A stretch of 64,000 bases of DNA from an uncultured Verrucomicrobiae bacterium (GTDB lineage: Bacteria; Verrucomicrobiota; Verrucomicrobiia; Chthoniobacterales; Terrimicrobiaceae): positions 512,001-576,000 of the forward strand of contig CAVPOC010000003.1 of the NCBI GenBank assembly GCA_963706955.1, given 5' to 3'. The notes under the pieces are model-generated. The model had not been told where the DNA came from. It saw only the letters and a list, made by a program, of their open reading frames with translations, and did no database searches. This document shows positions 1-64,000 of this stretch, one piece after another (position 1 is the stretch's first letter; each line of letters begins with the position of its first letter). The position numbers were made by a program, and so were the translations under genes.

Positions 1-1
1 G

Positions 2-424
2 CCGAAATCACGCCAAAAGACTCGCATTCCGCGGCTCCCTTTTCGACCTCCGGACGACTATTTGCGCGAGGCAATGATTGCTTCGCTGGCCAAAGGCGAT
101 GTCGAACTCGATGTGCGTTTGCAGCTGCAAACCGATCCGCATCTCATGCCGATCGAGAACAATGCTGTGCTCTGGCCAGAAAGGCTTTCTCCGCGTGTTT
201 CCGCAGCTACTTTACGCCTGCCGAGGCAGAAGTTTGACTCTCCGTCGCAAATGGAATTCGCTAAACGCCTCTCCTACAATCCTTGGCATTGTCTTCCGGA
301 ACATCGCCCGTTGGGGAACCAAAGCCGAGCGCGCCACCGCATGTATTCGGAACTATCGCGCCTCCGCCAAAGGATGAACGCTGTTTCCCACTACGAACCC
401 ACGGGCGAGGAGGTTTTCGAGTAG
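2..424 (+). CDS. Catalase-like haem protein, C-terminal part (5' truncated by window edge)
   Basis: Frame is open from position 2. Motifs LQLQTDP..MPIE, LSYNPWH..PEHRPLG..SRAR..MY are typical of small catalase-related proteins. Confidence 0.75.
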   Translation, partial: PKSRQKTRIPRLPFRPPDDYLREAMIASLAKGDVELDVRLQLQTDPHLMPIENNAVLWPERLSPRVSAATLRLPRQKFDSPSQMEFAKRLSYNPWHCLPEHRPLGNQSRARHRMYSELSRLRQRMNAVSHYEPTGEEVFE

Positions 425-429
425 AATTC

Positions 430-1731
430 ATGACCCCGCAGTCAAGCTTCCTGGTTTTGGCCGCGATCACGCCAGAGCGTGAGGCAGAGCTTCGAGAGCT
501 GCTCGACTCCATGAATGATGCTCCCGGACGCGTGAACCCGAACAATGCGCTGATCGCTTTTGCCGAATTCAGCATGATCCATGTCGCACGCTTGCTCATT
601 CTGAAAGATAATTCTCTGGACGACATAAAAGTGTATGGCCTGCCACGGCGCGACTATCCGCTCTACCTCGCTTTTCTCGGCAACATCGACGGGGAACGGG
701 ATGCGTTCTATGAGGAATTGGCTCGACGCGCTCCAAATGGATTGCGCGCACTCTTTTCGTGCTGCGACGACTTCACGTCGGAAACTCGCCTGGTCGAATG
801 GATGAAAAGGCACAGCCGCTCTTCCGTCGCCGGGTATACAAATTGGGTCGGGCGCACCGTCACTCGCGTCCGCGAGGAAGCCACTTTGCATGAGAGCATC
901 GACCGTTTTCTGCAGAGCAATGCGCGTTCCTTCGCGAGTCTGCAAGCACAGGAGATCCACACCGCCGTGCAGAGCTTTGTCGCCGGTGAAAGAGCCGCCG
1001 GTCGCCTCGAGCTCTCCGCGGAGGCTCCCACGCCTCTCGGCTGGCGCCTCCGCAATTTGCTGCACAAGGCTGGACTCCCCTTGCTGGCACTCCTCTTACT
1101 GCCAGTCCTCATCCCGGTTGGACTGATCTTCGCTGTTCGCCTTCGACGGATGGAGAAAACCGATCCGGAGCTCTGCTTCCGGATTGACCAGGAATACGCC
1201 GATGTGCTGGCGCGCTTGGAAGATCACGACGTCACTAATCAATTTACCGCCATGGGAAGCCTAAAACCAGGGACGGTGCGACTTTGGACGGCGACCGCTG
1301 TGCTCCGGACAGTCGACTACGCCGCCCGTCACATCTTCAATCGTGGGCGATTGGCACGGATACGCACCATTCACTTTGCCCGCTGGGTCTTCCTCGATGA
1401 CAAGAAGCGAATGGTCTTTTTCAGTGATTACGATGGAAGCTTCGAAAGCTACATGGACGACTTTATCAACAAATCAGGGTTTGGATTGAATGTAGTCTTC
1501 AGCAACGGGATCGGCTATCCGCGGACCAATTGGCTCATCTTCGATGGATGTGCCGACGAACTGAAATACAAAGAATTCCTGCGCCGCCACACCTTGCCCA
1601 CGCAAGTTTGGTACAAGGCCTATCCGGGATTAACTGCCGCCGATCTGGAAAGAAACACTCGACTCCGAAGGGGTCTGGAATCCTCGAGACTCAACGATGC
1701 GGAGGCTCGCGCGTGGGTGGGACTTTTATGA
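430..1731 (+). CDS. Conserved hypothetical membrane-anchored protein of DyP-peroxidase clusters
   Basis: ATG at 430. Two related IH(V/F)AR(L/W)...(F)..(N/D)(I/Y)DG segments flank one hydrophobic helix. Its stop overlaps the next start (ATGA). Confidence 0.7.
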   Translation: MTPQSSFLVLAAITPEREAELRELLDSMNDAPGRVNPNNALIAFAEFSMIHVARLLILKDNSLDDIKVYGLPRRDYPLYLAFLGNIDGERDAFYEELARRAPNGLRALFSCCDDFTSETRLVEWMKRHSRSSVAGYTNWVGRTVTRVREEATLHESIDRFLQSNARSFASLQAQEIHTAVQSFVAGERAAGRLELSAEAPTPLGWRLRNLLHKAGLPLLALLLLPVLIPVGLIFAVRLRRMEKTDPELCFRIDQEYADVLARLEDHDVTNQFTAMGSLKPGTVRLWTATAVLRTVDYAARHIFNRGRLARIRTIHFARWVFLDDKKRMVFFSDYDGSFESYMDDFINKSGFGLNVVFSNGIGYPRTNWLIFDGCADELKYKEFLRRHTLPTQVWYKAYPGLTAADLERNTRLRRGLESSRLNDAEARAWVGLL

Positions 1732-3266
1732 AGAGTGCAGTGGATTTTGACGACGTGCAAGGGATTGTCCGATTCGGCTATGGGCGGCTGAAGGGAGCTT
1801 CCTACGCGCTGGCGCGAATCAAAAATTTGGAAGCGGCGCGTTCCTGGCTGCTCTCCGCACCCGTCTCCACCGCGATTGAAAGAAATCCGCCACCAGCGAC
1901 CGCCCTGCAAGTTGCCTTTACCGTCGAAGGACTCAGCGCCTTGCACGTGCCCGACGCGGTCATCGGAGCCTTTTCCCACGAGTTTGTCTCCGGAATGACG
2001 CAGGAGAGCCGCTCGCGGAGGCTAGGCGACTTGGAGGCCAACTCTCCATCGAATTGGGCCTGGGGCTCCGGCGCCAAGGTGCCCCATCTCCTCGTAATGT
2101 TCTTTGCGCCACCAGAGCGCCTCGCTGCCTTCAAGGAAAGTAGCACCGGAGCGCTCTGGAACGATGCCTTTGAGGTGAGCTGGCTTTACAGCGCTGACCT
2201 CGATGGCATCGAGCCATTTGGATTCGTCGATGGTGTCAGCCAGCCGAAGGTCGATTGGGAGCAGCAACGCAATATGCTGGAAGGGCAAATCGACTATGGA
2301 AACGTAGTCGCTTTGGGCGAGTTTCTGCTGGGATATCGAAACGAATACGGCAAATACACCGATCGCCCTCTGGTCGATTCCGATGCGGCCACCGCGGAGC
2401 TGCTCGACGCAGAAGACGCGCCTGAGAAGAAAGATATTGGACGCAACGGGACATATCTCGTCATGCGCGACTTGCAGCAGGACGTTCGGCGCTTCTGGCA
2501 GTTCCTCAACAAGCACGCGCACGGCGATCTCGCATTCATGGAACGGCTTGCCACCGCGATGGTGGGTCGCACGCGAACCGGCGATCCGCTAGTGCCGATT
2601 CAACAGGAGCCGATCTCTGGCATCGGACCGGATGCTGATGAGGTCCGGCAGAATCGATTCACCTTTGAGAGCGATCCTGAAGGTGTATCTTGCCCATTTG
2701 GTGCGCATGTGCGGCGCGCCAATCCACGCAATACCGATTATCCGGGGCGTCCTGCCACCCTCCTCTCGAAAGTTGTGACGATGCTCGGATTTGGTCCCAA
2801 AGGTTTCCGTGACGATCTGATCTCTTCTGTTCGCTACCATCGCATCCTGCGGCGCGGTCGCGAATATGGACCCGGTCTCTCTCCCGAGGACGCCCTCGGA
2901 CCCGCGCCGCCGAACGAACCCAGCCGGGGATTGCACTTCATTTGCCTGAACGCGAACATCCTTCGCCAGTTCGAATTCTTGCAGAACGCCTGGATAGCAA
3001 ACACCAAATTTGCCGCCATGAGCGGCGAAAGCGACCCTCTCCTGGGAAATCGTGAAGCCATTTGGGGCTGTCCGCTCACCACTGATTTCAACATTCCAAA
3101 AGGTGATGGCGTGCGACAGCGCGTTAGCGGACTTGAACAATTCGTCACCCTCCGAGGCGGGGCTTATTTCTTCCTGCCAAGCCTTCGCGTGCTTCGCTAC
3201 TTCGCCCAAGCCGGCGCTCCCAAGCGAAAAGCTGATATCTTCCGTCCAGGCGATGCGGCTTCCTAA
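1728..3266 (+). CDS. DyP-type (dye-decolorizing) peroxidase
   Basis: EPFGFVDGVSQP (GxxDG motif), CPFGAHVRRANPR (proximal His), HRILRRGREYG, GLHFICL..RQFEFLQ, RGGAYFFLPS. Confidence 0.9.
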   Translation: MKSAVDFDDVQGIVRFGYGRLKGASYALARIKNLEAARSWLLSAPVSTAIERNPPPATALQVAFTVEGLSALHVPDAVIGAFSHEFVSGMTQESRSRRLGDLEANSPSNWAWGSGAKVPHLLVMFFAPPERLAAFKESSTGALWNDAFEVSWLYSADLDGIEPFGFVDGVSQPKVDWEQQRNMLEGQIDYGNVVALGEFLLGYRNEYGKYTDRPLVDSDAATAELLDAEDAPEKKDIGRNGTYLVMRDLQQDVRRFWQFLNKHAHGDLAFMERLATAMVGRTRTGDPLVPIQQEPISGIGPDADEVRQNRFTFESDPEGVSCPFGAHVRRANPRNTDYPGRPATLLSKVVTMLGFGPKGFRDDLISSVRYHRILRRGREYGPGLSPEDALGPAPPNEPSRGLHFICLNANILRQFEFLQNAWIANTKFAAMSGESDPLLGNREAIWGCPLTTDFNIPKGDGVRQRVSGLEQFVTLRGGAYFFLPSLRVLRYFAQAGAPKRKADIFRPGDAAS

Positions 3267-3339
3267 CCGTGTAGACTCCAGCGCAGCATGGTGTCGTTCG
3301 TAGCCTAGGAGCGAGCAAGCGACAAAGAGTTATGACCAA

Positions 3340-3987
3340 TCAGGGTGGCTCTCTTCCGTTCAAGTCGACCCAATTGAGAGCAAAATGCCTCATCTCTGCG
3401 GAACTCTTAAAGCCGAACTTCCGTCCGATATGTCTGCGATGGGTCTCGATGGTTTTCGGGCTGATCTCCAGTTCCGATGCGATTTCTCTCATTCCCAATC
3501 CTCGTCCGAACAACTCGAGCACTTCCAATTCTCTCGGTGAGAGTCGGCTTTCCAATGAATTACTCCGTTCGTTCTTAGACAGAATTGACTGACGGAGCAG
3601 CTGTTCACGAAACCGTGGGCTGACATAGATCCCTCCCTGCAATACTTTACGCAAAGCTTCAAGAACGTCGTCGAGAGCCTGGTACTTGGTAAGATATCCC
3701 AAGGCACCTGCGCGAAGCGCCCGCAACGCGTAGTGCTCTTCGTCATACATCGAGAGCACCAAAATGGGCAACTTGGGTAGTTCCGCCTTTACGATCTTGA
3801 TCAACTCGATTCCGTTAATTCCAGGCAGGGAGATATCGACAATGGCTGCATCAGGCGGGCACATCCGCATCATCCGAAGAGCACCCGGCGATGAAGACGC
3901 TTCGCAGCAACTAGCCAGATCTTGTTCAGCGTTGATAAGATCGGCCAACCCGAGGCGGAACAGGGGATGATCATCGACAATCATCAC
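3340..3987 (-). CDS. NarL/LuxR-family response regulator (orphan)
   Basis: REC domain IVDDHP, VDISLP and LuxR HTH LSPRELEVLEL..ISPKTIETHR. Start uncertain. Confidence 0.92.
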   Translation of the reverse strand: MMIVDDHPLFRLGLADLINAEQDLASCCEASSSPGALRMMRMCPPDAAIVDISLPGINGIELIKIVKAELPKLPILVLSMYDEEHYALRALRAGALGYLTKYQALDDVLEALRKVLQGGIYVSPRFREQLLRQSILSKNERSNSLESRLSPRELEVLELFGRGLGMREIASELEISPKTIETHRRHIGRKFGFKSSAEMRHFALNWVDLNGREPP

Positions 3988-4330
3988 TTTGCTCCTTCGA
4001 CGTTCGGCCGGTTGTCTAGGTTCGGTTTTCGTTGCAGCGAAAAAAGTAAGATGCTGTGCAGCAACATACGTGCAACCCCCGAGAGAACAATCTGATTAAC
4101 CCTGACATGTGGCTCCACCAAGGTTGGCCCTCCGTGGCGAGCACTCAGGTGCAGTAGACGGGTAGTGTTGCCCACCGTAGATGAGCGCTTCGGTTCTCCA
4201 AGACCAGCGACACTATTGATAATGGGCCTGCCAGATGGAGAATTTGCGTTCCGCTCCGACTGCAAGCACGGAGACGCGCTTGCAGTGCCCCCTCGACAAG
4301 AGCGTTGTCGGCCGGTAAAAAAGCCGGTTC

Positions 4331-4798
4331 ATGAAGACCAGACCGATTACACGGCTTGCGGCAGGGCTTTGCCTTGTTCTTCTTCTGGGTCGTCCTTCGC
4401 TGCGCGCAGACGAAAGTTCTACTAGATCTTCCTCCTACGACGCGGTCGCGGCGGCGCCTGACAATCACCGCGTCGTCTTCGAAAATGAAAAGGTCAGGGT
4501 TCTCGAAGTCACTATAAATCCGGGCGAGAAGGAACCGTTCCACGAGCATCCGCTTTTTAGTGTGATGACCATAATCACGGGCGCGCCCCTCCGCATCACT
4601 TCGGGAACCTTGCAGGACGGACAGATCGTCACCGGAAAAACGATTGAAGTTGGCAAGGACAATTTTCAACCTCCGCCGCTGTGGATGCCTCCTCAAGGCT
4701 TGCACTCGGCGGAGAATGTCGGGACGGCGGTTTTTCGCGCGTACCGCATCGAGCTGAAAGAGGGCGAAAAATCCAGCGACATAAGGCCGTCAATTTAA
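4331..4798 (+). CDS. Secreted cupin-domain protein
   Basis: Signal-peptide-like N-terminus; NHRVVFENEKVRVLEVTINPGEKEPFHEH and HSAENVG cupin motifs. Confidence 0.8.
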   Translation: MKTRPITRLAAGLCLVLLLGRPSLRADESSTRSSSYDAVAAAPDNHRVVFENEKVRVLEVTINPGEKEPFHEHPLFSVMTIITGAPLRITSGTLQDGQIVTGKTIEVGKDNFQPPPLWMPPQGLHSAENVGTAVFRAYRIELKEGEKSSDIRPSI

Positions 4799-4833
4799 TG
4801 CACCTGTCCGAACCCATCGGAGAGGAAAGTCCG

Positions 4834-5047
4834 TTGAGCCGCTCAAACGTATTTCGGAAAACCAAGTGGTTCGAAGTCCTGAAAACTACTAGACGCAGTC
4901 AAGTTGCTGTAATGAAACTCGGGCCGGGACAATCCACCGGCGAGCAAGCAGCAGAATGCACCCAAATTTACCAACAGAAGCGATCGGCCGGCGGTAACTT
5001 TCAACGTGTATTCGCCACCCGAGTACCCACCCGACACGAAAGGCTAG
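4834..5047 (+). pseudogene. Cupin gene remnant with internal deletion/frameshift
   Basis: N-part FEVLKTTRRSQVAVMKLGPGQSTG in one frame and C-part FTNRSDRPAVTFNVYSPPEYPPDTKG* in another; the central His motifs are absent. Confidence 0.55.
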
Positions 5048-6093
5048 GAACGCCTTCTCCGGTATCCACGCGCGTTCCGGTGACTTCCAGTCAAGCTGCC
5101 ATCGCCGCGGACACGAAAATTTGCACCGCAAAGACGCGGTGCCCTACGGCGAATTCAGGAATACGCCCGATATGCAGAACTCAACGGCTCCAGTAAAGGG
5201 ATAGTCTCTACGACGAACAAGTAGGTAGTCCAGCTCGCCCTGGGCCTACGCTGGGCGGGCTGCCAAGTCCCATTATTTCAACGCGGACAAGGCAGTCCGC
5301 TCCTGTCGTTTACTGCGGAATTCTCCGTTGTGGGCTTAACGACGCGCAATAGAACGCTTTCGAAGAGGATTTGCTATTCACAGTGGAGCTGCTTCCATGA
5401 GGGGGAGCTGCGTTTGCAAGCAAACCTGGTAGAATAATCGGGCCTACGGTAGCGCACAATCCGTCGCCCATGGGCATCGGCGGGAAGATCGACGAGGAAT
5501 GAGGCCCAGGAAGGCGGTGCGTTTAGCTAAGCCAAGCCTGGGTCTTGCAGACGCGTATAGAGAATTCAGGGCGGACCCCGATTTCCCCCTATTTACCGGC
5601 TGTGCTAAGCGAGACTTTGTCATACGCCATGGCGGGCTGCTGAGCCACTATCATGACCTCTACCATCATGACACAGCAGTCCCGCTTTTTTTTGGTTATC
5701 TATCCGGCTGTATCGAAGGTCGCGTATCGCTGTCAACGAGTCTGGATCAGCCGCAAAGGTCCTACCAAACGTAAACACTCTTAGCTGGTAGGCTTCAGTC
5801 GGGGTTTCCGCTGATTTCCTGCGTTCTCTAAGTCGTGCCATCCGGCAGCCTGACATAGAGCGGCGGCTTCCTCGTCAGGCCGCAGTTCATACCACCGCCC
5901 GCTCTCCACCCAAAAGCAGCGGCGGTGTCCCGAACGTCGAAAAAGCGACCCCGTGGGAAACGGCCGCAACATACCTATAATTTGATCTTTTCTGCCGACT
6001 GCAGGAGAGTATTGGATGGAGCGAAGTCTAGTAAACCTGGAAACTATGGTGGCACTACACGACTCGAAGAATAGAGTTTGCCACGCACGGTTC

Positions 6094-6189
6094 GGATGGG
6101 CAACAGCATTTGTCGCGGAGACCTATGGATGGCTAAAAGGTAGGCCTGCTGTCTGCGTCAGTGCACTTGGCCCGGGCGCGTTCAACTTC
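6094..6189 (+). pseudogene. Fragment of a TPP-enzyme (acetolactate synthase-like) N-terminal domain
   Basis: Translates to ATAFVAETYGWLKGRPAVCVSALGPGAFNF, matching the AAFMA..YGRL.G.PGVC..TLGPGATN motif. No flanking continuity. Confidence 0.6.
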
Positions 6190-6419
6190 TGCTTCATCTC
6201 AAAGCCTCTCTCTAGCGGCGGTGCCCCGCCCAGGGCGCGCCCAGGAGGGCGCAGTGCCGGAGGCCTCTGACCTTCGGAATTGGGCCGCTACACGGCCTTC
6301 GGCGATGAGGACCCCCGCAAAGCTGGCGCGTAGCGCCTGCCGGGCGTGGTATTGCCGCTCTAAAAACCCACCGACGATAGGACATCGATACCCAGAAAGA
6401 TCTCGCAGGCTGAGTTTAG

Positions 6420-8219
6420 CTAAGTGGTCAGTTTTGCGCGCAGGTGATCTGCCAACCGGATCGCTAATGCGGCAAGAGTAAGGGTAGGATTCGCCGCGGG
6501 AGAAGTTGGAAACACCGAAAGATCGCAGGCATAAATACCCTGATGCCCCAAGAAACGGAGGTTTTCATTCACCACGCCCTCTTGGATTCCGTGCTTGTCC
6601 ACATGCTTTCCCTTGGTCCGTTCCATGCGCAACGTGCCGACCTCGTGCGCGACACCGCCGACGCTACCGAAGCCCTGTTTGATGATTTCACCGCCGAGAC
6701 CATCTACCACCAACTTGTTCACCAGCGCCTCTAGCTCGTTTTCCTGTTGCTCAGTCACGGGCACGCGTCGCGCGGAGACTTGCGCATGCTGATCGTCCGT
6801 GGCGATCTGCAGAAAGTTACCCTCCTGAAGCTCGGCGTTGAGCAGGAACACAATTTCGCCTAAGACCCACTCTCCGCGGCTCTGGATAAGGTCGTCCAGG
6901 ATGTTGTCATCCAGATAGCGTCCCTGGTTTAGATCCGCATTGATCTCTAGCAAAATATTGTAAGGTGGGCGCAGCTGGCCTTCCCGTTCGCGAGGTTGCG
7001 AAAGCGTTTTTGCGCTCGTGAAGGGATCGAAAAACTCAGACTGTCGCGGAATCTTGAAGTGCGAGAAATGCACCGGGTGATCGGTAAGGCCCTTGCCGAT
7101 CAGAGCATTGGGCTGCAATCCGCTGCGTAGCGCCAGGCGGGCGCTTTCCAGCGTGCCCGCGGCGAGGACTGCAAATTTCGCCCGATACGTGCGCACTTCA
7201 TCGGTTTTCAAATCCCGCGCCTGGACGGCCACGCCGCTGGCGGTCTCCGAGACGCCTTCCACCATGTAATTTAAATTTACCTGCAAGCGTCCGTCGCGCC
7301 CTCCGGTGAGGCTGGATTCCATAAGTAAATCGGCGGTGGAAAAGACTCCCGAGGCCACCGTATTGGAATCAACGGGATTTTGCCGCGCGGATACCGGCGC
7401 ATCCATATGATTCAACTCTGGCAGAGTAGTGCGCAAAAACTTGAGGATGCTGCGCACATACAAGGTCCGAGGCTGTGTCGAACGCCCCAAGACATCCTCC
7501 GCTCGCTGGTAATAGACGTCCTCGAGTGCCCACTTCACATCCTGGCCCCAGAAATCCAATTCCCACGAAGTCATTCTCGGGATGAAGGCGCCCCAAAAGA
7601 GCGAGCGTCCGCCCAAATTGAAACCGTAGGCGCCGTCGTAGTCGTTATTAGCTAATTTCTCGTATTGCTTGGACTGAAAGTCGCCCCAAAGCTCCCAGAT
7701 ATGCTTGATCACCTGGTTGCGATCAAGTCGATGACGCCGGGGGAGATTTGCCACGTGCGTAGGGAAGAGCAAACCGCCCGCTTCCAACACCAATACTCGA
7801 AAGCCAAGATCGGAGACCTCGTCCGCCAGAATCCCGCCGCCAATTCCTGAACCAACTATGATCACATCGTAGGGCTGATCGGTTGGGGCGACTGCGGGCT
7901 CGAAATAGCGCCTCTGCAGCTGTCCATATTCGCGCACCGGTCCACGCCGCTCATCGAAGACGACCGCATCGGACAAAATGTCATGCGTTTCGCCTTCCCC
8001 GACCGTCAAAGTGAGGTTTGGATCGTTCATCCAAATCGCGCCATTGAGCACCAGTTTCGCCTCCCACGTGCCGACAAAAGTCTCCGCCGGCAGCTCGAAC
8101 GTCCAGCCGTCCCTTTCGTAGCGGCCGGGCAAATCTTTCCAGTCATTGCGCTCAGTGCGCAACGTGATCTCTGCTATGGGCGGAATCCAGTAGCTGGTCT
8201 TGTAGCGCAGAAGAATCAT
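6420..8219 (-). CDS. GMC-family oxidoreductase with extra N-terminal beta-rich domain
   Basis: YDVIIVGSGIGGG FAD motif, LGGRSLFW, VLAAGTLES, HEVGTLRM, DLSVFPTSPAANPTLT; about 110-aa Trp-rich N-terminal extension. Confidence 0.88.
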   Translation of the reverse strand: MILLRYKTSYWIPPIAEITLRTERNDWKDLPGRYERDGWTFELPAETFVGTWEAKLVLNGAIWMNDPNLTLTVGEGETHDILSDAVVFDERRGPVREYGQLQRRYFEPAVAPTDQPYDVIIVGSGIGGGILADEVSDLGFRVLVLEAGGLLFPTHVANLPRRHRLDRNQVIKHIWELWGDFQSKQYEKLANNDYDGAYGFNLGGRSLFWGAFIPRMTSWELDFWGQDVKWALEDVYYQRAEDVLGRSTQPRTLYVRSILKFLRTTLPELNHMDAPVSARQNPVDSNTVASGVFSTADLLMESSLTGGRDGRLQVNLNYMVEGVSETASGVAVQARDLKTDEVRTYRAKFAVLAAGTLESARLALRSGLQPNALIGKGLTDHPVHFSHFKIPRQSEFFDPFTSAKTLSQPREREGQLRPPYNILLEINADLNQGRYLDDNILDDLIQSRGEWVLGEIVFLLNAELQEGNFLQIATDDQHAQVSARRVPVTEQQENELEALVNKLVVDGLGGEIIKQGFGSVGGVAHEVGTLRMERTKGKHVDKHGIQEGVVNENLRFLGHQGIYACDLSVFPTSPAANPTLTLAALAIRLADHLRAKLTT

Positions 8220-8604
8220 GCACCTTGAACTGCCCAGAAGAATGGCCCCTCGCGCAGCACATGTCGATTTTTGATTTAGACGTGCCGAGCGAAAATCCTG
8301 TCAGAGCGATCGCGATGATTCCGCACCCCCGGCTGCACGCTAGAACCGACTTAATCGCCTCTCTTTCCGTCATCTCGATGGGATTTTTGTCCTCTCAAAT
8401 TTTCATCTGCGTCCGCCCCTACAACTCGTCCAGTTCGGCTAGATAGTTTCGTTAATCTTGCCGTAACGAACGAGAAAACCACATCTCACTTACCTAGAAT
8501 TGGTTGCAAATTAAGGCTCGCTCGCTTGATGGGTGGCACCGCACTCGGGCAATCAAATCGCGAAACTCGGCACTGCAAATGCCTTTGTTCTCTGATGAGG
8601 TCCT

Positions 8605-10122
8605 ATGCCAAAGTATGATATCTTCCTGAGCTACGCTCGCGTAGACAATACGGCTCTGGCCGAACCATATGCCGGCCAGACGGAATGGGTGCTGGCCTTT
8701 AAAGTAGCCCTCCAGCAAGCGGTAGACCTACAGTTGGGCCGCACGAATGACGCCCAATGGTTCTTCGACGCCCAAACCCTGCGCACCGCAGATCATCTAA
8801 CCAATGAGATCGCACAGGCGCTGAATGACACATTGCTCCTCGTAGCCCTCATCTCCCCGGGCTATTTCCATGAGGACTCCTGGTGCACGATCGAGCGCGA
8901 ACTCTTCTTGGAAAAGCTCGGGCCGGACGCAGTCCGGGAGGGGCGCATTTACGCCATCCTCCTCGAAGAGGACATGAGAACCACGTGGCAGGAGCATGGC
9001 TTTGCGGGGGCGCTCGACTTCCCCTTCTATGATAAGAACTCGGCTACCGGCAGGAGCATGCGCCTTGGAGCCGAAGGGAAGATATCCCCAAAGTTTATGG
9101 AGAGAATCTCCGTCCTCGCGACGGATATTGCGAGCCGGATCAGGGAACTGAGAGGGTCTCGTGTCTCGCTGGCCCAGCTAATCACTAAGTCGCACGGCTC
9201 GATCGTCGTTGCCGCGGTGCCCGGCGAGATTGAGGAACGGCGGACAGAACTCGCCAACTTCCTCACCGGCAAGGGCTGGCAAGTGCTGCCCGAGCGCAAT
9301 GAGTGTGACGCCGACCCCCAAAAGTGCGCAACCGCCACTCAGGCGGCCTGCAAGGATGCGACGGCTTTTATTCAGCTGCTTAGTCGATTCCCCTGGAAAC
9401 CGGGCGAGTTCGACCGGGTCCAGTTTCAAGCAGCTCTCGATTCCGGCATGGTTCCGTCTGAAAAGGCCGGAAAATCCGGCCGGCCTTTCTTCCGGTATCG
9501 CAGTGATGACTTTAGCTTGGCGGTGATCACCTCCAATCCCGAGCACAAGAAGTGGCTTCAGGAATACGACGTCGCTGCCCGCTCGATGCCAGCCATTAAA
9601 GAGGAAATCGGCCGATGGTTGGACAACTTTTTGGCAGAGGCGGAGCGAAGTAAGCACAAACCCTCTGCCGGTGCGAATTGTAGTGCAATTACCTTGAGTG
9701 TCTCCTCACACGAGCGCACTTCCCTGGGAAGAAAGCTCTGTGAGAGACTGCGACAGGAATCTCTCTATTCCTATCTGCCCGTCCAGGATGTCCCCGATCT
9801 AAGCCAATGCTTCGACAAGGAGCACGGTTTTGTGGCTGTTTTCGGGAACGAAATTTACACTCAGCGCGTTGAGCAGGTGCTTAAGAATTGGAGGGAATTA
9901 TGGATGGAATATGGCATTAGGCGAGGCTGCTGGCCTCCGATAGCTGTCTTCCTGAGCGATCCTCCGCCGGACAATAAGGCCGAGGCCATCAATGTCTCTC
10001 TCCCCAATATGGAGATCATCTCCTCCTGGGACGATGCGTCCTTCAACGGGTTTGTCACTGCGGTCCAGCAGTACTCCAGTCAGAGCCGCAAGACATCGCT
10101 GGAACCAGTCGCCCGAAGGTGA
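8605..10122 (+). CDS. TIR-domain protein with additional Rossmann-like (DUF4062/TIR-like) domains
   Basis: YDIFLSYARVD...LLVALISPGYF..SWCTIE with the TIR catalytic Glu position retained. GTGA overlap with the next gene. Confidence 0.8.
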   Translation: MPKYDIFLSYARVDNTALAEPYAGQTEWVLAFKVALQQAVDLQLGRTNDAQWFFDAQTLRTADHLTNEIAQALNDTLLLVALISPGYFHEDSWCTIERELFLEKLGPDAVREGRIYAILLEEDMRTTWQEHGFAGALDFPFYDKNSATGRSMRLGAEGKISPKFMERISVLATDIASRIRELRGSRVSLAQLITKSHGSIVVAAVPGEIEERRTELANFLTGKGWQVLPERNECDADPQKCATATQAACKDATAFIQLLSRFPWKPGEFDRVQFQAALDSGMVPSEKAGKSGRPFFRYRSDDFSLAVITSNPEHKKWLQEYDVAARSMPAIKEEIGRWLDNFLAEAERSKHKPSAGANCSAITLSVSSHERTSLGRKLCERLRQESLYSYLPVQDVPDLSQCFDKEHGFVAVFGNEIYTQRVEQVLKNWRELWMEYGIRRGCWPPIAVFLSDPPPDNKAEAINVSLPNMEIISSWDDASFNGFVTAVQQYSSQSRKTSLEPVARR

Positions 10123-13100
10123 AAAAGGTAAAAGCCCCTTACGTGGGCATTCGGCCATTCGAAAAGGAGGACTGGCCGATCTTCTTTGGACGGGAATCTT
10201 TGTCCAACGAACTGCTTTATAAACTGGAGACCAACCGGTTCGTCGCCGTCGTCGGCTCGAGCGGTTCGGGAAAGTCCTCCGTTGTCAAAGCCGGACTCCT
10301 CCCTCTCCTGGAGGATCATAAAGTGATGAGGCGAGCAGAAGAGTGGCTTACTCTGCTCTGCCGTCCCGGAGATGATCCCTGCGGTTCGTTAGCCCGGCGA
10401 TTGGTCGCGGCAAGCTGGCAAATAAAGGGTGCCCCTGATACGGAGCAGGCGTCCATAACTGTGGATCTAATGCGCGCCAGGCTGCGCACCAGTGATCGTG
10501 GGATTATTCCGGTTCTGGAGGACTTCGACCTGCCCACTACCACGCATATCCTCATCGTTGTCGACCAGTTCGAGGAGTTGTTTGGATTCAGGGAAGCCGG
10601 CGCGAGCGACCCGAGTGCTCAAGAGGAAGCTGAACGCTTCGTCACCTGTCTGCTCGACTCGTGCAAGGAGCCAATCCAGCCGATCTCCTCAAAATTGCCT
10701 GCTAGTCTGGCACAGCGCATCTGGGTGGTCCTAACGATGCGGTCGGATTTCATCGGCAATTGCGAGATCTTCCCTGCACTTTCAAAAAAAGTGAGCGAGA
10801 GTCAGTTCCTCGTTCCTATCCTCGATCCCGAGCAGAAGAGGAAGGCCATCATTCGTCCCTCGCTTGCTAGCGAGATAGAGGCAGCCGACTACAGTCCTTT
10901 TAGCTTCGAGGATGGTTTGGTCTCCATTATTGTTAACGAATCGGGCACCCGCATCGATCAGTTGCCCCTCATGCAGCATGCTCTCATGCGCACTTGGACA
11001 AGCGCCGTCCGACGTCCCACTGAGGCGAACGTTCAAGCAATTAACCTGACCGAAAACGACTATGACTCGATCGGTCGCATCGATAAGGCACTCTCTCAAC
11101 ATGCGGAGGCTGCCTTCGCTGAGCTCACCACTGATGACACCGGCGGACGCAACGCCGCTATCGCTCGCCGACTCTTCCTTCTGCTGTGTGATGTCTCCCA
11201 GGAGGGAAAGATCACCCGCCGTCGACCGACAGTCGGTGAAGTGATGGAGGTTGCCCAAGCTTCTCTTGAGGAGGTCAAGAGCGTCGTGGAAGCATTCCAG
11301 AGAGACCACCGCAATTTCATCATTACACGACCCCCCGGTGAAGAGTTCAGCGCGAGCACCCGGCTCGATGTCAGCCATGAGGCTCTCCTTCGCCAATGGA
11401 GCATGCTCAACTCAAGCGAGGGTTCCCTCGAATCTCCCCCAGCGCTCGAAGGAAATGGTGGGAAGTCGCAGCTCAACAGACTCTGGGACTCCATCAAGAA
11501 GTGGCTTCTCATCCAGACTGGCCACCAACGAACTCCCGACCACCAGAGGGTTCCGCGCGGTTGGCTGTCGGAGGAAAGGGACGCCGCCACCGAGCTTCTT
11601 CACTTACGGCAAGACTGCGAACTCCATGCGCAGGGGCGTGGCGACCTTCTCGACATGATTGCTCTGTCTCGGGTGGAAGAGTGGCGAAAATCCACCCAAC
11701 CTTCGGAGCCTTGGGCTCAACGATATCTCGAGGGCAACGGAACATGGGAAGACATCGAAGAATTCATATCCCAAAGCAATGCCGATGTTACCATGGCGCG
11801 ACGTGTTGCTTGGGGAAGTCTAATGCTTATCACGTTAACCTTAGTCACCGTTACAGTGATCGCGATTTCTTCGGCCGCGGCGTCTAGAGCACATGCGCAA
11901 AAGATAAGCGAATTGCGAAAACCGTGGGATCAGCTGCGCGACAAGCAACTCGCAGAAGCCGACATCAAACTCCGAAATAGTGCGACCGGGAAAGTGGATG
12001 CGATGCGTCATTTTATAAACGCCTTGCGAGCCGATCCAAGGTCCGTCGAGACCGCTCGCTTCATATGCAGGTCGTTGGCGCAAGATTCTTGGCTTCGTCC
12101 GCTCACCCCAAGTATTATGGCCCCGGCCGAGACGTCGCTGCTTTGTGCCAGCATTGGGCCGAACAGGAGGATTTATGCTGTAAGCCGCAACGGCTACTTG
12201 CTGGCTCAAAAGGGGAACCAAGCCGCCTTCGAGCAAATACAAGCTCTGATGCCTTCGCTAGTTGTAGAGGCTAAAGGTGCATCGTCGAACGATAGGGTGA
12301 CGCCAGATCCTCGTCCCGGAAAGTTGGTTCGCGTATCCACGGCAAACAACACCAAGCCACCGTCCTCGGATAGCCCAAGCAGCTCCGAAACCGTTGGAAG
12401 CGCGCCCACCGTTGCCCTGCAAGCCGCAGCGTTTTCGAATGACGGAACACGTGTTGCGATTGTCCACGCCGCTTCTAACGAGCAAGACAAAGGCCCCATA
12501 CTGGCAGTATGGAAATGGTCTCAGACAAACTACGTTCGGGTGGCCGTGAGCAATGTCCCCAACTGGTCATCCTTTCGAGTGACGTGGTCGCCAGATGGGC
12601 AAGGATTTATACTCAGTCGATGGGATAGCCCCAGGTGCATCTTATATCGACTTGAAGGGCAGAACTACGATTGTCAGCTCAGACGCAAAGACTTCCCTCC
12701 GGTCTCCATCCAGGCCACGGCTTTCAGTCCTGATGGAAAATTGATAGCCGCCGTCGTTGCTGATCATTCGAGCGAAATTGCAATGTTCGACGCCTACACG
12801 GGTGAGTTTCTTGCCCAAAGGACAATACGCTTAGCAAAGCCGCTGTCTGCAAAGGTCAACCAAATCTTGTTCGGTCCCGGTCTGAACGAGCTCACCTTTG
12901 CGGCGGACTCGTCGGCCGAGATTGTTAACTTAGAGACCGGCAGGATATCACGAGCCGTCCGCACGGGGACTGATGACCGAATAACGCGAATGGCCATGTC
13001 TTCACCGACGCTCGAACAGGGACAGGCGGATTGCGCTCATTGCCGGAGGTCGTATCCATGCCTACTCCGTGGCGGACCTCGACCAGCGCATTGGAGAGCC

Positions 13101-13458
13101 AATTAAGCTAAAAGGACCTATCGGATTCGGATCGTTTGAGACCGACGGCGAACGCCTGCTTACCTGGTCCGGGGTGTGGGGCTCATTCAACGCGGTCCGA
13201 TTGTGGTCCGTTGAGCCTGTTCAAGCGATCGATTGGAAAGATGAGAACCTTGACGATCCAGATAAAGTCCTCCGTTGGTTGCCCGATCTCGCCGAAGCGG
13301 TGACTGGACATGGCGAAAGCTCCGACGAGGATGCCGACCTCTTCCCAGACGTGCCTACATTAGAACACTTTGCGGCAAAGTATCCGGACGAACCTCTTCC
13401 ATCCCAATACAAACAGCTCTGGGCCCGATTTCTGGAACCAATAGGACGTCCAAAATGA
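10119..13458 (+). CDS. nSTAND1-type STAND NTPase with TM helix and C-terminal WD40-like propeller (frameshift near 13020)
   Basis: PYVGIRPF..FFGRE, Walker A GSSGSGKSS, Walker B IVVDQFEE, TMRSDF, LPLMQHAL, SHEALLRQW, a TM segment, then AFSNDG/WSPDG/FSPDG repeats. ORF 13069-13458 continues the propeller after a frame change. Confidence 0.85.
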
Positions 13459-13513
13459 GAAATGTTTCCATGCCCGCCAAATACGACCTGAACACCTAAG
13501 TCACACTGATCCC

Positions 13514-14041
13514 ATGCCCGCCCCATCACACCGTCCCGGACTCGGCGCGAACGCTTACGATGGCGGAGTCAGCTTCCGCTTCTGGGTTCCCTTCGCGAAT
13601 AGGGTCGAAATTATCGGAATTGGAACCTGGACGCCGCCTGGAATCGCCCTTGCCTCCGAAGGTAACGGCTACTGGTCCGCCGACATCAACGGAATCACGA
13701 TGGGGCAGAAATGCAAGGTGCTCGTCAACGGTCTCTGGCGCATGGATCCGCGCGCTCGTGACGTTACGAGTTCAACCGGGAACTGCATTGTAGATAACAC
13801 CTCCTTCGCTTGGAAACATGATTTCGGGATGCCCGGCTGGAACCGGGCCTACCCAGAATACCGCGTCGGGTTTCCTCGCGCCGGACAGTGGTGGGTTCGC
13901 TTCAACAGCGACTGGAATGGCTACAGCCCAGACTTCGGAAATTTCCACAGCTACGACACGACGGCAGACGGAAGCGCTCTGCAGATGCCTTTCCGGCAAC
14001 ATTGGCCTCGGTCCTACACTGCTGTCATTCTCTCTCAATAG
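13514..14041 (+). pseudogene. Glycogen-branching/GH13 enzyme lacking its catalytic barrel (CBM48 fused in frame to C-terminal beta domain)
   Basis: GA..YDGGVSFRFW.PFA..V (CBM48) and DPRARDV..., joined at PGWN|RAY (about 13843) to YRVGFPRAGQWWVRFNSD...YTAVILSQ (amylase C domain). Confidence 0.75.
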
Positions 14042-14083
14042 CTTTAGCCGCAGAGTGCAGCGTCTGAGATCGCCTTCGCAGGA

Positions 14084-16144
14084 ATGAGCGCGAAACCGTC
14101 CAACTTACAGATGAAAAGGCAACCGCTCCTTGTGCACCTGCTGTTTCATCCCGGCTCGGCTTCTTCCCGGGAACTCGCCTCTCAAGTGCATCGCCAACTT
14201 AACGGTGATCTGATTATGCCGGGTCTCCGAGTGCCGACCGTTTTTTGTCCGCACGGAGAGGATAGTGGCCCACCGACCGGTCTTCGACTTGACTTTGCGG
14301 AACGCAATTTCCTCGTCGTGCTGGCGGATGATCGCTTGAGCATCGACGACGCATGGTGCGGGTTCGTGGCAGAGACATGGATGAACGCGCAACCTCCCGG
14401 CGCGCGTTTTGTCCCCATCCAGCTTTCCGAATCCGCGTGGCCGCTTGATCCGCGACTGCAGGGACTTGCCTTTGCCAAAGCCTTTCTGCAACCCGCCGGC
14501 GACGCTCGTCGCGCCTTCGTCGTCCGACGGATTGTTGTCGAGCTTTGCCGTTATTTGGCCAACTTGGAGCCGGTTGCAGAAAGCCAGTTTGAAGCACCGA
14601 TTACGGTCTTTGTCAGTCACGCGAAAGCCGACATCGAAAAGGAGCCGAAAGTAACTGCGCGCCTCATTGAAGCTTTGCAGCAGGATCAGCCCATCGAAGC
14701 GTGGGTCGATTCGGGGGATATCGCAGCGGGCTCGAAATTTGCCGACGCCATCGAAGGTGGAGTCAGGCGGACTTCGTTACTTGCCGTTCTAACGGATACC
14801 TACGCAACGCGCGAATGGTGTCGCGAAGAAATTCTCCTCGCCAAGGAGTATCAGCGCCCGGTGGTGGTGATCGACGCCCTTTCCAGCCACGAAGTTCGCA
14901 GCTTTCCGTATCTGGGCAACGTCCCGCGCCTTCGCTGGGCTGGAGATCCCCAAAAGGGAATTGATTTGCTGCTCAAGGAAACATTGCGCCACTTGCATGC
15001 GACTTCTCTGCTCGCGCAATGCAAGCAGCCGGACGACAACATCTTCACACGACCCCCTGAATTGGCAACTGTGGTGGGACTCGATCCGAAGGTCACCGTG
15101 CTTTATCCCGACCCACCGGTGGGCGTAGGCGAAGCGAGACGATTGGCGAAAGCGAAAATACCTGTGGTCACCCCCTTTCAACGCCTCGCTGCCGAGCAGT
15201 CCCTCAAAGGCCAGCCGATCGCACTTTCAATGTCCGAAAGCACGGACATCGCCCGTTATGGTTTCGATGCTCTCCACATCGAAGGGTGCATGCTCGATCT
15301 CTCGCGCTATCTGCTCATCAAAGGGGCGACCCTTGCCTACGGCGGAAACTTGGGCGCGGAAAGTTACACCCAAAAACTCTTCGAATTGGTTCGCACCCAT
15401 AACGGGCTCGAGGATGTTCGGCCGTTCGAACGGATCGTTAACCACCGTGGATGGCCGCTGCCACGCCTTCGCGTGGAAGACTTGGCTAAGCTCAACCAGG
15501 TTTCTAAAACAGTTCACCTGCCGCGCCCCTCCGATCTCGATGAAACCTTGCATCCAGACTTCGTCAGCGAGCCCACCTACTTTCCTTTCGACGAGTCTCC
15601 CGAACACCGCTTTGCCTGGGCGCGCGGGATGACCGAGATGCGCGCATTCCAATCTGACCGCCCTCGCAGCGGCATCGTCGCGCGGATCGTCCTCGGCGGG
15701 ACATATGGTCCTACCACGAAGGTTTCCGAGGATGGCACTCGCAAAGAGCAGCAGTGGTGTGCGAGCCGCATACCCGGAGTGCTCGAAGAAATCTTCCTTT
15801 CGGTGCTGAGGGAGCAGCCAGTTTTCCTCATCGGAGCGTTTGGCGGCGTCGCCCGAATGACCATTGATTTGATCAGAGGCAAGGATCGACTCGAAGCATC
15901 GTGGGACTACCAAAAACGCGCACCATTTTCAGCCGAGATGAAAGCACTTTACAACCAGCGCGGGGTGGAGTGGATGGACTATTCGGAAATCATTTCTTTC
16001 CTCCGTCAAAAAGGAATGGCTGGAATCAATCCGCTTCTTAGCCAAGAAGAGCAAGAGGAGCTCTTTGAGACAGTCGATCAGGGCCGAATCATCCAACTTG
16101 TCCTCCTCGGATTGGGGCGAGTGTCAGTAAGAGTTGAACGTTGA
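14084..16144 (+). CDS. TIR-SLOG fusion protein (TIR-like N-domain, TIR, SLOG)
   Basis: TIR VFVSHAKAD...WVDSGDI..G..F..AIE...TDTYATREWCREE...RSFPYLGNVP. SLOG IALSMSES..LLIKGATLAYGG..MR..ARIVLGG..PGVLEE..PVFLIGAFGG. Confidence 0.8.
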   Translation: MSAKPSNLQMKRQPLLVHLLFHPGSASSRELASQVHRQLNGDLIMPGLRVPTVFCPHGEDSGPPTGLRLDFAERNFLVVLADDRLSIDDAWCGFVAETWMNAQPPGARFVPIQLSESAWPLDPRLQGLAFAKAFLQPAGDARRAFVVRRIVVELCRYLANLEPVAESQFEAPITVFVSHAKADIEKEPKVTARLIEALQQDQPIEAWVDSGDIAAGSKFADAIEGGVRRTSLLAVLTDTYATREWCREEILLAKEYQRPVVVIDALSSHEVRSFPYLGNVPRLRWAGDPQKGIDLLLKETLRHLHATSLLAQCKQPDDNIFTRPPELATVVGLDPKVTVLYPDPPVGVGEARRLAKAKIPVVTPFQRLAAEQSLKGQPIALSMSESTDIARYGFDALHIEGCMLDLSRYLLIKGATLAYGGNLGAESYTQKLFELVRTHNGLEDVRPFERIVNHRGWPLPRLRVEDLAKLNQVSKTVHLPRPSDLDETLHPDFVSEPTYFPFDESPEHRFAWARGMTEMRAFQSDRPRSGIVARIVLGGTYGPTTKVSEDGTRKEQQWCASRIPGVLEEIFLSVLREQPVFLIGAFGGVARMTIDLIRGKDRLEASWDYQKRAPFSAEMKALYNQRGVEWMDYSEIISFLRQKGMAGINPLLSQEEQEELFETVDQGRIIQLVLLGLGRVSVRVER

Positions 16145-16864
16145 GAGTTCTTGGAGCAAGCCCCAGCTTGCAGACAAGGCTCTTACATCAGGATCGCCCG
16201 ACGACAATTGTGGCGGCGATGTTCTCATCGCCGAAGTTCAAGTTAGTCTCCTACAGAAGAGGCGTTGGCGACCTCTGTTTATTACTTTCATGGTTGGAGG
16301 CTTCGACGACACTCGTAGCTGGGACTCGCAGGATATTTGAGGGGCATTCACACTAGAAAAAGGCCTTCAATTCCATGCGAGCATAACCGCGACTTCCGAG
16401 TGCGCCTGTGCTCGATCGTCGAACTTAGACACCTGGCGCTGCCGCGACTCGCGGTGGCGCTTTTCCATTATGGTAGCGCCAACTTTGCAGCATGACCGAA
16501 AGCAATCGCAGGGACTATGTGATGTGCATCGTAAGGGCTCGGTTTGAGAGCAGCGTTCGAGAACTGCACCCAAGTCGCCTTTTCGTCAAACTAATGCCTT
16601 GCTGTAGCGGCGGTGTCCCCACCGTCGCTTGGGGCTTTTAGTAAAAGCGGATCGACCTGAAGGGCCCATGTCAGCGCGCGGTGCTAATGGTTGCGCGTCG
16701 ATAGTTGAAGGCCGGATCATCCCTGACTGCATTAGGCCCTACCGCTACCGAAAACCCACGTTCAGCAGCTCGAGATTCAACGAATTTGATCGAATATCAA
16801 GTCCGTGCAAATCTGCGAAATCTGTGGACCCCTTCAGCGGTTCGATACCCGGATCGCGTTTTGG

Positions 16865-17158
16865 TCAAACCCAGCGGAAGACGGCCAGAGCGAAAACGAG
16901 CGCGAGGACAAGTCCTCCCCACAGGGGAGTGCCAATAATTCCGAGCCAAGCCAGCAGTATGAAAGCGCTACCGAGCAGCGAAATGAAGAGCCGGTCGCCA
17001 CGCGTCGTATCCAAGCCCAGAACACCGTGCCGTGGATTCCCGCCTGGCGAATACCATTCCCATATCGACATGGCGACCAGGGCCAGCGATATGAAAACAA
17101 AGAACGCCGCCGTTGGCCACGTCCATGCCATCCATGAGAGACCAGTTGTGCCGTCCAC
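16865..17158 (-). CDS. glpU: DUF2160-family small membrane subunit of glycerol-type ABC transporter
   Basis: WMAWTWPTA..F and RHGVL.LDTTRGDRLFISLLGSAFI; last gene of the ABC operon. Confidence 0.8.
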   Translation of the reverse strand: MDGTTGLSWMAWTWPTAAFFVFISLALVAMSIWEWYSPGGNPRHGVLGLDTTRGDRLFISLLGSAFILLAWLGIIGTPLWGGLVLALVFALAVFRWV

Positions 17159-17170
17159 GTGTCCTCCTCT

Positions 17171-17968
17171 CTAGACGCGCCCGAGCGCGAATCCTTTCGC
17201 AATGTAGTTGCGCACGAAATAGATGACGAACGCTCCCGGCACGATGGTCAGGACACCGGCAGCAGCAAGCAGCCCGAGCTCGTAGCCCGACGTGCTCGCC
17301 GTTCGCGTCATTGTTGCCGCGATCGGCTTGGCCTCCACCGAGGTCAACGTCTTGGCGAGAAGCAGTTCTACCCAGGAGAACATGAAACAGAAAAAACAGG
17401 CGACACCGATTCCGGCAGCGATTGTCGGAATGAAGATTTTCACGAAAAATCGCCAGAAGGAGTAACCGTCGACATAGGCGGTTTCATCCAGTTCCTTCGG
17501 CACCCCCGACATGAAGCCCTCCAGAATCCAGACCGCTAAGGGAATGTTGAACAACGTATGGGCGAGCGCGACAGCGATGTGCGTGTCGAACAACCCTACG
17601 GCGGAATAGAGCTGAAGGAATGGCAGCGCGAAAACCGCGGGCGGGGCCATTCGGTTGGACAAAAGCCAGAAGAACAGATGCTTGTCGCCGAGGAAACGGT
17701 AGCGTGAAAATGCATAGGCGGCCGGCAGTGCAACCGAAACCGAAAGCGCCGTATTGATCAGCACATAAATAAGCGAATTGATGTAACCCCAATACCATGT
17801 CGGGTCGGTGAAAATTTTGGCGTAATTGTCGAAGGTGAAGTTCCGCGGCCACAAGGTAAACTGCCCGAGAATCTCGTTGGTCGTCTTGAACGACATGTTC
17901 AAGAGCCAATAGATCGGCAGCATAAGGAACAGGATGTAGACCAACGGCACTAAGTAGCGTAGCCGCAT
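17171..17968 (-). CDS. glpQ: Carbohydrate ABC transporter permease
   Basis: EAA loop VPKELDETAYVDG; hydrophobic helices; operon context. Confidence 0.85.
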   Translation of the reverse strand: MRLRYLVPLVYILFLMLPIYWLLNMSFKTTNEILGQFTLWPRNFTFDNYAKIFTDPTWYWGYINSLIYVLINTALSVSVALPAAYAFSRYRFLGDKHLFFWLLSNRMAPPAVFALPFLQLYSAVGLFDTHIAVALAHTLFNIPLAVWILEGFMSGVPKELDETAYVDGYSFWRFFVKIFIPTIAAGIGVACFFCFMFSWVELLLAKTLTSVEAKPIAATMTRTASTSGYELGLLAAAGVLTIVPGAFVIYFVRNYIAKGFALGRV

Positions 17969-18832
17969 TTATCTCTCCTCCTTTCGCATCATGAGCGTGT
18001 AGAAGAGCCAGCTGAAGAACATTATAACCAGAAAATAGATCAGCGACATCGCGGCTGCGGGGCCGAGATCAAACTGCCCGAGCGCCATCTTCACGAGATC
18101 GATCGACAGGAATGTTGTTGCATTCCCCGGCCCTCCGCCGGTCAGGACGACGACTTCAGTATAGATCATGAACGAATCCATGAAGCGTAGAAGAACTGCA
18201 ATCGTCAGCACGTGCTTGAGCTTGGGCAGCTGGATATGACGAAAGACCGCCCACCGGCCCGCACCATCGATCTTTGCAGCCTGGTAATAAGCGTCCGGAA
18301 TAGCGACCAAACCTGCATAGCAGAGGAGGGTGACCAGCGACGTCCAGTGCCACACATCCATGAGCACGACAGTGAACCAGGCGCCGAGTGGCTGTCGTGT
18401 GTAGTTGTAATGGAAGCCGAGCGAATTAATCAGCTTGCCGAGAAAGCCGATGTCTGGGAGGGCGAAGATGTTCCACATGGCGCCAACCACGTTCCACGGG
18501 ATAAGCAACGGCAGCGCCATGAAAACGAGGCAGACCGATACCCACGGCCCCCGCCGCGGCATTGCCAGCGCGATGGCGAGTCCCAGGGGAATCTGGATCG
18601 CCAGGACTATTCCGGTGAACAAGAGCTGCCTGAGCAGGGCAGCGTGGAAGCGGTCGGAATGCAGCACCTGTTCGAACCACCGCATGCCCGCCCAAAAGAA
18701 CACATTGTCGCCGAAACTTTCCTGAACTGAAAAATTGACGACCGTCATCAGTGGAATGATGGCGTTGAAGGCCACCAATACCACGACCGGCAGCACGAAT
18801 ACCCAGGCTTTATGATTGAGGGTCTTGTTCAC
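17969..18832 (-). CDS. glpP: Carbohydrate ABC transporter permease
   Basis: DVWHWTSLV, IPDAYYQAAKIDGA, LLRFMDSF. Confidence 0.85.
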   Translation of the reverse strand: MNKTLNHKAWVFVLPVVVLVAFNAIIPLMTVVNFSVQESFGDNVFFWAGMRWFEQVLHSDRFHAALLRQLLFTGIVLAIQIPLGLAIALAMPRRGPWVSVCLVFMALPLLIPWNVVGAMWNIFALPDIGFLGKLINSLGFHYNYTRQPLGAWFTVVLMDVWHWTSLVTLLCYAGLVAIPDAYYQAAKIDGAGRWAVFRHIQLPKLKHVLTIAVLLRFMDSFMIYTEVVVLTGGGPGNATTFLSIDLVKMALGQFDLGPAAAMSLIYFLVIMFFSWLFYTLMMRKEER

Positions 18833-18839
18833 TCCGTTC

Positions 18840-19905
18840 TTAGGCGATCATCCACCCCTCTTCATAGACTTGTGTGTGGGCTGGATCGAAATGGACATGT
18901 GCCGCGGAAGCAGGGATCTCCGTACCTTCCGGAACCAGCAGCTTGATTGAATGACGCGCATGCTTCGTCTCGACGATGCGAAAACGTCCAGCATCCGAAA
19001 CCTTGATCACATCGACTGGAAGGCCCGTGGCGGTAAAGCTTACGAATTCGGGCCTGACACCAAGCTCCAGATGTTTTTCCCCGCTTCGTCTTGGCCTCCA
19101 CTGTTTTGACGGCGTGCTCACCAATGAATGCCTGGCCCGACTTTATCTCGCAGGGAAGGACATTCATGCCCGGCGAACCGATGAAATGCCCGACGAACGT
19201 ATGGCGCGGGTGCTCGAACAATTCTACTGGCGTGCCGATCTGCACGATCAGGCCATCTTTCATGACAACCACTTGTTCCGCAAAGGTCAGCGCTTCCGTC
19301 TGGTCGTGCGTGACATAGATCATGGTTCGGCGTGTTCTATGATGAAGTTCCTTCAGCTTCGAGCGAAGCTGCCACTTTAGATGTGGATCGATAACCGTCA
19401 GCGGCTCATCGAACATAATGACGTTTACGTCCGTTCGCACCAGTCCTCGGCCAAGCGAAATCTTTTGCTTTCCATCAGCCGTTAAGCCCGCAGCGCGCCG
19501 ATCGAGAACCTTATCGAGTTCGAGCAATTTGGCAATTTCTCCGACCCGCCTTTCTACTTCCGGCTTCTCAATTCGCCGGTTGCGCAGGGGAAAAGCTAGA
19601 TTGTCGTGAATGCTCATCGTGTCGTAGATCACTGGGAACTGAAAAACCTGCGCGATGTTGCGCTTTTCGGGAGTCGCTTCCGTGACGTCGCGCTCGTCGA
19701 AGAAAATACGCCCTTCGGTCGGTCGCAGCAGGCCCGAGATCAGGCTGAGCAGTGTCGTCTTTCCGCAGCCCGAGGGTCCAAGAAGCGCATAGGCACCCCC
19801 GTCTCGGCATTCCAGTGAGATCCTTTTGAGTGCCCAGTCGTCCTCGCGCGTCGGTTTCGCGACATAGCTGTGGCGGAGATCCCTGATCGAAATCTTGGCC
19901 ATCAC
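18840..19905 (-). CDS. glpT: ABC transporter ATP-binding protein (frameshift near 19080)
   Basis: GPSGCGKT, LTADGKQK, DEPLTVIDPH. The C-terminal TOBE part (LGVRPEFV...) is in a different frame after a G/A homopolymer. Confidence 0.85.
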
Positions 19906-20975
19906 TCTCCTCCGCCGACGAATTTGCCGCTCTGGTCGAAGAAGAAGGCCCGATCAACATCGACGTGCAGCGTGGCGACCGAGCCCACGTCGAAGGGATG
20001 GATTCCATGCGATTGCGAAACCCACGTTTGCCCATTCATGTCAAAGTGGATGACGCTTTCGGAGCCAGACAGCTCTGTAACGAGCACGCGACCAGTCATG
20101 ACCGAAGAGCTTTTCTTTTGCGGCGCAGGCGTAATATGGTGCGGTCTAATTCCGATCGTATAGAACCCGTCCGGCAGATTCTGCCCCTTTTCACCGACCG
20201 GCCATTTGACCGTCTCGGTCAGGATAATCGAATTTTCCCGCTTCTCCACTGGCGCTGTATTGAGGGGTGGGTCGGAAAAGACCCTGGCACTGGTTAGGTC
20301 GGATGGCCGGCGGTAAATCCGCGAGGTGGGCCCAAACTGCGTCACCCTTCCTTCGTGGAGGGTTGCTGTGTTGCCTCCGAAGAGCAGCGCCTCCATCGGT
20401 TCCGTCGTGGCATAGACGACCATCCGCTTTCGGCCGAGGAACAGCTTCGGCAGCTCATCGCGCATTTCCTCGCGCAGCTTGTAATCAAGATTGGCGAGAG
20501 GTTCGTCGAGAAGAATCAGATCCGAATCCTTCACGATTGCTCGCGCGATGGCTGTTCTCTGCTGCTGACCGCCGGAGAGCTCCATCGGTTTGCGCTCAAG
20601 CATCGGTGTAAGCCTGAGCAAATCCGCCGCACTGCGCACGCGTTTGTCGATCTCGGTCTTTTCCAAGCCAGCGACGCGCAGAGGCGAGGCGATGTTCTCG
20701 TAGACAGTGAAATTCGAATAGTTGATGAATTGCTGATAGACCATCGAGACGTTCCGCTTTTGCACGGGAACGCCCGTCACATCTTTGCCATCGTTGAGAA
20801 TCGATCCTGATGTCGGAGCTTGGATGCCGGCCATCAGGCGCATCAGGGTCGTCTTGCCGGCGAGTGTGCTTCCGAGAAGGATGTTGAAAGTGCCTTCCTC
20901 GATGACCAGGTTAGTTTCGTGAATGTGGACTTCGGCGCCTACACGCTTCGTGACATTTTTCAATTCAAGCGGCAT
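19902..20975 (-). CDS. glpS: ABC transporter ATP-binding protein
   Basis: GSTLAGKTT, LSGGQQQR, DEPLANLDYKLRE, VYATTEP. Confidence 0.88.
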   Translation of the reverse strand: MPLELKNVTKRVGAEVHIHETNLVIEEGTFNILLGSTLAGKTTLMRLMAGIQAPTSGSILNDGKDVTGVPVQKRNVSMVYQQFINYSNFTVYENIASPLRVAGLEKTEIDKRVRSAADLLRLTPMLERKPMELSGGQQQRTAIARAIVKDSDLILLDEPLANLDYKLREEMRDELPKLFLGRKRMVVYATTEPMEALLFGGNTATLHEGRVTQFGPTSRIYRRPSDLTSARVFSDPPLNTAPVEKRENSIILTETVKWPVGEKGQNLPDGFYTIGIRPHHITPAPQKKSSSVMTGRVLVTELSGSESVIHFDMNGQTWVSQSHGIHPFDVGSVATLHVDVDRAFFFDQSGKFVGGGE

Positions 20976-21024
20976 GTCGCCTGGCAGTCCTCAACGATGC
21001 TTTGCTGGGGCCACTTTAGCCGCT

Positions 21025-21060
21025 GACTCCGGGTCGCGCCAGTGGCGCGCGCCCGGAGTC
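21025..21060 (-). terminator. GC-rich stem-loop after the substrate-binding-protein gene (terminator or mRNA stabiliser)
   Basis: GACTCCGGG.CGCGCCA / TGGCGCG..CCCGGAGTC inverted repeat between SBP and ATPase genes. Confidence 0.5.
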
Positions 21061-21071
21061 GGAGAAGGAAG

Positions 21072-22952
21072 CTACTTTGCCGTAGTCCAGCGCTTGATCA
21101 GCTCGTCATAGGCAATTGTTTCGCCCGGTGGCTTCTCGTTGGCGAGCTTCGCCGCTGGGCCATCCGGCTTACCCAGCCATTCTTTCGGATCTTTCTCTGG
21201 GTTCAGGCGTGGTCCGCAGCCGCCGTAGGTCTTGGCCTGTTCGTCCGCCGCCTGCATGCGCGCCATGATCTGATCCATTTCGGCAGCCAGCCGGTTCATC
21301 GCTTGTTCCGGCGTGAAGACGCCTGAATTTACGTCGCCAATCTGCTGCCACCAGAGTTGCGCCAGCTTTGGATAGTCGGGAACGTTGATGCCAGTCGGTG
21401 TCCAGAGCACGCGGTCTGGCGAACGATAGAACTCGACAAGCCCGCCGAGCTTCGGCGCGCGCTCGGTGAACGATTTGTCATTGATGTCCGAATTGCGGAT
21501 GATCGTCAGCCCGACGTGGCTCTTCTTCAACGACACGGTTTTGGATACCGTAAACTGCGCATAGAGCCAGGCTGCCTTGCGGCGGTCGATCGGGGTAGAC
21601 TTGAACATCGTCCATGAACCGCAGTCCTGATAGCCGAGTTTCATCCCCTCTTCCCAATAAGGTCCATGTGGAGAAGGGGCCATCCGCCACAGGGGCACGC
21701 CCTTGTCATCCACCGTATTGTTGCCCTCGCTCTTCGGCTTGACCATGTCGGCAGTGAAGGCGGTGTACCAGAAGATCTGTTGAGCAACGTTGCCCTGGTT
21801 GAGTGCCGGAAGCGATTGATAGAAGTCCAGGTCGGCGGCACCGGGTGGTGCATATTTGCGCAGCCACTCGTCCCATTTCGCAATCGCGTAGATCGAGGCC
21901 GGAGAGTTGGTTCCGCCCCCGCGCGACACCGACGCTCCAGCGGGATTGCATGAGCCCTTTTCCATGCGGATGCCCCACTCGTCGATCGGCCGGCCATTGG
22001 GCAGACCTTTCGACGTGGAGCCGGCCATGGAAAGCCAGGCATCCGTCATGCGCCAGCCGAGGTCAGGAGCGCGCTTGCCGTAGTCCATATGGCCGTAGAT
22101 GCGGACGCCGTCGATCTCTTTCACATCATTCGTGAAGAAATCCGCGATGTCTTCATAGGCCGACCAGTTCACTGGAACGCCGAGCTCATAGCCGTATTTA
22201 GCCTTGAACTTGTCCTTGATGTCCTGCCGGTCGAACCAGTCTTTTCGGAACCAATACAGATTGGCAAATTGCTGGTCGGGCAGCTGCCACAATTTGCCGT
22301 CGGGTCCGGTTGTAAACGACTTGCCGATAAAATCGTCGACGTCCAGGGTCGGCAGGGTCACGTCCTTGCCCTCGCCACCCATCCAATCTGTCAGGTTGAC
22401 GGCGCTTTGCAGACGTGAATGCGTTCCAATGAGATCGGAATCGTTAATATAGGCATCATAAAGGTTGCGGTTGGTCTGCATCTGCGTCTGAACCGCCTGG
22501 ACCACTTCGCCCTCGCCAAGGAGCTGATGGTTCACCTTGATGCCGGTGATCTGCTCGAACGCTTTGGTTAAAACTTCAGATTCATAGGTATGTGTCGGAA
22601 CGGTTTCCGAGAGCACATTGATTTCCATTCCCTTGAACGGCGCGGCCGCCTTGATGAACCACTCCATCTCTTTTATCTGCTCCTCTTTGGAGAGCGTCGA
22701 AGGTTGGAATTCACTATCGACCCATTTCTTTGCTTCTTCGATGCCAGCAAAGGTAAGACCGGCGAACGACATGGTCGCCAAGAGAACACCCGAAGCCACC
22801 AGATTTTTTAACCTAGATTTGCAAAGAACTTCAGTCGTGCCAGCGTGGTCACTATTTTGATATGTAAACGCGGAAATTCGGATTTCGCTTCCCGCGTGAA
22901 GGGGTGGTTCCTGGACTAAGCCAGGACCTTTTTTTTCGATGTTTGTTTTCAT
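21072..22952 (-). CDS. glpV: ABC transporter substrate-binding protein, glycerol-type
   Basis: EFQPSTLSKEEQIKEMEWF, INDSDLIGTH, YQLPDQQFANLYWFR-like, GYQDCGSWT, NVPDYPKLAQLWW. Start uncertain. Confidence 0.85.
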   Translation of the reverse strand: MKTNIEKKGPGLVQEPPLHAGSEIRISAFTYQNSDHAGTTEVLCKSRLKNLVASGVLLATMSFAGLTFAGIEEAKKWVDSEFQPSTLSKEEQIKEMEWFIKAAAPFKGMEINVLSETVPTHTYESEVLTKAFEQITGIKVNHQLLGEGEVVQAVQTQMQTNRNLYDAYINDSDLIGTHSRLQSAVNLTDWMGGEGKDVTLPTLDVDDFIGKSFTTGPDGKLWQLPDQQFANLYWFRKDWFDRQDIKDKFKAKYGYELGVPVNWSAYEDIADFFTNDVKEIDGVRIYGHMDYGKRAPDLGWRMTDAWLSMAGSTSKGLPNGRPIDEWGIRMEKGSCNPAGASVSRGGGTNSPASIYAIAKWDEWLRKYAPPGAADLDFYQSLPALNQGNVAQQIFWYTAFTADMVKPKSEGNNTVDDKGVPLWRMAPSPHGPYWEEGMKLGYQDCGSWTMFKSTPIDRRKAAWLYAQFTVSKTVSLKKSHVGLTIIRNSDINDKSFTERAPKLGGLVEFYRSPDRVLWTPTGINVPDYPKLAQLWWQQIGDVNSGVFTPEQAMNRLAAEMDQIMARMQAADEQAKTYGGCGPRLNPEKDPKEWLGKPDGPAAKLANEKPPGETIAYDELIKRWTTAK

Positions 22953-23632
22953 GGGGGGTACTAAATGTGTCAAGAAGTGCGGCTGCATCCAAGCGCCGAT
23001 AGTGAAGAGGGGAACAGAGTTTGTTCGAGTTTGGCCACTGAGCGGACGACTAGTGTCGCCAAGTCATTCCAGATCGAACAGACCTGAGCGCGGCGGGGGG
23101 ATCGCCCAATTTTCAGACACGAAGGGATGCTAACGCGAAGTCTTTCTTTGCGCAAATCGAAATGTGATCGACGGCAAAATGAGGCAACCATTGGATCTTG
23201 TGAGTGGCAACCGGTATCGCGAGCGGTGTAGCTTGGCGGATCGCTTCGAACTGGGCGGGTGCAGTCCACTCCGATACGCGGCCATCAATCAAATCGCCGC
23301 GACTGCCGTTCGGTGCCGATGCTTGCTGCGCTGATTCTCGCGAAACGCCCTCCTAAGTGCGAAGCGCCTGTTATACATAGGTTTGGGGTCATGCATAGGC
23401 ATGGCATCTTGCATTTTTAGATAGACCTCGCAAGGAAGATTGGTTTCACCGGTGTGTAACGTTGGTGCTCGGAAAGGCGGCCAGAAGCCTCGGCTGCGCT
23501 CATCGACTCGACATAGGTTCACAAAGCCTATCAGCAGGAGAAAGAATGCTTTTCCCGACTATACGAAACTTCGCGCGAATAAGCGCATTTTAGCGTTGGC
23601 TCGATGGCGATTGGTCCTTATATGCCAGCTGT

Positions 23633-24310
23633 ATGAGGAAATACTTGGTTGAATTCATCGGGACTTTCTTTCTCGTCTTTACAGTTGGTAACACGGTTAT
23701 CGAGCCCGGCGCGGGACCACTCGCCCCAATTGCGATCGGATCGATCCTTATGGTAATGATTTTTGCCGGAGGACATATCTCTGGCGGCCATTACAACCCC
23801 GCGGTCACTCTCGCGGTGTGGATGCGCGGTAAATGTCCGACGAGCGATGTGCCTGGCTATGTGATCGCTCAAGTCGCGGCCGGATTGGTGGCGGCCTTTC
23901 TCGTTTTGTTTATGAAAGGAGATCCGCAGATAAGCGCGATGGCTTTTGAAAGAGGTGCACTCATTCCACTGCTGGCGGAATTTCTTGGCACGTTTGCGCT
24001 TGCCTTTGTCGTCCTGAACGCTGCCACCGCAACGGCCAACTCCAACAATTCGTTCTATGGGTTAGCCATCGGTTTTACCGTCCTGGCTTCCGCGTTCTCC
24101 CTTGGAGGCTATTCGGGAGGTGCGTTCAACCCGGCCGTCGCAGTCGGCATCACTGCGATGGGACTAAATGCCGTCGGAAATATCTGGATTCATCTGATCG
24201 GCGAGCTCGCCGGCGGAGCGGTTGCGGCGGTGACCTTTCGTTTCGTTAGTCCGGACGACGTTCAGCGCGCCGTCGTGTCGCCACCGGACCGACCTATCAG
24301 AGCGAAGTAA
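23633..24310 (+). CDS. Aquaporin / MIP-family channel
   Basis: EFIGTF, SGGHYNPAVT and GGAFNPAV motifs; six TM helices. Confidence 0.92.
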   Translation: MRKYLVEFIGTFFLVFTVGNTVIEPGAGPLAPIAIGSILMVMIFAGGHISGGHYNPAVTLAVWMRGKCPTSDVPGYVIAQVAAGLVAAFLVLFMKGDPQISAMAFERGALIPLLAEFLGTFALAFVVLNAATATANSNNSFYGLAIGFTVLASAFSLGGYSGGAFNPAVAVGITAMGLNAVGNIWIHLIGELAGGAVAAVTFRFVSPDDVQRAVVSPPDRPIRAK

Positions 24311-24443
24311 AGTGCTAGCATCGAGCATACGATTAATAAGAGCGATACTCATAAGAGCCGATACTCGATCGGCATCTTCGCTTTGGCGTATCGATAAGAT
24401 TTAGAGGACTCGAGATCGTGCTCCCGCGGACGAGTCCGAAGAC

Positions 24444-25170
24444 TTATCCACAGATTCCACGATTCAGAAATGGGGAAGACCCGCGTCTCGCGTGTCCGGC
24501 AAGGTGTCCTCGCCACGCAATCAGAAAAGCGGCAGTGTGAGGAGAATTAGGCAGACCTTCCTCGGGCAATTGTGAGCGCAGCAGCTCTGCCAAAGGTCTG
24601 TGAAACACATAGGCAAAATGGCTAATGGTTAAGAGTTGCTCGTTGGGAAACGAATTATCCTGACCTGCGTCAGGCTCAATAAAAGTGAGAGTCGAGAGAT
24701 GCTAGGATTCAGAATCTTATCCACAGATTTCACCGATTCACACAGATGCAGAATGGGGAAACACACGCGTCTCGCGTTCCGGCGAGACATTCTCGCCTCG
24801 GAATTAAAGAAGCAGCGATTTGAGGAGAATCATCGAGACCTGCTCCCACAATAATCGGCGTAATAGCCTGCGAAGGATGCTGAATACATAGCAATCGCCA
24901 CTACCTCGATAGGCTTGAGCGATGTATCGCGCCCTTTAGCCGTGAGTCACGCTCCCGGCCAGCGTCGGCGGACCTCAACGAGTTCCATCGCATATGGCCT
25001 GTGTAAATCTGCGAAAATTGAGGACCGCCCCGGCAGTGAGGCACGGGATTGTGGCTCCCGCAGACGAGGCCAGGTCCTATCCACGGATTTCACCGATTCA
25101 CACAGATCAGAAAGTGGGGAGCATACGCGTCCTACGCGCCCAGCGAGGCGTCCTCGCCTCACAATCAATG
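24444..25170 (+). repeat. Three degenerate copies of a composite repeat unit (starts about 24444, 24717, 25078)
   Basis: Each begins TATCCAC(A/G)GATT..AC.GATTCA and continues CAGAA..TGGGGA..A.CGCGTC...G.C.TCGCC.C..AATC. Confidence 0.75.
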
Positions 25171-25177
25171 AGGGTCG

Positions 25178-25255
25178 CATCCCCCAGTTGTGCTCTCTTA
25201 ACCGCACACGCAAATCGCTGCAAATCGCCCAGCTTCCAATATAGATCCGCTTCCG
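25178..25255 (-). pseudogene. Partial duplicate of the adjacent GIY-YIG gene
   Basis: KRIYIGS...SDLRVRLREHNWGM; nucleotide similarity to 25478-25547. Confidence 0.75.
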
Positions 25256-25280
25256 CCGCTTTCGCTTCGCCCGTCGCGCC

Positions 25281-25695
25281 CCTCCTTCACAGTCCGAAAG
25301 CAGGCTGCCCGCTGAAGCTGCGCCTTCAGGCGTTACACTCGTCGAGCAACCTTTTGTGGAGAAATGCTCGACCCGATCCGCTCTTGAGATAGTGCTCGAA
25401 CGCGCGCGATCCTTCCTCGCTACAGAAGCCCGCATACCAGGCCAGCGCCCAGGGACGATACCCGGCGGTGTGCGGCGACATCCCCCAGTTGTGCTCTCTC
25501 AGCTGCTCACGCAAATCGCTCGTGCTCCCAATATAGATCCGCTTCGGCTCTTTGATTGAACGCAGCACGTAAACATAGTTAAAAGCCCTCCTTCGCCAAG
25601 GCTCTGGCGGGCCGCTTTCGCCCCGCCCGTCGTGATGGCTACCCTCCTTCACAGTCCGAAAGCGGGCCTGCCCGCTGAAGCTGCGCCTTTAGGCG
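25281..25695. repeat. About 52-bp direct repeats flanking the GIY-YIG gene (25281-25332 and 25643-25695)
   Basis: CCTCCTTCACAGTCCGAAAGC(A/G)GG(C)CTGCCCGCTGAAGCTGCGCCTT(C/T)AGGCG at both positions. Confidence 0.9.
25326..25583 (-). CDS. Stand-alone GIY-YIG nuclease family protein (canonical start apparently lost; upstream in-frame GTG at 25652)
   Basis: YVYVLRS....RIYIGSTSDL..QL.EHN.G...HT...RPW.L.WY..F....A..FE.YLKSGSGRAF. Confidence 0.85.
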   Translation of the reverse strand, partial: FNYVYVLRSIKEPKRIYIGSTSDLREQLREHNWGMSPHTAGYRPWALAWYAGFCSEEGSRAFEHYLKSGSGRAFLHKRLLDECNA

Positions 25696-25702
25696 AAGCG
25701 AA

Positions 25703-25773
25703 AGCGGGTGAAGGGAATCGAACCCTCGTGTCCAGCTTGGGAAGCTGGCGTTCTACCATTGAACTACACCCGC
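25703..25773 (-). tRNA. tRNA-Gly (anticodon CCC), CCA not encoded
   Basis: Reverse complement GCGGGTGTAGTTCAATGGTAGAACGCCAGCTTCCCAAGCTGGACACGAGGGTTCGATTCCCTTCACCCGCT folds as a cloverleaf. Confidence 0.96.
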
Positions 25774-25780
25774 ATCAAAT

Positions 25781-26296
25781 TTAGTCCCAGGAGCGGACTT
25801 GCTGGCGACTAATTGCATTCGTGTTCCAAACACCTACTTTCTTCATGATCGTGGCATTTGAAGAAGTCGTCCCGTTTGTGGATACGCCAACCCGATTGTC
25901 GTAGTCGCCGTCGAGCGCAACGTAGTAAGAGTTCGCCCAGGGATCAACGAAAACATCATTTAGAATGCCGCCTTTGCCTTTCTTATAGTTCAAGACTTCA
26001 AGGAAAATGATTTTGCGCGGATTCAAGTTGGTGTCGGTTCCTGTCAAGGCACCAAGAATATTGCTATTCACAGTCTGCGGCGTCGAATTCGAATTTGGCA
26101 GGCGGCCGTATTCGGTGTCATAAGCGACGATGGCCGTGGCGATCTGCATTGCGTCGTTCTTAGCTTGCGCTTTCTTCGCCGAATCGAGCGCCCCTTGCAC
26201 CGCCGGAAAAAGCAAGCTCATGAGAACTCCAATAATCGCCACCACCACAAGCAACTCAATGATGGTGAAACCTGGGGGAGATTTCAGAGCACGCAT
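25781..26296 (-). CDS. Prepilin-type N-terminal cleavage/methylation domain protein (pseudopilin-like)
   Basis: GFTIIELLVVVAIIGVL..LLFPA and a later DPW motif. Confidence 0.88.
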   Translation of the reverse strand: MRALKSPPGFTIIELLVVVAIIGVLMSLLFPAVQGALDSAKKAQAKNDAMQIATAIVAYDTEYGRLPNSNSTPQTVNSNILGALTGTDTNLNPRKIIFLEVLNYKKGKGGILNDVFVDPWANSYYVALDGDYDNRVGVSTNGTTSSNATIMKKVGVWNTNAISRQQVRSWD

Positions 26297-26380
26297 CGCG
26301 ACGCTCGCAGGGTGGAACTGGATACCTACCGGAGCAAGCATTTTCTTGCAGAGGAGTCCTCATCTACGCGAAAAACAGAC

Positions 26381-28537
26381 GTGACTCGCGAAAAAAAACC
26401 CTCCGGCGAGCGCACTAAAGAAGACCTCCGAGTGCGGATTCTTGGGCTATTGACAGAGCGGGCGCTGAACAAAGTGGAGATTTCCAAGTCTCTCGGCCTA
26501 CCGGCACAGCAACGGGGAAGGCTCCGCGAACTACTCCGAGACATGGAGGTGGACGGCGAAGTTGCCCGAATACGAAAAGATCGCTACGTAATTCCAAAAG
26601 ATGCCGACCTGCTGACCGGGCCGATTCAGTTTCATGCCAGCGGATCCGCACACGTGCTTGGGGAGAAGTCCGGCCAACCGGATCTTTTCATCAGCCCAGA
26701 GAATTCGTTCACCGCGATGCATGGCGACCGGGTGGTCGCCCGCTTGATCACTGAGAGACTGCCTGAGAGCGAATGGAAACTAGGACGCCCGGCCAAGACG
26801 CCGCGCCGCGAGGGACGGGTCATCCGAATCCTGGAACGGGTGAACGAGACCATCGTCGGCACGCTGCAACGCTCTCGCAATTTTTACTTTGTCGTCGCTG
26901 ACGATCCGCGCTTCGTCCACAACCTCTATGTTCCTGCACCCGCTCCTCCTCTCTCTGCCGGCGTCGGCGATAAGGTCGTTGCCAAGCTGGATGCCTGGCC
27001 GTCGCGGCACGTCAATCCCGAGGGCCATCTCGTCGAGGTCCTTGGACCCGCAGGTAGTCCTGGAGTGGACATGCTCTCGATTATCCGCAAGTACCGCCTG
27101 CCGTCGGAATTTCCACAGGAGGTCATCCGCGAAGCGGAGAGTCTTCCCAGTCAAATCGATCCCGACGAGGTCGCACGCCGGGTGGACCTGCGCGACCGCT
27201 TCATCCTCACGATTGATCCCGATGACGCCCGCGACTTCGATGATGCCATCGAGGTGGAGGCAACTCCGGAAGGCTGGAGCGTCGGCATTCACATTGCCGA
27301 CGTCTCCCACTACGTCGCGCCCAAGAGTAAGCTCGACCGTGAGGCCGTCTCCCGCGGAAACAGCGTCTACCTCGCCGACCGGGTAATTCCAATGCTGCCG
27401 GAGGCGCTCAGCAACGCACTCTGCAGCCTCCGCCCGAACGAAGATCACCTGACTTTCTCTGTCTTCGCTGCCGTCAATCGAAAGGGGAAAGTCCATTCGG
27501 TGCGTTTCGCGAAAACGCTCATCCGGAGCGTCGCACGGCTGACGTATAAGGAAGCGCTTGCCCGGCTCGAGCGTCCTCCGGTCGATGAGGTCGGTCGAAA
27601 GCTTCACCTCGCCTGGCAGCTGGCATCCGAACTGCGCGCAAAGAGGTTTGCGGCCGGTTCGCTCGATCTGGATTTTCCGGAGGTAAAGGTCTGGCTCGAT
27701 GCCCAAGGGAAACCTTTGCGTCTCGAAAAGATTGAAAACGACATCTCCCACCAACTTGTCGAAGAATTGATGCTCCTGGCGAACGAGCTCGTCGCACGCG
27801 AGCTGATGCGGCGGCGCCAGCCCTCGATTTACCGCGTCCACGAAAAGCCTGATCTGGATCGAATGCTCGAGTTTCGAGAGACGGCGCTCGCCTTGGGCGT
27901 CCCCTGCGGCGACCTTTCTCATCGGCCCGAGCTGCAAAGACTGCTCGCCTCTGTCCGCGGCAAACCTCAGGAATATGCGATCAAGCTGGGGTTGCTAAAA
28001 AGTCTCAAGCGCGCCCGCTATGCTCCCGAACCGCTCGGGCATTACGGTCTGCACAAAAGCGATTACACGCATTTCACCAGCCCGATCCGGCGCTACTCGG
28101 ATCTCGTCGTCCACCGCGCCTTGGCCTATTTGCTTGGACTCACCAAGCGCGGGGCCGATTCCGCGGGCCTTGCTTCGGTCGCCGACCACATCTCGACGAC
28201 GGAACGGGTCGCCGCGGACGCCGAGAAGGACTCGGTCAAGCTCAAAAAGCTCGAGTTTTTTCAAAACCACCTTTCGTCACGTGACGGCGGCGACATCTTT
28301 CCGGCGCGCATTCTAGAAGTGCGCAACTATGGGCTGCTCATCGAGTTGCCTGACTTTCTCATGAACGGGCTCGTGCATGTCTCCGCGCTGGATGGCGATT
28401 TTTTTCTCCTCGATGCTGCCCATTCGCGTCTGGTGGGTCGCCGCTCCCGCCGCGTATTTAAGGTTGGCGACGAAATCCGCGTTCAAGTCGCCAGAGTGGA
28501 CCATTTCAAGCAGCAGGTGGACTTTCGGCCGGTGTGA
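26381..28537 (+). CDS. rnr: Ribonuclease R
   Basis: N-terminal HTH and CSDs (AMHGDRV), TIDPDDARDFDDA, HIADVSHYV, YTHFTSPIRRYSDL, C-terminal S1. GTG start approximate. Confidence 0.95.
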   Translation: MTREKKPSGERTKEDLRVRILGLLTERALNKVEISKSLGLPAQQRGRLRELLRDMEVDGEVARIRKDRYVIPKDADLLTGPIQFHASGSAHVLGEKSGQPDLFISPENSFTAMHGDRVVARLITERLPESEWKLGRPAKTPRREGRVIRILERVNETIVGTLQRSRNFYFVVADDPRFVHNLYVPAPAPPLSAGVGDKVVAKLDAWPSRHVNPEGHLVEVLGPAGSPGVDMLSIIRKYRLPSEFPQEVIREAESLPSQIDPDEVARRVDLRDRFILTIDPDDARDFDDAIEVEATPEGWSVGIHIADVSHYVAPKSKLDREAVSRGNSVYLADRVIPMLPEALSNALCSLRPNEDHLTFSVFAAVNRKGKVHSVRFAKTLIRSVARLTYKEALARLERPPVDEVGRKLHLAWQLASELRAKRFAAGSLDLDFPEVKVWLDAQGKPLRLEKIENDISHQLVEELMLLANELVARELMRRRQPSIYRVHEKPDLDRMLEFRETALALGVPCGDLSHRPELQRLLASVRGKPQEYAIKLGLLKSLKRARYAPEPLGHYGLHKSDYTHFTSPIRRYSDLVVHRALAYLLGLTKRGADSAGLASVADHISTTERVAADAEKDSVKLKKLEFFQNHLSSRDGGDIFPARILEVRNYGLLIELPDFLMNGLVHVSALDGDFFLLDAAHSRLVGRRSRRVFKVGDEIRVQVARVDHFKQQVDFRPV

Positions 28538-28630
28538 ACGCCCTGAGAATTTCGCTGAAAGCCTAAAAAATTAAGTTGTTACCCGCCCTCAGATGATTTT
28601 CAATCATAATGTTCCCAACTGTGTATATTG

Positions 28631-28834
28631 ATGGATACCATACTTGAGTCGCGCGAGGTTCAGGTCGAGCGCAAGCACTTCTTCATCGAGTTTCGCGAGA
28701 ACGACCGTGGTCGCTTTCTCCGGATTACCGAGGAAGCACACGGCCGCCGCAACACGGTGATCATTCCCAGCACGGGGCTCGAGGAATTCGAACGCCTCTT
28801 GAATGAAGTGCTTGCCGTCGGTGCCCGCCCCTGA
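28631..28834 (+). CDS. PUR/PurA-like single-stranded nucleic-acid-binding protein
   Basis: QVERKHFFIEFRENDRGRFLRITE...RNTVIIP matches a single PUR repeat. Confidence 0.8.
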   Translation: MDTILESREVQVERKHFFIEFRENDRGRFLRITEEAHGRRNTVIIPSTGLEEFERLLNEVLAVGARP

Positions 28835-28939
28835 TGTCGTCTTAGAGAACTTTTTCGCGGAGAATCGTTCCGCTTTACGCTGACGCTTTCGGCGCCTCTG
28901 CAAAGATGGCAGGGGTGCCGCGTCGCTTTTTTTCCTGCT

Positions 28940-31689
<2,750 letters not shown>

Positions 31690-31694
<5 letters not shown>

Positions 31695-31750
31695 CGGCGC
31701 TGTCCGCAGCGCCGGGACGTCCCCCCAGCCGTGGGGATACGGCCGCTACA
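31690..31750. repeat. GTAG-type REP doublet overlapping the ppdK stop codon
   Basis: TGTAGCGGCGCTGTCCGCAGCGCCG ... GCCGTGGGGATACGGCCGCTACA. Confidence 0.75.
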
Positions 31751-31833
31751 ATCGGCGCTCGAGAATAAAGCGGCCTCGGGGTGACCGTCGACGGCACGCG
31801 ATATCTCACCAATTGACGACTCGCCGCACACTC

Positions 31834-31992
31834 CGGGGAGCATACGCGTCCCGCGGCGTCTCGCGAGTGATGTTCGGCGTCCGCGTGAGCGGCACGTTGC
31901 CGCAACGCGGCTCACTGTGCTCGCCGAACAGGGGTTTTCCGGCAGGACGCCGGAAAATGGCAGCGCGGGGACGCGCGGGGACGCTGCGCCCG
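31834..31992. repeat. Degenerate palindromic repeat of the GGGGAGCATACGCGTC type
   Basis: GGGGAGCATACGCGTCC also occurs at about 25117; internal hairpin TTTTCCGGC..GCCGGAAAA; lies between convergent genes. Confidence 0.55.
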
Positions 31993-32048
31993 AACCATCG
32001 AAACGTCCCTGATCTGTGCTCTTGGGGCATGTCTCTTCTGACGCGGGA

Positions 32049-32513
32049 TCAGAGCGCGTCGGTATCCTCAGTGGTCACGTCGCGAGCTGGTGAGGAGGAA
32101 AGGGCCTGCTCGAGAGCCCTCCAGGCGAGCATGGCACACTTGACCCGTTGAGGAAACCGCCGCACTGCGCTAAAGACGAGTAGATCGCCGAAGTCGGCGG
32201 GTGGGTCCCCCGGATCGGGCGCCGTCAGCATTTGCCGGAAGGCTTGGATGGTAGCTTGGCCTTCGAGACGAGACTTGCCGCGCATTTTGATCGTCATCAA
32301 TGAGGCTGAGGCCATGCAAATGGCGCAGCCATGACCGGTGAACTTGAGCGCCTCGATCGCCTCCGGCGTAAGTTTGGCCGATAGCTCGACCTCGTCTCCG
32401 CACGATGGATTATCTCCCCTCACCGACACCGTCGCGTCGGGGAGCGCGCCAAAATTACGAGGCCGCTTGCTGTGATCCAGGATTATTTCCTGATAAAGCT
32501 CTTCGATATTCAC
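32049..32513 (-). CDS. sufU: SUF-system NifU-like sulfur transfer/scaffold protein
   Basis: LYQEIILDH..RPRN, NPSCGD, GCAIC.AS, RVKCAML.W. Confidence 0.92.
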   Translation of the reverse strand: MNIEELYQEIILDHSKRPRNFGALPDATVSVRGDNPSCGDEVELSAKLTPEAIEALKFTGHGCAICMASASLMTIKMRGKSRLEGQATIQAFRQMLTAPDPGDPPADFGDLLVFSAVRRFPQRVKCAMLAWRALEQALSSSPARDVTTEDTDAL

Positions 32514-33739
32514 GCGAAGAACGCATGGATCTTTCGGAGAATTTCCGCCATGCGGATGACCTCCTCCGGAGTATTGTAAAAGTAGAAGCTTGCCCGCGCT
32601 GTCGCGGGCACGCCCAGCTTCCGCAGAAGCGGCTGAGTGCAGTGATGACCGCCTCGTAAGGCAAGACCATATTGATCTGCCATGCTGACGACATCGTGCG
32701 CATGAACGGAGCCGAGCACAAAGCTCACCACTCCGGCACGCGTATCGCGCGGCCCGAAAATCCTCGCGCCCGGAATCTCCTCGATCAGCCTACAAGCGTG
32801 CAAGGCAAGCTCTTGGTCGTGCTCGAAGATCCGCTGACGCCCGACCTGATCCAGATAGCCCGCGGCGCAGCCGAGACCGATTGCCTGAGCGATGGCGGGC
32901 GTGCCTGCTTCGAAGCGATGGGGCGGAGGTTTGAATTCGCTTTGCGTCAACGCGACACTGGAGATCATTTCGCCGCCACCGTGGAAAGGTTCCATCGATT
33001 CGAGAAGCTCCTTGCGCCCATAAAGAACTCCTGCGCCCGTTGGGCCGCACATTTTGTGGCCTGAAAGTGCCAAGAAATCACAGCCGATCTCGCGCACGTC
33101 CAGCGGTTTGTGTCCCGCGCTTTGCGCGGCGTCGACGAGCGAGACCGCTCCTATAGTCCTGGCCCGAGAACAAAGGTCTGCGATGGGATTAATCGTCCCG
33201 AGAGTGTTTGAGATGTGGGCGAAGGCGAAAATTTTCACCGGCCCTTCTAGCAGGGTGTCGAGCTTTTCGAGATCAAGTTGACCCTCGGGGGTGATTGGGA
33301 CGAAGCGCAGGATCGCTCCCTGGCGACGCGCGAGAAGCTGCCATGGCACGAGGTTGCTATGGTGTTCCATCTCGGTGAGGAGGATAACATCGCCCTGGCC
33401 AATGTTGGCATCACCCCAGGCGCGAGCCACCAGATTGATGCTTTCGGTGGTCCCTCGGGTAAAGATGATCGTCTCCGGTGGCGCTCCGAGGTAGCTGGCC
33501 AGCCGTTGGCGCGCCCCTTCGAAGGCGGCTGTCGCCCGATTGCTCAGTTCATGCAATCCTCGATGAACATTGCTGTTATCGTGCTCATAGAAGCGTGACA
33601 ACGTGTTGATGACGACCTTCGGCTTTTGGGAGGTCGCCGCATTGTCGAAGTAAATCAAGGGATGCCCATGGATCTGCTGAGTCAGGGTCGGAAAGTCCTG
33701 CCGGATTACTTCCCAAGGTCTTGTCTCGCCAGCCTCCAT
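32510..33739 (-). CDS. sufS: Cysteine desulfurase, SufS subfamily
   Basis: YFDNAATSQKP, EHHSNLVPW, SGHKMCGPTG (PLP Lys), RGGHHCTQP. Confidence 0.95.
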   Translation of the reverse strand: MEAGETRPWEVIRQDFPTLTQQIHGHPLIYFDNAATSQKPKVVINTLSRFYEHDNSNVHRGLHELSNRATAAFEGARQRLASYLGAPPETIIFTRGTTESINLVARAWGDANIGQGDVILLTEMEHHSNLVPWQLLARRQGAILRFVPITPEGQLDLEKLDTLLEGPVKIFAFAHISNTLGTINPIADLCSRARTIGAVSLVDAAQSAGHKPLDVREIGCDFLALSGHKMCGPTGAGVLYGRKELLESMEPFHGGGEMISSVALTQSEFKPPPHRFEAGTPAIAQAIGLGCAAGYLDQVGRQRIFEHDQELALHACRLIEEIPGARIFGPRDTRAGVVSFVLGSVHAHDVVSMADQYGLALRGGHHCTQPLLRKLGVPATARASFYFYNTPEEVIRMAEILRKIHAFFA

Positions 33740-33829
33740 AGCATTTACTTAAGCGACTTCAGCCATTGGCACAAGATGAGCCCCTCGAAAGGGCTTTCCA
33801 CAAGCCGCGAGCGCAGCTATTTCGCTTCC

Positions 33830-34171
33830 ATGCAGATTGAAAAGTCCAGTGAAAACGACGTCACTACCCTCAAGGTGTCGGGGGAGGTAGATCTGCATGC
33901 TTCTCCCGAGCTTCGCTCTGAATTGCAGAGCTGCGTGAGCGAAAAGACCCCGGTGTTGCTGGTAGATTTCAGCGCCGTAGAGTACATCGACTCCTCGGGT
34001 CTGGCCACCTTCATCGAATACCTCCGCGATGCTGCCGCCTACGACGGCAAGATCGCTCTTTTCGGAATGAAGCAAAAGGTGCGGACGATTTTTGACCTCG
34101 TCCGCCTCAACGAGCTCTTTACGATCGCCGATTCGGCCGATACAGCTGTGGCCGCGCTCGCTTCCAAATAG
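33830..34171 (+). CDS. STAS-domain protein (anti-sigma-factor antagonist type)
   Basis: VSGEVDL, VDFSAVEYIDSSGL. Confidence 0.9.
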   Translation: MQIEKSSENDVTTLKVSGEVDLHASPELRSELQSCVSEKTPVLLVDFSAVEYIDSSGLATFIEYLRDAAAYDGKIALFGMKQKVRTIFDLVRLNELFTIADSADTAVAALASK

Positions 34172-34177
34172 GCCGCC

Positions 34178-34936
34178 GTGAGCGGGCTGCGAAATTATTT
34201 CGCGCTGAACGCGCAAATTCTTTATTGGATTTTTCTTGCGCCAGTCCTGGGCAAACCGCGTTTCAAGTTTTCCCAGGTTTTCCAGCAGATGGTTCGCATT
34301 GGGGTGCAGGCTCTGCCCATGGCGTCACTGACGGCCTTCAGCATCGGTCTGACGCTGGCTATGCAAGGCGCCTATCAACTCGCGAAGTTCGGCGCCAGCT
34401 CCTACGTGCCCGACCTGGTTTCACTCACCTTGCTGCGGGAGCTCGGCCCGCTCCTCGTCGGGGTGGTGGTGATCGGCCGCAGCGGGTCCGCCATCACTGC
34501 TGAACTCGGAACCATGAAGGTTTCCGAGGAAATCGAGGCCCTCCAAGTAATGGCGATCAACCCAATCCGATTTCTGGTCGTCCCTCGATTTCTGGCGATG
34601 CTGGTGATGCTACCGGTGCTGACAATCTTCGGCAACTACATAGGTTTCGTCGGCGGCTGGAGCATTTGTCACTTTGCCTTGGATATGAATACGAACGCTT
34701 TCATTCTTCGGTTGGTGGGAAGTGCGCATCCAATTGACCTCTATGCCGGCATCATCAAGAGCTTCGTTTTTGCCTGGTTGATTGCTACGATTGCTTGCCA
34801 GGCCGGCCTCGAAGTTACCGGCGGAGCCGAGGGAGTCGGTCAATCAACGACCAGCTCAGTGGTCGTGTCGATCATCGCGATGCTCGTGGCCAATGCCGTC
34901 CTGACCGCGGTCTTTTTCTTTGCCGCACCAGATTAA
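34178..34936 (+). CDS. mlaE: MlaE-family ABC permease
   Basis: RELGPLL...GRSGSAITAELGTMKVSEEIEAL...P..FLVVPR and GAEGVG..TT. Confidence 0.92.
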   Translation: MSGLRNYFALNAQILYWIFLAPVLGKPRFKFSQVFQQMVRIGVQALPMASLTAFSIGLTLAMQGAYQLAKFGASSYVPDLVSLTLLRELGPLLVGVVVIGRSGSAITAELGTMKVSEEIEALQVMAINPIRFLVVPRFLAMLVMLPVLTIFGNYIGFVGGWSICHFALDMNTNAFILRLVGSAHPIDLYAGIIKSFVFAWLIATIACQAGLEVTGGAEGVGQSTTSSVVVSIIAMLVANAVLTAVFFFAAPD

Positions 34937-35059
34937 AGGACTCTTAAACAAAATTTCCCGGACGATCACGGAAACGCGGATTCATGAAGAGGACAGCCCA
35001 CTCAACGAAAAATAACGTTAGTGGCGTTATTATACATTCTCCTGCGAAGCGTCGCCTAG

Positions 35060-35417
35060 GAGACTGTTGAAGAACTCACGCATGTCACGCGCGAGCTCTT
35101 TGGGGTAGATATCGGTGAAGCGACGAAGGAGCATCCCCTCAAGGGGCTGTAACTGAGGAGTGACGCCCGTGAGGGGAAGGGGGCCCCTCACCCTTCCAAG
35201 GTGCCCCAAAGAGTTCGCGCCCAGAAAGGGGTGGGACCCTTTCTTCCCACCAGGGTTGCGCTAATTTTTGGCCCTCGCGGTGTCGCCAAGCTTGTCCGTA
35301 GCACTGCGGCTTGCGGGGAGATGGGGTCCCCGCAACCCCATCAAGCCTGCGCTTGGCTCCTTGCGATCTTCCGAAAATTGGCAGCAACGTGACATGCGTG
35401 AGTTTTTCAACAGTCTC
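35060..35417. mobile_element. 358-bp non-autonomous MITE with 30-bp terminal inverted repeats, flanked by CTAG
   Basis: GAGACTGTTGAAGAACTCACGCATGTCACG (35060-35089) pairs with 35388-35417 at 29/30 positions; CTAG at 35056-35059 and 35418-35421; no transposase inside. Confidence 0.85.
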
Positions 35418-35564
35418 CTAGGGCGGCTATGGACCACCGGACGCGATTTTGGCGATGCAGCGCACAGCTGGAAATGGCGTCACGAGCGAGTTGTTGAGAT
35501 GCGCTTGCAATCCCACGCGACCCCGATCGGAAGCCAGAAGTATAACGCGCACCCCTCAAACCTT

Positions 35565-35654
35565 CCGGCCATGGTTCAGGAAACGATCAGGTCACCCGGG
35601 CAGCCATTAGACGCGCAAACTCGCGCCTTCATGCAATCCCGTTTCGGAAACGAT
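35565..35654 (+). pseudogene. Fragment of a DUF4157 (eCIS core-like) domain
   Basis: PAMVQETIRSPGQPLDAQTRAFMQSRFGND matches the PGQPLD..TR.FME.RFG.DFS motif, then breaks off. Confidence 0.6.
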
Positions 35655-35715
35655 TGCGGGCACCGCTGGCCCTTGCAAGTGTCCGACCCAGAGAATGGCA
35701 CTTCGTAACGATCTC

Positions 35716-36111
35716 CTACGACGCTGCTTTGTTTGCTGCCTCTGCTCCGCTCTTCACCGGCGCGCAATACCAAAGCTTGTTCCCTTCGCTATCGAGAAAA
35801 CTTCCCACGTAGAACTCGTCGTAGGCCTCGATCGGGTCCGAAATGATAACGCCACTCTCGCGCAACTGGCGTTCCATTTGTACCGCGTCGTCCGTCTCAA
35901 TAGTTATTCGCGGATTAGGATTCTGGGTGGGACAGGCATACCAATTCGACTTGAGCATGAGAGTAATATCCCCAAGATAATACCCAACCTGCTTGCCGCC
36001 CTCAGAGGCAGGTTTCAATCCCAGGACAGTCTCGTAGAACTTCGCGGCGCGCTCAGGATCAACAACCGGAAGTGCGATTACCTTGACACATTGGAGGCGG
36101 GCACTCTGCAT
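35716..36111 (-). CDS. VOC/glyoxalase family protein
   Basis: LPVVDPERAAKFYETVLGL and FLDSEGN. Confidence 0.85.
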   Translation of the reverse strand: MQSARLQCVKVIALPVVDPERAAKFYETVLGLKPASEGGKQVGYYLGDITLMLKSNWYACPTQNPNPRITIETDDAVQMERQLRESGVIISDPIEAYDEFYVGSFLDSEGNKLWYCAPVKSGAEAANKAAS

Positions 36112-36182
36112 TAGTCTGTAGCTAAATATTAGCCTCTCAAAAAGTCAACCTCAGCTAACTTCCGATCACCTAGCGATTTAGC

Positions 36183-36236
36183 TGTAGCGGCGGTGTCCTC
36201 AGCGCCGAGGCCGACCGTGAGGACACGGTCGCTACA
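36183..36236. repeat. GTAG-type REP doublet
   Basis: TGTAGCGGCGGTGTCCTCAGCGCCG ... CGACCGTGAGGACACGGTCGCTACA. Confidence 0.8.
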
Positions 36237-36275
36237 GTGACTGATCGAGAATGAGGCGACACGCGAGGGAGCAAC

Positions 36276-37100
36276 CTAATTCTCCTCGAGTTCCGCACAC
36301 GCTTTGGCGGCGGTGATAATAAGCGCCGGCATCAAAAACGTGAGGGTGCCATCATTTCCCACGAACGGTTGCAGCTCCCGCTCCGATTCCGCGGTCAGGG
36401 TTTCGAATTGGCCATCATCGAGCAAGCCCCCCAGCGTCCAGACACACGCCCTCTCGGTGGAGACGAGTGATTGAATCGACGCGAAGTGAACGACCCCATC
36501 GTGTCGGGTTACTTTGGCGTCGAATATTCCTGCTCCCGCGCACACTGAGAGCAGTTTTTCAGCATCACCGAGCAGAAAAGGCGCACAGAACGCATCGGCC
36601 ACGCGCATCCCGAACAGTCGTCTCAATAACTTCTCGAAGGCCGCATAGCCGGGTGAATGTTCAAGGGCGTCGCATACCGCGACGGCGACGTGTCCACCGG
36701 GCCGTGTTACCCGCATCATCTCTCGCAGCGCGCCGCTCGGATTTTCGAAAAACATCATCCCAAACTGGCTGACCACGGCGTCGAAACTTTCATCAGGAAA
36801 GGGAATTGCCTCGGCTCGACCGGCGCGCCATTCAATCGCGGCAGCCTTGTCGCGCGCCACAGTGAGCATCTCTTCATTCGGATCGAGACCGATCACAGCC
36901 CCACCGGCCCCGACCCGGTCGGCAGCCGCGCAGGCCAGCACGCCAGTGCCACAAGCCACATCAAGAACACATTGATCTGGCGCGACGCTGGCAGCATCAA
37001 TGACTATACCGGCCCAGGGTTGGAAGAGAGCCGGGACGAAAAACTCGTCGTAGATCTGCGCAGGAGAACGCGCTGCGAGATCTGTTTTACTTTCGCTCAT
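36276..37100 (-). CDS. Class I SAM-dependent methyltransferase (UbiE-like)
   Basis: VLDVACGTG, GLDPNEEML, FDAVVSQFGMMFF, RPGG. Confidence 0.9.
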   Translation of the reverse strand: MSESKTDLAARSPAQIYDEFFVPALFQPWAGIVIDAASVAPDQCVLDVACGTGVLACAAADRVGAGGAVIGLDPNEEMLTVARDKAAAIEWRAGRAEAIPFPDESFDAVVSQFGMMFFENPSGALREMMRVTRPGGHVAVAVCDALEHSPGYAAFEKLLRRLFGMRVADAFCAPFLLGDAEKLLSVCAGAGIFDAKVTRHDGVVHFASIQSLVSTERACVWTLGGLLDDGQFETLTAESERELQPFVGNDGTLTFLMPALIITAAKACAELEEN

Positions 37101-37378
37101 GAGTGTCAACCGCGTGATCTATGACTGCTCGGCGCGTTTGGCTTCGAAGAGCTCGCCAACCTCACTATTTCACCACCTAACTTAAAAAGCAGGCAATCCC
37201 CACCCGAGTCGTCCGCTGCCGAAGACTTCCCGGAGCATGCCGAACGCCGTTGGCCCTTCAATCGAATAGGCGGGTGAACAATTGCGGAACACAAACGCCG
37301 TCTAGTTATCTCAAATACTACACGATCTGCGACAAGCTGCCGCAAATAATCTTCTGCTTCTCGCCGGGAAGCTGGATG

Positions 37379-38320
37379 CTAGGGCGCTTTTGTTCCGACC
37401 ACCTCGTAGAGCTGAAATATACCGGTTTTGCCGCGGACTTCCCAGGGCGGACATTGGTTAACTTCGACTTCGTGGCCGACCTGCTCGTAAGCGTCTTCCG
37501 AGATCAAGAAGTTGGTTCCGGCGTTCTTGTTAGCGGATTCAACTCGGCTAGCGAAGTTCACGGCGTCCCCAACAATGGTTCGACGCTTATAATTTCCCCA
37601 GCCGATGGTACCAACGACAACGGCGCCGTAATGCAATCCGATTCCGATGTCGAAACTTCTTCCGTGAATCGCTTCGAAGTAGGGCTTCATGGATTCGACG
37701 GCCTCCAGCATATCAAGACCGGTCTGAAGAGCGCGGGACACCATCCGGTCAGATCCCTCGATTCCGAATACCGAAAGAATTCCATCGCCCATGTAGTTGT
37801 CGATCACGCCGCCGTGTCGATGAACGATCTGGCCCATCCGGTGATAATAGCGGTTGAGCGCATGAATGACATCGTAGGGGAGCAACCTCTCGGCAAAAGC
37901 GGTGAATCCACGGATGTCGATAAACAGGATGGCCACGTGTTTTTCCTCGCCGGCGGCCTCGACGAACTGGTCACCCATGCTCTTGACCGCGAGTTCTTCG
38001 TCCTCGTCGTCCAGCACAAGTCTGCGGACGGTCACGGAACCGGTCACGCGCGTCTGGCAGGCCAGTCGAATCATCGGTTTGAATTGAAGATGGGTGGCAA
38101 TTTCCTCTTCCGCTTGCGTTCGCGGGCTGCAATTTTCCAGCCCTTCGAGCACCGCCGTTCGGCAGGTGGAACATCGTGCATTGCTGCCACAGGCATGTGT
38201 AAACTTGATCCCGGCACTCAATGCCGCTTGAAGAACCGTCTGTCCGGACGACGCCTCGACCAGCCGGGCATCCGGCAGAAAAGATATGCGGACGATCGTC
38301 TCTGGTTTCTTCGAGCTCAC
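37379..38320 (-). CDS. Class III adenylate/guanylate cyclase with N-terminal 2Fe-2S ferredoxin domain
   Basis: HACGSNARCSTC...RLACQ; LFIDIRGFT, YMGDG, IGLHYG, GDAVNFASRVE. Confidence 0.92.
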   Translation of the reverse strand: MSSKKPETIVRISFLPDARLVEASSGQTVLQAALSAGIKFTHACGSNARCSTCRTAVLEGLENCSPRTQAEEEIATHLQFKPMIRLACQTRVTGSVTVRRLVLDDEDEELAVKSMGDQFVEAAGEEKHVAILFIDIRGFTAFAERLLPYDVIHALNRYYHRMGQIVHRHGGVIDNYMGDGILSVFGIEGSDRMVSRALQTGLDMLEAVESMKPYFEAIHGRSFDIGIGLHYGAVVVGTIGWGNYKRRTIVGDAVNFASRVESANKNAGTNFLISEDAYEQVGHEVEVNQCPPWEVRGKTGIFQLYEVVGTKAP

Positions 38321-38484
38321 GTGTGCATTAAGATTGCCAGGAAGCCGGGATTTTCACCGCGGCGGCCCGAGGTGTGTATTCAGGTCCGAATGCCGCTCGG
38401 TGGATGCGGCGAGCGAAGCTATGGAACCGGCTGCTCGGAGGAGCGCTGCATGAGACAGCCAAAGAGGACACATAGAAAGTCCGG

Positions 38485-39309
38485 CTAGCTCGGGAACTTG
38501 AATTCGACGAACTCGCGCTGCACTTCTCCGGACGCCATCGCGTGGCACACAAGCCAGCCCTTCTCCTTCGTGCCGTCATGATTGTTACGCACTCGCGCGC
38601 AGCATCGGCCAGTTGTTAACGAAGTGCTTCCCCGCCATCGCTCGGTATAGCCATGAAAATGTCCGCAAATCGCCGCGCAGAGGTTAAATTCAAGAAAGGG
38701 CGTCAAGACGTCGTCAGCGTTGAGAGGCCGCATCGGGACATCAGCTCCCAGTGGAAAATGGGTGAAAATGATTGTCGGCTTGCCCGCGTCAAGTCGCGAC
38801 AGATTCTCCCGCAGCCAGGCAAAGGTTTCCGACGAGACCTTGGTATCCCGCCAGGCATCCCCGGCGGTCGTATCGATGCCGACCAACTGCCAACCGCGGT
38901 GTTCGACAATGTAGTTGATTTGGTTTTTGAACACTTCCTCATACGAGCGGCGGTCGGAGTGCGTCAGATAATCATGATTGCCGATGGTCGCATGCAGGGG
39001 AAGACCAAGCCCGGCGAAGGCGGTGCGCACCCCGTCATGCTGGCCAGACTCACCCTTGTCGGCGAGGTCTCCGCACAGCAAGCAGAATTCGGCGTTCGGA
39101 GCGCTCTGCTTCATTGCGAGAACGGCCTTCTCGAACCAAGGACCGCATTCTTTTTCCTCCGCGAAGTGCAGGTCGTTCACCGCCAGAAAGGTAAACGTTC
39201 CAGCACTCTTCAAGTCGCCCGCCCTCAGTCGGCCGGGCCACAAACCAAGACTCAGCCATGTGCCGGCACTCAGGCGCATGAAGTCGCGTCGTTTGATTCC
39301 CCGACCCAT
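38485..39309 (-). CDS. Tat-exported metallophosphoesterase (calcineurin-like, Icc/CpdA-like)
   Basis: KRRDFM Tat motif; NDLH, GDL, GNHD, THFP, GHFH. Confidence 0.88.
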   Translation of the reverse strand: MGRGIKRRDFMRLSAGTWLSLGLWPGRLRAGDLKSAGTFTFLAVNDLHFAEEKECGPWFEKAVLAMKQSAPNAEFCLLCGDLADKGESGQHDGVRTAFAGLGLPLHATIGNHDYLTHSDRRSYEEVFKNQINYIVEHRGWQLVGIDTTAGDAWRDTKVSSETFAWLRENLSRLDAGKPTIIFTHFPLGADVPMRPLNADDVLTPFLEFNLCAAICGHFHGYTERWRGSTSLTTGRCCARVRNNHDGTKEKGWLVCHAMASGEVQREFVEFKFPS

Positions 39310-39361
39310 TCCAGTACTTGAGCGACTTTTCAGTGCAAGGCAAGTGCTCAACAAAGCCGGC

Positions 39362-40072
39362 TCAAACGTAGAACTGCTCGGTGTAAGGCCGCACGTCAAG
39401 CTCGAGTGACCAAGCCGAGCGATCCTGCAGGGCCAGATGCCAGTAAGCATCTGCGATGCGATCGGGAGCGAGAAGTGGCTCGTCGGCCCGCGCTTTCTCC
39501 TGGTCCTGCGGCGTGCCGATCAGTCCATCGATAACGACATGCGCAACGTGCACGCCCTGCGACCACAACTCGCGTGCGAGGGATTGCACTAGTCCCCGGA
39601 CCGCGAATTTCGCACTGCTGAAGGCCAGCCAACCGCCGCCGCGCACGCTCGATGTCGCACCCGTGAAGAGCATGACCCCATCACCGGCCTGCAACATGTC
39701 GGAGGCGGTCTCCTGCGCGCAGACGAAACCGCCCAGCGCCGCCACGCGCCAACATTGCTCAAACTGCTCCGGAGTTGTCGCCAAGAGCCCCTGACCAAGA
39801 GCGCTGCTGGGATTATGGATGAGCACGCCGATCGACCCCAGGTTTTCGCGGACACGCTGCACTGCAGCACGTGCTTCCACCGGGCGACTAACATCCGCCA
39901 CGACACTGATCGCCCGCGGCCCCGATGCGGAAATTTCCTCGGCCAGCGGGTGAATAAAGTCTGGGCTTCGCGCGAGAAGCCCAACTTGAAAGCCCTCCCG
40001 TGCGAAACGTCGTGCCAGAGCGGCTCCCAATCCAGGACCCACGCCCGTGATCAAGGCAACCCGGTTCAGCAT
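39362..40072 (-). CDS. Short-chain dehydrogenase/reductase
   Basis: TGVGPGLG, FTGATSSVRG, FSSAKFAVRGL.QSLAREL. Confidence 0.9.
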   Translation of the reverse strand: MLNRVALITGVGPGLGAALARRFAREGFQVGLLARSPDFIHPLAEEISASGPRAISVVADVSRPVEARAAVQRVRENLGSIGVLIHNPSSALGQGLLATTPEQFEQCWRVAALGGFVCAQETASDMLQAGDGVMLFTGATSSVRGGGWLAFSSAKFAVRGLVQSLARELWSQGVHVAHVVIDGLIGTPQDQEKARADEPLLAPDRIADAYWHLALQDRSAWSLELDVRPYTEQFYV

Positions 40073-40162
40073 GTTTCCGGAAATCTCATCGCAAAAGCAG
40101 GAATCTGCGAAGAAATTTCGATGGGTTTCGTCGATAGCTCCTTCTGGCGGCGAGGCGGCGAG

Positions 40163-40939
40163 CTAAGGGCGATGTTGAAAGAGCTCCATCAGCGCCTGCT
40201 TGAAGGGTTCATTCACCGGAAAGTGCCGCTCGAGAAACAGCAGGATCGCCTGAGCCGACTCGATGCTTCGGTCGTAGCCTTGCATGAACGCCGGCAGTTC
40301 TTGCGCGATTGCTGGTTGCCTCTGTTCGTAACGCCGCTCAGGCGCAAACATATCTCCCGCTGATGAGGCTGATGTGTTGATTCTTTCCGCCAGCTCGATC
40401 ACCCGATCAACCGCATAACCCTGAATCAGGCGCATCGCAGACAGCTTTTCGCCACGATGAAAGCGGCTTGCCCCGACGTAAAGATTCGTCAGTGCTTCGC
40501 CTAACGACCATTCCAAAGACGGATTCTCTGGAACGCTGTGGACTCGTTGCGGGAGCGCGAGCGTGTCGGGAACACCTTGCTTCCTCCAAATAATTCGCCC
40601 CGGGGCAAACGGAATCTGTGGCAATTCACGTTCTTCAAAGACAGCGAACTCACAGAAGACGCCATCCCGAAATAGCAGCTTGTGACCGTCCGGCGTGTTC
40701 CGGAAGGAATACGCGATCGGACAAATCGAGCCAAGCCAGTCGAGGTGTTCGATGAATTCCGCCTTATAACCTGATTCAACGATCGCGAAAAAATCCAGAT
40801 CGGAAAATTTGTCGAGCCGATCGACTTCGATGCCGACAGAGCCTAGTCCGATCAAGGCAACCGCCTTGTTGGAAAGCGCAAGCGAAGCGCCGATGTCGTT
40901 CAAGCGAGATAGCAAGAGGTCTTGCCTGCTAGGACTCAT
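40163..40939 (-). CDS. Nucleotidyltransferase-fold hypothetical protein
   Basis: GLGS....RLD.FSDLDF (GS...DxD of the pol-beta superfamily) followed by a helical C-domain. Confidence 0.6.
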   Translation of the reverse strand: MSPSRQDLLLSRLNDIGASLALSNKAVALIGLGSVGIEVDRLDKFSDLDFFAIVESGYKAEFIEHLDWLGSICPIAYSFRNTPDGHKLLFRDGVFCEFAVFEERELPQIPFAPGRIIWRKQGVPDTLALPQRVHSVPENPSLEWSLGEALTNLYVGASRFHRGEKLSAMRLIQGYAVDRVIELAERINTSASSAGDMFAPERRYEQRQPAIAQELPAFMQGYDRSIESAQAILLFLERHFPVNEPFKQALMELFQHRP

Positions 40940-41078
40940 GCATTCTGCTACCAACGGCGACCGAATGACACCCTCAACGCCGGCAGAGGTTTTAACCGGG
41001 TCCTCTTGGGTTCCACTCAAGCTCATTTCCGAGCAGCTTAGCATTTCTCGCAAGTGGGAAAAGCGCCAAGCGTTGAGT

Positions 41079-41189
41079 TGTAGCGCCGGTGTCCCCACCG
41101 GCGGCGATTGAACCGGCCCCCGGGAGAGGGCGTTCTCGAAGTGATGCGGCTCGAATGACAACCCCGGCGATGGGGACATCGCCGCTACA
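41079..41189. repeat. GTAG-type REP doublet
   Basis: TGTAGCGCCGGTGTCCCCACCGGCG ... CGGCGATGGGGACATCGCCGCTACA. Confidence 0.8.
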
Positions 41190-41202
41190 TCAGCTACCTG
41201 TT

Positions 41203-41601
41203 CTAGAGATGCCGGATCTCGGCGGGCGGCGAATCGTAGTTGTCATTTGCGCCGTCGAAGTAAGTTATCGGCACATCGACGAGCTCATCAACGTCCACGC
41301 CATCCAGGCAGTTGACCCGAACTGCATAGAACTTACCGCCGAGGTCTGGATTTTCTCCCCACCCGAAGGAACGGACACCACAGTTCTTGCAGAACACATG
41401 GTGAATGTTGTCGGGCTGGTAATCCACGAGCTCTGCTTCACCTGCAGATAGGCGAAAAGAATTCGCTTGAACGATCGCTCCCCAGAGTCGCGTCATCGTA
41501 CACATCGGGCAATTGCATTTGAAGGTGCCGGCACTCAGGTCGAGATCTGCTTCGAAACGAACGGCGCCACAATGACAATGCCCAGTATACGTCTTTCTCA
41601 T
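41203..41601 (-). CDS. GFA/CENP-V family protein
   Basis: GHCHCGAVRF, CNCPMC, FCKNCG. Confidence 0.9.
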   Translation of the reverse strand: MRKTYTGHCHCGAVRFEADLDLSAGTFKCNCPMCTMTRLWGAIVQANSFRLSAGEAELVDYQPDNIHHVFCKNCGVRSFGWGENPDLGGKFYAVRVNCLDGVDVDELVDVPITYFDGANDNYDSPPAEIRHL

Positions 41602-41646
41602 GAGGGTGTCGCTGGTTCGGGATCGCGCTGTGTAGTCGGCATGGGC

Positions 41647-42165
41647 TCACGCCTTGATCGGAAGCCACAACTCGATATCGCCAGTGCCGGTGTTTGGATC
41701 GAACTGGCTGCCATACCGCTCAAGCAAATTGGGCTCTCCACGAGAGGTCGGCGCAGGTTCGCGTCCAGATTTGGGCAGCCATTCCTCGCCAATGGCACGA
41801 GCAGTATCTCGGATGGTTGATACATGGCCCGGGTGAGAAAAGATGGCGTAGGTCTGCGCAGGAATTCGCACGCCGACCCATTCTGCTGGTAAGTTGGCGA
41901 GATCGGCGACTTGAATACCCGTTACGTAGTCAAAACCTTCGCTCTCCGCAGACATGTCAATGCAGAGACCGTAGTCGGCTTCACCCACGCGGCCTTTCAC
42001 GCTTTCGATCTGCGGGACGAAACGCTCCCATTGCTTCGGGATATCGTCCAACGTTTCGAAAGTGTAGTGCGCTTGCAACCCTGCGATCAGCAATGGGCCG
42101 AGACTTTCGAAGCGCGGATGGAGAGTGGCGTTGAGTGATTCCAAATTCGTTTCGGATGCATTCAT
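41647..42165 (-). CDS. GyrI-like small-molecule-binding domain protein
   Basis: IPKQWERF, IPAQTYAIF.H.G, WLP.SG, ERY...FDP.TG.G.IELWLPI. Confidence 0.88.
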   Translation of the reverse strand: MNASETNLESLNATLHPRFESLGPLLIAGLQAHYTFETLDDIPKQWERFVPQIESVKGRVGEADYGLCIDMSAESEGFDYVTGIQVADLANLPAEWVGVRIPAQTYAIFSHPGHVSTIRDTARAIGEEWLPKSGREPAPTSRGEPNLLERYGSQFDPNTGTGDIELWLPIKA

Positions 42166-42204
42166 GGTTTTCCCTTAGTCGATAGTCACCGGTTTCATTA
42201 CTAA

Positions 42205-42232
42205 GACGAACGAGACCGCTGTATTCAGGACA
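42205..42232 (-). promoter_or_regulatory. ECF-sigma-like promoter TGTCC-N16-GTTCGTC upstream of the GyrI-GFA genes
   Basis: The same bipartite motif occurs upstream of two VOC genes (49297-49323, 54554-54580). Confidence 0.6.
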
Positions 42233-42306
42233 CGACGTAGCATTACGGCTCTTTACAGGGCTTCAGAGATATCGTGCGAACGGAAGCTGGAGAAAGTCGT
42301 CGCTCT

Positions 42307-42434
42307 TGTAGCGGTCATGTCCTCACCGCCGAGCGTTGTCGCGGCGGTCTTCTCAACGTCGAGAGCTCTCTTTTTGTAGCGACCGTGTCCTCACGGTCGA
42401 GGGGTTTGCCGACGGTGGGGACACCGCCACTACA
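42307..42434. repeat. Cluster of three GTAG-type REP units
   Basis: TGTAGCGG at 42307, TGTAGCGACCGTGTCCTCACGGTCG at 42375, and inverted CGACGGTGGGGACACCGCCACTACA. Confidence 0.75.
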
Positions 42435-42475
42435 GCGTTGCCACAGCTCAGGCGTGATATGAAGTTTTGCGACCT

Positions 42476-43339
42476 TTAGTGCGGTCGAAGAACACCTTTG
42501 GACAGCAGAGCGAGGAGCGTGGCACCGAGCAAGGTACGGTAGAGAGAAAATGGCAAAAAGCTGCGTTTGGAGATGAACCTCATGAGCAGGGAGATGGTTG
42601 CGAGGCCGACAGCGAAGGAGACGCAGGTCGCCAGAGCGATCTTCTTGAGGCTGTAAGGGCCGGGTTTGCGGAGACTATCTCTCAGCTCATACAATCCGCT
42701 GGCGAAGACGGCTGGCACGGCCAGCAGAAAAGCGTATTCGGCCGCCGCAGGTCTCGAAAACCCAAGTGCGAGACCCATCGTCGTCGTGGCGCCCGAGCGT
42801 GACACGCCCGGAATCAAAGCTAGCGCCTGAGCGACTCCGCAGAGGAGGCCATCGCCCAACCCAAAGTCATGGAGTTCTCGCGTGCCGGTGCCAATCCGAT
42901 CGGCCACGCCGAGCGCTACGCCGAAAACAATTAGAACGACGGCGGTCAGCTTAAGCGAACGAAAAGCGGAGCGAATCTGGTCCTGCGCCAAATAGCCTGC
43001 CAATCCGATTGGAACCGTTCCGATGATGATTTGCCAGCCCATGCGTGCATCGGAGTCATTTCGCGGAACCTCGCCGGGAAGACTCCGGATCCACGCACTG
43101 GCGATGCGCGCAATGTCCCGACGAAAATAGACCAGCACCGCCGCCTCGGTGCCGATCTGGGTAATTGCCGTAAAGGCGGACCCAGGATCCGTCGCTGAAG
43201 GAAGAAATTCGCCGGCAATTCGAAGATGCGCGCTCGAGGAAATGGGGAGAAACTCAGTCGCCCCCTGAACGACGCCAAGAACAACCGGCTCGATGAGACT
43301 CACGTGCTCAAGTTGCTTCGGGAATGGCAAGTCAACCAT
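42476..43339 (-). CDS. uppP: Undecaprenyl-diphosphate phosphatase (BacA family)
   Basis: GVVQGATEFLPISSSAH, AQALALIPGVSRSGAT. Start uncertain. Confidence 0.92.
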   Translation of the reverse strand: MVDLPFPKQLEHVSLIEPVVLGVVQGATEFLPISSSAHLRIAGEFLPSATDPGSAFTAITQIGTEAAVLVYFRRDIARIASAWIRSLPGEVPRNDSDARMGWQIIIGTVPIGLAGYLAQDQIRSAFRSLKLTAVVLIVFGVALGVADRIGTGTRELHDFGLGDGLLCGVAQALALIPGVSRSGATTTMGLALGFSRPAAAEYAFLLAVPAVFASGLYELRDSLRKPGPYSLKKIALATCVSFAVGLATISLLMRFISKRSFLPFSLYRTLLGATLLALLSKGVLRPH

Positions 43340-43415
43340 CCGAACGCGACAGATCCGACAACCAGGTTGACCTTGGACATGGTCAACACCGTTCTTCCTT
43401 CTCTTTTCGCGGAAG

Positions 43416-44651
43416 TCATTTCTTCTCAACGCCCGGATGGGAATTGCTGGCCGGTTTGATCTTGACTAGGTCGTTGTCAGCCAGACTGTCCGACGGATTA
43501 ACAATCAGCTGATCGCTTTCGGAAAGCCCTTGGACCTGTAACGTGTTGCCGAGATCCCGATTGATCTTGATCTCGCGTATGGAGACCTTGCCCTCAGGGC
43601 CGACAACCCCGACGGCAGGGCCTTCCTCACGGAAGAGCAGCACATTTTCGGGGACCAACAGCGATTGGGAGTCACTTTCCAACTGAAAATGCACGTTCGT
43701 GTAAGCGCCCGGAAAAAGCTTGCCGTCTGTATTGGGAACCGCCAGCTGCGTCAGCAGTGTGCGCGTCGTTGGGTCGATAGCCCCCGCAGTCGCGACGATC
43801 TCCGCCGGAAAGTCGGCGCTAGGAAAGCTGGAGAAGGTCAAGTTCGCCTTGGTGCCCGCTTTGACAGAGGCGGCCAGGCTTTCGGGCACGTTGACGTAGA
43901 CGCGAAGAGGAGATACCTGCGAAATGATAAACAAGGGGCTGCCCGAACCCGCATTGATGAGAGCTCCGATGTCGGTGTTGCGGGCGGTCACAGTTCCATC
44001 AAAAGGCGCTCGAAGCACCTTGAAAGCTTCCATCGCCTCCAGCTGCCCCAGGTTGGCCTGCTCGGCGATGACTGTGGCCTGTTTGGCTTGGAGGTCGCCA
44101 GATTGGTTATCGAAATCTTGTTGAGAAATGACTTTCTTGCTGAGCAGGTCAGCCTGTCGACTGTAGGTTGTTTGCGAAACCCAAAGCGCAGCTTGCGACT
44201 GCTGGAGATTTGCCCTGGCTTGGGCGAGTTGCTGATCCAGCGCCGGCGTCTCAATCTCGGCGAGAATGTCGCCCATTTTCACCTTCGCACCGATATCGCT
44301 GTACCATTTCTTCAGATATCCATTCACCTGCGCATGAATCGGAGCCTGGGTATAGGCTTCCGTCTCGCCGGGAAGATTCAATCTCACCGTGCTAGGTACT
44401 TTCTCGGGCCGGACGATCTCGACGAAATGCTGATCCAGCATGCCGGTCGTCTCTTGAAGTTCCTTGAATTGAAAGTGCCGCGAGGTGAAGCCAATCACCG
44501 CGGCCACCAAAAAACCGGCGGCCATTAGCAACAGCCAGAACTTTAGGCGCCTGGGCGTTGGCCGGGCGGCTCGCACATCTGACTCCTTGTCGAGCTCGGC
44601 GCGCGGAGGATGCCCAGTGTTGGGTGGCGTGGAAGCCGAATCCTGATTCAC
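43416..44651 (-). CDS. RND efflux periplasmic adaptor (membrane fusion protein)
   Basis: N-terminal TM, GYLKKWYSDIG..VK.GD.LAEI, LRAPFDG.VT.R, IDPTTRT. Confidence 0.92.
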   Translation of the reverse strand: MNQDSASTPPNTGHPPRAELDKESDVRAARPTPRRLKFWLLLMAAGFLVAAVIGFTSRHFQFKELQETTGMLDQHFVEIVRPEKVPSTVRLNLPGETEAYTQAPIHAQVNGYLKKWYSDIGAKVKMGDILAEIETPALDQQLAQARANLQQSQAALWVSQTTYSRQADLLSKKVISQQDFDNQSGDLQAKQATVIAEQANLGQLEAMEAFKVLRAPFDGTVTARNTDIGALINAGSGSPLFIISQVSPLRVYVNVPESLAASVKAGTKANLTFSSFPSADFPAEIVATAGAIDPTTRTLLTQLAVPNTDGKLFPGAYTNVHFQLESDSQSLLVPENVLLFREEGPAVGVVGPEGKVSIREIKINRDLGNTLQVQGLSESDQLIVNPSDSLADNDLVKIKPASNSHPGVEKK

Positions 44652-44655
44652 GCGC

Positions 44656-47600
44656 TCAGGGTCTAGCGACCTCCGGGATTTTCAGCCTGGCAGGCATGCG
44701 TCCTCGGACGAGTTTGAACACGGTTGGAACTAGGAAGAGAGTCGCGCCCGTCGCGAAGATCAGCCCACCGATTACCGCGCGGCCAAGCGGCGCATTTTGC
44801 TCTCCGCCTTCTCCCAGCCCCAAAGCCATTGGGAACATTCCGATGATCATTGCGCCAGCGGTCATCAGCACAGGGCGGATGCGAGTGTATCCGGCCTCGA
44901 GCCCCGCCAAATACGAGTCTTGCGTTTCTTCGAACCGCTGATTTGCGAACGTAATGACGAGAACGCTGTTCGCCGTCGCCACACCCATGCACATGATTGC
45001 CCCCATTAGCGCCGGCACACTTAAAGTGGTCTCGGTCATGAAAAGCATCCAGATGATGCCCGCCAGAGCGACCGGCAGTGCTGTAATAATGATTAAGGGT
45101 TCACTCCAGGATTGGAAGTTCACCACCATCAAAAGGTAGACAAGGACCATCGCGAAGACTAGTCCCACATAGAGGCCGAAAAACGAGTCTTTCATCGTGG
45201 CGACTTGTCCGCGAAGGGTAACAACGCTCCCGCGAGGCACCTCCTTCTTAAAATCATCTATCGTCCGCTGCACGTCACGCGAGACCGCGCCAAGGTCGCG
45301 GCCATCCACGCCACCAAAAATATTAATGACTGGGCGAATGTTGAAGCGATCCATCACCGGCGACGTCTGGCTTCGCGAAATGGCTGCCACATTGGCGAGA
45401 ATTTGATTCTGGCCCGTTGTGCTTCCAAGGACCGGCAGATTCATGAGTGCGCCAGGCGAGCTGATATCATACTGAGGCACCATCGCATTAAGCTGATAGC
45501 TGATGCCGTTTTGGGGATCGACCCAGAAATTCGGGCTCACTTGCTGAGAACCGGAGAGCGCTCCTAAGATGCTATTAGCGACGTTCTGTTCCGTCAGTCC
45601 CAGTATCGAAGCCTTCGTCCGGTCGACGGTGATGTCGAGTCGCGGAGCGTCGTTCGGTTCCTGGATTCTCAGGTCAACCAGCCCGGGAATCTTTCGTAGT
45701 GCGCTCAACAACTTACCGGCAAAGCGAAAGATCTCGTCGCGATCGGATCCGACGATCTGGACGTCAATTGGCGCGGGGAGTCCAAAATTGAGGATTTGAG
45801 CCACAATATCCGCCGGCGGAAACCAGACGGTCACGTCCGGAAACTGCCTGCGCATCTCGAGTCGGATCTTCCGCACGAAATCGTTTGTCGGGTCGTGTCC
45901 CTCCTGCAGCGACACCAGGATGTCGCCATCGGCCGGGCTGACCGTGCCTGTGTTATTGTAGGAGGTGTTTATGCCGCTGTAAGGAAGGCCGAGATTATCG
46001 ATGATTTCGCCTAATTGAGCGGCCGGGATGATCTTGCGAATCATCTGTTCGATCTCGTCCACGGTCCGGGCAGTTTCCTCGATACGCGTGCCAGACTTCA
46101 TCCGGACGTGCATGTCAAAACGGCCGGCGTCCACCGAAGGAAAGAAATCTTCGCCGAGAAAGGGAAAGAGAAAGCCGGAGGCGAGCACGAATCCAATGAC
46201 CAGAAGAACCACCTTTCTGCTGTTGCTTAGAAAGATACTTAACAAGTCGCGATAACTTTCGCGGAAACGTTCGAAGCGGCGCTCGAAGCCGCGTTGAATG
46301 GCCGCGGCCCCCGCGAGAAGAAAGAACTGAGGGCGTCCGCGTCCCGGCGTTTCAGAGTGTCCTTTCATCCAGTACATGGCCAGGGTCGGCACGAGCGTTC
46401 GCGAAAGAACATAAGAAGCCAACATGGCAAAGATGACTGCCTGTGCCAACGGGACGAACAGGTATTTCGCGACACCGGACAAAAAGAAAATCGGGACAAA
46501 CACGATGCAGATGCAAAGGGTCGAGACAAAAGCCGGGACGGCGATCTGGGCCGCACCGTCGCGGATGCTATCGATGACCGATTTTCCCTCCGCAAGGTGC
46601 CGATCAATATTCTCGATGGTCACGGTTGCGTCATCGACGAGAATGCCAACGGCGAGGGCGAGGCCGCCAAGAGTCATGATGTTAATCGTCTGCCCGATTG
46701 CGCTTAACATCGAAAGCGAAGCGAGGATCGAGAGCGGAATGGAAATCGCGATGATTAGGGTGCTCTTCCAATCTCCCAAAAAGAGCAAAATCATCACCGC
46801 GGTGAGACACGCGGCAATAATGCCTTCGCGAACAACACCGGAAATCGCCCCGGTGACAAATATCGATTGGTCTGCCAGCAGAGAAATGTCTGCTCCCTCC
46901 GGCAAGATTTGCTTCAGGAGAGGCAGACGATCTTTCACACCCTGCACAATGTCCAGGGTGGATGCCGTGCCGGTCTTTTGCACATCGAGCATTGTCCCGC
47001 GCGAGCCGTTGAAGCGGACGATATTTGTTTGCGGGATATTTCCGCTGCGGACGTTGGCCACATCCCGGACATATAGTGTAGTGCCATTCGACAGCGTCTT
47101 AATGGGAAGCGAATTAAGTTGAGAGAGTTCCGGCGGACTGGCATTCAGGCCCACTTGATACTCGTAGCGGCCGATCTTGACCGTCCCCGATGGCAAGATC
47201 AGATTTTGCGCGCTGATCGCGTTGATCACGTCGGCCGGAACCAACCCCTGCGCTTGCAGCGCTTGATAATTGAGGTCCACCGAAACGTAACGCATCTTGC
47301 CGCCGTACGGATAGGGAACCGCAGCGCCTGGAATCGTAATCAACTGGATGCGCACGACGTTCAGCGCCAGATCGTTCAGGTTTTGCTCAGACAAACTCTT
47401 CCCTCCCAACCCTACGCGAACAACCGGGACGTTCGACGCCGTGTAGCTTATTACCAACGGCGGGGTGGTTCCGTTGGGCAACTGCCTGAGGATGGTCTGC
47501 GATATCGCCGTGATTTGCGCGACGGCTTTGGGAAGGCTCGCCGTCGGTTGGAGGAAAACCTTAATGACGACGATTCCGTAGAGCGATTGCGACTCGATGT

Positions 47601-47838
47601 GCTGGATATCATCAACCGTCGTCGTCAGGACACGCTCATACGGAGAAGTGATGTGCGCCTCGACCTGGTCGGGCGACATTCCCGCATAATTGAAAATAAT
47701 CGACACCACCGGGATGTCGATGTTCGGGAAGATGTCCTTGGGAGTCCTTACGATGCAAAGAACACCTGTAATTAAAATGAAGATCGCGAGAACGATGAAG
47801 GTCAGCGGCCTTCTCAGAGCAAGATCGACGATCCACAT
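44656..47838 (-). CDS. RND efflux permease (AcrB/CzcA superfamily)
   Basis: 1060 aa; GILVDDA.V..EN, R.RP.LMT, PLGRAVIGGL. Confidence 0.95.
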   Translation of the reverse strand: MWIVDLALRRPLTFIVLAIFILITGVLCIVRTPKDIFPNIDIPVVSIIFNYAGMSPDQVEAHITSPYERVLTTTVDDIQHIESQSLYGIVVIKVFLQPTASLPKAVAQITAISQTILRQLPNGTTPPLVISYTASNVPVVRVGLGGKSLSEQNLNDLALNVVRIQLITIPGAAVPYPYGGKMRYVSVDLNYQALQAQGLVPADVINAISAQNLILPSGTVKIGRYEYQVGLNASPPELSQLNSLPIKTLSNGTTLYVRDVANVRSGNIPQTNIVRFNGSRGTMLDVQKTGTASTLDIVQGVKDRLPLLKQILPEGADISLLADQSIFVTGAISGVVREGIIAACLTAVMILLFLGDWKSTLIIAISIPLSILASLSMLSAIGQTINIMTLGGLALAVGILVDDATVTIENIDRHLAEGKSVIDSIRDGAAQIAVPAFVSTLCICIVFVPIFFLSGVAKYLFVPLAQAVIFAMLASYVLSRTLVPTLAMYWMKGHSETPGRGRPQFFLLAGAAAIQRGFERRFERFRESYRDLLSIFLSNSRKVVLLVIGFVLASGFLFPFLGEDFFPSVDAGRFDMHVRMKSGTRIEETARTVDEIEQMIRKIIPAAQLGEIIDNLGLPYSGINTSYNNTGTVSPADGDILVSLQEGHDPTNDFVRKIRLEMRRQFPDVTVWFPPADIVAQILNFGLPAPIDVQIVGSDRDEIFRFAGKLLSALRKIPGLVDLRIQEPNDAPRLDITVDRTKASILGLTEQNVANSILGALSGSQQVSPNFWVDPQNGISYQLNAMVPQYDISSPGALMNLPVLGSTTGQNQILANVAAISRSQTSPVMDRFNIRPVINIFGGVDGRDLGAVSRDVQRTIDDFKKEVPRGSVVTLRGQVATMKDSFFGLYVGLVFAMVLVYLLMVVNFQSWSEPLIIITALPVALAGIIWMLFMTETTLSVPALMGAIMCMGVATANSVLVITFANQRFEETQDSYLAGLEAGYTRIRPVLMTAGAMIIGMFPMALGLGEGGEQNAPLGRAVIGGLIFATGATLFLVPTVFKLVRGRMPARLKIPEVARP

Positions 47839-48025
47839 TGCAGATACCCGAAATGCCTAGCGACAGAAAAGCCAGATCGCCGGCATTCGGAGCATACACC
47901 TTCCTAACCGCGGACAAAAAGTATTCTTTCGCGCGAGCTACCCAGCTCGGCGGCAAGGTAGCCTTGGGGCTGTTTGCGGGCGCGAGATTCGACGAGGCGA
48001 CTGGCATCGCCGCCCTCCTTAAGAT

Positions 48026-48656
48026 TGTAGCGCCGATGTCCCCATCGGCGTCTGGCGGCAGGTCCCCCGACGGTGAGGACACCGTCGCTACCAAATCCCG
48101 CGCTTGCCACGACGCGTTAATTCACTCAGCGCCGCCGCGAATCCGCTGGATCCCGCAAAGCCCGCCTTTCCGGTGCGACGTCCAGCCGCACAGCTCGGCA
48201 CCGCTTGCTTTACTGTAGCGCCGATGTCCCCATCGGCGTCTGGCGGCAGGTCCCCCGACGGTGAGGACACCGTCGCTACCAAATCCCGCAGCTTGCCACG
48301 ACGCGTTAATTCACTCAGCGCCGCCGCGAATCCGCTGGATCCCGCAAAGCCCGCCTTTTCGGTGCGACGTCCAGCCGCACAGCTCGGCACCGCTTGCTTT
48401 ACTGTAGCGCCGATGTCCCCATCCGCGACTGGCGGCAGGCCCTCGACGCTGAGGACACCGTCGCTACCAAATCCCGCAGCTTGGCCACGACGCGTTAATT
48501 CACTCAGCGCCGCCGCGAATCCGCTAGATCCCGCAAGCCCGCCTTTTCGGTGCGACGTCCAGCCGCACACCTCGGCACCGCTTGCTTTACTGTAGCGCCG
48601 ATGTCCCCATCGGCGACTGGTGGCAGGCCCTCGACGGTGGGGACACCGTCGCTACA
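48026..48656. repeat. BIME-like tandem array: four REP doublets separated by three near-identical spacers (period 188-189 bp)
   Basis: TGTAGCGCCGATGTCCCCATC starts at 48026, 48214, 48403 and 48591; each is paired with inverted CGACGGTG(A/G)GGACACCGTCGCTAC. Confidence 0.92.
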
Positions 48657-48745
48657 TATCTCGCAGCTGCCCTCCGCGGCGCAGTGGCAGCGGCAACCGG
48701 CGCCGCGGCGGAAGCTTTCTAATAACTGAGTCCGCGGCGCGACTT

Positions 48746-49249
48746 TTAGCCGCACATTCGGGCCATCGCTTGCTTTAACTCCTCTGGAGGTACTTCACGA
48801 AGGTGCGTCGCTACTGACCATTGATGACCGAACGGATCCTCCAGCTTGCCGTAGCGGTCACCCCAGAACATGTCTTCAACCGGCACTGTAACCTTCGCTC
48901 CGGCCTGAACCGCTTGCTCAACCACGGTATCAACATCGTCGACATAGAGGTGGATTGTCACCGGCGAACCCTTCAACGATTTCGGACCCACCATCCCCCA
49001 TTCGGGAGATTCATCAACAAGCATCACTACCGAGTCGCCAATTCGGATCTCACCGTGCATGAGCTTTCCACCCTCACCAGCCAAACGGCTAATTTCGACG
49101 GCGTTGAAGGCCCTTTTGTAGAATTCGATCGCATCCGCGGCGCCTGCACACACGATGTGCGGCGTGATGGAATGCATGCCCTCGGGAAGTGGTTTATTCG
49201 CGCGACTCGTCGATGTCGAGGCGGCTTCTTCTGCAAGTTCTGATTTCAT
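48746..49249 (-). CDS. VOC/PhnB-like glyoxalase family protein
   Basis: PEGMHSITPH, AIEFYKRAF, DMFWGDRYGKLEDPFGHQW. Confidence 0.92.
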   Translation of the reverse strand: MKSELAEEAASTSTSRANKPLPEGMHSITPHIVCAGAADAIEFYKRAFNAVEISRLAGEGGKLMHGEIRIGDSVVMLVDESPEWGMVGPKSLKGSPVTIHLYVDDVDTVVEQAVQAGAKVTVPVEDMFWGDRYGKLEDPFGHQWSVATHLREVPPEELKQAMARMCG

Positions 49250-49296
49250 GTTTCTTTTTTCTGTGTGTAAATCGGCCAACGGCCTTTCCGATGTTT

Positions 49297-49323
49297 AACG
49301 AACCAATCGTTGGATTTTGGACA
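49297..49323 (-). promoter_or_regulatory. ECF-sigma-like promoter TGTCC-N15-GTTCGTT
   Basis: About 48 nt upstream of the ATG at 49249; shared motif. Confidence 0.55.
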
Positions 49324-49461
49324 GGCGGGCCAAATTTTTTTCTACTTTAAGTTTCGCCCGCGCAGAGCCAGAAGGCTAGGGACAACCCATGGAAATTATG
49401 CAGGAGGCGGGCAAGCGAAGATTTAGAAACGCTTCAGAGAAGCCTCCTCGATAGGCAAAAC

Positions 49462-50478
49462 ATGAGACAAGTTTTCATCACCGGCCACGGTGGACCAGAC
49501 AAGTTACACGTGCGCGAGGCGCCGGACCCGACACCAGGTCCAGGCGAGGTGCGAATTCGTGTCCAAGCCATTGGCATTAACTTCGCCGACATCCTCGCGC
49601 GCCAGGGTCTGTATCAGGATGCGCCCAAGGTCCCCTGCGTCGTCGGCTATGAAGCTTGCGGCGTAATCGACGCCACGGGCTCGGGAGTAGACGCCTCCTG
49701 GGTTGGCAAGGACGCTGTTGCCTTGACACGCTTCGGAGGCTATTCGGACGTCGTCATTGTGCCGATGGCGCAGGTCTTCGAGAAGCCGGGCTCGCTCTCG
49801 CTCGAGCGCGCCGCGGCAGTTCCTGTAAACTACCTGACCGCATGGCAGTTGCTCGTGGTCATGGGTTCGTTGAAGGCAAACGAAACGGTCCTGATTCACA
49901 ACGCCGGCGGTGGCGTCGGACTAGCCGCCATCGACATCGCCCGCCATATCGGTGCCACGATCTTCGGCACCGCGAGTAGCAGCAAACATCCCTTCCTCAA
50001 ACAACGCGGTCTGCATGAAGCAATCGACTACCGTACGCGCGACTGGACACTTGAGCTCGCTCGGCTGACCAATGGCAAGGGCGTCGAGCTCGTCATCGAT
50101 CCCATTGGCGGCGCCCATTGGCGGAAGAGCTTCAAAGCACTGCGCTCGACTGGACGGCTCGGAATGTTCGGAATCTCCGCGGCGACCACCTCAAAGTTAT
50201 TCGGGCCTCTCCGCATGCTGCCTGTGGCGCTGGGAATGCCGCTTTTTCATCCAATTCCGCTCGTCAATGGCAACAAATCTGTCTTTGGCGTGAACATCGG
50301 ACATCTTTGGCATGAGAGAGAGATGATCGCCGGTTGGATGCAGATCGTGCTGCAGGGGGTTGCCGATGGCTGGGTTCGCCCTCATGTCGACAAGGTCTTC
50401 CCGCTGGCTCAGGCCGGGGACGCTCACACGTATATCGAAGAGCGCAAGAATATCGGCAAAGTCGTCCTCGTAACCTGA
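49462..50478 (+). CDS. MDR-family (VAT-1-like/quinone) oxidoreductase
   Basis: GINFAD...G.Y, VPVNYLTAW, HNAGGGVG, RKNIGKVVL. Confidence 0.9.
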   Translation: MRQVFITGHGGPDKLHVREAPDPTPGPGEVRIRVQAIGINFADILARQGLYQDAPKVPCVVGYEACGVIDATGSGVDASWVGKDAVALTRFGGYSDVVIVPMAQVFEKPGSLSLERAAAVPVNYLTAWQLLVVMGSLKANETVLIHNAGGGVGLAAIDIARHIGATIFGTASSSKHPFLKQRGLHEAIDYRTRDWTLELARLTNGKGVELVIDPIGGAHWRKSFKALRSTGRLGMFGISAATTSKLFGPLRMLPVALGMPLFHPIPLVNGNKSVFGVNIGHLWHEREMIAGWMQIVLQGVADGWVRPHVDKVFPLAQAGDAHTYIEERKNIGKVVLVT

Positions 50479-50504
50479 GCACAGGGGGGCGGTTGGTTGA
50501 TGGT

Positions 50505-52187
50505 TTAGAAAGTCGCGGCTTCCCGCATGCCGGCTTTCTTCGCTTTAATATTGATCAGAAACTGACCAGCGACAAACAAAGCCAGAACGATTAGGATCGC
50601 TGAGAAGACGCTGTTGAGCAGGGACGCGTCAAAGCCAGCCGCCTGTTGATAGCTGGCATAGCTAATCTTGATCAGAGCCCACAGCGTTATGATCAGAACA
50701 AAGATTAACGGCACCAATGTGAAGGCTATCGGCTTGCCACTTTGCCTGAGCCACATTGTAACCGAGAGGAGCGTCAGCGCGGCCAGGAGCTGGTTCGAGG
50801 CGCCGAAAAGGGTCCAGAACTTGATCCAAGAACCTTCTCCCGCCATCGAGAGAATCAATGCCGGCGCCCCGACCGTGAGCAGGGTAGCGATGGCGGCCCC
50901 AGGCAGCGTCTTCATTCCAGTGAGTTCTTGAATCAAATAACGGCCCAGCCTGGTGGCGACGTCGATGGTATCGAAGACGAATGTCGAAAAAGCCATGGCA
51001 CCAAAGGTGATCGCAAACGGCAAATGCTCCTTACCTATGATTAAGGTAAGAAATTCGCCAAGGCCGTTGCCATAGATGGTCCCGGGCTTGAGTCCGCGCA
51101 CCTGATCGGCTGACATGATCATGACGGCCGAAAGCGCGAGCACGGCAACCAGGCCCTCGGCGAGCATGGCCCCGTAACCGATACTATGCATGTCGGATTC
51201 CTTATCGATCTGTTTGCAGGTGGTGCCGGAACACACCAGACCGTGAAAACCTGAGCATGCCCCGCACGCGATCGTTACGAAAAGGAACGGGAAGAGCGAC
51301 CCCGTGAGACCGCCAACTTCCCAGCCTTTGAAGGCAGGCTGTTGAATCGTATAGCCGCCAAAGAAAACACCGATCAACCCAATCGCCAGCGCAGAATAAA
51401 GGACAAATCCACCAAGATAGCCACGCGGCTGCAAGAGAAGCCAGACCGGACAGATCGAAGCCAGGAAACAATAGCCGCAGATCAGGAGCGCCCAAGTCTT
51501 CGCGTCGAATGAGAACAAAGTGGAAAACCATGTCCCCATCCAAACGACCCCAAAAGTCGCAGGAACAAATATTAACGTCAGCAGCCACAAAGGCGGATCG
51601 AACAATTTTTTCGTTACCCCCATGACGACTGCGAGAAGGAGGTAGAAAATACTTGCGGCGGCCACGGCCCCGCCGGGATTGAAATTAATTTTGGCTCCTT
51701 TGAGCTCATCGGTCACTGCGACAAAGCTGCTCGCGGTGATGTCCGCGAAGGCGACGATCACGTAGATCAAGGCGATCCAAATGAAGGCCATCATCGCCCG
51801 GCCGGCAGGCGAGCTGATCCGCTCCTTAGCCACCTCGGCGATGGAACAGGCACCGTGCCGCACGCTCGCGGCCAGACTCATGAAATCGTGGACAGCCCCG
51901 ATCAAAACGACCCCAAGTGCAATCCACAGCAGGCAAGGGAGCCAGCCGAATGCCAGACATGCCGCGATCGGTCCCGCGATCGGACCCGCCGCGGCTATCG
52001 CCGAAAAATGCTGGCCAAAAAGGTAAAACGTTTTCGTGGGGACGAAGTCTTCGTCGTCATTGACCTTGTGCGCGGGAGTGATCCTCGTGTCGTCGAGCGC
52101 CAGAACCTTTGAGATCCACCGACCATAAGAAAAATAGGCGACACTGATCAGGACCAAGAAAACAGCTGCAATACCCGCAATGCTCAT
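50505..52187 (-). CDS. cstA: Carbon starvation protein A family transporter
   Basis: TPAH..ND..DFVPT, GQHFSAIAAAGPI.GP, LLQPRGYL, TIACGACSGFH, WTLFGASNQLLA. Confidence 0.92.
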   Translation of the reverse strand: MSIAGIAAVFLVLISVAYFSYGRWISKVLALDDTRITPAHKVNDDEDFVPTKTFYLFGQHFSAIAAAGPIAGPIAACLAFGWLPCLLWIALGVVLIGAVHDFMSLAASVRHGACSIAEVAKERISSPAGRAMMAFIWIALIYVIVAFADITASSFVAVTDELKGAKINFNPGGAVAAASIFYLLLAVVMGVTKKLFDPPLWLLTLIFVPATFGVVWMGTWFSTLFSFDAKTWALLICGYCFLASICPVWLLLQPRGYLGGFVLYSALAIGLIGVFFGGYTIQQPAFKGWEVGGLTGSLFPFLFVTIACGACSGFHGLVCSGTTCKQIDKESDMHSIGYGAMLAEGLVAVLALSAVMIMSADQVRGLKPGTIYGNGLGEFLTLIIGKEHLPFAITFGAMAFSTFVFDTIDVATRLGRYLIQELTGMKTLPGAAIATLLTVGAPALILSMAGEGSWIKFWTLFGASNQLLAALTLLSVTMWLRQSGKPIAFTLVPLIFVLIITLWALIKISYASYQQAAGFDASLLNSVFSAILIVLALFVAGQFLINIKAKKAGMREAATF

Positions 52188-52342
52188 TGCCTAAAAGGAA
52201 ACAAAGATGGGAATGATTATAAAGGGAGGACGAGGACGACTTAGCAATCGTCTTTTCACTTCTTCCTTCTGGATTCTCTTTCCATACTTTATTCGTCCAT
52301 ACATGGAATCTCAATCTTGTAGTCTCGGTGGGTGATCTGCAA

Positions 52343-53683
52343 ATGAAGCCCCCAATGCACGACGCAGCGATGCGCAAGGCGGAGAGTGGAAAGAAGGCGG
52401 TCAATACTCCTCAACAGGTGCTGTTTGCCAGCTTGATCGGGACGGCCATCGAGTTTTTCGACTTTTACATCTATGCCACCGCAGCGGTGCTGGTCTTCCC
52501 AAGCCTCTTTTTCCCTGGCTCGGATCCGACGACGGCCATGTTATCTTCGCTGGCGACTTTCGGGCTCGCCTTTTTCGCGCGACCGATCGGCTCAGCGCTT
52601 TTCGGCCATTTTGGAGATCGGGTGGGGCGCAAAACGACCCTGGTCGCATCGCTGCTGACTATGGGGATTTCCACCGTTCTCATCGGATTGTTACCGACCT
52701 ATCATGCCGTCGGGTTGGCCGCTCCAGTGCTCCTGGCGCTTTGTCGGCTCGGTCAGGGTCTTGGCCTCGGCGGGGAATGGGGTGGCGCGGTGCTCTTAGC
52801 CACCGAGAACGCACCGCCCGGAAAGCGCGCCTGGTACGGCATGTTCCCGCAGCTCGGTGCGCCCTTGGGTTTTCTGTTTTCAGGCGGCGTTTTCGTGCTG
52901 CTCTCCGAATGGCTTTCCGACGAGCAGTTCTTCGCGTTTGGATGGCGAATTCCTTTTCTCGCCAGCGCGGTCCTCGTCGTGATTGGGCTCTATGTCCGTC
53001 TCAAAATCAGCGAAACGCCAGTCTTCCGGGAAGCCATCGTTCGCGAAGAACGGGTAAAGGTCCCGATGGTGACGGTCTTTCGCGACTATCCAGGAACCCT
53101 CGTTCTTGGCACCCTCATATCGCTGACGGCGTTTGTTCTCTTTTATCTGGTGACAGTTTTTGCGCTGTCTTGGGGCACCAGGAAACTCGGTTATACACGC
53201 GAGGAGTTCCTCCTTATCCAACTCTTCGGCATCCTCTTCTTCGCGCTGACGATTCCATGGTCGGCGAAGCTGGCTGAACACGGTCGCAGGAAGATGCTGA
53301 TGATGGTCAATGCAGCGATTTTTGTCTTCGGTCTGTTCATGGCGCCGATGTTAAACGCTGGGTTGATCGGAACGATTGCGGCGGTTGTAGTTGGAATGTC
53401 GTTAATGGGATTGGTCTACGGACCGCTGGGAACAGTGCTCTCCGAGCTCTTCCCCACGGCCGTCCGTTACACAGGCAGTTCGCTGACGTTCAACCTGGCG
53501 GGCATCTTTGGCGCGTCGCTCACCCCTTACGCCGCGACGTGGCTCGCCACCACTTACGGGCTGCAGGCGGTCGGTTACTATCTTTCGGGATCGACGATCC
53601 TTTCGCTGATCGGGCTCGCCTTGGCACGCGAGACGAAAGATGAATCGCTTTCGGCGCCGATCGCGGAAGCTGCCAGAGATTAG
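52343..53683 (+). CDS. MFS metabolite:H+ symporter (MHS/ShiA-like)
   Basis: GTAIEFFDFYIY, GHFGDRVGRK, GGEWGGA, WGWRIPFL-like, ELFPT.VRY.G. Confidence 0.92.
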   Translation: MKPPMHDAAMRKAESGKKAVNTPQQVLFASLIGTAIEFFDFYIYATAAVLVFPSLFFPGSDPTTAMLSSLATFGLAFFARPIGSALFGHFGDRVGRKTTLVASLLTMGISTVLIGLLPTYHAVGLAAPVLLALCRLGQGLGLGGEWGGAVLLATENAPPGKRAWYGMFPQLGAPLGFLFSGGVFVLLSEWLSDEQFFAFGWRIPFLASAVLVVIGLYVRLKISETPVFREAIVREERVKVPMVTVFRDYPGTLVLGTLISLTAFVLFYLVTVFALSWGTRKLGYTREEFLLIQLFGILFFALTIPWSAKLAEHGRRKMLMMVNAAIFVFGLFMAPMLNAGLIGTIAAVVVGMSLMGLVYGPLGTVLSELFPTAVRYTGSSLTFNLAGIFGASLTPYAATWLATTYGLQAVGYYLSGSTILSLIGLALARETKDESLSAPIAEAARD

Positions 53684-53910
53684 AGGACCTGCGGGGGCGC
53701 GAAAGCTGAGCGTCCCCGGCTGACGCTTGTAGAGGCCCTTGTGTCAAGGGCCTGTGGTCGGGCGGTTGAAACAACCGCCTCTATAACGCCGAAACGAACC
53801 AAGCGCGACTGCGATCCCAATTTGCTGCGAGCTGACCCGAGTGGTTGGCTCGGACATTTGCCTCCGCCGTGGAGCTCGCTAAATTGAATTTGAAGAATCC
53901 GCAGGGTCAT

Positions 53911-54360
53911 ATGAAAGCGCGTATTCTCTTCTGGCTGGGTTGCGTTGTTCTCGGGGGTTGCAACGAACCGAAGGTCTCGTCCGACGAACGCGAGAATCCC
54001 GCGCCGGCACCGTCGACCGGATCGCTCTATCTGGCGCGTCGCGTGGCGGTCGCAACCGAGGAAAGCCTCTACGGTCTCAAAGCGGGCATGGAGCTCAAGG
54101 TCATCGAAACGCGCCCGGAGGGCTTCTTGGTAGAAGCCGAGGGTATGCGGTTTGAGATCGACGCCCGAGACACGACACGCGATCGGGACTTGGCAGAGAC
54201 ACTTCTTGCTCGTGAGCAGCCAGGAGAGCCCACCCGACAGTCCGCGATCACAGAGCACTGGCAGATCGAAGACCGCAAATTTCTCGCTGAGGAAAACATC
54301 CGGCGTTCCGCTGAGGAAGCTCATTTGCGCAAGCCGGCCAATCAGCCAAGAGCGCATTAG
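53911..54360 (+). CDS. Hypothetical lipoprotein
   Basis: MKARILFWLGCVVLGGC lipobox-like N-terminus. Confidence 0.6.
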   Translation: MKARILFWLGCVVLGGCNEPKVSSDERENPAPAPSTGSLYLARRVAVATEESLYGLKAGMELKVIETRPEGFLVEAEGMRFEIDARDTTRDRDLAETLLAREQPGEPTRQSAITEHWQIEDRKFLAEENIRRSAEEAHLRKPANQPRAH

Positions 54361-54553
54361 ACGACTTAGAAAGCGCTTGCCTTATCGATGTAGCAGCGGT
54401 CGCCCCACTGTCGAAAATCGTCCCGGCGATGGGGAGGCGCCTATGCGGTCCGCTCCAGAAGAGCCACCCTCGACCGCGGGCCCACCCAGGCGCGCCCTGG
54501 CGGGGAGACGATCGCGACAATTGCGTGATGCTTTTTTGCAAGCGATGGTTCGC

Positions 54554-54580
54554 TGTCCAAAAAGTCTGCGTCGGTTCGTC
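54554..54580 (+). promoter_or_regulatory. ECF-sigma-like promoter TGTCC-N15-GTTCGTC
   Basis: Upstream of the VOC gene at 54733; shared motif. Confidence 0.55.
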
Positions 54581-54732
54581 TTACCTTTATATCCCAACAG
54601 GAGACGTGGCGTGAGTCCTCAAAACGATTGCTACAATCTTCGGCTCGGCCGTTCCAAGGACTCCGCCGAGATGGTCTCCGTTTCTTGAAATCAAACAACC
54701 GCTAAAAATACAGACCACAACACACAAAGAAA

Positions 54733-55140
54733 ATGCCCACGCAAATCTTCGTCAATCTGCCCGTCAAGGACCTCGCGAAGTCCATCGCCTTCTTTCAGAG
54801 CCTCGGTTTTTCTTCCAATCCACAATTCACTGACGAGACGGCTGCTTGCATGGTCGTGAGCGGAGACATCTATGTCATGCTGCTCACCAATGCGAAGTTC
54901 AAGGAATTCACCCCCAAAGAAGTTTGTGATGCCACCAAATGCACCGAAGTCCTCGTGGCGCTGTCATGCGAAGGCCGGGCGGCCGTGGACGAATTCGTTC
55001 GCAAGGCGGTTGCCGCCGGAGGCAGCACCTATAGCGACCCGAAGGATTATGGCTTCATGTACGCCCATGGATTTCAGGATCCAGATGGCCACATGTGGGA
55101 AGTCTTCCACATGGAGTCGATGCCGCCACAAGCCGCGTAA
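54733..55140 (+). CDS. VOC/glyoxalase family protein
   Basis: IFVNLPVKDL..S..FF..LGF..NPQFTDE, DYGFMY...FQDPDGH.WE. Confidence 0.92.
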   Translation: MPTQIFVNLPVKDLAKSIAFFQSLGFSSNPQFTDETAACMVVSGDIYVMLLTNAKFKEFTPKEVCDATKCTEVLVALSCEGRAAVDEFVRKAVAAGGSTYSDPKDYGFMYAHGFQDPDGHMWEVFHMESMPPQAA

Positions 55141-55212
55141 CGGTTCAATTTTTCGAAGCAACACCCCAGGCCTGAAAGACACTCAGCTTTGTGCGATGGT
55201 GGCAGAGAGACC

Positions 55213-55707
55213 ATGATCTCGACGAGCGGCCTGAACTATGCCTTGACACTCTTGACCGCGCTTGGCTGCGGCACAATCGCGGGCGTGTTTTTCGCTTTCT
55301 CCACCTTTGTCATGAAGGCGCTGGCGCGACTTCCGCCTGAGGACGGCATCGCCGCCATGCAATCGATCAATGTTTTCGCAATCAACTCCTGGTTCCTCGT
55401 CGCCTTTCTGGGCACCGCCGGTTTCTGTGTTGCCACTGTAATCGCCGCAATCGTCCAGTGGAGCGAGCCGTTCGCCATCTTCCTGGTGCTGGGTGGAGTG
55501 ATCTATTTGGCAGGTTGTTTCGCCGTTACGATGCTCTTCAATGTGCCAATGAACGAGGCTCTGGCGGCACTCCCGCCAACCGCGCCCGACCGAACCGCCC
55601 GCTGGGCGAATTACGTCAGCGGCTGGACAACGTGGAACCACGTGCGCACCGCCGCCTCTCTCTTGGCGGCCGCGTTGCTGGCGATCGGGCTGAGCAAAAT
55701 CGCCTGA
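55213..55707 (+). CDS. DUF1772 / anthrone oxygenase-like membrane protein
   Basis: AGVFFAFSTFVMKAL, AMQSIN, NVPMNEAL, WT.WNHVRT. Confidence 0.88.
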   Translation: MISTSGLNYALTLLTALGCGTIAGVFFAFSTFVMKALARLPPEDGIAAMQSINVFAINSWFLVAFLGTAGFCVATVIAAIVQWSEPFAIFLVLGGVIYLAGCFAVTMLFNVPMNEALAALPPTAPDRTARWANYVSGWTTWNHVRTAASLLAAALLAIGLSKIA

Positions 55708-55812
55708 GCCCGCACTTCGTCGTCGTGACGGCTTTTTCCGCGAGCGGATTCATGTAGAAAAGTTCACCCTCAGGAGACCCGCTGGCGCTCCGAACTGCGA
55801 ATTCTAAATAGC

Positions 55813-56055
55813 ATGAAAACCGGTTGCCTGATTCAGGATCTACGTAGAATCGACCTCAATAATCTCGTCACCTCGAACGAAGGCGGCTCGTTCATCATCG
55901 GCGAGGTGACGAATCCGAATGTCTCCCCCAGCGTCGGAGACGCCAGTCTAGTCATCGAAGGCGAGGAATTCCATGGCGATGTCGTTCGCTACACAGGATC
56001 ACAAGTCGTCTTCGAGCCGAGCAGCTTTGACGAAATCGCCAAAAAGCTTGCTTGA
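55813..56055 (+). CDS. Hypothetical protein
   Basis: 80-aa ORF with ATG, co-oriented with neighbours and with globular composition. Confidence 0.45.
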   Translation: MKTGCLIQDLRRIDLNNLVTSNEGGSFIIGEVTNPNVSPSVGDASLVIEGEEFHGDVVRYTGSQVVFEPSSFDEIAKKLA

Positions 56056-56230
56056 ACTGCGCAAGGGAGACTTGGGTTCAACGTGAGTTGACATCCTTTC
56101 CCTTGGTCGCAGGCGGGGAGAGCGGCCAAGGCGCCGGACTGAGCAGCTAAGCGCCGGTAAGGGCACGCACGATCAGGAAGTCCCTTGTCCGGCACCGTTG
56201 ATGGCTGTAGGTTGAGCCACCAAGGCGCTT

Positions 56231-56458
56231 ATGACTGAGGAAGATTCGTCAAGCTCGGCAGAACGGTCTTATGTCGATCAAGAAGCCGAGATTGCGGCCC
56301 TTGCATATCGTTTTTACGAAGAAGAAGGCCGTCCTGAGGGTCGGGCGGGTGATCATTGGTTGCGCGCCGAGCGGGAAATCGGCAAACCAGATCGACCGGC
56401 CAGTCTAAACCCCTCCCAAGTTGACCAGGTTTTCGGCGATCACGGCGGAGAACGTTGA
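56231..56458 (+). CDS. DUF2934 domain protein
   Basis: EIAALAYRFYEEEGRPEGRAGDHWLRAEREI. Confidence 0.85.
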   Translation: MTEEDSSSSAERSYVDQEAEIAALAYRFYEEEGRPEGRAGDHWLRAEREIGKPDRPASLNPSQVDQVFGDHGGER

Positions 56459-56537
56459 CCGGACGCCCTAACCCCCTACGCGGCTCGCACCCATCCAAGC
56501 TTCGTGACAACTTCGACAGCAGCGGGACGACTCGCAC

Positions 56538-56704
56538 TTAACCCGACGCGAATTCGTGAAACTGGCTGCAGCGACGACTGTTGTGGTCGGCGCTGGATCG
56601 CTGGCCTCTGCTGGGACAAGCAACGGCGGGATGCCCTATCGCAGCTTGGGTGCACCGGCGAGCGGATATCCGCCATCGGTCTGGGAGGCTATCACATCGG
56701 CATG
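56538..56704 (+). pseudogene. Truncated Tat-signal aldo/keto reductase (N-terminus only)
   Basis: TRREFVK Tat motif, then MPYRSLG / TGERISAIGLGGYHIG across a frame change; ends at the tRNA-linked repeats. Confidence 0.7.
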
Positions 56705-56708
56705 CGCT

Positions 56709-56870
56709 CGCGCGGGTAGTCGAACCAAGGTTCGAATCTTTCGCTTCGCGAAACTCCACCAAAAATTGGTGGAGCCTAGGGGATTATCCTGACTGCGTCG
56801 GGCTCTACGAAATTGGCTTCGCCCAAAGATGCGCTATCGCGCAAGGTAGTCGAACCGAGGTTCGAATCTT
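56709..56870 (-). repeat. tRNA-Ala-linked repeat units including a copy of the tRNA 3' end
   Basis: 36-bp GAAACTCCACCAAAAATTGGTGGAGCCTAGGGGATT at 56750-56785 equals 58138-58173. GGTAGTCGAACC(A/G)AGGTTCGAATCTT occurs twice about 130 bp apart. Confidence 0.85.
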
Positions 56871-58137
56871 GGCTCTCCATCAAAAAGTGGGGACATGGGG
56901 TCAATAGAAGACCACCATGCCCCCTGTGTGTGATATCGGATTAAGAGGCTACCGCGTCTTGCGGAGTGAAAGCAACCAACAAGTGTTTGTGCATTTGGAA
57001 CTGGAAAGGGAACCCGATTGCTGTCGGTGCTGTGCGAGCCCTCGCATCGTCGCTAAGGGGAGATATCGACGGCGCGCTCGGCATCTGAACTCCTTTGGGC
57101 TGCCGAGCCTTCTTCATATCGAGACTCGGCGCTTCGAGTGCCGGGCCTGCGGTCGCAGCTTCCTGCCTGAGACGCCCGGTTTACGGCCCTGGAAGCGCAG
57201 CACCGAGCCGTGGCGACAGAAGGTCTACAGCCAGCATCACGAAGGCATTTGTGCCTCGGCTCTGGCGCGTCTCATGAAGTTGGGCAGCGCCACCGTGGAG
57301 CGCATCTATGCGGAATTTACCTCGCGGAAGGCCAGAGAACGTTTAAGCCTTCAATGCCCTCAGGTTCTCGGCATCGACGAGCACACCCTTCACAAAAGGC
57401 AGCGCTTTGCCACCACCTTCTGCGACCTGAAGAACCACCGTGTCTTTGATATCGTGGCGGGGCGCAGTCCAAGAGCTCTGCGCTCCTTTCTGGCTGCTCT
57501 CCAAGGCAGAGAGAAGGTGCGGGTAGTTTGCATCGATCTCTCAAGTCCTTATCGCAGCCTGATTGGTTCTTACTTTCCCAGAGCCAAGATCGTTGCCGAT
57601 CGCTTTCATGTCATCCGCCTCGTCACCCAGCACTTCCTGGAGTTAGCCCGCCAGATTGCCCCTTCAATCAGGAACCACCGCGGCTCTCTGGGGGCCTTGC
57701 GAAAACGAGAGGACAACCTCGCGGCTACTGACTGCCTGCGCCTCAAGGCCTCTTTGCCAAATACCCTGCTCTCCAACCCCTCTATGACGCCATGCATCGG
57801 CTCCGCGCTCTCCTCAATATTAAGCATCAAACCAAGCGGGCTTGCTCGTCCTCTGGCTAAGAAACTGCTCGACTTTATCGATGAGCTCAAAGCCAGTTGC
57901 TTCTCCTCGATGTTGACTTTGGCTGAGACCTTATCGCGTTGGAGAGAACCTTTGGCGGCCATGTGGCGCTTTACCAAAAACAATGCCATTACCGAAGGCT
58001 TCCATCGCAAAATGAAACTCATCCAACGCCGTGCTTACGGCTTTAAAAACTTCTCCAACTACCGCCTTCGCGTTATCGCTCAATGCGGATAAAAAACCAA
58101 CCAAACCTACCCCGTCCCCAAAGTTTGGTGGAGACCC
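56871..58137 (+). mobile_element. ISL3-family insertion sequence (about 1.27 kb)
   Basis: Imperfect terminal IRs GGCTCTCCATCAAAAAGTGGGGAC / GGGTCTCCACCAAACTTTGGGGAC (19/24) enclose the transposase. Confidence 0.85.
56917..58092 (+). CDS. ISL3-family transposase
   Basis: Zn-finger CxxC pairs, LGIDE, V.IDL, VADRFHV, NAITEG.HRKMKLIQRRAYGF.NF. Apparent compensating frameshifts at about 57750 and 57846. Confidence 0.93.
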   Translation: MPPVCDIGLRGYRVLRSESNQQVFVHLELEREPDCCRCCASPRIVAKGRYRRRARHLNSFGLPSLLHIETRRFECRACGRSFLPETPGLRPWKRSTEPWRQKVYSQHHEGICASALARLMKLGSATVERIYAEFTSRKARERLSLQCPQVLGIDEHTLHKRQRFATTFCDLKNHRVFDIVAGRSPRALRSFLAALQGREKVRVVCIDLSSPYRSLIGSYFPRAKIVADRFHVIRLVTQHFLELARQIAPSIRNHRGSLGALRKREDNLAATDCLRLKASLPNTLLSNPSMTPCIGSALSSILSIKPSGLARPLAKKLLDFIDELKASCFSSMLTLAETLSRWREPLAAMWRFTKNNAITEGFHRKMKLIQRRAYGFKNFSNYRLRVIAQCG

Positions 58138-58154
58138 GAAACTCCACCAAAAAT

Positions 58155-58230
58155 TGGTGGAGCCTAGGGGATTCGAACCCCTGACCTCCTCAATGCCATT
58201 GAGGCGCTCTACCAACTGAGCTAAGACCCC
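58155..58230 (-). tRNA. tRNA-Ala (anticodon GGC)
   Basis: Reverse complement GGGGTCTTAGCTCAGTTGGTAGAGCGCCTCAATGGCATTGAGGAGGTCAGGGGTTCGAATCCCCTAGGCTCCACCA; G3:U70 pair present. Confidence 0.97.
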
Positions 58231-58526
58231 GTCGCTATCGCAACCGAGTATTATTGCGTGAACATCGGCCTCCGCAAGAGCCATTTGTCGCTGCTTTTTC
58301 GATCTGTGAAAATCGGCGAAATCAGTGGACGAAATTTCCGCGCGTGCCTGGCATCAGCCATCAGCTATCAACCATGAACCCGTTTCTATCGCTTGCCGTC
58401 CCCCGTTGGGCAATTCAGTATCGCTCACGGATCGCAGCTTGTGGCACTAACACGGGATCGAATCAACGCGCTTACTGAAACGGGGGATCGCACGCCTTCA
58501 GGAGCAGACACGTCGGGAGCGCCGAC

Positions 58527-60668
58527 TTGAACCTCTCGGCCTGGGTACTCGTCGGAGCGGCCGTCGGTGCCCTCTGCGGCTTATTCTTCGGAGAATATGC
58601 GGCCGTGCTGGAGCCGATCGGTGGGGTGTATGTATCGCTCCTGGAGATGGTGGTGTTCCCATTCATCGTCAGTTCGTTACTGCATGGGCTTGGTAGCTTG
58701 CGCTCCGCCACAGCGCTCAGGTTGTTGCGAGCCGGCTGGCCGGCGTTCCTCCTCGCGTGGGGCGGCACATTGGCCGCTTTGTGGCTGCTGGCTCAAGCAA
58801 TTCCTGAGGCCCGTCCACCCATCGTCGTCACCGCGGATCGAGGCCAAGGCGCTTCGCAACTAGTCTCGCTGTTGATTCCGGCAAATCCGTTTGTCGACCT
58901 CAGCCGGAACTACGTGCCAGCGATTGTGGTATTCTGCGTTTTTTACGGTATCGCGATCCAACGGATTGAGAACAAGCAAGGCGTTCTGAGCGGACTGGAA
59001 GTCGTTAAACAGGCCTCGGTCACGATTTGGAAATGGGTGGTGCGCATGGCCCCGGTTGGTGTTTTCGCTCTGTTCGCGGACCTCGCGGGGACGATCCGAC
59101 TGGAAGTTGTCGGAAACCTTTTCCTCTACGTTATCCTCTTTATTGGCGGTGCTTTGATCCTCGCGTTTTGGGTGATCCCATCGCTGATTGCTGCCCTGGT
59201 TCCCATCGGTCATCGCGAACTGCTCAAGGAGCTGAACAGCGCCATTGTCATCGCCGTCGTCACCTCATTGCCGGTCACCTCCGTGCCATACATCGTTCAG
59301 ATGACTGAACGTCTGGCGGCCCGTTGCCAGGTTAAAGACGCGGATCGTGGTGAGATCATCTCGACCACCATGGGGGTCAGCTATCCGCTCGCTCAGCTGG
59401 GAAATCTGTTTGTATTCCTCTTCATTGTTTTCGCCGCGTTCTATTTCCACGCGGCCTTGCAAGGCGCGGCATGGATGGCTCTGCCGCTGCTCACGGTCTT
59501 GTCAACGGTGGGGACGCCGGTCTCGACCGTGGATGCGGTTGAGTTCTTTGCCAATTGGCTCCGTCTACCCGCAGATGCCCAGCTCCTCTACGTTGAGATG
59601 ATGACCTTGACACGTTACCCACAGGTTCTGGTGTCGACGATGGGTCTCGCCTTCATTACCATTTTGGTGCCGCTCTCCTACTACGGCGTTACGAAGATAC
59701 AGCCGCGCAAGCTGGCGGTATCCGTAATCATCAGCATTCTGCTGCTCGGCGGACTTACGCTGGCTAGCCGGGCCGTCCACACCGTTCTGGCTGAAAAGCA
59801 ACAGAATCCCTATTTGCACTTTACCCTGGAAGAAAATCTCGTTGGGGCGACCGAGGTGGCTTTGCATCGCGAAGCATTGCCAGTCGTCGAACCTGTTGGC
59901 CCGCCGACGCTGGACCGCATTCGCCAAACGGGCCGGCTCCGAGTCGGCTTTGGCCCGCACGTCATACCGTTCAGCTACTTCAATGCAACAAGCGAGCTAG
60001 TCGGCTATGACATCGCCTTTGCGTATGCCTTGGCACGCGACCTCGGCGTCAACTTGGAACTGATTCCAATCACCGATTGGGCGACCCTAAGCGACGATCT
60101 CAAAGCAGGACGCTACGACCTCGCCCTCGGGGGAGTCTACGTCACCGACGAGCGGCTGCAGGCGCTCACGGTCTCCAAGCCCTATCTGCAAAGCCAGTTG
60201 GCGCTGATCGTTCGCTCCAACAAAGCTCCCAGGTTCCTGAATGGTCCAAGTATCAAACGAGAGAAAGGCCTGAAAATCGCGATCTTTAAAAGCGACATCC
60301 TGGAACCGATGGTCCGGACGCTGTTTCCTCAAGCTGAAGTGGTGGTCGTCCCCGACTATGACGTATTGCTTCGCGACAACAGCATTGATGCGGCGCTCTG
60401 GACTTTCGAACAGGCCAGAGCGTGGGCGGCGGCGAATCCAGGCTTCTCTGCGGTCCGCCCGACCGATTTTGGCGCGCCGCTTTTGATCGCCTACCTAATG
60501 CCACCAAACTCGGACGAATTTGCGAATTTTATCAATCAGTGGCTGGACTTGCAGAGGGCAAACGGCTTCGAGCAGCGGATGAAAGAGTACTGGCTCGAGG
60601 GAAAGCCGCGAGTCGATCAACAACCGCGCTGGAGCATCATGCGCAACGTGCTCCATTGGGTGGACTGA
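58527..60668 (+). CDS. Dicarboxylate/amino acid:cation symporter (DAACS) fused to a family-3 substrate-binding domain
   Basis: SDF N-part (G..Y..LL.M.V.P, LIPANPF, APVGVFAL) followed by LDRIRQTGRLRVG...PFSYFN...LVGYDI..A..LA.DLGV. Confidence 0.88.
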   Translation: MNLSAWVLVGAAVGALCGLFFGEYAAVLEPIGGVYVSLLEMVVFPFIVSSLLHGLGSLRSATALRLLRAGWPAFLLAWGGTLAALWLLAQAIPEARPPIVVTADRGQGASQLVSLLIPANPFVDLSRNYVPAIVVFCVFYGIAIQRIENKQGVLSGLEVVKQASVTIWKWVVRMAPVGVFALFADLAGTIRLEVVGNLFLYVILFIGGALILAFWVIPSLIAALVPIGHRELLKELNSAIVIAVVTSLPVTSVPYIVQMTERLAARCQVKDADRGEIISTTMGVSYPLAQLGNLFVFLFIVFAAFYFHAALQGAAWMALPLLTVLSTVGTPVSTVDAVEFFANWLRLPADAQLLYVEMMTLTRYPQVLVSTMGLAFITILVPLSYYGVTKIQPRKLAVSVIISILLLGGLTLASRAVHTVLAEKQQNPYLHFTLEENLVGATEVALHREALPVVEPVGPPTLDRIRQTGRLRVGFGPHVIPFSYFNATSELVGYDIAFAYALARDLGVNLELIPITDWATLSDDLKAGRYDLALGGVYVTDERLQALTVSKPYLQSQLALIVRSNKAPRFLNGPSIKREKGLKIAIFKSDILEPMVRTLFPQAEVVVVPDYDVLLRDNSIDAALWTFEQARAWAAANPGFSAVRPTDFGAPLLIAYLMPPNSDEFANFINQWLDLQRANGFEQRMKEYWLEGKPRVDQQPRWSIMRNVLHWVD

Positions 60669-60683
60669 GGCGCTATCCACTTC

Positions 60684-60867
60684 ATCCACAGATTTCGCAG
60701 ATTACACAGATTCATATCTGAGAGAACTCGTCGGCGTGCGCTGCTTACACTGGGTCGCTCGGTCCCTAGCGCCTAAGGCAACCTCTTCTCAGCTATGAGC
60801 TCAACCACGAACTTGCCTTGCGTGCTTCCCTTCTTATTCTGTGTAAATCAGTGAAATCTGTGGATAA
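60684..60867. repeat. Inverted pair of ATCCACAGATTT-CGCAGATT-ACACAGAT repeats
   Basis: 60684-60712 and its inverted counterpart 60838-60867, between convergent genes. Confidence 0.75.
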
Positions 60868-60875
60868 AATGCGGC

Positions 60876-61283
60876 CTAGTCGTGACGAGTCACTCGGGTC
60901 GAGTTGCAATTTCGCAGGATCTGAATAGCCTGCTCGGCACGCTCAGGCTCGGTCTTCACGAAGACAAACTTTCCGTCGTGAATAAACGCCGTGGCATATC
61001 CACCGATCACATCGTGAGACAAGTTATAGCGCCCCAACTGGGCCTTGAACGCCTCGACAATGGTGCGACGATCCGGCTTCGATATCAAATTCGGTGCGTT
61101 CTCCCCCAAGGCCCTCTCCGGAGCGGAGCCCGGCGCTCGGAACGGGATAGCACCGGCACTCCCGGGCTGTTCTGCTACGATCGCCTCATCAAGAACGGTG
61201 TCCTCGAATCCGGCGGCAGCTAATTGCTCAATAGCCTTTTCGACATTCCAAGCGTCATCAAATATTCCAACAATCGTCGTCAT
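60876..61283 (-). CDS. Hypothetical protein (general-stress-protein-like)
   Basis: TIVGIFDD...EKAIEQL..AGF and G.FVFVK....A..A.QIL pattern. Confidence 0.65.
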   Translation of the reverse strand: MTTIVGIFDDAWNVEKAIEQLAAAGFEDTVLDEAIVAEQPGSAGAIPFRAPGSAPERALGENAPNLISKPDRRTIVEAFKAQLGRYNLSHDVIGGYATAFIHDGKFVFVKTEPERAEQAIQILRNCNSTRVTRHD

Positions 61284-61389
61284 AATTCCTCGACTTTTCG
61301 ACGAGTTCCTCGCCTTGTTGATTTTGCTTCAGTTAGCAAACTGTATAGTTATTGCCGCTTTGGATCGCCTCGGATCTGTCCATCCCGAA

Positions 61390-62211
61390 ATGAGTGTCGA
61401 ATATCTTGCCACAGGCTTTGCTGACGTAGACAGCGCAGCCGAGAGCGACTGCTATTCGGGCTGCTTGTCTCTTCTCGATTCTCTTCCTTACTTCAAGGAA
61501 TACAAACAGAAATCATACGAGTTGCTCGAGCTCGGCCCACGTCAATGCGTTTTGGACGCCGGTTGCGGCCTCGGTGACGACGTGTTCAGGATGGCCGAAT
61601 TGATAATCCCAGACGGGCTTGTGGTTGGAGTGGATTCAAGCGCCAAATTTGTGAGCAAAGCTAAATCCGACGAGCGCAGCGCGGCATTGCCGGTTGAATT
61701 TCATGTTGGCGACTTACGGAAACTGCCGTTCATTGACCAGACTTTCACTCGCTGCAGAATAGATCGGGCTTTACAGCATATCCCGCAGCCACAAGTGGCA
61801 ATATCCGAACTCGTGCGCGTCCTTAAACCTCAAGGTATTCTCCTGGCGTATGACAACGACTGGGGGACATTTTCGATAACGTCACAGGACAAACGGGTCA
61901 CTCGATTGCTAGAGAATGCCTGGTGCGATTCCTTTGCTAATAGCTGGATCGGTCGAGAGCTGGGCAGATACTTCCGCGAAGCAGGTGTCGACGACATCAA
62001 AATCTACCCAAGTGTGTCGCTAATATCGGATTTCGATATGGCCGACAAGGTTTACAACCTAACGCAAACGGCTGAGCGGGCGATTGCAGCAGGACAAATC
62101 TCCGAACTGGAAGCGTCTACCTGGTTGGCTGAACTTCGCGCCAGAGCGCGATCAGGATGTTTTGTCGCGGCATTGACAGCGTATACGGTGGTGGGGCGAA
62201 AACCTTTATGA
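61390..62211 (+). CDS. Class I SAM-dependent methyltransferase
   Basis: VLDAGCGLGDD, GVDSS, LPF.D..F..CRIDR.LQH, VLKPQG. Confidence 0.9.
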   Translation: MSVEYLATGFADVDSAAESDCYSGCLSLLDSLPYFKEYKQKSYELLELGPRQCVLDAGCGLGDDVFRMAELIIPDGLVVGVDSSAKFVSKAKSDERSAALPVEFHVGDLRKLPFIDQTFTRCRIDRALQHIPQPQVAISELVRVLKPQGILLAYDNDWGTFSITSQDKRVTRLLENAWCDSFANSWIGRELGRYFREAGVDDIKIYPSVSLISDFDMADKVYNLTQTAERAIAAGQISELEASTWLAELRARARSGCFVAALTAYTVVGRKPL

Positions 62212-62363
62212 AGTATCAAAGAATCGGATTAGCTGGACAATCCACCGATTTCGCAGATTTCACAGATGAATACCGATAGAAGTCGTTGAAGCCGACGATA
62301 CTGAAACGGAGCGGAGGTTGCCAATGGAACAATCCCTGCCTCAGCTCTCAACACTCAACCATT

Positions 62364-62759
62364 TTATTGGCCGCGCCGCAGGCAGATCCAATGAGCGCTG
62401 ACAAACACGATATGCAGGACTGTCGTGATCACGCCCATGGGGATCACGTTTAGTTGAACGAAAGATGACCAATAGAGCAGGTTGGAACATCCGAGCAACA
62501 AGTGAACGACAAGCCCAACGCGATGCCACAGGGAACGGTCCGGCAGACTGGCAGCGCGAATCAACAGAATGGCGAATATGATGGCGAGTCCGTGCGCCTC
62601 GAAGCCACCGATCGTGTACGGGGAACCCTTCGTTTGCGCCAACGGACCAAAGCCAAGAAAATGGCCAACCGTTTCCATGATCATGGCCGCTCCACCGGCG
62701 AGCAGCAGAAAGCCCCCGTCGAACTGCAGGACCTTGCGACTGAGGGCCGCCGCAGTCAT
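62364..62759 (-). CDS. Hypothetical membrane protein
   Basis: About four TM helices with conserved-looking EAHGL and H..LG..N motifs. Confidence 0.6.
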   Translation of the reverse strand: MTAAALSRKVLQFDGGFLLLAGGAAMIMETVGHFLGFGPLAQTKGSPYTIGGFEAHGLAIIFAILLIRAASLPDRSLWHRVGLVVHLLLGCSNLLYWSSFVQLNVIPMGVITTVLHIVFVSAHWICLRRGQ

Positions 62760-62909
62760 CGGTCGGAACAGAAGCACTCCACGGTGATGGCATCCACAAG
62801 CAAACAGGTAGCACAGTTCTCTTCTGCATTGCCAGTCTGCGAACGCCTCGCGCAAACGTGAAAAGGAGATTTCCGGCCGGAGTCGTGTCGCCACCGGGCG
62901 AGGTGGTTA

Positions 62910-62966
62910 TGTAGCGGCGATGTCCTCATCGTCGCAGGCTTCGGCGGGTGGCGACACCGCCGCTAC
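62910..62966. repeat. GTAG-type REP doublet
   Basis: TGTAGCGGCGATGTCCTCATCGTCG ... CGGCGGGTGGCGACACCGCCGCTACA. Confidence 0.75.
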
Positions 62967-63037
62967 AACATGGGTTCTCCGAGGCTGCAATGCTTAGTTC
63001 CGTCCCAACTGACAGCGCATGCAGCCGAATCAAAGTA

Positions 63038-63736
63038 TTAGCTTTCAACTGTTCTTCGGGTTTCCTCCCTAATAAGATCGGCAATATATTTCCGGGACTG
63101 GCATTTCGGTGTCGTAATATGGCGGCAGGGATTTCGCAGGTGTCCAGATCGCAATAGATCGTCCGCTTTGGAAAATACTCGAAGAGGAGCTGGACCCTTC
63201 CGGCCTCGTCCTTGCCGGCGATTTCGGCAATCAGTTCAAAAGCCAGATCGATTCCGCTGGAGACCCCCCCGCTCGTCCAAACATTGCCGCTTTTTACGAC
63301 TCTCTCTTCCTGAACATCGACATCCTTAAGCTGCTCTTAGTTCTGCGAGAGCGCGCCAATAAGTTGTGACAGGTTTATTCCTTAGTAAGCCTGCCTTGTG
63401 CAAAAGAAACATTCCGGTGCAGACAGAGATGATCTTGTCGGCTGTCGCGGCCTTTGCCTTGATGAAGGCAATGAGACGTTTGTTATCGACCTGCTCGCGG
63501 CGTCCCCGGCCTCCCGGCACAATAAGGTAGTCGAGATCCGGGCAATCGTCGAAAGTGCAGTGGGCGCTAAGGATGATATCATCATCACATTTCACTAGGC
63601 CTCCCTTTTCAGAGACAAGATACATGTCGATCGGGGCATCAAGCACTTTCTTCCATATGGCGAGCACTTCCCAGGGGCCGATGACGTCCATCGGCTGAAC
63701 ATTTTCATAGATAACCAGACCTAAGTTTTTTGCCAT
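63038..63736 (-). CDS. DJ-1/PfpI family protein (frameshift at about 63327; 3' end approximate)
   Basis: MDVIGPWEV, LIVPGG.G, SVCTG; continues out of frame as ERVVKSGNVWTSGGVSSGIDLAF...VQLLFEYFP. Confidence 0.85.
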
Positions 63737-64000
63737 GGCGGAGCTTAAACAAATCGTAGTTCCATGTCGCGAACGAAAGCCGCGCCGCCCAAATGCCTGG
63801 AGAACTTCACGCTTGATTTCGGGGAAAATGTCTCGCGGCGCGCATACCTACAATGGGGGGCGCCTAAGGCGCTCAAAGAAACGTCTTCTTATTCCGCTCG
63901 ATAGCGTCTTGCAGAAAGGAAGGGTTTCGGCTGAGATCGAAGCTCGCCCCAGAATTTATCCCCAATCCACCTAGATACCACATATGCCATACCTCGTTGT

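Follow-up and report, generated by a model that had tools for sequence, protein, structure and literature searches.

The locus at positions 8605–16144 of the window (the whole 64,000-nucleotide stretch of DNA from a soil bacterium that was analyzed) is composed of two modules, A (g1 and g2) and B (g4), plus a gene relic, g3. It is best read as a Thoeris-like pathway with modular sensors, a variant of a described kind. Whether the two conflict (immune-type) modules work here as one such pathway with swappable sensors is, in our judgment, an evenly balanced question, and the coupling of A to B is something that we infer.

Layout of the locus

The preliminary description had reported four closely spaced, co-oriented genes, and four open reading frames (ORFs) with the domains assigned to them are indeed present in the window:

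8605–10122, + strand: g1, 505-aa TIR protein
g1 residues 1–185: D1, TIR domain with C94/E97
g1 residues about 199–350: D2, flavodoxin-like alpha/beta domain
g1 residues about 361–494: D3, flavodoxin-like alpha/beta domain
10119–13458, + strand: g2, nSTAND1 NTPase, one TM helix, helical linker and beta-propeller; two ORFs in the window
10137–11411, + strand: nSTAND1 NTPase domain of g2 (residues 7–431)
11820–11876, + strand: predicted single TM helix of g2 (residues 568–586; Kyte-Doolittle mean 2.23 over 19 residues)
13011, + strand: additional base interrupting the g2 reading frame in this assembly
13514–14041, + strand: g3, 175-aa GH13 relic
14084–16144, + strand: g4, 686-aa protein with N-terminal alpha/beta, TIR and SLOG cluster-2 domains
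g4 residues 13–158, 173–313 and about 373–682: N-terminal alpha/beta domain, TIR domain (C246/E249) and SLOG cluster-2 domain, respectively
16435–16461, + strand: terminator-like hairpin 3' of g4 (12 pairs, 9 of them G-C, then a T-run; consensus scan only)

As had been noted, g1 and g2 overlap, and the sequence itself shows the shared GTGA. The gap between g2 and g3 is 55 bases long and that between g3 and g4 42 bases. Transcription of the unit may end at the hairpin downstream of g4, and the same consensus scan of the g1–g4 interval found no terminator-like site of comparable strength. The next ORF downstream (16629–17174) has no family match, and the locus is flanked by metabolic genes, including a GMC oxidoreductase and a sugar ABC transporter, rather than residing in a defense island. 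The entire 4.16 Mb genome contains four TIR_2 matches, two of which lie 5.6 kb apart at g1 and g4, a proximity expected by chance in roughly 2% of cases. The idea that all four genes form one conserved unit was not supported: modules A and B were not found together in the other genomes and loci examined (G350 over 20 kb only), and g3 is a relic.

Module A: a TIR protein paired with an nSTAND1 ATPase

The g1 protein, which matches TIR_2 at E 1.5e-7 in the Pfam search, is predicted to fold into three alpha/beta domains (pLDDT 73), two of which, D2 and D3, the preliminary description had missed. In structure alignments, the top match of D1 is the TIR domain of RPP1 (Z 13.1), and D3 aligns with REC/flavodoxin-like folds (Z about 12). 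The glutamate of the W-C-x-x-E motif is E97; together with C94, it is invariant across 13 g1 homologs, and in a set of 39 sequences E97 is nearly invariant (at least 90%). The equivalent pair in g4, C246 and E249, is invariant among 39 homologs. Both TIR domains therefore keep the catalytic glutamate, as had been claimed, and by this sequence criterion both g1 and g4 would qualify as catalytic, NADase-type TIR proteins. The g1 gene is intact and matches its own family over the full length. The family profile retrieves 1427 cluster representatives at E<=1e-30, and g1 is found in 5 of 401 genomes of the order.

The g2 protein is a clear member of the nSTAND1 family (PF20703), which matches residues 7–431 with 271.3 bits against a cut-off of 27.1 (E 2.6e-80). 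Its Walker A (GSSGSGKS, residues 46–53) and Walker B (DQFEE, residues 149–153) motifs are intact, and G46, G49, G51, K52, D149 and E152–153 are invariant in alignment A4. Pfam matches to beta-propellers are weak; the propeller part of g2 shares 25% identity over 122 aa (E 1.6e-4) with the TIR-TM-WD40 partner protein of a TIR-SLOG locus, L032. There is no effector fused N-terminally to the NTPase, the nSTAND1 domain beginning at residue 7 and the TIR domain residing on the separate g1. The earlier portrayal of g2 as a STAND protein with intact Walker motifs, a TM helix and a propeller, lacking a fused effector, was thus accurate.

A helix at the matching position is also present in g2 homologs and in the TIR-WD40/TPR partner proteins of TIR-SLOG loci, and in 15 of the 18 sensor or partner proteins tested, a single strong hydrophobic helix separates the TIR or STAND part from the repeats. 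Summed over the tested proteins, lysines and arginines around the helix number 72 before it versus 43 after it, whereas the bias of g2 itself is the opposite (2 before, 4 after). We infer a topology in which the propeller of g2 is probably outside the cytoplasmic membrane and the nSTAND1 ATPase in the cytoplasm, and the pathway may sense events outside the cytoplasm.

Several observations identify the g1 TIR protein as the partner of g2, as originally proposed. A g1-type gene is located directly upstream of an nSTAND1-TM-propeller gene in all six genomes with a full-type g1 homolog (that of the window, G013, G004, G001, G350 and G713), and TIR-nSTAND1 fusions with a TM helix exist elsewhere, namely, in L005 (1761 aa) and in G004 and G001 (1424 and 1425 aa, respectively). 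The prediction of a TIR-STAND complex, suggested along with the original proposal, supports binding of g1 to g2: the modeled pair reached ipSAE values of 0.63, 0.65 and 0.61 in three runs, compared with 0.00 for the best control, with at least 78% of contacts in agreement between runs and a partner pLDDT of at least 74. Of the solved complexes, 116 of 157 reached the mark applied to such models, as did 2 of 215 mismatched pairs; with self-made alignments, these counts hold only approximately. In the model, residues 423–471 of g1 face residues 20–38, 63–71, 186–191 and 246–253 of g2. Other members of the genus show decay of the module, with a scrambled g1 in G013 and a 117-residue stump of it in G017.

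Module B: a TIR-SLOG protein with a ThsA-like SLOG fold

That the last gene fuses TIR to SLOG was confirmed by Pfam matches to TIR_2 (E 4e-13) and SLOG cluster2 (E 1.6e-51). The latter profile, PF18163, covers residues 374–660 with 175.9 bits (cut-off 25.3) at profile positions 2–264 of 264, placing g4 in SLOG cluster 2. The predicted structure (pLDDT 88.7, pTM 0.88) also includes a TIR-like N-terminal domain (residues 13–158) that had gone unnoticed. Proteins of the g4 family are about 670 aa long and highly conserved, with a mean column identity of 57% over 39 sequences; g4 is intact, matches this family over its full length and belongs to a type found in 4 of 401 genomes of the phylum.

The closest fold to the modeled g4 SLOG domain is the SLOG domain of BcThsA with 3'cADPR (7uxs_A; Z 14.4, rmsd 3.4, 190 of 196 residues, 18% identity), a likeness of fold only. 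Whole ThsA is the top Foldseek match of g4, and the g4 TIR domain aligns with the TIR domains of SPARTA, SARM1 and BcThsB (Z about 12.8).

A GH13 relic between the modules

The g3 product had been described as a CBM mini-protein and listed with the other genes of the candidate locus, an interpretation that we abandoned. Pfam yields CBM_48 just below the cut-off (E 2e-4) and Alpha-amylase_C at E 0.014. Residues 1–111 share 85% identity with the N-terminus of P0127 and residues 110–175 share 62% identity with the last 68 residues of P0138. Homologs cover only 63% or 38% of g3, and the ORFs of its relatives encode 609–641 aa compared with 175 aa for g3. No catalytic (beta/alpha)8 domain, as would be found in a GH13 branching-type enzyme, is present between the CBM48 and the C-terminal sandwich. 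Judging from the sequence, g3 is what an internal deletion has left of a branching-enzyme-like GH13 gene, its CBM48 head joined in frame to its C-terminal beta-sandwich; in one population, it has additionally lost 1 base at 13835. We rejected this dead gene without a catalytic domain as part of the system. Because a decayed, housekeeping-type gene lies between them, modules A and B were formerly further apart.

Neighborhoods of the two modules

The TIR-SLOG family is habitually found beside TIR or STAND sensor genes. Relatives of g4 have TIR, ThsB_TIR, DUF4062 or STAND neighbors in 6 of 9 genome loci, 14 of 18 metagenome loci and 3 of 3 further genomes, that is, in 23 of 30 other loci, although the positive loci include many near-duplicates (L029–L034 and L036; L035 = L037). 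Most of these neighbors are single-pass TIR-TM-WD40/TPR proteins; STAND genes adjoin TIR-SLOG in L003, L004, L005, L010 and G488, and ThsB_TIR genes in L006, L043 and G543. Variants with an added protease, SLOG2-CHAT in G488 and a caspase domain in P0058, fit a sensor-plus-effector logic.

The specific pairing of the two modules did not recur. Searches of the whole genomes of G013, G017, G004 and G001 (96, 74, 96 and 94% complete, respectively) found no TIR-SLOG, and none was found in G713 at E<=1e-30 or in G350 within the 20 kb around the g1-g2 pair. The 29 other TIR-SLOG loci contain no g1 homolog beyond TIR-to-TIR likeness. Thus, five other module A genomes lack a detected g4 (G350 over 20 kb only), and other g4 loci lack g1.

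These distributions lend weight to a distinctly less probable but serious alternative, namely, that two independent systems adjoin here and no signal passes between them: module A would be a self-contained, NLR-like device with the g1 TIR as its NAD+-depleting effector, and g4 would be self-contained or otherwise partnered. Besides the separate occurrence of the g1-g2 pair and TIR-SLOG, five distinct loci (L002/L045, L009, L039, L042 and L047) carry TIR-SLOG without any TIR or STAND neighbor, the relic g3 stands between the modules, and the closest g4 relatives (72–76% identity) pair with another partner, a downstream TIR-TM-WD40 protein. However, g4 in the window has no other nearby TIR partner, in contrast to most relatives (23 of 30 loci), and STAND genes recurrently adjoin TIR-SLOG. 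The proximity of two of the genome's four TIR genes, the co-orientation of the genes with short gaps and the lack of a strong terminator in between likewise argue against independence.

Proposed mechanism

In a single Thoeris-like pathway, g2 would serve as a membrane-spanning, NLR-like switch, with the nSTAND1 ATPase in the cytoplasm, the TM helix and the propeller beyond the membrane. Translationally coupled to g2, g1 would dock through D3 on the N-terminal face of the g2 ATPase, as modeled, and supply the TIR enzyme, which in other members of the family is present as a fusion. A ligand at the propeller would trigger ATP-dependent clustering of g2, which would gather the g1 TIR domains and lead to NAD+ cleavage or cyclization via Glu97. 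The NAD-derived product might then bind the g4 SLOG domain, as 3'cADPR binds ThsA, activating the g4 TIR (Glu249) to deplete NAD+ or amplify the signal, with growth arrest or abortive infection as the proposed end result.

A bolder and rather doubtful generalization is a bacterial Toll-like pathway, in which single-pass receptors would combine extracytoplasmic WD40/TPR/propeller sensors with an inner TIR or a TIR-recruiting STAND ATPase and signal through an NAD-derived messenger to a conserved TIR-SLOG hub of about 670 aa. If so, the receptors would report extracytoplasmic events such as phage adsorption or injection, or envelope damage, the hub would execute or amplify the response, and the window would represent the STAND-gated form.

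The same architecture could operate outside phage defense, as an outside-in signaling or kin-conflict device whose propeller senses an envelope, neighbor-cell or environmental cue and whose TIR/SLOG part makes a nucleotide signal for physiology or programmed death. The repeats would be extracytoplasmic if the single TM helix spans the membrane, the locus lies amid metabolic genes, and a published proposal has STAND conflict systems with sensors that face the periplasm (PMC10907252). We nevertheless consider this improbable: several TIR-SLOG loci have recognized defense or mobile genes around them (G528 an OLD-type nuclease and a recombinase, G543 a PLD-helicase and NUDIX, L048 Mrr and HET, and both L043 and L047 integrases), and the sporadic spread of TIR-SLOG in the phylum and of g1 in the order is typical of conflict genes.

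Integrity of g2

The window reads g2 as two ORFs, 10119–13106 and 13069–13458, which without base 13011 become a single ORF of 1112 aa. The frame break noted earlier is thus real in this assembly, but it consists of one extra base at 13011 and not of a frameshift near 13020. All three independent metagenome contigs that span the site lack this base; they are the only covering contig in each of X5, X6 and X8 (three studies; X9 has no cover at 13011), come from other soil metagenomes and agree to at least 99% over the rest. This makes the break either an assembly error or a rare variant and leaves g2 intact in all three of these independent populations. The g2 homologs in G004, G001 and G350 (1026–1170 aa) are uninterrupted, and in G013, the two g2 parts share one frame by their coordinates. 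That the cluster is a decaying remnant in this organism, with g2 truly frameshifted and the cluster no longer working, is very improbable: the break itself, the relic g3, the broken or stump-like orthologous modules in G013 and G017 and the 5 stops in a second nSTAND1 gene of the same genome would fit such decay, but the three soil contigs and the intact g1 and g4 speak against it.

Comparison with known systems

PADLOC recognized no system in the locus, and neither did NCBIfam. By analogy only, the repeat sensor, single TM helix and cytoplasmic-side TIR resemble animal Toll-like receptors, and STAND-driven TIR assembly recalls the plant TNL receptor RPP1, the top match of g1 D1. In contrast to these receptors, the sensors here are built of WD40/TPR repeats instead of LRRs, the chain runs N-in, C-out, the catalytic glutamate is retained in the TIR domains, and homology is shown for the domains alone.

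The STAND anti-phage proteins Avs and bNACHT, reportedly described by Gao in 2022 and Kibby in 2023, share the NTPase sensor logic of g2. Those known are single chains located in the cytosol that carry a fused effector, whereas g2 has a TM helix and no fused effector. No Avs or NACHT model matched g2, for which PADLOC gave only P-loop-level mad3 (25 bits) and mad8.

Another comparison is with the nSTAND1 counter-invader systems described computationally (Kaur, Iyer, Burroughs, Aravind 2021, PMC8195603). As outlined in that work, these have effectors such as TIR at the N-terminus, the NTPase in the middle and repeat sensors at the C-terminus. With 271 bits, g2 is a clear nSTAND1 member; compared with the outlined layout, however, the TIR domain is encoded here by a gene of its own, which overlaps g2 and adds two further domains, the g2 ATPase and propeller are parted by a TM helix, and a TIR-SLOG gene follows. 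WD40 and FGE-type sensors are among those noted in prokaryotic STAND proteins (PMC13581612).

Type III Thoeris, known here by citing descriptions alone, consists of several TIR proteins and a SLOG effector (10.64898/2025.12.03.692087, PMC13276650, citing van den Berg et al. 2024). A multi-TIR locus with a SLOG-bearing component and an uncharacterized signal is common to both. The SLOG of type III is assigned to the SMF/DprA group in a review (PMC13276650), whereas that of g4 is TIR-fused and matches SLOG cluster2 (PF18163), with no DprA family at E<=0.1. With the NCBIfam type III Thoeris model ThcB4, g4 reaches 15.0 bits and g1 reaches 13.1 bits, both below the cut-off of 220, which places neither protein in that family.

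Type I Thoeris offers a structural parallel, combining TIR protein(s) with a SLOG-bearing protein, an NADase-type catalytic domain being present in both, and the ThsA SLOG with 3'cADPR being the best structural match, in fold only, of the g4 SLOG. The effector differs: ThsA fuses SLOG to SIR2, whereas g4 fuses a SLOG of Pfam cluster 2 to TIR and an extra N-terminal domain, and no SIR2 family matched g4 at E<=0.1. So does the candidate signal-maker: ThsB is small, whereas g1 has 505 aa in three domains, is linked to a STAND ATPase and matches TIR_2 and TIR, with no match to PF08937 (ThsB_TIR) at E<=0.1. PADLOC Thoeris models gave no match to the locus at the same threshold. The combination had not been recognized as a described system, but TIR sensors with a SLOG-bearing effector are a described kind of system, represented by Thoeris types I and III.

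Organization of the locus

Four co-oriented ORFs were identified on the + strand within positions 8605-16144 of the window, the first two overlapping such that the stop codon TGA of g1 and the start codon GTG of g2 share the sequence GTGA.

Genes of the locus
8605-10122, + strand: g1, 505 aa; TIR_2 (Pfam)
10119 to the stop at 13106, + strand: g2, nSTAND1 (E 2.6e-80) and weak propeller matches (Pfam)
13069-13458, + strand: continuation of g2 in the +1 frame, read as a separate ORF
13514-14041, + strand: g3, 175 aa; matches close to or below the cut-offs for CBM_48 and Alpha-amylase_C (Pfam)
14084-16144, + strand: g4, 686 aa; TIR_2 and SLOG cluster 2 (E 1.6e-51) (Pfam)

This reading of the ORFs and Pfam domains confirmed, with corrections, the preliminary description of TIR, nSTAND1-TM-WD40, CBM mini-protein and TIR-SLOG genes. 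The accompanying interpretation, a four-gene multi-TIR immune system, held up in part: an immune function is still predicted for the g1-g2 pair and for g4, and g3 drops out of the putative system. No named system was recognized at the locus by PADLOC or NCBIfam, for which the top rows were PDC-S66, mad3, FxsC_Nterm (44 bits, cut-off 130) and ThcB4. The locus is not an obvious defense island, given its flanking genes for a GMC oxidoreductase, a response regulator and a sugar ABC transporter. Window ORFs of 181, 482 and 578 aa (16629-17174; 283-3266) matched no Pfam family at E<=0.001, and no counterpart of the 181-aa ORF, directly 3' of g4, was seen in the TIR-SLOG loci examined. The source genome (4.16 Mb, 15 contigs, 92.5% complete) contains only four TIR_2 matches, two of them in this locus, and four nSTAND1 matches above the cut-off. 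A second nSTAND1 gene, outside the window (G000:C5:42622-44049; 242 bits), contains three TGA and two TAA codons inside the match and is therefore a pseudogene. The RNA runs contained only 5-14% of the sampled words.

The frame break in g2

Frame 0 of g2 is sensible up to about position 13010 and the +1 frame from about 13024; in G013, a genome of the same genus, both parts lie in one frame, judging from the coordinates. We compared contigs of four independent soil metagenomes (X5, X6, X8, X9) over window positions 8400-16400. The base at 13011 is missing from the sole covering contig in each of X5, X6 and X8, with this position uncovered in X9, so the break is an assembly error or a rare variant. 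Once the base is removed, g2 and its continuation form a single ORF of 1112 aa, and by these comparisons g2 is intact in nature. One X8 contig spans 13260-14847, and the g2-g3-g4 order therefore also holds in another sample. Separately, all four metagenomes contain contigs of other organisms whose similarity to the window is confined to the 32 bases at 10551-10582, which encode the Walker B region of g2 (residues 144-155), and which then diverge; this is an nSTAND1 motif with very high conservation in the DNA itself.

The g1-nSTAND1 pair

The AlphaFold model of g1 (13-row alignment, pLDDT 73) comprises three alpha/beta domains. The first, D1, is a TIR domain that aligns to the RPP1 TIR (Z 13.1); across the close family, C94 and E97 do not vary. 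The third, D3 (356-497), aligns to REC/flavodoxin-like folds (Z about 12) and to TRIF/TICAM TIRs (Z 10.8-10.9). Foldseek with the whole model returned generic Rossmann-type rows, and no sirtuin was among the 50 fold matches listed, which barely cover D2. In profile-profile comparison, D2 and D3 of g1 and the N-terminal domain of g4 were unrelated to the TIR and SLOG domains, the sole scoring pair being the g4 TIR with g1 D1 (96% probability). An ESM Atlas search, which provides leads only, placed the C-terminal half of g1 near DUF4062/TIR clusters (0.91-0.93).

The g1-family profile retrieved 1427 cluster representatives at E<=1e-30 among 1.84 billion proteins, mostly of about 480 aa and aligned end to end, and g1 is therefore a member of a large unnamed family. 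In its own order, g1 is rare (5/401 genomes at E<=1e-10); a phylum-wide search with the family profile found it in 2/401 genomes, possibly an undercount given that at most three candidates were scored per genome.

Every full-type g1 homologue found is directly followed by an nSTAND1 gene, in 6/6 genomes (that of the window, G013, G004, G001, G350 and G713), and the two genes overlap in G004 and G001. Furthermore, TIR-nSTAND1 fusions of 1424-1761 aa are encoded in G004, G001 and a further locus, L005, so the two domains are functionally linked. Modeling of g1 with residues 1-450 of g2 yielded ipSAE values of 0.63, 0.65 and 0.61 vs 0.00 for three controls, with at least 78% of contacts in common between runs and a partner pLDDT of at least 74. 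The same mark was reached by 116/157 solved complexes and 2/215 mismatches, a calibration that applies only roughly here because the alignments were of our own making. The model thus supports binding of g1 to g2, with a predicted interface between D3 of g1 (423-471) and g2 residues 20-38, 63-71, 186-191 and 246-253. With this docking surface predicted, the pair lends itself to testing whether a STAND switch recruits its effector in trans.

Two related loci are degraded. In G013, the g1 and g2 orthologues are both broken: g1, scrambled by an inversion, lies in five pieces on both strands, with stop codons (L021, about 12176-13650), residues 42-207 being inverted relative to the remainder, and the broken g2 orthologue adjoins it. 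In G017, just the first 117 residues of g1 are left (L022, 9805-10153), next to the GMC oxidoreductase gene that also flanks the window locus. G004 encodes a prokaryotic YEATS-TIR fusion (L023:4793-5503, 236 aa) within a multi-TIR cluster that holds a g1-g2-like pair.

g3 as a gene relic

Over residues 1-111, g3 shares 85% identity with the N-terminus of a partial "branching enzyme" (P0127), and its residues 110-175 match the final 68 residues of a second one (P0138) at 62% identity. Apart from a near-identical copy, no database protein covers both halves, and the relatives of g3 are ORFs of 609-641 aa; thus, g3 derives from a GH13-type gene through an internal deletion that kept the reading frame. 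By sequence, we regard it as a relic that lacks its catalytic domain. One population shows a further 1-base loss at 13835 (weak: one contig, depth 5.7). In G017, a 609-aa GH13-type gene lies on the far side of the GMC gene from the g1 stump (L022).

The TIR-SLOG family and its neighborhoods

The TIR-SLOG family yielded at least 514 matches among 8000 candidates scored, most of 668-700 aa. Conservation is striking: mean column identity reaches 57% in an alignment of 39 sequences that includes members as distant as 42% identity, and C246, E249 and the G584/G587/G588 motif are invariant. The g4 model is confident (pLDDT 88.7, pTM 0.88), and its top Foldseek match is the whole of ThsA. Fold searches, which covered the SLOG and TIR parts, aligned the SLOG domain best to that of BcThsA with 3'cADPR (Z 14.4, rmsd 3.4, 190 residues) and the TIR domain to those of SPARTA, BcThsB and SARM1 (Z about 12.8). 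As a lead only, the ESM Atlas language-model search placed the N-terminal domain (13-158) near TIR-like clusters (0.92-0.95). Both the g1 family (1427 representatives) and TIR-SLOG (>500 proteins) are large families without a functional name in the libraries searched.

We inspected the neighbors of g4 relatives in three sets of loci. In nine genome loci, where the 52/117 ORFs nearest the gene were scanned, TIR or STAND neighbors were present in six; none was detected among the ORFs scanned in L002 and L009, and in L008 only one flank was visible. From 21 metagenome loci, three shorter than 2 kb were dropped, and among the 18 kept (62/80 ORFs scanned), 14 had TIR, DUF4062 or STAND-type neighbors. 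No such neighbor was found in L039, L042, L047 and L045, the last being unscanned and assigned by an ORF layout equal to that of L002. Finally, TIR-SLOG was found in 4/401 genomes of a phylum sample, with TIR neighbors in all three besides that of the window.

Neighbors of TIR-SLOG genes
Genome locus L003: NACHT-FGE
Genome locus L004: nSTAND1-WD40 and X-TIR proteins
Genome locus L005: SEFIR/TIR and TIR-nSTAND1
Genome loci L006, L007: several TIR-WD40 and ThsB_TIR genes
Genome locus L010: TIR-AAA_16
Metagenome loci L029-L034, L036: TIR-TM-WD40 directly downstream of TIR-SLOG (TIR assigned in L032-L034 by their 84% identity with the L036 protein)
Metagenome loci L035, L037: DUF4062-TM-TPR
Metagenome locus L038: TIR-TPR
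Metagenome locus L041: AbiJ_NTD3-TIR
Metagenome locus L043: TIR and ThsB_TIR
Metagenome locus L046: three TIR genes
Metagenome locus L048: TIR, HET, Mrr
Phylum-sample genome G528: two TIR genes, OLD-type nuclease, recombinase fragment
Phylum-sample genome G543: TIR gene, two ThsB_TIR genes, HET, NUDIX, PLD-helicase
Phylum-sample genome G488 (L059): patatin-like, TIR-AAA_16, class-3 lipase, SLOG2-CHAT, X-TIR-WD40

In total, partner-type neighbors occur in 23/30 TIR-SLOG loci; many loci are near-duplicates, and counting distinct architectures gives about 16 that include a partner and five that lack one.

Additional components were observed in some of these neighborhoods. In the planctomycete-type loci L006 (8772-10013) and L007 (8826-9992), the TIR-SLOG start is overlapped by genes for 388-413-aa proteins that are 54% identical and match no Pfam family; these may be a further conserved partner. 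The SLOG2-CHAT protein of G488 (L059:8942-12532, 1196 aa) combines SLOG cluster 2 with a C-terminal CHAT (caspase-like) protease, and in another relative, P0058, a caspase domain (PF00656) is added to TIR-SLOG. In L043 (2382-4455, 9468-10079) and L047 (4113-5204, 7960-9878), the neighbors of TIR-SLOG include integrases and genes of DNA-hypermodification type (5-hmdU DNA kinase, thymidylate-synthase-like, MazG_C, Nmad2), which suggests that some TIR-SLOG genes are carried on prophages or other mobile elements.

Coupling of the g1-g2 pair and g4

Whether the g1-g2 pair and g4 act together appears to us an evenly balanced question. The relatives of g4 nearly always have a TIR-sensor partner, a role for which g1-g2 is the only candidate here, and STAND genes repeatedly adjoin TIR-SLOG; however, a g1 homologue occurs in none of the other g4 loci examined. 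Conversely, TIR-SLOG was not found in G013, G017, G004, G001 and G713, nor within 20 kb around the pair in G350. In favor of coupling, metagenome locus L033 has an ORF resembling the g2 tail two genes upstream of TIR-SLOG. In addition, a longest contig of 114,401 bases, possibly the same one, is recorded for a g1 relative (P0154, 78%) and for a g4 relative (P0012, 76%). At the locus itself, g3 shows that a full-length unrelated gene formerly separated the two modules, yet all genes share one orientation, the gaps measure 55 and 42 bases, and a strong terminator occurs after g4 but not between the genes.

A hydrophobic helix between enzymatic and repeat regions

One strong hydrophobic helix separates the TIR/STAND part from the repeats in several protein groups, namely, g2 and its homologues, the TIR-nSTAND1 fusions, the L004 nSTAND1 protein, and the TIR-WD40, TIR-TPR and DUF4062-TPR partners. 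Thus placed between enzyme part and repeat sensor, a single helix is common to both classes of TIR-SLOG partner (TIR-WD40/TPR and the STAND-plus-TIR pair). In a re-test for charge bias, the helix was present in 15/18 sensor and partner proteins, with 72 K+R within 15 residues before it vs 43 after; this bias is reversed in g2 (2 before, 4 after). Because the NAD+ and ATP required by the TIR and ATPase domains are cytoplasmic, the repeat sensors would lie outside the cytoplasmic membrane if the helix truly crosses it once. To our knowledge, infection is detected in the cytoplasm both by bacterial TIR signaling of the Thoeris types and by STAND defense proteins. Should the helix cross the membrane, NAD signaling of the immune type would be set off from outside the cytoplasm, the same logic as in animal Toll-like receptors; we know of no demonstration of such outside-in TIR logic in bacteria. 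Periplasm-facing sensors of STAND conflict proteins have been proposed (PMC10907252).

Comparison with known systems

In the literature searched, we found no report of the g1 family or of a split g1-nSTAND1 pair, and no tested fusion of TIR with SLOG cluster 2, although one might be included among the approximately 30 effector types of the 2025 Thoeris survey. The phrase "TIR-SLOG" denotes Thoeris-type systems in PMC9503650, and nSTAND1 was named and computationally described in PMC8195603. Type I Thoeris consists of a TIR sensor and SIR2-SLOG. In type III, several TIR proteins are paired with a SLOG effector described as SMF/DprA-type (10.64898/2025.12.03.692087; PMC13276650). Judged by its domains and gene order, the present locus would add a previously undescribed form to Thoeris-like and NLR-like immunity, in which a putative trans-acting TIR would operate on a predicted membrane-spanning STAND switch beside a conserved TIR-SLOG hub.
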